Shown here piece by piece: positions 1 through 20,498 of a DNA stretch of 20,498 bases. The translations under genes were made by a program, and so were the position numbers. How positions within the stretch are numbered: the first letter of the stretch is position 1; the number at the start of each line of letters is the position of its first letter. The notes beneath the pieces were generated by a model. It saw only the letters and a list, made by a program, of their open reading frames with translations. It made no database searches and was not told where the DNA came from. The DNA is from Candidatus Nanohalobium sp. Lineage in GTDB: Archaea; Nanohalarchaeota; Nanosalinia; Nanosalinales; Nanosalinaceae. The stretch is taken from the NCBI GenBank assembly GCA_042217555.1, contig JBDGSL010000084.1:1-20498 (forward strand). The letters run 5' to 3'.

Positions 1-6
1 ATAAAT

Positions 7-1944
7 TCACTTTATATCTGGAAAAATATTAATTCTGTGCATCTGGGCTCTTGAAGTATGTCCTTTATAAAGCCCCCTCCGAGATTTGAACCCGGTCCTA
101 TCTACGAACTGTTTGATGTTCTTGATTCCGACTTCGAACTCGGTTCTAAGTATATCGAGCTGTAGATCGTCGACTATAGAACTCATCTCCTCTACCATCA
201 TCTCGATGAACTTTTCGTCTCCTTCTTCCTCTACGGTCTCTGGATGGTTAACATAAAATTCTGCGAAGTCGTGGAACATAGTTCCTTTACGGAAGTATTC
301 TTGATCTGCAGACTCCGTCAACTTGGAGAAAAAGTAATCTTTAGGGCAGTAAGCTAGCTTGTTGAGAGAGGACTGGCTTATAGTCTCTACTTCTTTATTC
401 TCAACATCGTATTCTTCTTTCTCAAAGCCCTGTTTCTCGGTTGGTAGAGAGCTAGAGTATTGATTTCCTTCTCTCTTGAGGTCACTGAAGGACTCTATCG
501 TCTGGTCCGTAAGTTCGTTGAAATATAGGCACGGCTTTATTTCTTCATTCAGCTGTTTCTCCTGCACTAGAAAGTGTTGTTGCTCTCCGTTCTGTATCAA
601 GGTCTTGAAGTCCTTCAGGTTGCTGTCTTCCTGTTTTTCTTGGTCGATCCATGGCTTGTCCGGTATGCTGGAAGTCCAGGAAGAATCCATTCCTAGGTAG
701 AATACAATAGGTCTGTCAACGTAGGCAGATGATTTAGCGGAAGCCAGTAGCACTCCTTTACTGGTTTTCTCTGACTCTATATCGTAGGTATCGAGATAGT
801 ATTCTAGTCGGCTGAGATTCTCATTGGTGATTTTTTCGCCTAGTATTCCTAGCTCTTCTAGGTTGTTTTCAAGTTCGCTGCAGTCTTCACCAAGCTCTTC
901 CTCAAACAGCTCTACTGCCTCACCAAAGGTAGATTCTTGAACTTGTTGAAGCAACTTTCTGAAATCTTCTACTTTGTTGTCTTCTACACCGTCTAAGTAG
1001 TCGTTGTTGAATTCGACGGAAATGTTTCTACCTAGCTTCTTGAGTACGGGCTGACATTCCTTCACTAATACTCTTTCAGATAGAGCCAGTCGGATAAGCC
1101 GTAAGTATGTACGTAACTTTTCGGATTCGGAGAATCCTTTCTGTGCCATGAAAGGTATTCCTTCGGATCGCAGGGCTGATTCTATCAAGGAGCCGTAGAT
1201 GCTTTCAGGGTTAGTTACAATAGCCACGTCCTGACAGTTCTTCTCCGTGATGTTCTCTTGAACAGCTCTTATTATCTCGGTAGTTGAGTTGTAGAACTTG
1301 AACTCTGGAACCTCTTCTTTTTCATCCGTGAAAACACTGAATTCGTCCGCATCATCGGGGACTACTTGTTTATCCAACTCATTGAACTGGTGAGCGTTTA
1401 CTACAGCCACATCTTTTTCGCTGTCAACCTGGAACTCCTGCATCTTGGAATAGACATTGTCTGTATTCCTGATGGCCTGAATTACCTGCTGAGTTGCCTG
1501 ATTATCGAACCTTTCGTATTGTAGTATAGCTTCGAGCTCTCCTGTTTCAAGCCAGCACTGAATAATATTTTCGAGCAGGTAAGATGTTTGTTTCCAGGAA
1601 AGATCTGTTTCTTCTACTGCTTCTAGGAATAAACCTCGTTCCTTCACCAGGTCCTGATTCTGGTAGTTACTGAGAACATAGATCATCGGCGTAGTAGCGA
1701 AGTGACCAAGTATCGGTTCATCTAGTCGTGTGTTCAATGCATCTTTGAGTGATGCTTCTGCCGTGAAAACCAAGTCGTAATCTTTGACTCTTTCGAATAT
1801 TTCCTCTACAGATAGAGATCTTTCAACCTGTAAGCTAGGCTTGTCACCTTTTTCTTCAGTTACGGAAGAATCCTGATCTGCAATTGCCTCGGTTCCCACA
1901 TTGTATATGTAAAGACACTTCCATTTATCGTTCTTTTCCCTCAA
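7..1944 (-). CDS. PD-(D/E)XK nuclease family protein (AddB/RexB-like), probably 3'-truncated; true start likely downstream of 1944
   Basis: Inactive-helicase-like N-terminal region followed by the AddB-type nuclease-domain entry 'ISQSSLNKLAYCPKDYFF...GTMFHDFAE'. No G-x-ID...DYK catalytic segment follows, and the acidic composition changes abruptly to a basic tail at the tRNA-like fragment (71-98). Confidence 0.7.
   Translation of the reverse strand: MREKNDKWKCLYIYNVGTEAIADQDSSVTEEKGDKPSLQVERSLSVEEIFERVKDYDLVFTAEASLKDALNTRLDEPILGHFATTPMIYVLSNYQNQDLVKERGLFLEAVEETDLSWKQTSYLLENIIQCWLETGELEAILQYERFDNQATQQVIQAIRNTDNVYSKMQEFQVDSEKDVAVVNAHQFNELDKQVVPDDADEFSVFTDEKEEVPEFKFYNSTTEIIRAVQENITEKNCQDVAIVTNPESIYGSLIESALRSEGIPFMAQKGFSESEKLRTYLRLIRLALSERVLVKECQPVLKKLGRNISVEFNNDYLDGVEDNKVEDFRKLLQQVQESTFGEAVELFEEELGEDCSELENNLEELGILGEKITNENLSRLEYYLDTYDIESEKTSKGVLLASAKSSAYVDRPIVFYLGMDSSWTSSIPDKPWIDQEKQEDSNLKDFKTLIQNGEQQHFLVQEKQLNEEIKPCLYFNELTDQTIESFSDLKREGNQYSSSLPTEKQGFEKEEYDVENKEVETISQSSLNKLAYCPKDYFFSKLTESADQEYFRKGTMFHDFAEFYVNHPETVEEEGDEKFIEMMVEEMSSIVDDLQLDILRTEFEVGIKNIKQFVDRTGFKSRRGLYKGHTSRAQMHRINIFPDIK
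71..98 (-). other. Isolated tRNA 3'-half fragment (T-arm, acceptor 3' strand and discriminator); att-site-like
   Basis: The minus strand reads GGA-CCGGG-TTCAAAT-CTCGG-AGGGGGC-T: a 5-bp T-stem with one G-U pair, a canonical T-loop, a 7-nt acceptor strand and U73. There is no matching 5' half. Confidence 0.65.
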
Positions 1945-1994
1945 TACTCGGCAGACAATTTTTATTTGAAACTGGAGGGCTCTATGATAGATAG

Positions 1995-3134
1995 ATGAAA
2001 GATCCGATTTATGAGTTGAAACTTGAAAGTAGAACCGACAGGGGTAAGGAGATTTACGAGTTTAAGTCTTCTGATGGTGTACCGTCAAAAGACAACTTCA
2101 GGGATTCTGAAATTGCACTGGCAGACACAGTAAATCCAGCACCTGAAGACGATATCTTGGTAATTCAGTCAGGATATGGATTCCTTCCAGTGATACTCGC
2201 AGACCAAGCTCCAAATGGAAAGACAATAGCAGGAGAAACTAGCGATCGTGCATATCAACTCACCAAATTAAATCTAGATAACAACAGAGTTGAAAATTGT
2301 ACACCTCAGAAGGTAGCTTTCTACACTGAAATCGATAAAAAGTTCGATAAGGTAGTGTACGCTCCGCGAGGTTACGAACCTGTGGACGTCGTAAAAAACA
2401 GGCTTTCAAATGCTGTTAAACTACTGGAAAACGGCGGAGAAATACTCATAGCCGGGAAGAAAACCTCCGGTATCAATCGATACCAGAGCCACCTCAAATC
2501 GTTTGCAGGAAATACTGAGAAATTAGACCAGCAAGGAAAACAGAAAGTCTACAGATACACCAAAAAAGGAGAATTTGAACCAGAAAATATAGATATAGAA
2601 ACCAACTTCAAAGCAAAAGTCGATGAGATAGAACTTGAATTCACTGCCTGCGAAGGACTCTTCTCCCCAAAAAGCCTAGACGATGGTAGCAGACTTCTGA
2701 TAGAAAACGTACAGGTCGACGAAGAAGATGAAGTACTAGACCTTGCCTGTGGATACGGAATAGTCGGGATATTCATGCAGAAGCTTCATGGCAGTAAGAT
2801 TTCTATGACCGACGACAATAGGATAGCGACACACTTCTGTAAGAAGAATGCAGAGGAAACAAATGTCGAATGTAAAGTCAAGAACAGAGATTGCCTTGAC
2901 GGTTTTCCGAACAAAAAATTCGACGCTATAGTCTCCAACCCGCCAACACATCAAGGAGAGGAAATCACTGATGAAATGTTCGAGCAATCTTACAAGTCAC
3001 TACGAAACGGTGGGAGTCTATATTTGGTCTATAACCGGAACATGAGATTCGAAGAAAAGCTCTCGAAGATGTTCAAAGAGACAGAAACACTTGAGAAAGC
3101 AGACAATTACCTTGTTCTGAAAGCGATAAAGTAA
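1995..3134 (+). CDS. RsmC/RlmG-like two-domain SAM-dependent (MTS family) methyltransferase, paralog 1
   Basis: GLFSPKSLDDGSRLL, LDLACGYG (motif I) and IVSNPPTH (motif IV), plus a degenerate N-terminal MTase domain (QSGYG). Confidence 0.85.
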   Translation: MKDPIYELKLESRTDRGKEIYEFKSSDGVPSKDNFRDSEIALADTVNPAPEDDILVIQSGYGFLPVILADQAPNGKTIAGETSDRAYQLTKLNLDNNRVENCTPQKVAFYTEIDKKFDKVVYAPRGYEPVDVVKNRLSNAVKLLENGGEILIAGKKTSGINRYQSHLKSFAGNTEKLDQQGKQKVYRYTKKGEFEPENIDIETNFKAKVDEIELEFTACEGLFSPKSLDDGSRLLIENVQVDEEDEVLDLACGYGIVGIFMQKLHGSKISMTDDNRIATHFCKKNAEETNVECKVKNRDCLDGFPNKKFDAIVSNPPTHQGEEITDEMFEQSYKSLRNGGSLYLVYNRNMRFEEKLSKMFKETETLEKADNYLVLKAIK

Positions 3135-3345
3135 TTGATGAATCAATCCTAGATATGAGCCGAAAATCCTCTCGGTGATTAATTTTGATGTTAACCTGTT
3201 CTGTGATCAACTGTCCGTGTAACTTGTAGTAGATTACCAGGACCCGTTCCGGTTCTGGCACAGGAACTGAGTCATTTTTCAGCCAACTGAATGACTGCTC
3301 TGGAACAGTCCTGTTCGGGTTAATAATTTTAGCTATGTTAATATT

Positions 3346-4247
3346 TTAACCAGATAGTTCCTCTGATAGCTTGGAGAATATCTCTTTGCCAACATCTCTT
3401 TTTAGGGAGTTGACAAATCTAAGATTGTAGTTATTTTCTTTCTGCGGTCGCCTTTCCGGGACTAACATGCCTCTGGTTTCTGTACCTTCAGTTTCGACTA
3501 CTGCGTTGATGCTCCTGAAATCTGCTATACCAGGTTTTACAGAAATGGCTGCAGCAAGCGTGTCATACATGACTGCTCCATCGAATACCGAGTTTTCTTC
3601 GTAATATTTGATGTAGGGATTCAAAATCTTCCTCCACTTCTGATTTTCTGTTAAGCTCTTGAAGCTCTCCATTGATACGGTAACTTTCCGGCAAGAGTTA
3701 ACCGGTACAAGTCTTGTTTCCTGCGAAGTGTTCTTCGCCACGATATCAGCTGCTTTTGGATCGACCCAGAAGTTGAATTCGGAAACTCTGTTCACGTTTC
3801 CAAATGTTTCTACTGCGCCACCCATTACAGTGACTGACCTGTATTTTTCCAGTAATTGTGGTTCTTTTCTAACTGCTTTTGCTATGTTTGTAAGCGGTCC
3901 AAGCGTCAAAAGTTTTGTATCGGGATCTGCGTTGTCTATCAAGGCGTTTACAGCGTCTCCTTCCGACCTACTGTACTCCTTGGGTACTTCGGTGCCGCCT
4001 AGTCCGTTTTCTCCGTGACTTTCTGCAGTTTCAAGCTTTCTGTCCAAAGGTTTCTCTGAGCCTCTATAAACAGATGCATCGATACCTGCTAATTCAGAAA
4101 CATAATTCGCATTCCTCAACAGTTTTCTTGTGTACTGTTCCCTGCTACAACTGTGACGGCTTCAATCTCAACCTCTTCAAGAGATGAAAGATAGAGAAGA
4201 GCAAGAGCGTCATCAACTCCTGGATCTGTATCTATGAAAAATTTCAT
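3346..4247 (-). pseudogene. Inosine/uridine-preferring nucleoside hydrolase with a 1-nt frameshift near 4119-4121
   Basis: ATG at 4247 gives MKFFIDTDPGVDDALAL...VAGN...ENC-stop (the DxDxxxDD Ca-binding motif). The rest (HGENGLG, LGPLTNIA, MGGA, SEFNFWVDP) continues in another frame from 4119. One extra T (TGT TTG AGG) restores an intact ORF. The start overlaps the upstream stop (ATGA). Confidence 0.85.
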
Positions 4248-5062
4248 CTCTCAACGCTCTCAAATCTTCCTAACCGGCTTTTGAAACCAGGAACCGGTTC
4301 ATATTCTACTCCTTCTTCCCTTGCGGTACCTCCTGAGACATACATGTATGCTCCTGCAACTTGTTCCTGAGTTCGCTCAAGTATCTCTTCTTCATCCAGT
4401 TCAGAGACTCCGTTTTCAACTGCATAATCTTGGAAGGTCTGATATTCAGGGTCAGAACTCCAGAAATTCTCTGCTACAGCTTTTCCTATTGAAGGAAACT
4501 CTTCAGGTATAAGTACTGTATCCGGTTCTGTCTGGAGATCTGTGTTCATAGCTGCCCATTTAACACATCTATCCTCTTCCCCATAACCAAGGGAGCTAGT
4601 AAGCTTGTAGCCTTCGTCATCGGCTGCTTCCCTAGCTAGGTCTTCAAAATCCTTGGAGATTTCTTCAACCGAATACTGATCTTCTATCAACCGGTCGAAT
4701 CCCTGGTAGAACTTGTCGAAATCCTGTTCCAATGCAGCTCCGCTGAACCCTCTGACTTTTCCACTTGACTGTTTTAATTCCGTGAATACAGGTCTTGGAA
4801 ACTTTCTTCCCGTATCTCTGAGTTCTATGAAATCGTAGTCTTTTACTTCTTTCCAGATCTCAGTGAACCCTTCGCCGGTTTTGGCAGCGATTTTCCCTCT
4901 GCCGTTGAGGATATCGAGGATTTCATCCGTATCCTCTCTATTAAGTTCTTCTCCAAGAGCTATTCCGGCGTTTCTTCCCTTCTGAGGCACTCCAATCGAG
5001 CTAGTCGTCGAACCTACTGCGGTATTGGCCGTATATCCAGCGTGTAGTCCATCGTTTCTCAC
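4244..5062 (-). CDS. Hypothetical acidic protein
   Basis: 272-aa ORF with halophile-type composition, abutting or overlapping its neighbours on both sides. Confidence 0.7.
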   Translation of the reverse strand: MRNDGLHAGYTANTAVGSTTSSIGVPQKGRNAGIALGEELNREDTDEILDILNGRGKIAAKTGEGFTEIWKEVKDYDFIELRDTGRKFPRPVFTELKQSSGKVRGFSGAALEQDFDKFYQGFDRLIEDQYSVEEISKDFEDLAREAADDEGYKLTSSLGYGEEDRCVKWAAMNTDLQTEPDTVLIPEEFPSIGKAVAENFWSSDPEYQTFQDYAVENGVSELDEEEILERTQEQVAGAYMYVSGGTAREEGVEYEPVPGFKSRLGRFESVER

Positions 5063-5374
5063 CTAGGACCACCCGAGTAGATTACATAGGTCGGTTTCTC
5101 CAGGTTCTCCTTCGTCAAGGTAGCCCTCAACCAGATCCTCACCGTTCTCTAGTTCAATGTACCTTACTTCCGGCTCTCCTTCGAAGTTTTCGTAAGGTCC
5201 ATCTACCACCTTCCCTAAAACGTCTGTGGAGTATTCCCTCTCTCGGTAAACCACTTTTTCGCTTCCAACTTCCTCGACTTTGGATTCGTACCTCTTTACC
5301 GGTACTTTTCGACGCCACGGAGGATCATCTTCTATCCATTCTATCTCTGAACCCAGAACTTCTCTTTCACTCAC
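5063..5374 (-). CDS. Hypothetical protein
   Basis: Acidic ORF. A GTG at 5374 preceded by a GGAGGTGG SD and overlapping the end of the AbrB gene is a better start than 5398. Confidence 0.65.
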   Translation of the reverse strand: MSEREVLGSEIEWIEDDPPWRRKVPVKRYESKVEEVGSEKVVYREREYSTDVLGKVVDGPYENFEGEPEVRYIELENGEDLVEGYLDEGEPGETDLCNLLGWS

Positions 5375-5666
5375 TGAGAACCACCTCCAGTATCCCATCA
5401 GAGTACTTGAAGCTCTCCACAGAGTCGAACTGAGAAAGAAGTTGAAGTGCCTCCTGCTTGCCTTCTACCTCTTCTCTAACTACTTTTCGTGACTGAATTG
5501 ATAGAGAAACCTGTTCATCTTCAGATAGGTTCAGCCGGTTCCGGATTTGAGCAGGTATCGTGACTCGGCCTTTAGAGTCCACCTGTGTTTTCCAGGTGAA
5601 CGACGCAGATTTCCTCTGGATATCTGCTTTATTCAGCTCCTCTTCCGAGGAGATGAAAGCAGCCAC
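5367..5666 (-). CDS. AbrB/MazE/SpoVT-family DNA-binding protein
   Basis: TQVDSKGRVTIPAQIRNRLNL is the AbrB/SpoVT signature. The start is uncertain. Confidence 0.8.
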   Translation of the reverse strand: MAAFISSEEELNKADIQRKSASFTWKTQVDSKGRVTIPAQIRNRLNLSEDEQVSLSIQSRKVVREEVEGKQEALQLLSQFDSVESFKYSDGILEVVLSE

Positions 5667-5672
5667 CTGAAG

Positions 5673-5724
5673 TTAGAATAGAGTTAGAACTGTTTGAACT
5701 GGTTTTAGAACTTTGTTTCGAACT
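5673..5724. repeat. Five short TTnGAA(CT) direct repeats upstream of the AbrB-like gene
   Basis: ttagaata (5673), ttagaact (5684), tttgaact (5693), ttagaact (5705), ttcgaact (5717); spacing 11, 9, 12, 12. Confidence 0.55.
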
Positions 5725-5792
5725 TTCCGGTGTGAACATATTCACCTTGCATTGTAAATCACGTTCTTGTACATCTACATGATATCACCGAA

Positions 5793-5800
5793 TTTATAAA
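5793..5800 (-). promoter_or_regulatory. Putative TATA box for the AbrB-hypothetical-nucleoside hydrolase operon
   Basis: TTTATAAA lies upstream of an AGGTGA SD and the ATG at 5739. Confidence 0.45.
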
Positions 5801-5830
5801 CCAATTTGGGAAAGCCGTGGGACACAGTGC

Positions 5831-6184
5831 CTATAACCCGAGCTTGTCGATTTTCTGTTTCAGTTGAGACAGATAAGGATCTGTCACTTCGTACTGTTCA
5901 GCTACCTTGGTCTGGTTCTTCGGGCTGTCGTTCTCTCTGATTTTGACTAGTTCCCAGATCAAGATCCGTTCCTTTTCGGACAGTTCTCTGTACTCTTCGT
6001 TCTCCATCAGTTTGTCGTAGGTTGACATAGTAGCTTCTACCTTTTCATCTACGGTAGAAACTTTGTTTTCAACCTTTTCTGAGACATTGCTGTTCATCTT
6101 GTAGATGTACCAGACTAGATCCCGGAGTTCTTCGTCTTCGAAAATGTTTGATATGTCATCGTCAAATATATCGTCTGGGATCAT
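5831..6184 (-). CDS. Small protein with C-terminal helix-turn-helix
   Basis: 'LSEKERILIW...KNQTKVAEQYEVTDPYLSQLKQKI' fits an HTH pattern; GGAGGTGA SD upstream. Confidence 0.7.
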   Translation of the reverse strand: MIPDDIFDDDISNIFEDEELRDLVWYIYKMNSNVSEKVENKVSTVDEKVEATMSTYDKLMENEEYRELSEKERILIWELVKIRENDSPKNQTKVAEQYEVTDPYLSQLKQKIDKLGL

Positions 6185-6186
6185 TT

Positions 6187-6489
6187 CTATTTCACCTCCA
6201 TTTTACAACCACAGTTTTCACAGGCATACCGATCTTCCTCAACCAGGACTAGTTCCTTAGAGCATTCGAGGCACTTGAACTTGAGGAAAGGTTCTTCAGA
6301 AGTAAAGTTGCTTTCTTTCAGTCCGATCTCTACTAGGTAGCGCACAACGGAAGCCTTGCTCCATTTCATGCCGTCGCTTATCTCTTCGATCTCCTCCAGT
6401 GTCGATCTCCGGAACCGGGCGTGTAACTGAACAAGTCTGTCATCTGAGGTGCCGGTCTTATACGTGTCTTTGTTATCGGCAGGTTCCAT
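6187..6489 (-). CDS. Ribbon-helix-helix (CopG-like) protein with C-terminal Zn ribbon
   Basis: A beta strand (VQLHARF), two helices (SKASVVRYLVEIGL) and CLEC...CENC; GGAGGA SD. Confidence 0.7.
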   Translation of the reverse strand: MEPADNKDTYKTGTSDDRLVQLHARFRRSTLEEIEEISDGMKWSKASVVRYLVEIGLKESNFTSEEPFLKFKCLECSKELVLVEEDRYACENCGCKMEVK

Positions 6490-6491
6490 TT

Positions 6492-6623
6492 TTACCGGTC
6501 CTCCGCCAGTTCTTCAGCGACCTGCTTGTAGTACCGGATTTTGGCTTCGATTGCATTGTCTAGCGAATCGAATTCAGATAATCTAGGTGGTTGAGATATG
6601 CAGTCTTCCTGTTCGGTTTCCAT
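6492..6623 (-). CDS. Small hypothetical protein, 43 aa (absent from the ORF track)
   Basis: METEQEDCISQPPRLSEFDSLDNAIEAKIRYYKQVAEELAEDR*; acidic, and its stop lies 2 nt before the RHH gene start. Confidence 0.6.
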   Translation of the reverse strand: METEQEDCISQPPRLSEFDSLDNAIEAKIRYYKQVAEELAEDR

Positions 6624-6703
6624 AACAGGAAAAGTTTTTCGTTTCTATACCCAGGTAAAAAATTCCCGGAAATGTATAAGGTTGCGGGACTTTTTGTTTA
6701 TAT

Positions 6704-7513
6704 ATGGAAGAACTTGAAGTCGGAAAGCCAGAAGAAATACTCAGAAGAATCGACTTCCAGAAAATAGTACCTAGCGAAGACCTGGCTAAGCGGATGGGAA
6801 GCAAAATATACATTTTAACTCATGGCGTAATGAAAGACGAGTTCCGACTAAAACATATAGAAGGAGATTTTGATGTCGAAACAGATTTCGAAAATGTAGA
6901 ACAGAAGAAACAGGAAATTAGGGATAAACTAGGTATATACTCCGAAACCGAGCTACAGAACCTGAAAAGAAGATTTGAAGCAGTTGGGTATATAGAACAG
7001 AAAGAAGATTCAGCCGCTTACAAATTAACTGAAGAAGGCAGATATCTATTCCATACTTACCTCCAAATGGTCAGTATATACCGAATATCCAAAATGATAG
7101 AGTACGCACAGATCAATAATAATTTAGAAGCTCTAGAAGGGATTGGAGATACAAAAGAGCATGTAAGTGACTTATCAGAGGAAATGAACGCTGAACTTAG
7201 AGAAAACTTTAGGAAAGAAGGTGTAAGGCCAGAGGATCAGGTAGCAGATGAAACAAGGGCAGGCCTCACTGATAACAGGTTAGGAACCAATTTCATGTAC
7301 GATAAGCTGACACTTACTGTTCAAGAACTCCATAGTAGAATCCAGAAACTGACTCAGGAAAGATTTGCCAGTATAATGGAGGAAGGTCAAGACGAAGCTG
7401 AAGAAATCCTGGAGATAATGGATCTAATTGACGGGCTTGCTGAAAAACCGCACACTCCCAACTTTGAAACACCTGAGCCGCCTGAAGACATGTATGAGCA
7501 ATTAAACAAATGA
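6704..7513 (+). CDS. Putative winged-helix transcriptional regulator
   Basis: 'ELQNLKRRFEAVGYIEQK...AYKLTEEGR' is a wHTH wing motif; the gene is divergent from the small-regulator operon. Confidence 0.6.
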   Translation: MEELEVGKPEEILRRIDFQKIVPSEDLAKRMGSKIYILTHGVMKDEFRLKHIEGDFDVETDFENVEQKKQEIRDKLGIYSETELQNLKRRFEAVGYIEQKEDSAAYKLTEEGRYLFHTYLQMVSIYRISKMIEYAQINNNLEALEGIGDTKEHVSDLSEEMNAELRENFRKEGVRPEDQVADETRAGLTDNRLGTNFMYDKLTLTVQELHSRIQKLTQERFASIMEEGQDEAEEILEIMDLIDGLAEKPHTPNFETPEPPEDMYEQLNK

Positions 7514-7556
7514 TCTGTCAGGAAAAATACATTAGCTTTGATAACAGATCATTTTT

Positions 7557-8477
7557 GTGAGGAAGGCTAAAAACCTTGGCCAGAGCGAAAATTCTTCCGA
7601 GAATCGTTTGCAGAGCCTGATTGTTCTACTGATAGTCTATCCATTTTTTGGCATCATTTTTGGTGTATTGCTGATTGCAATTTTCCCAGTTATAGCTCAA
7701 ATGTTCTCCATTATAGGTATTTTCTCTGAAGCCTTCCTCGAGTGGTATATTAACACTAAAAACCCTGTAAGTTGGAAATATATCTCAGGGTTCGCGATAG
7801 GAACCTGCTTATTATCCTCCTATATCTATCTGGCATTCCATAGAAATACGGAGTTTTCAGAAATAAATAAATCTAAACTATTATTCCCTTCAGCCCTAAC
7901 AGTTGCATCTCTAAGATGGCTACCTGATTTAGGTTTAGAACTTACAAAAAGGCTAGATACCTTTGTAGAAGGTACGATTTACGCACTTCCGTTCATAGTT
8001 TTCGTATATTTTGTAGAGTATAAACTTGATAGGAACGAAAATAATTTACCATCTAACCAGACTACGCTCAAAGAAGCTAAGCATACCAACGTATTGCGAA
8101 AATCTCGTTCATTATTCCTTTCAAACGAAATTACATGGCGAGTCTTCGTTAAACAATTGATCAGAGTAAAATTGCTGAAACTAAAACCAATTGAGAGAGT
8201 TAAACGAACCCCTGACTTCCTCATATTGAAAATTATATCCCAAAATAAACTAGATATTTTTAGTTATGTTTACTTAAGCCTTGTTTTAGGTTTAGCAACC
8301 TATATAGCCGAGAAAATAGTAGTAAGCCATGTCAAGCCGTTATTCACAATTTTAGTTTTATTATATCTTGTTCTTCTAGGCCTGGTGTATTTAGTATGGA
8401 ACAGGTTCTCAAACTGGATGAAAGAAAGTTTAGATATCATAGAAGAAGATTCCGAGCAGGTTGTCAAGCGCACCTAG
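7557..8477 (+). CDS. Hypothetical multi-pass membrane protein
   Basis: About six hydrophobic segments; AT-rich and less acidic than neighbouring genes. Confidence 0.7.
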   Translation: MRKAKNLGQSENSSENRLQSLIVLLIVYPFFGIIFGVLLIAIFPVIAQMFSIIGIFSEAFLEWYINTKNPVSWKYISGFAIGTCLLSSYIYLAFHRNTEFSEINKSKLLFPSALTVASLRWLPDLGLELTKRLDTFVEGTIYALPFIVFVYFVEYKLDRNENNLPSNQTTLKEAKHTNVLRKSRSLFLSNEITWRVFVKQLIRVKLLKLKPIERVKRTPDFLILKIISQNKLDIFSYVYLSLVLGLATYIAEKIVVSHVKPLFTILVLLYLVLLGLVYLVWNRFSNWMKESLDIIEEDSEQVVKRT

Positions 8478-8513
8478 TTCGGCAATTCGTCTATTACCGT
8501 AAAGTATTTCTCG

Positions 8514-9353
8514 CTAATTGAATTCTAGTTCAAACTTGTTTCTTCTTCCTTCCTGGCCTTTAGGCAATGTATTTTCGGTCTGGTAGTGTTTGCCTATAAT
8601 TAAAGCCTCTAATGTTTTTCTTGAGTCTTTAACTCGGGCAATCGAGAACTTGGCGTCTTCACCGAATTTCTTTTCGTGCTTGTAGAGTCTCTGTTTGATG
8701 TTCTTGGCTTGACCGATGTAGGCGAGTGGTGGTGCGTGGTTTTCAAACCATATCCTGTATACTGCTGTACCTGGCTCCACTTCCAATCTGTTGACCAATC
8801 TATCAGGTTGACTCCAGTCTAAACCCATCCACCTGCTATCAAGAACGTTTTCTTGTCTAGAATAATCAATTGAGTCTAGTTCAGTATGCATAGCGGCCCG
8901 TTCTTCTAAAGACTTCAAAACATGACTACGATCTAGGTTTACGGTTGGCGCAGTATCTTGACTCTGAATGTGTAAAGCAACCAGCAAGTATTCTAAACCG
9001 TATAGATCTATTTCCGACCTTGCAATGTTAGGATTCGCCACGCTGACTTGGAAGCCTTCACCAATTTTCTCCTTCAACTTCCATAGATGTGGTGCGGCAG
9101 TATGCGGAGCATTTCCTGGCTGTTCATCTTTATGCGTGTTATTGGCTAGCGATCTGACTCTTTCACGTAGTTTCCTACCCGTCTGACCTACGTATTCTAG
9201 GCCTTCTCTATCCTTATGTTTGACTCTATAAAGTCCGGAAGTTTTCGGCAGGTCGGATAAAGCAGGATTGTCACAGTGTAGCTGAGTCCAGTTGGTCCAT
9301 TCTAGATCCGCCCAGTCGCCAGAAGTTACTTCGGACTTATTTTCGAGATCCAT
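8514..9353 (-). CDS. Tandem GIY-YIG nuclease-domain protein
   Basis: Two modules, 'WADLEW...GLYRV...EYVGQT...LRERV' and 'WMGLDW...AVYRI...AYIGQA...IKQRL'. Likely start is the ATG at 9353. Confidence 0.8.
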   Translation of the reverse strand: MDLENKSEVTSGDWADLEWTNWTQLHCDNPALSDLPKTSGLYRVKHKDREGLEYVGQTGRKLRERVRSLANNTHKDEQPGNAPHTAAPHLWKLKEKIGEGFQVSVANPNIARSEIDLYGLEYLLVALHIQSQDTAPTVNLDRSHVLKSLEERAAMHTELDSIDYSRQENVLDSRWMGLDWSQPDRLVNRLEVEPGTAVYRIWFENHAPPLAYIGQAKNIKQRLYKHEKKFGEDAKFSIARVKDSRKTLEALIIGKHYQTENTLPKGQEGRRNKFELEFN

Positions 9354-9368
9354 GAAAAATCGTCTAAA

Positions 9369-9378
9369 GTTAATTAAC
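9369..9378. promoter_or_regulatory. Palindromic GTTAATTAAC; candidate bidirectional TATA element
   Basis: A perfect 10-bp palindrome within the 46-bp gap between the divergent ATGs at 9353 and 9400. Confidence 0.5.
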
Positions 9379-9399
9379 GTGGCTAGAGTTTTGAATTGT

Positions 9400-9849
9400 A
9401 TGGAGATAGGGCTGATAAGCTGCACAAAATCGAAGAAGGACGAGAAATCTCAGCCAAAAGAACTGTATATGGAGTCACAGCTGTTCCGCAAGAAACGGAA
9501 GTACGCAGAGAAACATCACGACAAGTGGTACATACTATCAGCTAAACATGGACTACTTGACCCTGAAGGTCAGCCAATAGAACCGTATGATGATACCCTT
9601 TCCGGTGCGAAGATCGGTAGAAAACGTGAGTGGAGTAAGAAGATTTTCAGGGAGATGAAACGAAGAGGCATTCTGGATGACGAGCTTGTCTTTCACGCTG
9701 GAAAAGATTACTACGGCTGTATCGTGCCTTTACTAGATAAAGAAGATGTTTCCTACCGTATACCTACTAGTGGACTTGGTATTGGGGAAAAGCTTGCGTG
9801 GTATACCGACCACCAGGTTAAACTTTTAACAAGATGCTTAATTTTCTAA
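9400..9849 (+). CDS. DUF6884-like (YaaA-related) protein
   Basis: 'ISCTKSK...PKELY...LFRK...WYILSAKHGLL...IEPYD...HAGKDY...GLGIGE' pattern. Likely start is the ATG at 9400. Confidence 0.75.
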   Translation: MEIGLISCTKSKKDEKSQPKELYMESQLFRKKRKYAEKHHDKWYILSAKHGLLDPEGQPIEPYDDTLSGAKIGRKREWSKKIFREMKRRGILDDELVFHAGKDYYGCIVPLLDKEDVSYRIPTSGLGIGEKLAWYTDHQVKLLTRCLIF

Positions 9850-10039
9850 CCTAGAGCATCAAATAGGTATTTAAAAGTTAAGTAGAAAGCTTGGACAGGC
9901 TTAAAGCCTTAACCAAAAGCAGAAAATGACGCATAAGTCTTGTCGCGTGCCTCCCGCATTACTAACTATTCGTTCGGTCTGTTTTCTCCCATTCCTGACC
10001 CCGTGTTTATAAGCGGGGGTTGAAGGAGTTGGACACACT

Positions 10040-10231
10040 ATGACCGACATACACGACAAAGAACGAGAACTTGACCAGTCCTTTAACCAGAACGAACCTC
10101 TCTATAGGTTGGAGACTCTAATTGACATACTGAAAGGTTTCATAGAGCACGACCAGATAACAGTAGAAGAAGCTCAAGAATACGAATCACATATTAGCGA
10201 AATAGAAGAGGAGTTAGAAGAAAGTATTTAG
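10040..10231 (+). CDS. Small acidic hypothetical protein
   Basis: 63 aa, E/D-rich, with TTTATAA at 10006-10012 upstream. Its stop abuts the tRNA-Pro 3' end. Confidence 0.6.
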   Translation: MTDIHDKERELDQSFNQNEPLYRLETLIDILKGFIEHDQITVEEAQEYESHISEIEEELEESI

Positions 10232-10302
10232 TGGCAGGAGGCGGATTTGAACCGCCGTCCGCACGTTCCGAACGTGCGATGATACCGCTACACTATCCCG
10301 CC
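10232..10302 (-). tRNA. tRNA-Pro(CGG), atypical (A37, G1-C72, G4-U69); no encoded CCA
   Basis: GGCGGGA TA GTGTAGCGGTATCAT C GCACG TTCGGAA CGTGC GGAC GGCGG TTCAAAT CCGCC TCCTGCC A forms a complete 71-nt cloverleaf; anticodon at 10270-10268. Confidence 0.9.
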
Positions 10303-10325
10303 AAAAAATTAGGAGAAAGAAGTTG

Positions 10326-11546
10326 TTAGCTCATTTCTTCCACCACTTCTCCTGCTTCAACTTCCTTCTTTTCTCCACTTCTGGACTCTATCTCAATCTT
10401 TCCGTCCTCAAGGAAGTTACTGCCCACGATAACTTTGCGGTTTACTCCGAGAAGATCAGAATCCCTGAACTGCTCTCCTGTGGACCGCTGACCGTCATAA
10501 AGCAGAACGTCTACTCCCTGCCCCTGTAGCTCTTGATAGATGCTCTCTGCTTTCTCCGTTACTTCCTCTTCGTGCCTTGCGGCAATCACAGAAAAGTTGA
10601 AAGCAGACACTTCTTCATTCCAAGTGATGCCATTCTGATCGTGATTCTGCTCTATGATCGCTGAAATCAATCGACTTACTCCGATCCCATAACTGGCCAT
10701 AACCACGTTCTCTGTATCTCCCTCTTCGGTATCGAAGGTTAGATCCATAGCTTCGCTGTATCGGGTTCCAAGTTTGAAACAGTGACCTATCTCTATACCG
10801 TTCACTTCACGGAGCTCTGAACCGCAGTTGCCGCAGTCGGCAGTTTCCAAGTCTTTGGTCCCAAATTCACAGTTGTCACATTTGAGGTATGTGTCGCTTC
10901 CGATCTCTGCTTCTGCCATAAATTCGTGGCTTTGACTTCCTCCCATAGAGCCGTTGTCAGCCGCAACTACAGAATACTCAAGACCGAGCCTATCGAAGAT
11001 AGTTCGGTAGGCGTTGAGGAACTCACGGTACTTCAACTGTAAACCTTCTCTGTCTTTGTGGAAGCTATAGGCGTCCTTCATAACGAACTCTTTCGCCCGC
11101 AAAAGACCGTTTCTGGCGTGGTCGTCCCTGAACTTTCTACCAATCTGGTAGATCGTTAGGTCGAGATCCCTGTAGCTCCTGATATACTTTCTTGTGAGTT
11201 CTACGGATGCTTCTTCGTGTGTTGCGGCGATGGTGAAGTCTTTGTCGTCTCTGTTCTTGAAGTTGAAGAACTCTTCTCCTTCAAAGTTCTTCCAACGCCC
11301 TGACTTCTCCCACAGTTCACTGGTCTGGAGAAGGTTCATCTTCACTTCTTGCCCGATTTCGTCCATTTCTTCTCTGATCACTGATTCTATGTTATTCAGA
11401 ACTCTCTGACCGAGATGGGAGAATCCGAAGGTTCCAGAGCCGTAGTTATGGACAAGTCCTGCTTGAACCGCCAGTTCAGCACTTTTACAGTGCGTATCGG
11501 CCTCCGTTTCCTTGGAGCTGGTTACGAAGAGATTACTGCGTCTCAC
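10326..11546 (-). CDS. proS: Proline--tRNA ligase, bacterial-type, short form lacking the INS editing domain
   Basis: MRRS...AGL...GSG N-terminus, LWEKSGRW, THEE, motif 2 YQIGRKFRD...EFVMKDAYSFH, GIEIGHCFKLGTRYS and motif 3 SYGIGVSR. Only a CxxC..CxxC loop sits where INS would be. GGTGAT SD before the GTG. Confidence 0.93.
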   Translation of the reverse strand: MRRSNLFVTSSKETEADTHCKSAELAVQAGLVHNYGSGTFGFSHLGQRVLNNIESVIREEMDEIGQEVKMNLLQTSELWEKSGRWKNFEGEEFFNFKNRDDKDFTIAATHEEASVELTRKYIRSYRDLDLTIYQIGRKFRDDHARNGLLRAKEFVMKDAYSFHKDREGLQLKYREFLNAYRTIFDRLGLEYSVVAADNGSMGGSQSHEFMAEAEIGSDTYLKCDNCEFGTKDLETADCGNCGSELREVNGIEIGHCFKLGTRYSEAMDLTFDTEEGDTENVVMASYGIGVSRLISAIIEQNHDQNGITWNEEVSAFNFSVIAARHEEEVTEKAESIYQELQGQGVDVLLYDGQRSTGEQFRDSDLLGVNRKVIVGSNFLEDGKIEIESRSGEKKEVEAGEVVEEMS

Positions 11547-11597
11547 CGCAGATCACCAGAAGTTGAGAAAGAATTTTTGTTAATAGATTTTGAGTGG

Positions 11598-11654
11598 TTA
11601 TCGAATCTGTTGTCGTGGTGGAACGTATCCACCTGTAGTTGAAACTTTGTTCAT
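11598..11654 (-). CDS. Putative leader peptide (uORF) of proS, MNKVSTTGGYVPPRQQIR
   Basis: An 18-codon ORF on the same strand, ending 51 nt before proS. Tandem CCA CCA codons lie on the 3' arm of the hairpin GGTGGA-TACGT-TCCACC. Confidence 0.5.
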   Translation of the reverse strand: MNKVSTTGGYVPPRQQIR

Positions 11655-11774
11655 AGAAATCACGGAAAATTCGGTATTCTGGCGACTAAAAGAACTCTCA
11701 AATATTCTACTGCCGAGGAACGTAGTCACCAGACATAACTCAAGAAGTTTTGGTGAATCTCTTAAATGTTTTGC

Positions 11775-12917
11775 CTATTTCGTAGCTCTGGTAACGGCGT
11801 AGTTGTCTTTCTTTTCCAGTATTTCTACCTTCTTGAATATTTGTTCTAACTGTTGTTCGTAGTTCATATTTTGGTTGTAGACGATGTAGAGTTCTCCACC
11901 TTTCCTTAATCTTTGATAGGAGTTCTGGAATATTTCGTCTGTTATTCCTTTGCCTTGATGTGTTGGAGGGTTAGATACTATCTTGTCGAATTTCTTTCCC
12001 TCAAATGTGTCGAGGCAGTCGGCGTGTTCCAAACTGTATTTTTCTATTTCGTTAAGTTGAAGGTTTCTTCCCGTCTGTTTTACTGCTTTCAGGTTGTTGT
12101 CGCTAAAGTAGATTTCAGGATCGTAGAGCTTTTTGAGGAAGATTCCGATAGCTCCATATCCGCAGGCCACGTCCCAAACTTTGTCTCCTGAATCTGCCTC
12201 TATATTTTCTATAAGTAACCTGCTTCCTTTGTCCAGAGAGGTAGGTGAGAACAGCCCTTCCACTGTCTCAAAATTGGCTTTAACACCATTTATTTCTGCT
12301 TCAAAACTTCTCTCAACGTCCACTTTTCGGTCTTCTATTTCTCCCTGTTTACTGTATCTGTATACGTGATAACCGTCCCTACTGTTAATCTTATCGAGTT
12401 CGCCGTCAAACTGTTTGAGCCAATCCTTGTACCTGTTGAGCCCTTCTTTCTTGCTGGAGGCAAGGTATAGTTCGCCGTCTTCTTCCAGCAAGTTGATTGC
12501 TTCTGTCAGGTTGTTTTTGACTATATCGGTGTTGGCGTATGGTTTCGGTGCGTAGAGAACCTTGTCGAAACTCTGCTCTATATCCTTTGGAGAGCTTATC
12601 TTCTTGCTTTGAGTATTTTCTATATCGTTTAGTTTGAGGTTGTGTTTGGTTATTTTGTGGGCTCTGTCGCTGGATTCTGCTAAAACTGTCTTTCCTTCAG
12701 GGGTGTAGTCTGCGAATATTACTCCGAGAAAACCGTAGCCCGGATACAGAACCAGTAAATCTTCCTCCTCTCCTGTTTCGACTGTATCAGCTAATAGAAG
12801 CTCTGCTTTCCTAAATCCTTCTTTGGATGCTACGCCGTCAGCAGTCTCAAAACTGTAAACCTTGCTTCCTTGATCGGTTTCAGATTTTAGTTTGAAACTG
12901 TACTGAAAACTGTCCAT
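11775..12917 (-). CDS. RsmC/RlmG-like two-domain MTS methyltransferase, paralog 2
   Basis: GLFSPTSLDKGSRLL, WDVACGYG and IVSNPPTHQG; colinear with 1995..3134. TTTAAA about 25 nt before the ATG suggests a leaderless transcript. Confidence 0.85.
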   Translation of the reverse strand: MDSFQYSFKLKSETDQGSKVYSFETADGVASKEGFRKAELLLADTVETGEEEDLLVLYPGYGFLGVIFADYTPEGKTVLAESSDRAHKITKHNLKLNDIENTQSKKISSPKDIEQSFDKVLYAPKPYANTDIVKNNLTEAINLLEEDGELYLASSKKEGLNRYKDWLKQFDGELDKINSRDGYHVYRYSKQGEIEDRKVDVERSFEAEINGVKANFETVEGLFSPTSLDKGSRLLIENIEADSGDKVWDVACGYGAIGIFLKKLYDPEIYFSDNNLKAVKQTGRNLQLNEIEKYSLEHADCLDTFEGKKFDKIVSNPPTHQGKGITDEIFQNSYQRLRKGGELYIVYNQNMNYEQQLEQIFKKVEILEKKDNYAVTRATK

Positions 12918-13006
12918 TAACCTTGGTTTCTTGCTTGTATCTTTAAATCAGAAATTGGCTGGAAAACTGGCTTAAAATTATAACAGCCTGAAAGAAAATC
13001 TTCTCT

Positions 13007-13537
13007 ATGGCTGGAACAGTATTCCTTGAAGGCGAAAAAATCAACTTGAGGACAATAGAAGAGGAAGATATAGAATTTCTACGAGACGGGGTAAATCACC
13101 CTGAAGTCCGCGTATATATGGGTAACAGAAAACCTCAAAACTACGAAAACGAAGAAGAGTTCTTTGAAGAACAAATCTGCGGAGAAGAAACAGTAGACCT
13201 GATGATTTCCAGAGATAGAGAAAAACTGGGCATAATCAGTCTAATGCCACAAGGAGATGACGCAGAAAAACTTGCCGAAATCGGTATCTGGATACACCCA
13301 GAACACCACGGAAACGGATACGGCACAGAAGCCTCCCAACTAATCACAGACTACGCCTTCAACCAATTAAACTACCATAAAATATACGCACGAGCTTATC
13401 AAGGTAACAAGGCGTCGCAGAGTGTCTGGGAAAAACTTGGGTTTGATAAGGAAGGAGTATTCAAAGACCACACCTTTACACAGGGCGAATACAAAGATGT
13501 CGTTTACTACGGTGTTTTAGAAGGTGATTGGCAGTGA
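13007..13537 (+). CDS. GNAT N-acetyltransferase, RimJ/RimL family
   Basis: 'LRTIEEED...AEIGIWIHPEHHGNGYGTEA...YAFNQLNYHKI...NKASQSVWEKLGF..EG'. Confidence 0.9.
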   Translation: MAGTVFLEGEKINLRTIEEEDIEFLRDGVNHPEVRVYMGNRKPQNYENEEEFFEEQICGEETVDLMISRDREKLGIISLMPQGDDAEKLAEIGIWIHPEHHGNGYGTEASQLITDYAFNQLNYHKIYARAYQGNKASQSVWEKLGFDKEGVFKDHTFTQGEYKDVVYYGVLEGDWQ

Positions 13538-14073
13538 CAGAAACCAAAAGTAAGTTTATGGAGTGGGATGATGTAGTTCTCCGACCTGTAGAAATGGATG
13601 ACGCAGAGTTTATCGCAGAAACAATCAGTCACGGCGAGGTCAGAGCATACCTTGGTAGAGCTCCGAGACCTATTAATGTATCACAGGAGGAAGAGTATAT
13701 TGAGGAGTTTAGTTCAGAGGATGACAGCGTTCATTTCCTTATAGAGTATCAAGGAGAAAAAGTCGGACACATATTCTTGGGTGGTTTGGAAAGTGATTAT
13801 GGTCGTAGCCACGTAGGATACTTTATACACCCAGAATATCACGGACAAGGAATCGGCACAAAGAGCTTGAAAATGGTCGTAACCTACACTTTCGAGACCC
13901 TGAATCGACACAAGATTAGAGGAGGATACTTGGAAGGAAACCCTGCCTCAAGACGAGTAATGGAAAAAGCAGGATTCCAAGAAGAAGGTACGGAAAGGCA
14001 CTATAAGTATGTAGACGGAGAATGGAAAAACGTCACTTGGATGAGCATACTGGAAAGTGAATACTATGAATAG
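13534..14073 (+). CDS. GNAT N-acetyltransferase, RimJ/RimL family (tandem paralog)
   Basis: 'VGYFIHPEYHGQGIGT...NPASRRVMEKAGFQEEG'. The GTG at 13534 overlaps the upstream TGA; alternative starts are 13528 and 13558. Confidence 0.88.
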   Translation: MTETKSKFMEWDDVVLRPVEMDDAEFIAETISHGEVRAYLGRAPRPINVSQEEEYIEEFSSEDDSVHFLIEYQGEKVGHIFLGGLESDYGRSHVGYFIHPEYHGQGIGTKSLKMVVTYTFETLNRHKIRGGYLEGNPASRRVMEKAGFQEEGTERHYKYVDGEWKNVTWMSILESEYYE

Positions 14074-14094
14074 TCTAAATAAAAAATTGATACT

Positions 14095-14832
14095 ATGAGA
14101 CCAGAAGAAGACGCTTACGGAGAAATACTTCACGCTATCCATACAGGTTCCGACCCTGAAGCAGGAGAAATTATAGAAAGAGACGACGGATTCATTCAAC
14201 ACACAGGATCAGCTAAAACCTATTTTCAAGAGTACAAGGAATGGTCTGAACAAGCTCAAGAAGCCATCCAACACGCACACGGAACCGTTTTAGATATTGG
14301 TTGTGGGGCAGGAAGACACGCACTATACTTACAAAACGAAAAAGGATTAACTGTTCGTGGAATAGATGTTTCTCCAAAAGCTATCGAAGTAGCCTCTGAT
14401 AGAGGGGTTGAGAAAACAAGCGTAGCTGGAATCAAAGATATTTCTGAACTATCTGAATCACCATATGACACTATAGTAATGCTTGGAAACAATCTTGGAT
14501 TATTAGGGACAAAACCCATTGAGCACCTTAACAAACTGGCAGACGCAACAACTGAAAACGCAACTCTGATCGGCCAAACCAGAGAGGCAACAGCCACAGA
14601 AAATCCAGAACACGTTCAATACCATCACTATAACAAAGTCCGAAACCGCCGACCCGGATGCCTACGCTTCCGCATACGCTACAAACACTTCAAAACACCA
14701 TTCTACGACTACCTCTACCTTGACAAAAACGAACTGAAAGAAATACTGGAACAAACCCCTTGGAAACTAAACACCACATACACTTCTGAAGAAACAACAG
14801 CATACACAGTAATCCTCGAGAAATCAAGATGA
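14095..14832 (+). CDS. Class I SAM-dependent methyltransferase
   Basis: VLDIGCGAGRHA, GIDVSP and YDTIVMLGNN. Confidence 0.88.
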   Translation: MRPEEDAYGEILHAIHTGSDPEAGEIIERDDGFIQHTGSAKTYFQEYKEWSEQAQEAIQHAHGTVLDIGCGAGRHALYLQNEKGLTVRGIDVSPKAIEVASDRGVEKTSVAGIKDISELSESPYDTIVMLGNNLGLLGTKPIEHLNKLADATTENATLIGQTREATATENPEHVQYHHYNKVRNRRPGCLRFRIRYKHFKTPFYDYLYLDKNELKEILEQTPWKLNTTYTSEETTAYTVILEKSR

Positions 14833-14839
14833 ACTTACT

Positions 14840-15298
14840 ATGAGAATAAGACGCTATCAACCTGAAGACAGTATTGGACCGTTGATCAGCAGATCTGTCG
14901 AAGATATTGATCCAGAGCATTATTCAAATGAACAGCAAAGGCATTTAGAAGAAGTAATCCCTGAAATGAATTTGGAGTTTGCTGAAAAAGACAGATACAA
15001 CTATTTCGTAGCCGTAGAAGATGACGAAATTATAGGAGTAGCGGGATATCAAAGCGAAAGTGGTACCGTAGCAGGAATCTTTGTAGATCCAGAACTCAAG
15101 GGTTCAGGCATAGGGTCGAAGCTAATGGATAGGATTGAGGAGGATGCCCAGTCAGAAGGGTTAGAGGAGATGGAGACTCTTGCCTCTTTGGAAGCAGTAG
15201 AGTTCTACAAGAAAAATAGCTACAAAGTTACAGAGGAAAAGAAACACGACATAGAAGGCAAAGACATAGGAATCAAAGTAATGAAGAAACAACTATAG
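14840..15298 (+). CDS. GNAT N-acetyltransferase
   Basis: 'IFVDPELKGSGIGSKLM...ASLEAVEFYKKNSY' acetyl-CoA binding motifs. Confidence 0.85.
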   Translation: MRIRRYQPEDSIGPLISRSVEDIDPEHYSNEQQRHLEEVIPEMNLEFAEKDRYNYFVAVEDDEIIGVAGYQSESGTVAGIFVDPELKGSGIGSKLMDRIEEDAQSEGLEEMETLASLEAVEFYKKNSYKVTEEKKHDIEGKDIGIKVMKKQL

Positions 15299-15306
15299 AG
15301 ATTGAA

Positions 15307-15765
15307 TTAAGTTCTCAAGTCTTCTTTTATCATTCTGACAGAGTCTTTGGAGTAGTTTTCTCCATTCTTGTAGTCTTGTATTGCGGCGAGTATGTAAGAT
15401 GCTCTTAAGTCGAGGTCTTCGATTTCTTGCTCTGTAAACCAGCCGTAATCGATTACGGTGTCTTCCTCTCTAATACTGACTTCGCCACTTTGAATCTGGG
15501 AGTGGTAGACGAAGTTGACGATGTTGTTTGGATCTTCTGATTCTGGAGGAATATATGTTTTCACGAGGCTTTCGGGTTCTACTGTCAGTCCTGTTTCCTC
15601 TTTCGCCTCACGCTTGGCTCCTTCTACTGGTGTTTCTCCGATTTCGAGGCTTCCAGCAGGAAGGTTCCATTCTCCTTTAACGTGTTCTTTTCCTTCTTGG
15701 ATCAGTAGGTATTTGTCGTCTTTTTCTATCAGGTTGGCGGCTACTACCACAAATTTTTGAGCCAT
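15307..15765 (-). CDS. NUDIX hydrolase
   Basis: Nudix box GSLEIGETPVEGAKREAKEETGL. Confidence 0.9.
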   Translation of the reverse strand: MAQKFVVVAANLIEKDDKYLLIQEGKEHVKGEWNLPAGSLEIGETPVEGAKREAKEETGLTVEPESLVKTYIPPESEDPNNIVNFVYHSQIQSGEVSIREEDTVIDYGWFTEQEIEDLDLRASYILAAIQDYKNGENYSKDSVRMIKEDLRT

Positions 15766-15935
15766 ATATGGCGTTTATAGATACATATTTTTCTTTCCTT
15801 CGCTATTGTTCCAGATTTCCCGGTTTTTGCTGTCGCTTGAAGAAAGCGTGTTAAAATTGCCAAGGGTATTTAACAGTCAAGGTAAAAGTGCCTTGTTAGA
15901 GGGTCTGGGAGACAAGGAGACCGAATACAGGGATA

Positions 15936-16114
15936 GTAAAGCCTGCCTCCCGCATCATTTCGTCTCACGAAATGCTGCTATTAACAGCATCGCCGAAGGC
16001 GAATGCTGTGCCCCGCACTTTTCCTCTGGAAAACATGCTAGAGCTGGAATCAAGTTCGAATCCAGCGTCCCGTATTTCCCCTCTGGAAGACATACTATAG
16101 TCGGAACCGGGTTC
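15936..16114 (+). repeat. Degenerate tandem array (about 3 units, 57-63 bp) of tRNA-3'-end-like sequence plus hairpin
   Basis: 15999-16057 and 16056-16114 align without gaps at 42/59 identities (hand count; period 57). The unit starting at about 15936 shares CCCGCA..TTT..TCT..GAAA..TGCTA. Confidence 0.7.
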
Positions 16115-16130
16115 TTTCCCCTCAAAGCCT

Positions 16131-16144
16131 GAAAGCTTATTTAA
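16131..16144 (+). promoter_or_regulatory. BRE/TATA promoter of tRNA-Arg
   Basis: GAAAGC-TTATTTAA about 35 nt upstream of the mature tRNA 5' end. Confidence 0.55.
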
Positions 16145-16179
16145 GAATACGACAGGCCTCAGTTAAACAGGCGAGGACA

Positions 16180-16326
16180 GGGCCCGTAGCTCAGCTTGGA
16201 CAGAGCATTCGGCTTCGGAACCTTAAGTTCTCCGATCTCTTGAGGAGAACAAGGAAAGAGAAGCGAACTTTGTGAGCTTCGACAGAAGTTACCGAAAGGT
16301 CCAGGGTTCAAATCCCTGCGGGCTCG
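16180..16326 (+). tRNA. tRNA-Arg(UCG) with a 72-nt intron (16219-16290) at position 37/38
   Basis: Exon 1 is GGGCCCGTAGCTCAGCTTGGACAGAGCATTCGGCTTCGG and exon 2 is ACCGAAAGGTCCAGGGTTCAAATCCCTGCGGGCTCG. The BHB-like junction has a CTTC/GAAG helix with GG|A and TT|A bulges. Confidence 0.92.
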
Positions 16327-16407
16327 AACTGGTTACGCTCAGATTCACACGCAAGGCAGGGTTCTCAGGAACCCCGCATCCTGATGATCGAACTCTCAGG
16401 AGTTCGT

Positions 16408-16429
16408 GGTTAAAATCCCTGCGGGCTCG
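16408..16429 (+). repeat. Direct repeat of the tRNA-Arg 3' end (21/22 identical to 16305-16326)
   Basis: GGTTAAAATCCCTGCGGGCTCG versus GGTTCAAATCCCTGCGGGCTCG, offset by 103 bp. Confidence 0.88.
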
Positions 16430-16770
16430 TCACTTGACGCAACCCGACGGATTTGATATCTTCGCAGAAAACGAAAATCTGCGATAGATTTTCTTGGAGA
16501 AGATTTCTTACTGAATCTTTGAATCTCTGGTTTTTGGCGGGTTTAAAATTTGAGATTCTTACTGAGGTTTTCTGTGTCTCGGAAGTTCGTTTTTTGACTC
16601 CTGGTGCTTTGTTTCTGTTTTTCCTACCGGTGTATTGTTTTCTAGTTGTGTGTAGGTGAGAGTAGTTTTTTGGTGTTTTTATAAAGATGGGAAGCTCTGT
16701 TTTTGTTTAGATGGTATTGTTTAGCCGTTTGAAGGATTTGGTTTCCCGGCTATTTGATGAGGTGGTTGTT

Positions 16771-17964
16771 ATGTCTGATGATAAGAGTTCGGAGTCTCGT
16801 GACGATAAGAAAAAGCAGAAATCTGGTAAGAAGCAGAAGGTTCAGTTTCCACAGTATTTTCAGCAGCAGAGGCCTTCAAGGAGTAAGAATCCTAACAGTA
16901 CTAACTTGAAGACTCCTGTTATGAGGGGTGTTGTTGTTTCCAAGTTTGATGGAGACCGGATCTGGGTTGAGGCGTCGGGTAATATGAAGGGCCGTTACGG
17001 AGTTGAGGTGCCGAAGGGTTACGATCCAGAGGACTTCCAGCCAGGGACAGAGGTTGCTCTTGATCCCAACAGTTTCAAAGTAACTGATATTGTCGGTAAA
17101 GGCCAGGACGCTGAGTTCCAGCCTGTTGACACAGATGTCACTTTCCAGGATATCGGAGGCCTGGATCACGTGATTCAAAGCCTTTCATCAAACGTTGGCG
17201 CCCAGTTAAACTCGAACAAGCTGGATAAGATCCAGAGCTGGGGTATGGAAATGGATAAAAGTATACTTCTTATCGGCAGGCCGGGAACAGGTAAAACCCA
17301 TCTTGTGAAGGCGTTAAGCAATGAGTACGATGCTGACATGTTTATGATCAACGGGCCCCAGCTTGTTGAGAAGTTCATAGGTGAAGGCGCGAAGAAGGTT
17401 AAACGGCTTTACGAACAGGCACGTGCATCGGACAAGCCTGCTATCGTGTTTATAGATGAGATAGACGCTGTTGCGAAGAAACGTCTTGACGACAGGAGAC
17501 ATGGAGGCGAAGAAGTTGAGAGAACAATGTCTCAGCTTCTCTCTGAGCTTGACGGCCTTGACAGTGAGGAAGGAAACGTTATCAGTATATTTGCCTCGAA
17601 TACTCCTGATATTATAGATCCTGCACTGCTTAACAGGACTTCTGCGATCGAGGTACCTGTTCCGGACAGAGAATCCAAGAGAGAGATTCTGGAAGTTCAC
17701 ACCCGGGATATGGACCTGGAAAGCAGCGTTGATCTTGATGTCGTGGCAGAGGAACTGGAAGACGAGTTCACAGGCAGAGATATCAAGCAAGTTGTCAAGC
17801 AGGCAGCCGTAAACGCTATAGACAGCACTGAAAACCCTGAAGATGCAGAGGCAGACATGACGGACTTCACGGATGCTGTACAGGACCTCAAGGAAGGAAA
17901 CCTGGGTATTGAGAAGGACTTCCTTGGCACAACCAGCGAACATCCAAACGAAATGTTCGCCTAA
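16771..17964 (+). CDS. Proteasome-activating nucleotidase-like AAA+ ATPase (divergent PAN paralog)
   Basis: OB-like segment (PGTEVALDPNSF), TFQDIGGL, Walker A GRPGTGKT, pore loop LVEKFIGEGA, Walker B VFIDEID, EVERTMSQLLSELDG and C-terminal MFA. GAGGTGG SD before the ATG at 16771. Confidence 0.8.
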   Translation: MSDDKSSESRDDKKKQKSGKKQKVQFPQYFQQQRPSRSKNPNSTNLKTPVMRGVVVSKFDGDRIWVEASGNMKGRYGVEVPKGYDPEDFQPGTEVALDPNSFKVTDIVGKGQDAEFQPVDTDVTFQDIGGLDHVIQSLSSNVGAQLNSNKLDKIQSWGMEMDKSILLIGRPGTGKTHLVKALSNEYDADMFMINGPQLVEKFIGEGAKKVKRLYEQARASDKPAIVFIDEIDAVAKKRLDDRRHGGEEVERTMSQLLSELDGLDSEEGNVISIFASNTPDIIDPALLNRTSAIEVPVPDRESKREILEVHTRDMDLESSVDLDVVAEELEDEFTGRDIKQVVKQAAVNAIDSTENPEDAEADMTDFTDAVQDLKEGNLGIEKDFLGTTSEHPNEMFA

Positions 17965-18004
17965 AAACCTGGTTTCTCTCCCTTTTAACAAGGTGTTTTT
18001 CTCA

Positions 18005-18214
18005 ATGGCTGAGAAAGTGAACAAGGAGTTCAAACTTGATGGAGAAGACGTCGCTGAACTACTGAGGGATGTGGCGGACGCATTAGAAGAGAAAGACCAG
18101 TTGAATATGGAGTTCGGTGACACCCGTCTTATACAGCCGTTCTCCGATATCATCCCTCTGAGAGTTTTCCAGGATGAAAACGGCACAGAGATAGGTTTCA
18201 AGCTTCAACAGTAG
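18005..18214 (+). CDS. Small amphi-Trp-domain-like protein
   Basis: 'EDVAELLRDVADALEE' amphipathic helix followed by beta strands; the usual terminal Trp is absent. AGGTG SD upstream. Confidence 0.5.
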   Translation: MAEKVNKEFKLDGEDVAELLRDVADALEEKDQLNMEFGDTRLIQPFSDIIPLRVFQDENGTEIGFKLQQ

Positions 18215-18640
18215 TCAGTTAAGAAGGCTTGAAAGTTCACCATTTACTTCTTCAAAAGACTCTCCACCATACCCTGTCTCCGGCCATAGATCATAACCGT
18301 CTTCATCTTCTCGAAGTACTATATGCGTGTGCACATGCTTTACAGATTGCTGAGCCGCCCCTCCGTTAGCTGAGAGCATGTTTACACCAGTATAACTTGT
18401 TTTTTCTTTTATACTGTCGGCTATCTCCTTTATCTCTCCAAAAAAGGTTTCAACTTCCTCTCTGTCCATTTCAAAGATGTTTTCATAATGTTCTACAGGT
18501 ACTACAAGTAGATGGCCTTCCTTTAAGGCATCGCTTTCCAGTGTAGGGAATACTGCTATCTCTTCGTTTCTGTAAACTATTTTCTCATCTTCTTCACGTA
18601 TTATACTGCAGAAGATGCATTTTTGCTTAACTTTTTCCAT
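18215..18640 (-). CDS. HIT family hydrolase
   Basis: CIFC, GHLLVVP..H and AQQSVKHVHTHIV histidine triad. Start is the ATG at 18640 or 18679. Confidence 0.9.
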   Translation of the reverse strand: MEKVKQKCIFCSIIREEDEKIVYRNEEIAVFPTLESDALKEGHLLVVPVEHYENIFEMDREEVETFFGEIKEIADSIKEKTSYTGVNMLSANGGAAQQSVKHVHTHIVLREDEDGYDLWPETGYGGESFEEVNGELSSLLN

Positions 18641-18725
18641 GTAAGCAGCTTTCAACTTGGCTCTGAAACCTTCAAACATAACCCTGTTTTTTGTTGTCTA
18701 TGTTTAAACCGGTTTTGGAACATTG

Positions 18726-18995
18726 CTACTCTTCTCTATCTGTTATCTTCTTTGATGCGTGGTTGATCAGGTCTTCTATCCTGTTTTCTTTTTCGTAGGT
18801 GCTGGAGGATGTGAGGAAGTCCTGAGCAGCTTTGTAGAGATATCCGTTAAAGTCCTGAAGTTCCTGCAGTGAGTCTACTTCGGCCTCTTCCATTATATCT
18901 TCCAGCAACTGGTACAGCCTGAACCTTTTCACACCTACGTCTTCCAGCTCTCTGATTTCTTCAAGTCTTTCCTGCAGTTCTTTCATACTTTTCAT
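18726..18995 (-). CDS. Hypothetical helical protein
   Basis: Acidic 89-aa ORF with an ATGA overlap with the upstream gene. Confidence 0.65.
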   Translation of the reverse strand: MKSMKELQERLEEIRELEDVGVKRFRLYQLLEDIMEEAEVDSLQELQDFNGYLYKAAQDFLTSSSTYEKENRIEDLINHASKKITDREE

Positions 18996-19678
18996 CCTTC
19001 TTTTCTCGTGATTATGGTCTTCAGTGATTTAAAAGTGTATATAGCGGCTTTTCTAAGTTTTACAGGGTCTCTGATGTAGATTGATGCGTATACTATCCCT
19101 GCTGCACCAGCTATAGTCTCTGTAGCCGGTGAGAGGGAACCAGTTTCTTCTCTGAATCCCTGTATGAACCGGTCTCTTGTTTCCTGTTCTTTTAGAGATA
19201 CGAACGTAATGACTGACAGACGGTCCATCAAACGGTTTAAAGGAGTATCTCTGAACTCTGTGAACTCTGCGTCAATACAGTAGAGGCCGTCTTCTGCCTG
19301 TATGAAGTTGTGAGGGTTGTAGTCGATGAGGTACACGTTTTGGGATTCAAGTTCTTTCATGGTTGAGGCCATCCTGTGACCTGTCTCGAAGGGTCTGTTT
19401 TCCAGTATGTTGTCAAGTGTTTCCCCATTTATCTTCCGGAAACGGACTTCTCTACCGTTTCTTGAAAGTATCTCAGGGAAGTTCAGTTCAAGATCTTTTT
19501 CCCTCACCTTTCTCTCGTTCTTGATTCTTCTGCTGGCTGACAAGGGTGTGAGCTGGAGGTACGTGAAACGTATCAGAGTAACTAAAAGTATAAGGGAGGA
19601 GATATGTGAGTAAATCTTTCGTACCGTGTTCTCCTCAATGTACACCTGGTTTATGTCACCTTCTGCTGCTTCTTTCAT
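18992..19678 (-). CDS. Protein-kinase-like fold protein (RIO/Bud32/Kdo-like), divergent
   Basis: 'VYLIDYNPHNFI' resembles a catalytic loop (DxxxxN) and 'YCIDAEF' resembles DFG; preceded by 'RRIKNE...FPEIL'. Confidence 0.5.
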   Translation of the reverse strand: MKEAAEGDINQVYIEENTVRKIYSHISSLILLVTLIRFTYLQLTPLSASRRIKNERKVREKDLELNFPEILSRNGREVRFRKINGETLDNILENRPFETGHRMASTMKELESQNVYLIDYNPHNFIQAEDGLYCIDAEFTEFRDTPLNRLMDRLSVITFVSLKEQETRDRFIQGFREETGSLSPATETIAGAAGIVYASIYIRDPVKLRKAAIYTFKSLKTIITRKEG

Positions 19679-19699
19679 CCGGCTGCCTCAAAAAAACAC

Positions 19700-20498
19700 T
19701 TAGTTCCCCAGTTCCTCCATGATCTTTTCACGCGCAGTCTTAGGATCTGCCTTACCCTGAGACAGGTTCATAACCTGGCCTACAAGGAAGTTGATAGCAC
19801 CGTCATCTCCCGAGTTGTAGTCCTCAACAGCTTCAGGATTCTCATTGATCGCTTCCTTAATGAATTCGTCGACTTCGTCTTCTCCTGCCTTTTTCAGATC
19901 CTGTTCTTCAACAATCTCTTCGGGATCACGGGGTTCTTCCACGATCTCACGTAGAACCTTCTCAGCATTCCTGTCAGAAATCTCTTCTTCCTCAAGAAGG
20001 CCTACAATGTATCCGATCCATTCAAGCTCAAGGCCTCCACGGTATTCTTTATCGTTATAGTTCAGAACCTTTCTGAGGTCTCCAGTCATGAAGGAAGCGG
20101 TAACTTCTGTATCATGGTCCTGTGTCAGTTCTTCGAAGTCATCCGCCATCTCCTGATCTGCGACCAGAGATTCAACAGCCTTCTCTGAGAGACCGTACTC
20201 TTCAAGGAAACGTTCGAACTTCTCATGCGGAAGCTCCGGGATCTCCTGTCTAAGCTCCTCTCTGAACTCTTCGTCAAGTTCCTGTCTTGTCAGGTCAGGG
20301 TCAAAGATGTAACCGTAGTCTTTCTCGGTTTCTTTCTCCCTCATCTTCTCTGTGATTTCCTGTCCTGCGTTGTAGCTTCTTGTCTGCTGTGTAACTTCAC
20401 GTCCTCTCTTCTTTAACTGTTTCTGACGTGTGATCTCATAGGACAAGGCCTTTTCTATTCCAGCGGTTCCCGTAATGTTTTTGACTTCGACGCGCTGG
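19700..20498 (-). CDS. gatB: Asp-tRNA(Asn)/Glu-tRNA(Gln) amidotransferase subunit B, 3' part (continues beyond the window)
   Basis: The frame is open to the edge: RVEVKN...ALSYEITRQ, MREKE...DYGY..DPDL, IPELP, and YqeY-like tail NFLVGQVM...GKADP. Confidence 0.93.
   Translation of the reverse strand, partial: QRVEVKNITGTAGIEKALSYEITRQKQLKKRGREVTQQTRSYNAGQEITEKMREKETEKDYGYIFDPDLTRQELDEEFREELRQEIPELPHEKFERFLEEYGLSEKAVESLVADQEMADDFEELTQDHDTEVTASFMTGDLRKVLNYNDKEYRGGLELEWIGYIVGLLEEEEISDRNAEKVLREIVEEPRDPEEIVEEQDLKKAGEDEVDEFIKEAINENPEAVEDYNSGDDGAINFLVGQVMNLSQGKADPKTAREKIMEELGN

Follow-up and report, generated by a model that had tools for sequence, protein, structure and literature searches.

A stretch of 20,498 nt from a contig of Candidatus Nanohalobium sp. 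(hereafter, the window) carries on its minus strand a module composed of two upstream open reading frames (uORFs), a second prolyl-tRNA synthetase gene (proS2, encoding ProRS2) and a tRNA-Pro gene (Table 1). Judging from sequence comparison, the proS2 leader is probably a +1 frameshift relay similar to that of prfB, which would sense a shortage of charged tRNA-Pro and induce a backup ProRS devoid of proline. The proline system is, on the same grounds, one branch of a putative lineage-wide sensor design. It is likely that this general nanohaloarchaeal sensor, which would control tRNA synthetase and amino-acid biosynthesis genes, consists of a seven-codon leader in which a hungry codon would lead, through an SD-driven +1 shift, to the gene start, the proline version being elaborated by sites stacked two or three deep and by a proline-purged backup synthetase.

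Table 1. Features of the proline module in the window (positions are those of the window; functions of the shift sites and relay frames are predicted)
Feature	Position	Strand	Description
TATA-like box	11761..11766	(-)	30 nt 5' of uORF1
uORF1	11707..11736	(-)	9 codons; G-x-x-V-P motif; single Pro codon is codon 7; conserved in relatives
Predicted shift site 1	11715..11730	(-)	SD-like GGTGA, P-site GTT (11719-11721), sensor CCT (11716-11718), then C; putative function
+1 relay frame 1	11655..11720	(-)	Open, without proline, in frame with uORF2
Helix P1	11678..11733	(-)	11723-11733 pairs with 11678-11688
SD-like GTGAT 5' of uORF2	11659..11663	(-)	
uORF2	11598..11654	(-)	18 codons; contains Pro-Pro
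Predicted shift site 2	11617..11633	(-)	SD-like GGTGG, P-site GTT (11622-11624), sensor CCA (11619-11621); folded as hairpin H2
+1 relay frame 2	11543..11623	(-)	26 codons, without proline; TGA (11543-11545) overlaps the proS GTG start
TCAAAA(C/T)C element	11586..11593	(-)	Conserved; possibly a weak internal promoter
SD GGTGAT of proS2	11552..11557	(-)	
proS2	10326..11546	(-)	Bacterial-type ProRS of 406 aa without proline or INS domain; Cys4 mini-insert, short motif-2 loop
Spacer proS2-tRNA	10303..10325	(-)	23 nt, pyrimidine-rich, without evident TATA box
tRNA-Pro(CGG)	10232..10302	(-)	Intronless, extra copy; G1-C72, A73, short D-loop, A37 at 10267

The three elements that a previous sequence-only reading had placed on one strand, i.e., a uORF with Pro-Pro, proS and a tRNA-Pro located 23 nt 3' of its stop, were all recovered; uORF1 and the total lack of proline in ProRS2 come in addition to that description. 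The transcript is predicted to be leaderless, with its putative start site at the ATG of uORF1. Genome-wide, TTTAA peaks at -35 to -26 relative to start codons. The tRNA-Pro is presumably co-transcribed with proS2.

Proposed frame relay in the proline leaders

The G-x-x-V-P motif is shared with relatives. The uORFs of related leaders were collected with a rule that fixed only the amino-acid pattern and not its nucleotides. Within the resulting set, GGTG stands at -9 from the P-site codon in 35/35 uORFs, with GGT invariant. Gene-start SDs are most frequent at -11 to -14, and this internal GGTG lies at the short edge of the genome's own spacing; as no 16S 3' end was found in the assembly, the predicted anti-SD pairing is deduced from SD enrichment. 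The P-site codon and the base following it were GTT_C in 30 uORFs, ATT_C in 3, CTT_C in 1 and GTC_C in 1. The sensor codon is always CCG, CCA or CCT (35/35) and never CCC, so that the codon read after a +1 shift would never be Pro again. The distance from the SD-ATG to the motif is a multiple of 3 in all 13 cases (18, 21 or 27 nt). A second Pro follows the first in only 4 of the 35 uORFs, and thus the Pro-Pro pair singled out by the sequence-only reading, although present in uORF2, is not conserved and was rejected as the sensor. A point against slippage is that re-pairing from GUU to UUC involves a mismatch at the first position, and site 1 of one leader (G034) is GTC, for which re-pairing is poor. 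In prfB, CUU_U is conserved, according to the available text of a review (PMC5009743).

The relay was examined in 24 leaders, with the frames read from the slippery (Val) codon; here and below, the genome and leader counts come from related genomes and are not independent samples. In 12 of the 13 tandem leaders, uORF1 has a +1 frame that is open and leads in frame into the next uORF (versus 0/13 for +2), while the 13th (G072) is joined through a third shift site without an ATG of its own. The +1 stop of the last uORF overlaps the start of the gene exactly in 14/24 leaders (12 of 13 for proS2, together with proCBA of G029 and with G052) and lies within -15 to +5 of it in 22/24, the exceptions being G009 (-30) and G016 (assembly gap); the corresponding counts for the +2 frame are 1/24 and 3/24. 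In the second copy of the module, on contig C9, a 55-nt insert shifts the +1 stop to -9, and in the leaders of archaeal-type proS its position is looser (-30 to -2). The +1 frame matches the reading frame of the main gene in 0/24 leaders, stopping instead at the gene start. Relay segments are open in 30 of 32 cases versus 7.7 expected from shuffles, and proline accounts for 2 of 826 codons in the +1 relays, both at the extra G072 site, compared to 27 of 814 in the +2 frame. Direct translation confirmed both relays of the window, with no stop or Pro before the TGA or uORF2.

Re-initiation at an overlapping stop and start is known in haloarchaea. Under the proposed mechanism, with ample Pro-tRNA the Pro codon would be read and the ribosome would terminate 51 or 160 nt 5' of proS. 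If Pro-tRNA were scarce, the A site would remain empty, the internal SD, at its short spacing, would pair with 16S rRNA, and tRNA-Val would slip from GUU to UUC, after which the shifted ribosome would terminate at the overlapping stop and re-initiate on proS. The proline-free ProRS2 and the extra tRNA-Pro gene would then restore charging of the host's ordinary G1-C72 tRNA-Pro. In Haloferax, according to the available text of PMC7261190, A- and P-site pausing is strongest at Pro codons. The stress induction proposed by the sequence-only reading fits in so far as the leader looks built for induction. The two sites may act as a serial relay, but as uORF2 has its own SD and ATG, it may also be entered without the first shift.

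At the level of RNA structure, helix P1 shows compensatory changes across 12 leaders, with 16 cells changed on both sides versus 6.8 in shuffles and a covariation score reached by 0/500 shuffles, a result that is not to be read as a probability given that the structure was derived from the same, related sequences. An alignment-free partner swap gave a mixed picture, as the own partner reached the top three in 11 of 19 leaders but was no better than average in several. Hairpin H2 is conserved, its variation consisting of G-U wobble. In the Rfam search, only tRNA scored above the gathering threshold, with no T-box or other known RNA, and a classical leader-peptide attenuator or T-box was rejected since neither a terminator/antiterminator nor any Rfam family other than tRNA was found. 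An RBS-sequestering switch was also rejected, as folding with stalled-ribosome footprints had no consistent effect among the leaders listed (12.8-13.1 kcal/mol over six states for the window copy).

The proline leader is not restricted to proS2. It precedes archaeal-type proS in 5 of 38 proS1 loci, plus one more found separately, and both proline-biosynthesis operons (proC-proB/proA) found among 70 genomes; proA is present in 2/70 genomes, both times behind a proline leader. The underlying pattern scan gave 39 matches, of which about 16 are apparent background (20 regions inspected, two matches left out), with about 19 matches in the reversed control.

ProRS2 and its lack of proline

The proS2 product scored 428.9 bits against the bacterial-type model TIGR00409 (cut-off 306.7) versus 109.1 bits against the archaeal-type TIGR00408 (cut-off 437), in agreement with the bacterial type recognized by the sequence-only reading. 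The catalytic core is kept, as R140, E153, MKDAYS, HEE, the GG-x-x-S-x-EF loop and G287-x-G289-x-x-R292 show little or no variation among 35 sequences. No match to the INS editing domain (PF04073) was found in ProRS2, and about 170 residues of 5ucm are skipped in the alignment; a Cys4 mini-insert is formed by C223, C226, C238 and C241. Both INS-less bacterial-type ProRS (NF008979; PDB 2i4l) and INS-containing ProRS (5ucm, 5znj, 2j3l) belong to the same family and share motifs 2 and 3 and the anticodon domain with ProRS2, which differs from the known bacterial-type enzymes in the shorter motif-2 loop, the Cys4 mini-insert, the absence of proline and a host tRNA-Pro with G1-C72. Judging from sequence, ProRS2 is predicted to have the fold of a bacterial-type ProRS and to prolylate tRNA-Pro.

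Among its 406 residues, the ProRS2 of the window has no proline, where 13.9 would be expected (P of about 7e-7). Only two of the 443 ORFs of at least 300 aa in the genome are proline-free, and both are copies of proS2. Proline is equally absent from 12/12 genome copies of ProRS2 and from 64 of 71 close database matches, compared to 7-20 prolines in each of the sister-clade proteins (18 plus 16), with one further protein (P0196) having none. At 10 alignment columns, Pro is found in at least 13 of 19 sister sequences and all 10 are replaced in the proS2 clade. One of them is A108, so that ATHEE in place of PTHEE is accounted for by the clade-wide removal of proline. We infer that such a proline-free enzyme could be completed during proline shortage.

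The motif-2 loop is one residue short in comparison with the full-length bacterial loop, a state found in 5 of 128 parsed representatives, all five of them from the halophile clade. It is common to that whole clade, including haloarchaeal members that do contain proline. R144, in the motif-2 loop of the E. coli enzyme, is presumably involved in reading G72 and A73. Both nucleotides are required by E. coli ProRS, as stated in the available text of PMC10404621. Where the bacterial RPRFG loop has its first Arg, the window copy has His and 3 of the 12 genome copies have Arg, which speaks against the missing Arg as a deviation matched to the tRNA. The short loop is best read as an adaptation to archaeal G1-C72 tRNA in general.

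An archaeal-type proS, the search for which had been proposed together with the sequence-only reading, is also present in the genome (proS1, full-length, on contig C27). Within the family, proS1 occurs in 39/50 genomes (22/23 of high quality) and proS2 in 13/50; no proS2 was found in 20 genomes searched from four other families. The named homologues of ProRS2 belong to Nanohaloarchaea, with 61-91% identity, and, more distantly, to Halobacteria, with 44-54%. Haloarchaeal homologues occur in Halostella, Haladaptatus, Haloferax sp. and Halorubellus. The proS2 of the window shares 88% and 80% identity with its counterparts in two other genera and 67% with a copy from its own genus, while the proS1 identity to that same-genus genome is 85.5%. 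Thus, the similarity of proS2 is out of step with taxonomy and, with the patchy occurrence of this second ProRS, points to horizontal spread, as had been suggested from the window. In quick, midpoint-rooted trees (one of them without four fragments and the archaeal-type rows), nanohaloarchaeal and haloarchaeal ProRS2 group together in one clade (SH-aLRT 99-100), of which the short motif-2 loop is the defining trait. In two scans of large collections, the matches listed were ordinary bacterial proS, usable as outgroups. The viral contigs searched gave no proS2 relative and no leader, the plasmids searched gave no match at 60% identity or more, and one other archaeal phylum gave 0/301, a count that says nothing of haloarchaea.

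Leaders with other sensor codons and known systems

A pattern ending in HTT gave 107 matches in 45/50 genomes, compared with 9 for the reversed pattern used as control. In the non-proline leaders, the slippery codon is TTT and is followed by another sensor codon (TTT_N). Of 52 matches examined, one lies at a contig end, leaving 51 downstream ORFs, and 46 of these are a synthetase or biosynthesis gene for the amino acid of the sensor codon (serS 11, glyS 11, thrS 9, tyrS 8, lysS 4 and one each of hisS, valS and ilvA). No mismatched synthetase was found downstream among the 51; the remaining five ORFs (L343, L357, L368, L372, L377) belong to no family or an unrelated one, with some starts mis-picked. 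The +1 frame ends within -12 to +17 of the picked start in 45/51 cases, and the +2 frame in 3/51. The leader design is used for at least nine amino acids. Depletion of the own amino acid varies among the enzymes: class II LysRS encoded behind Lys codons, a parallel to the proline-free ProRS2, carry 3, 3, 4 and 11 Lys per roughly 475 aa versus 40 in a class I LysRS, SerRS and ThrRS are mildly depleted, and there is no such depletion in GlyRS and TyrRS.

In leader-peptide attenuators such as those of pheM-pheST and of the auxiliary trpRS1 of Streptomyces, and in auxiliary synthetases under T-box control, scarcity of the charged tRNA induces the gene of its synthetase. The proS2 leader differs from these in having one sensor codon per uORF and an enzyme without its own amino acid. 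The closest likeness is to prfB, which, in the available text of the review (PMC5009743), combines a short zero frame, an internal SD 5' of a slippery P-site codon and a slow A-site sensor with feedback on the factor that reads the slow codon, all of which the proS2 leader would share. The leader is nevertheless not a member of the prfB type. The place of the slow stop codon is taken by a sense codon for the amino acid in short supply, the frame entered by the shift would lead as a relay to a gene start and does not encode the protein itself, and the sites are in tandem, in an archaeal host, with the design reused for at least nine amino acids. The same text describes ermCL (with telithromycin) and pheL, in which frameshifting in the leader ORF sends ribosomes into the spacer and turns on the next gene; ermCL responds to the drug through mRNA unfolding and the pheL shift is incidental (PMC5009743), whereas selection appears to keep the end of the proS2 leader frame at the start codon.

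In the literature searched, with most subscription journals outside its scope, no description of the proS2 enzyme or leader was found. No useful starvation product of hungry-codon frameshifting is known according to the available text of the 2016 review (PMC5009743), and the portion available of a 2024 paper (PMC11549558) lists, for archaea, very few cis-acting RNA controls that have been validated. If true, the general sensor would be the first system to turn starvation frameshifting to productive use across a regulon, as well as the first archaeal leader system that senses amino acids. Little is known of how archaea adjust their synthetase and biosynthesis genes to the supply of amino acids. 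With a 190-nt leader and predictable point mutants, this question and that of a useful product of hungry-codon frameshifting are directly testable in Haloferax. The 406-residue enzyme, with every conserved proline replaced, is a natural protein-design experiment, and a symbiont dependent on host amino acids may in this way avoid needing proline to make its proline-charging enzyme.

Alternative explanations and the tRNA-Pro genes

Ribosomes stalled at Pro codons might act without any frame change, through RNA structure, premature termination of the FttA/aCPSF1 type or mRNA protection. The covariation of P1, the conservation of H2 and the presence of an FttA gene in the genome are in line with this, and the available text of PMC8116511 considers that ribosomes might protect against aCPSF1. 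However, the footprint folding gave no consistent change in opening energy at the main start among the leaders listed, no terminator-like hairpin was found on the minus strand, and the open, Pro-free +1 frames ending at the start would be left unexplained; we therefore regard this alternative as unlikely. A natural inhibitor of archaeal-type ProRS, to which ProRS2 would be insensitive, could also stand behind the module, with the leader sensing the resulting lack of Pro-tRNA, a scenario compatible with the frameshift relay and differing from it in the trigger. Several proS2 copies lie among genes for GNAT acetyltransferases, S66 peptidase, phosphotransferases and a HIT protein, families of a kind that can detoxify aminoacyl-adenylate mimics, and the enzyme class of ProRS2 differs from that of proS1. 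Yet, other copies adjoin proS1 or lysS without such neighbours, the same leader is found 5' of proline biosynthesis genes, and loss of proline is expected under any shortage of Pro-tRNA and is not specific to an inhibitor. Resistance is thus improbable as the explanation, but since a ProRS inhibitor would trigger the same sensor, it may have been the selective cause. Finally, the motif could be the DNA operator of a dimeric transcription factor, the uORFs being incidental. This would suit the near-palindromic site 2 and the constraint on nucleotides seen in GGT (35/35) and GTT (30/35). It would not suit the G-U wobble in H2, the preservation of the frame across insertions and deletions or the codon after the slippery codon, which tracks the amino acid of the downstream gene, and the operator appears very improbable. 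The frameshift relay is the reading that we prefer.

The sequence-only reading had instead proposed a co-adapted, possibly orthogonal ProRS/tRNA pair, by analogy to the Streptomyces ProRSx and its tRNA. Of the deviations on which it was based, the short motif-2 loop, ATHEE, G1-C72 and A37 are present but do not form a matching set of enzyme and tRNA. The three tRNA-Pro genes predicted in the genome by ARAGORN, including the UGG gene on contig C88, all have G1-C72 and A73, so that the acceptor stem of the module tRNA is the host's and not a special trait. A G1-type tRNA-Pro pattern, which by requiring G1 is blind to C1-G72 genes in relatives, is present in 46/50 family genomes, most of them without proS2, and G1-C72 is the norm of the lineage. 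Within the genes from relatives and the own genome retrieved with this G1-requiring pattern, A37 occurs in 1 of 46, the window copy, and the other 45 have G37, among them the tRNA-Pro of the C9 module, whose ProRS is 96% identical. In favour of a dedicated pair, a tRNA-Pro lies 3' of proS2 at 6 of 17 loci, and three of these six (two in the own genome and one in G067) have in common a distinct tRNA body, in which the D-loop is short. But the other 11 loci have no adjoining tRNA-Pro, and where synteny is kept the anticodon varies (CGG 3, UGG 2, GGG 1), the adjoining tRNA in the complete genome G003 being an extra UGG copy. The likeness to the Streptomyces system is thus limited to the sporadic occurrence of an additional ProRS of bacterial type near a tRNA gene; as given in the available text of PMC10404621, tRNA-ProX keeps C1:G72 and carries non-proline anticodons that lead to mistranslation, unlike the module tRNA, which has a cognate anticodon and the acceptor stem of the host. 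No anticodon change is involved, and an orthogonal pair is hardly tenable. The module tRNA-Pro is read as a dosage gene rather than as a private partner of ProRS2. With its CGG anticodon, it does not read the sensor codons of its own leader, CCT and CCA, which tells against the preferred reading.

Leaders upstream of other synthetase and biosynthesis genes

The leader design of the proS2 module (a short uORF with an SD-like GGTG, a slippery codon and a sensor codon matching the downstream gene) was also found elsewhere in the source genome, where glyS and thrS are each preceded by a single leader of this kind, with a Gly and a Thr sensor codon, respectively. Among the relatives, each of four lysine-poor class II LysRS (loci L353, L362, L369 and L371; 3-11 Lys per ~475 aa of sequence covered) has a Lys-codon leader upstream, and the related genome G003 additionally encodes a LysRS of class I, which contains 40 Lys. 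In two relatives, G029 and G016 (L315), a proC-proB fusion and proA lie downstream of a leader, and their products are proline-poor (6-7 Pro per 430-517 aa). Past these genes, G029 carries a tRNA-binding-domain gene and a gene that has the body of a tRNA-Pro, the anticodon TGA and broken stems. An Ile-codon leader was likewise observed before ilvA (threonine ammonia-lyase) in one relative, its +1 frame comprising 40 codons, including 7 Ile.

Variation around proS1 and proS2

The NIF3/DUF34 gene located 5' of the archaeal-type proS1 has a single Pro leader at three loci (L308, L309 and L310, family f4), and in G046 the NIF3 protein contains 2 Pro in 252 aa. In G002 (L013) and G072 (L302), the final +1 relay is a long ORF, reaching 99 codons in G072; in G002, a C-terminal fragment of proS2 remains, followed by tRNA-Pro(GGG).

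Two more ProRS without proline, P0196 and P0290, were identified among 148 distant representatives. Since P0290 is placed outside the halophile clade (the nanohaloarchaeal and haloarchaeal bacterial-type ProRS with a short motif-2 loop), its proline loss suggests an independent event.

Second module copy, assembly and remaining features

The source genome holds a second module copy (contig C9), in which a 55-nt hairpin insert disrupts the relay frame and the ProRS carries C223S. The genome further encodes FttA twice and contains additional fragments of proS1, and the assembly is therefore probably a mix of two populations. The end of the window contig overlaps contig C78 by 49 nt.

Short related palindromic inserts are repeated in tRNA introns, 5' of tRNA genes and within leaders. 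They were seen in tRNA introns across the source genome, in the C9 leader and spacer, and at L287 of G029, and resemble miniature mobile elements.

Positions of the leaders, operon, module copy and remaining window features
Feature	Position	Remarks
glyS leader	G000:C3:51530	+1 frame terminates at +10 relative to start
thrS leader	G000:C70:6354	+1 frame terminates at +1 relative to start
Leader with proC-proB fusion and proA, G029	L287:2235-5765	
ilvA with leader	L356:1501-2776	+1 frame ends 66 nt upstream of picked start
Second module copy	G000:C9:10618-12230	Flanks unlike those of window copy
tRNA-Arg(TCG), intron-containing	window 16180-16326	Detected only with intron option of tRNA search
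Other genes	window 1995-3134, 8514-9849, 11775-15765, 16711-20498	Two RsmC-like methyltransferases, GIY-YIG and DUF6884 genes; three GNATs, NUDIX, AAA ATPase, HIT protein, gatB/E

Follow-up and report, generated by a model that had tools for sequence, protein, structure and literature searches.

Gene content and tRNA anatomy

The window, that is, the whole 20,498-nt stretch analysed here (contig JBDGSL010000084.1 of the Candidatus Nanohalobium sp. assembly GCA_042217555.1), carries on its minus strand what appears to be a small accessory operon: a leader with two short upstream ORFs (uORF1 and uORF2), a proS gene for a bacterial-type ProRS, and a tRNA-Pro(CGG) gene beginning 24 nt past the last base of proS (Table 1). 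Public sequencing runs containing the stretch are mostly from salt lakes.

Table 1. Features of the proS–tRNA-Pro locus, in window coordinates.
Feature	Position	Strand	Basis and details
APH-family kinase gene remnant	10040..10231	plus	Stops at the tRNA 3' end
tRNA-Pro(CGG)	10232..10302	minus	ARAGORN; Rfam RF00005, 58.2 bits
U-rich spacer, proS to tRNA	10303..10325	minus	Sequence; function predicted
Accessory bacterial-type (P-type) ProRS, 406 aa	10326..11557	minus	GTG start 11546, SD 11557-11552; TIGR00409
Hairpin P2, small, inside uORF2	11633-11617	minus	Pairs vary on one side only
SD and uORF2, 18 codons, G-G-Y-V-P-P	11598..11663	minus	SD GTGAT 11663-11659, uORF2 11654-11598; conserved across loci
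Stem P1	11678..11733	minus	11733-11724 (transcript nt 4-13, within uORF1) with 11687-11678; covariation
uORF1, 9 codons, G-D-Y-V-P, Pro at codon 7	11707..11736	minus	Conserved across loci
TATA-like box TTTAAG	11761..11766	minus	-30..-25 from the uORF1 ATG; sequence

The tRNA gene is intron-less, does not encode CCA, and folds into an intact cloverleaf. ARAGORN and Rfam agree with the preliminary description, made from the sequence alone, that it is a tRNA-Pro(CGG) with A at position 37 (window 10267), and the loop given there (U32 U33 C34 G35 G36 A37 A38, on a perfect GCACG/CGTGC stem) is confirmed. Measured against the archaeal tRNA-Pro identity set (PMC11229370, PMC9976931), it has G1-C72 and A73 on a lineage-like body, and A37 in place of G37, the m1G37 site. 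With canonical m1G37 tRNA-Pro(CGG) (10.1101/2020.09.01.277525, PMC9976931), the gene in the window shares C34-G35-G36, U32-A38, and A73; A37 here, against a methylated G37 there, is the difference.

Other peculiarities attributed to this tRNA turn out to be ordinary. The G4-U69 wobble is present, but an acceptor stem containing it is common to the lineage's native tRNA-Pro genes, and so is the D-arm, which had been thought Asp/Glu-like; the anticodon stem is that of relatives' native CGG genes. The body is therefore that of a native nanohaloarchaeal tRNA-Pro, and the proposed anticodon switch from another ancestry (Asp, Glu, or Gly) is not supported. The loop ends are complementary, as had been noted, and U32-A38 pairing is described for tRNA-Pro with anticodon C34-G35-G36 (10.1101/2020.09.01.277525). 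The closing is no stronger than in a G37 copy, however: the anticodon stem-loop folds at -7.3 kcal/mol with A37 and -7.7 kcal/mol with G37, with a 3-nt loop in both, and the idea of a specially closed loop is rejected.

No TATA-like box was found directly before the tRNA, a weak test since the motif matched just 22 of 42 tRNA calls. The U-rich spacer is a possible terminator that would have to be read through to reach the tRNA; similar pyrimidine tracts also lie 3' of proS at several loci with no tRNA. Introns are present in most tRNA calls of the assembly, including one of about 72 nt in a tRNA-Arg(UCG) at 16180-16326 on the plus strand; neither of its two spare tRNA-Pro genes has one.

A37 as a probable rare allele

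A search pattern made from the 5' half of the lineage's tRNA-Pro was applied to 70 nanohaloarchaeal genomes of the phylum. It gave 101 matches in 58 of them: 88 continue as Y-Y-N-G-G-G37, 11 are GGG tRNAs in which positions 32 and 37 are both G, one combines G37 with a UGA anticodon, and one is the A37 gene. A37 is thus rare in this lineage, occurring in one of 100 NGG tRNA-Pro genes, with G37 in the other 99. The pattern must miss some genes, because three of eight single-contig genomes of the family have no GGG match; none of the eight has a CGG match. A full tRNA-Pro(GGG) gene was not found in the window's assembly. Viral sequences gave a single match to the pattern, which is not a tRNA. 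The native tRNA-Pro(GGG) genes of 11 family genomes (L066-L076) are uniform, with a variant D-stem, G32, and C38 (loop G-U-GGG-G-C), and their purine at position 32 could pair with position 38.

A second copy of the tRNA lies on contig C9 of the same assembly. It matches the window's gene at 68 of 71 bases, carries G37, and follows a 96% identical ProRS. The assembly also contains three archaeal proS copies that are 74-77% identical and, judged by these sequences, is a mixture of related genomes, so the A37 and C9 copies may sit in different cells. Of metagenome cassette loci with this type of tRNA, five of five have UGG with G37, all behind the same ProRS. Three of the five have the same downstream flank as the window (two of the three are near-identical to each other), and one locus repeats the sequence of genome G055. 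Over 42 aa, the APH-family remnant shares 90% identity with the C-terminal end of a 316-aa PF01636 protein at L062, and by this similarity it marks orthology with metagenome loci L062-L064.

The read-level check of position 10267 that had been proposed could be made in part, at the level of contig depth. In four public contig sets (X1 to X4), G37 accounts for 53.2 of 97.2, 68.4 of 68.4, 16.7 of 19.5, and 8.42 of 13.6 depth units, more than half in each. Only in X1 is the non-G remainder, of about 44 units, plausibly A37; contigs identical to the window are present there at depths of 30-36. The remainders in X3 and X4 equal the depth of gapped contigs, which are probably other tRNAs. This bears on the possibility that A37 arose by misassembly, or that the gene is a dead relic of integration. 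Related genomes are mixed in the assembly, the tRNA has no promoter-like box before it, and tRNA-Pro 3' fragments occur elsewhere in the assembly, from which it follows that such genes serve as integration sites. Against this stand the X1 remainder at 10267, found beside the window-identical contigs, and the intact cloverleaf, and we regard error or relic as quite improbable.

Other spare tRNA-Pro copies vary as well, with C32 or U32, C34 or U34, G38, and an A27-C43 mismatch among them; loop changes among near-identical spare alleles are single transitions. Some copies are plainly broken, in the T-stem (G047) or in both the acceptor and T-stems (G051, with the UGA anticodon). Anticodon loops vary more in spare than in native copies, while most spare stems stay paired across alleles; the tRNA is therefore not fully neutral. 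A Trm5/Tyw2-family gene is present in the assembly, with Trm5b as its best model at a score below the Trm5b cut-off. The suggestion that this tRNA is Trm5-independent holds by definition of A37, but there is no sign of adaptation to go with it: the Trm5/Tyw2-family gene is there, and near-identical copies keep G37.

m1G37 is present in more than 95% of tRNA-Pro, and its loss leads to +1 shifts at CCC-U/C (10.1101/2020.09.01.277525). E. coli ProRS uses G37 as an additional determinant (PMC9976931), tRNA-Pro with unmodified G37 is charged less well, and mutation or duplication of E. coli proS rescues m1G37 loss (10.1101/2021.07.14.452415). These findings concern unmethylated G37, not A37 in tRNA-Pro, and a literature search gave nothing specific on natural A37 tRNA-Pro. 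We infer that the A37 tRNA is charged somewhat less well than its G37 counterpart. UGG can also read CCG, so A37 should matter little, and since the gene is redundant any frameshift effect is likely small.

A37 could instead have been selected because it lets the spare tRNA evade an anticodon nuclease or cope with scarce m1G37 methylation, with the accessory ProRS charging it. The greater variety of spare loops on stems that still pair would suit this, as would the E. coli proS rescue. However, A37 occurs in one gene only, with G37 in its sister alleles and in most of the contig depth; near-identical alleles differ by single loop transitions, and some copies are broken; a Trm5-family gene is present; and none of ten clade-rare residues in the accessory ProRS can be linked to A37. 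Such escape has reportedly been proposed for phage tRNAs, which would be a precedent. On balance an adaptive A37 seems improbable; more likely this allele of a spare tRNA-Pro is near-neutral and arose by ordinary drift.

The accessory ProRS

The accessory ProRS scores 428.9 bits against TIGR00409 (cut-off 306.7), has intact catalytic motifs in an alignment to PDB 8W8J/5UCM, and is without the INS editing domain. A complete archaeal ProRS is encoded on contig C27 of the same assembly. Codon differences from the C9 allele are 42 synonymous and 17 non-synonymous, and on this sequence comparison the enzyme is intact and under purifying selection. It is found in 13 of the 70 phylum genomes, all of them of the window's family. 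Its nearest named relatives are nanohaloarchaeal, and in a tree of 27 rows selected from 121, with a midpoint root that serves display only, it groups with haloarchaeal copies, apart from the bacterial ones. None of ten viral stretches encodes it; as for plasmids, the matches listed include no close relatives, and the leader pattern described below is unmatched there. A search by title found no literature on nanohaloarchaeal ProRS.

Bacterial ProRS reads G72 of its tRNA with an R-P-R loop (PMC11229370). The accessory ProRS departs from this in its motif-2 loop, which reads R-D-D-H-A-R-N-G instead of R-D-E-x-R-P-R-F-G. Among the top 120 ProRS matches, 90 have a loop shortened in the same way, by one residue, with H-A-R or R-A-R replacing R-P-R (77 with His and 13 with Arg at the R144 position); 18 have R-P-R-F and 12 could not be parsed. 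As far as sequence can tell, the shortened loop would fit use of an archaeal C72 tRNA, and the enzyme is a natural case for studying the adaptation of a P-type ProRS to one. In Bacillus thuringiensis (PMC11229370) a P-type and an E-type ProRS likewise coexist, the second being adapted in the motif-2 loop. The present case is its mirror image: here an archaeon has the P-type enzyme, and its tRNA-Pro genes, as far as found, all have C72 except for one broken copy.

A tRNA-Pro lies behind P-type proS at five of 16 genome loci, with none at the other 11; in G048 one lies behind a proS remnant. In three genomes (L050, L052, and L054), the accessory ProRS is beside the archaeal ProRS, or one gene off, in place of a tRNA. 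A second, bacterial-derived ProRS beside its own Pro-body tRNA recalls ProRSx/tRNA-ProX of Streptomyces and relatives (PMC10404621, PMC9437257), where a dedicated synthetase and adjacent tRNA form a system for deliberate mistranslation. G051 has a Pro-body tRNA whose anticodon is UGA, which could be taken as a hint of the same here. Unlike the Streptomyces pair, however, all tRNAs found directly behind P-type proS have cognate NGG anticodons, with archaeal G1-C72, and most loci have no tRNA at all; the UGA copy is broken and lies behind proA instead of proS. A mistranslation pair is largely refuted by the NGG anticodons and seems very improbable indeed.

A conserved leader upstream of proS

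Upstream of proS lies a conserved leader with the two uORFs. AT-rich boxes occur at about the same distance before uORF1 in most relatives, as judged by eye, and the position of the TATA-like box suggests that the transcript is leaderless, starting at the uORF1 ATG. Leaders were compared at 18 loci: 16 with P-type proS or its remnant, one in G039, and one in G051. All 17 leaders in which that part could be read have uORF1, and 15 of the 17 place Pro at codon 7; three further loci have uORF1 too. uORF2 is present at all 18, with six to nine codons from its ATG to the motif. Each uORF encodes G-x-x-[VI]-P in frame with its own ATG, with two exceptions at the first residue, and has one or two Pro codons in the motif, with no Pro tract. 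The Pro codons differ at the third base (CCT, CCA, CCG), and uORF spacing shifts by whole codons only. The first Gly codon of the motif is nearly always GGT; since this codon is near-invariant and P2 does not covary, part of the conservation must be at the RNA level.

The second strand of P1 lies 46-58 nt downstream of the transcript start, and the P1 duplex in the window has a predicted energy of -17.7 kcal/mol. Among 15 leaders, four of its ten pairs change on both sides, and 88% of cells are paired. The whole leader structure has 18 two-sided cells, a number reached by none of 500 shuffles, although kinship inflates this statistic. Folding energy of the whole leader is unremarkable (z = -0.43). 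An Rfam search of 11400-11900, T-box included, gave two chance-level matches only (E 2.1 and 3.3), and a T-box riboswitch was set aside for lack of a match.

Small additions occur at several loci. An ORF of about 100 aa, with no Pfam family in the one of three that was scanned, sits right behind the leader at L192:1123-1431, L169:349-642, and L194:1196-1537, in two of the three cases before proS or a remnant. A 50-nt insert is found before the spare tRNA, after proS or the preceding gene, in several alleles (L057:2745-2797, L062, L064, L079), and in a single copy in the window's assembly; short palindromic inserts similar to it break up some leaders.

Distribution of the leader

A leader pattern was built from the proS leaders. 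Because the Pro codon is part of the pattern itself, it is gene context that provides independent evidence. The pattern gave 13 matches in 12 of the 70 genomes, ten before P-type proS and three at new loci: before archaeal proS in G039, before a proC-proB fusion and proA in G051, and before the proS remnant and tRNA-Pro in G048. A covariance model trained on 15 leaders matched 18 times in 16 of the 70 genomes, though 13 of the 18 had been used for training and related sequences do not count as independent. In 16 of the 18 cases the match precedes proline-supply genes, either a ProRS of one type or the other or a proline-biosynthesis operon. Five matches are outside the training set. Those on C9 and in G067 are before P-type proS; the one in G038 is before a proC-proB-like gene (identified by eye), proA, and archaeal proS; the one in G042 stops at a contig end; and the one at G062:C2 is followed by a small ORF and a gene without a link to proline. 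proA is over the cut-off in only two of the 70 genomes, and in both the leader stands before the proA operon. No leader was found before the housekeeping proS of the window's assembly, before two INS-less ProRS loci of Woesearchaeota/Nanoarchaeia, or in viral sequences searched with the leader pattern. In G051 (L079:4978-8263), the leader, proC-proB fusion, proA, a gene for a CsaA-like tRNA-binding protein, and the broken UGA Pro-body tRNA form one unit.

Read in this context, the leader is quite likely to be a functional, ribosome-read gauge of proline supply. The alternative is a conserved RNA element, such as a protein-binding site, a riboswitch-like structure, or a translation enhancer, with the uORFs as by-products; it might then answer to a signal other than Pro-tRNA, for instance general stalling. 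The near-invariant GGT codon, SD-like GGTG boxes, and the P1 and P2 stems could all be explained in this way, as could the copy before a non-proline gene and the lack of a consistent SD switch (see below). It accounts poorly, however, for two independent ATGs kept in frame with a Pro codon despite whole-codon indels, and for a uORF2 with its own SD; G067 has lost the uORF2 ATG in one leader but has a second, intact copy. Nor does any Rfam family score in the leader. An RNA element of this kind is an unlikely explanation.

Proposed mechanism

Combining these observations, we think it reasonably probable that A37 is a near-neutral allele of a spare tRNA-Pro closing an accessory operon (two-uORF leader, bacterial-type ProRS, tRNA-Pro), and that the leader switches on this backup proline-supply operon when charged tRNA-Pro is short. 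Transcription would start at the uORF1 ATG. When Pro-tRNA is short, a ribosome would wait at Pro codon 7 of uORF1 while its P site is occupied by Val codon 6 (nt 16-18). In H. volcanii, where about 70% of mRNAs are leaderless, ribosome footprints begin 12 nt before the codon in the P site (PMC7261190). A waiting ribosome would then cover about 12 nt upstream of the P site (nt 4-15), which includes the 5' strand of P1 (nt 4-13), and P1 could therefore not form. With enough Pro-tRNA, the ribosome would reach the uORF1 stop, freeing the 5' strand and allowing P1 to close. uORF2 could serve as a second check on proline supply.

By analogy to the mycobacterial leaderless Cys attenuators discussed below, stalling would be the ON state, raising ProRS, proline synthesis, or tRNA-Pro, and the output of P1 may be on transcription or translation of proS. 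A switch that sequesters the proS SD gets no support from equilibrium folding: with ribosome footprints imposed on 15 leaders there was no consistent opening of the SD. The SD could alternatively pair with the 3' strand of P1; in the same 15 leaders this pairing beats shuffles only weakly. The spare tRNA is likely made by read-through of the U-rich spacer; if it is made only in this way, as suggested, relaxed selection would fit, and since it is also redundant with UGG it would be free to drift. An A37 tRNA would be charged somewhat less and would not need Trm5.

A more ambitious version would have a mobile two-uORF, ribosome-read attenuator governing a whole nanohaloarchaeal proline regulon (a bacterial-type ProRS adapted to archaeal tRNAs with C72, the archaeal ProRS, proCB-proA, and spare tRNA-Pro genes), with the A37 tRNA as a methylation-independent backup decoder induced by it. 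The chances of this entire scheme seem slim.

Leader-peptide attenuation by amino acids is a textbook device of bacteria. A search by title, with most subscription papers outside its coverage, found no archaeal or proline-sensing leader attenuator of the present form. The nearest parallel is in mycobacteria, where short leaderless ORFs encoding polycysteine act as attenuators (Canestrari et al., 10.1101/834739). There, as in the nanohaloarchaeal leaders, a short ORF with the sensed codon inside it stands at the predicted transcript start, overlaps a conserved RNA stem (here P1, which covaries), and precedes supply genes for the sensed amino acid at several unlinked loci. The differences are an archaeal host, proline, and two tandem uORFs; a fixed G-x-x-[VI]-P motif, with one or two Pro codons, in place of a codon tract; and SD accessibility without consistent change across 15 leaders.

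A37 by itself carries little weight, as one allele of a redundant gene, and the leader outweighs it in importance. The preliminary description was right that A37 is real, but missed the spare-copy status of the gene, the accessory proS operon, and the conserved leader. The latter is 125 nt long and so small enough for reporter work; it belongs to a host-dependent lineage of DPANN archaea, goes with genes for ProRS and proline synthesis, and would show how a symbiont mostly without proA gauges its proline supply.

Surroundings of the operon

Around the operon are two RsmC-like methyltransferases and three GNAT acetyltransferases (1995-3134 on the plus strand, 11775-12917 on the minus, 13007-15298 on the plus), to which relatives add APH-family kinases; together these give the region the look of a variable island of genes for modifying enzymes. 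Genes for a GIY-YIG nuclease and a DUF6884 protein lie downstream of the tRNA, at 8514-9849. Elsewhere in the window's assembly (G000), contigs C53 and C55 carry the 3' ends of tRNA-Pro(GGG) and tRNA-Pro(UGG) without the rest of the gene, the kind of remnant that integration into a tRNA gene leaves behind.
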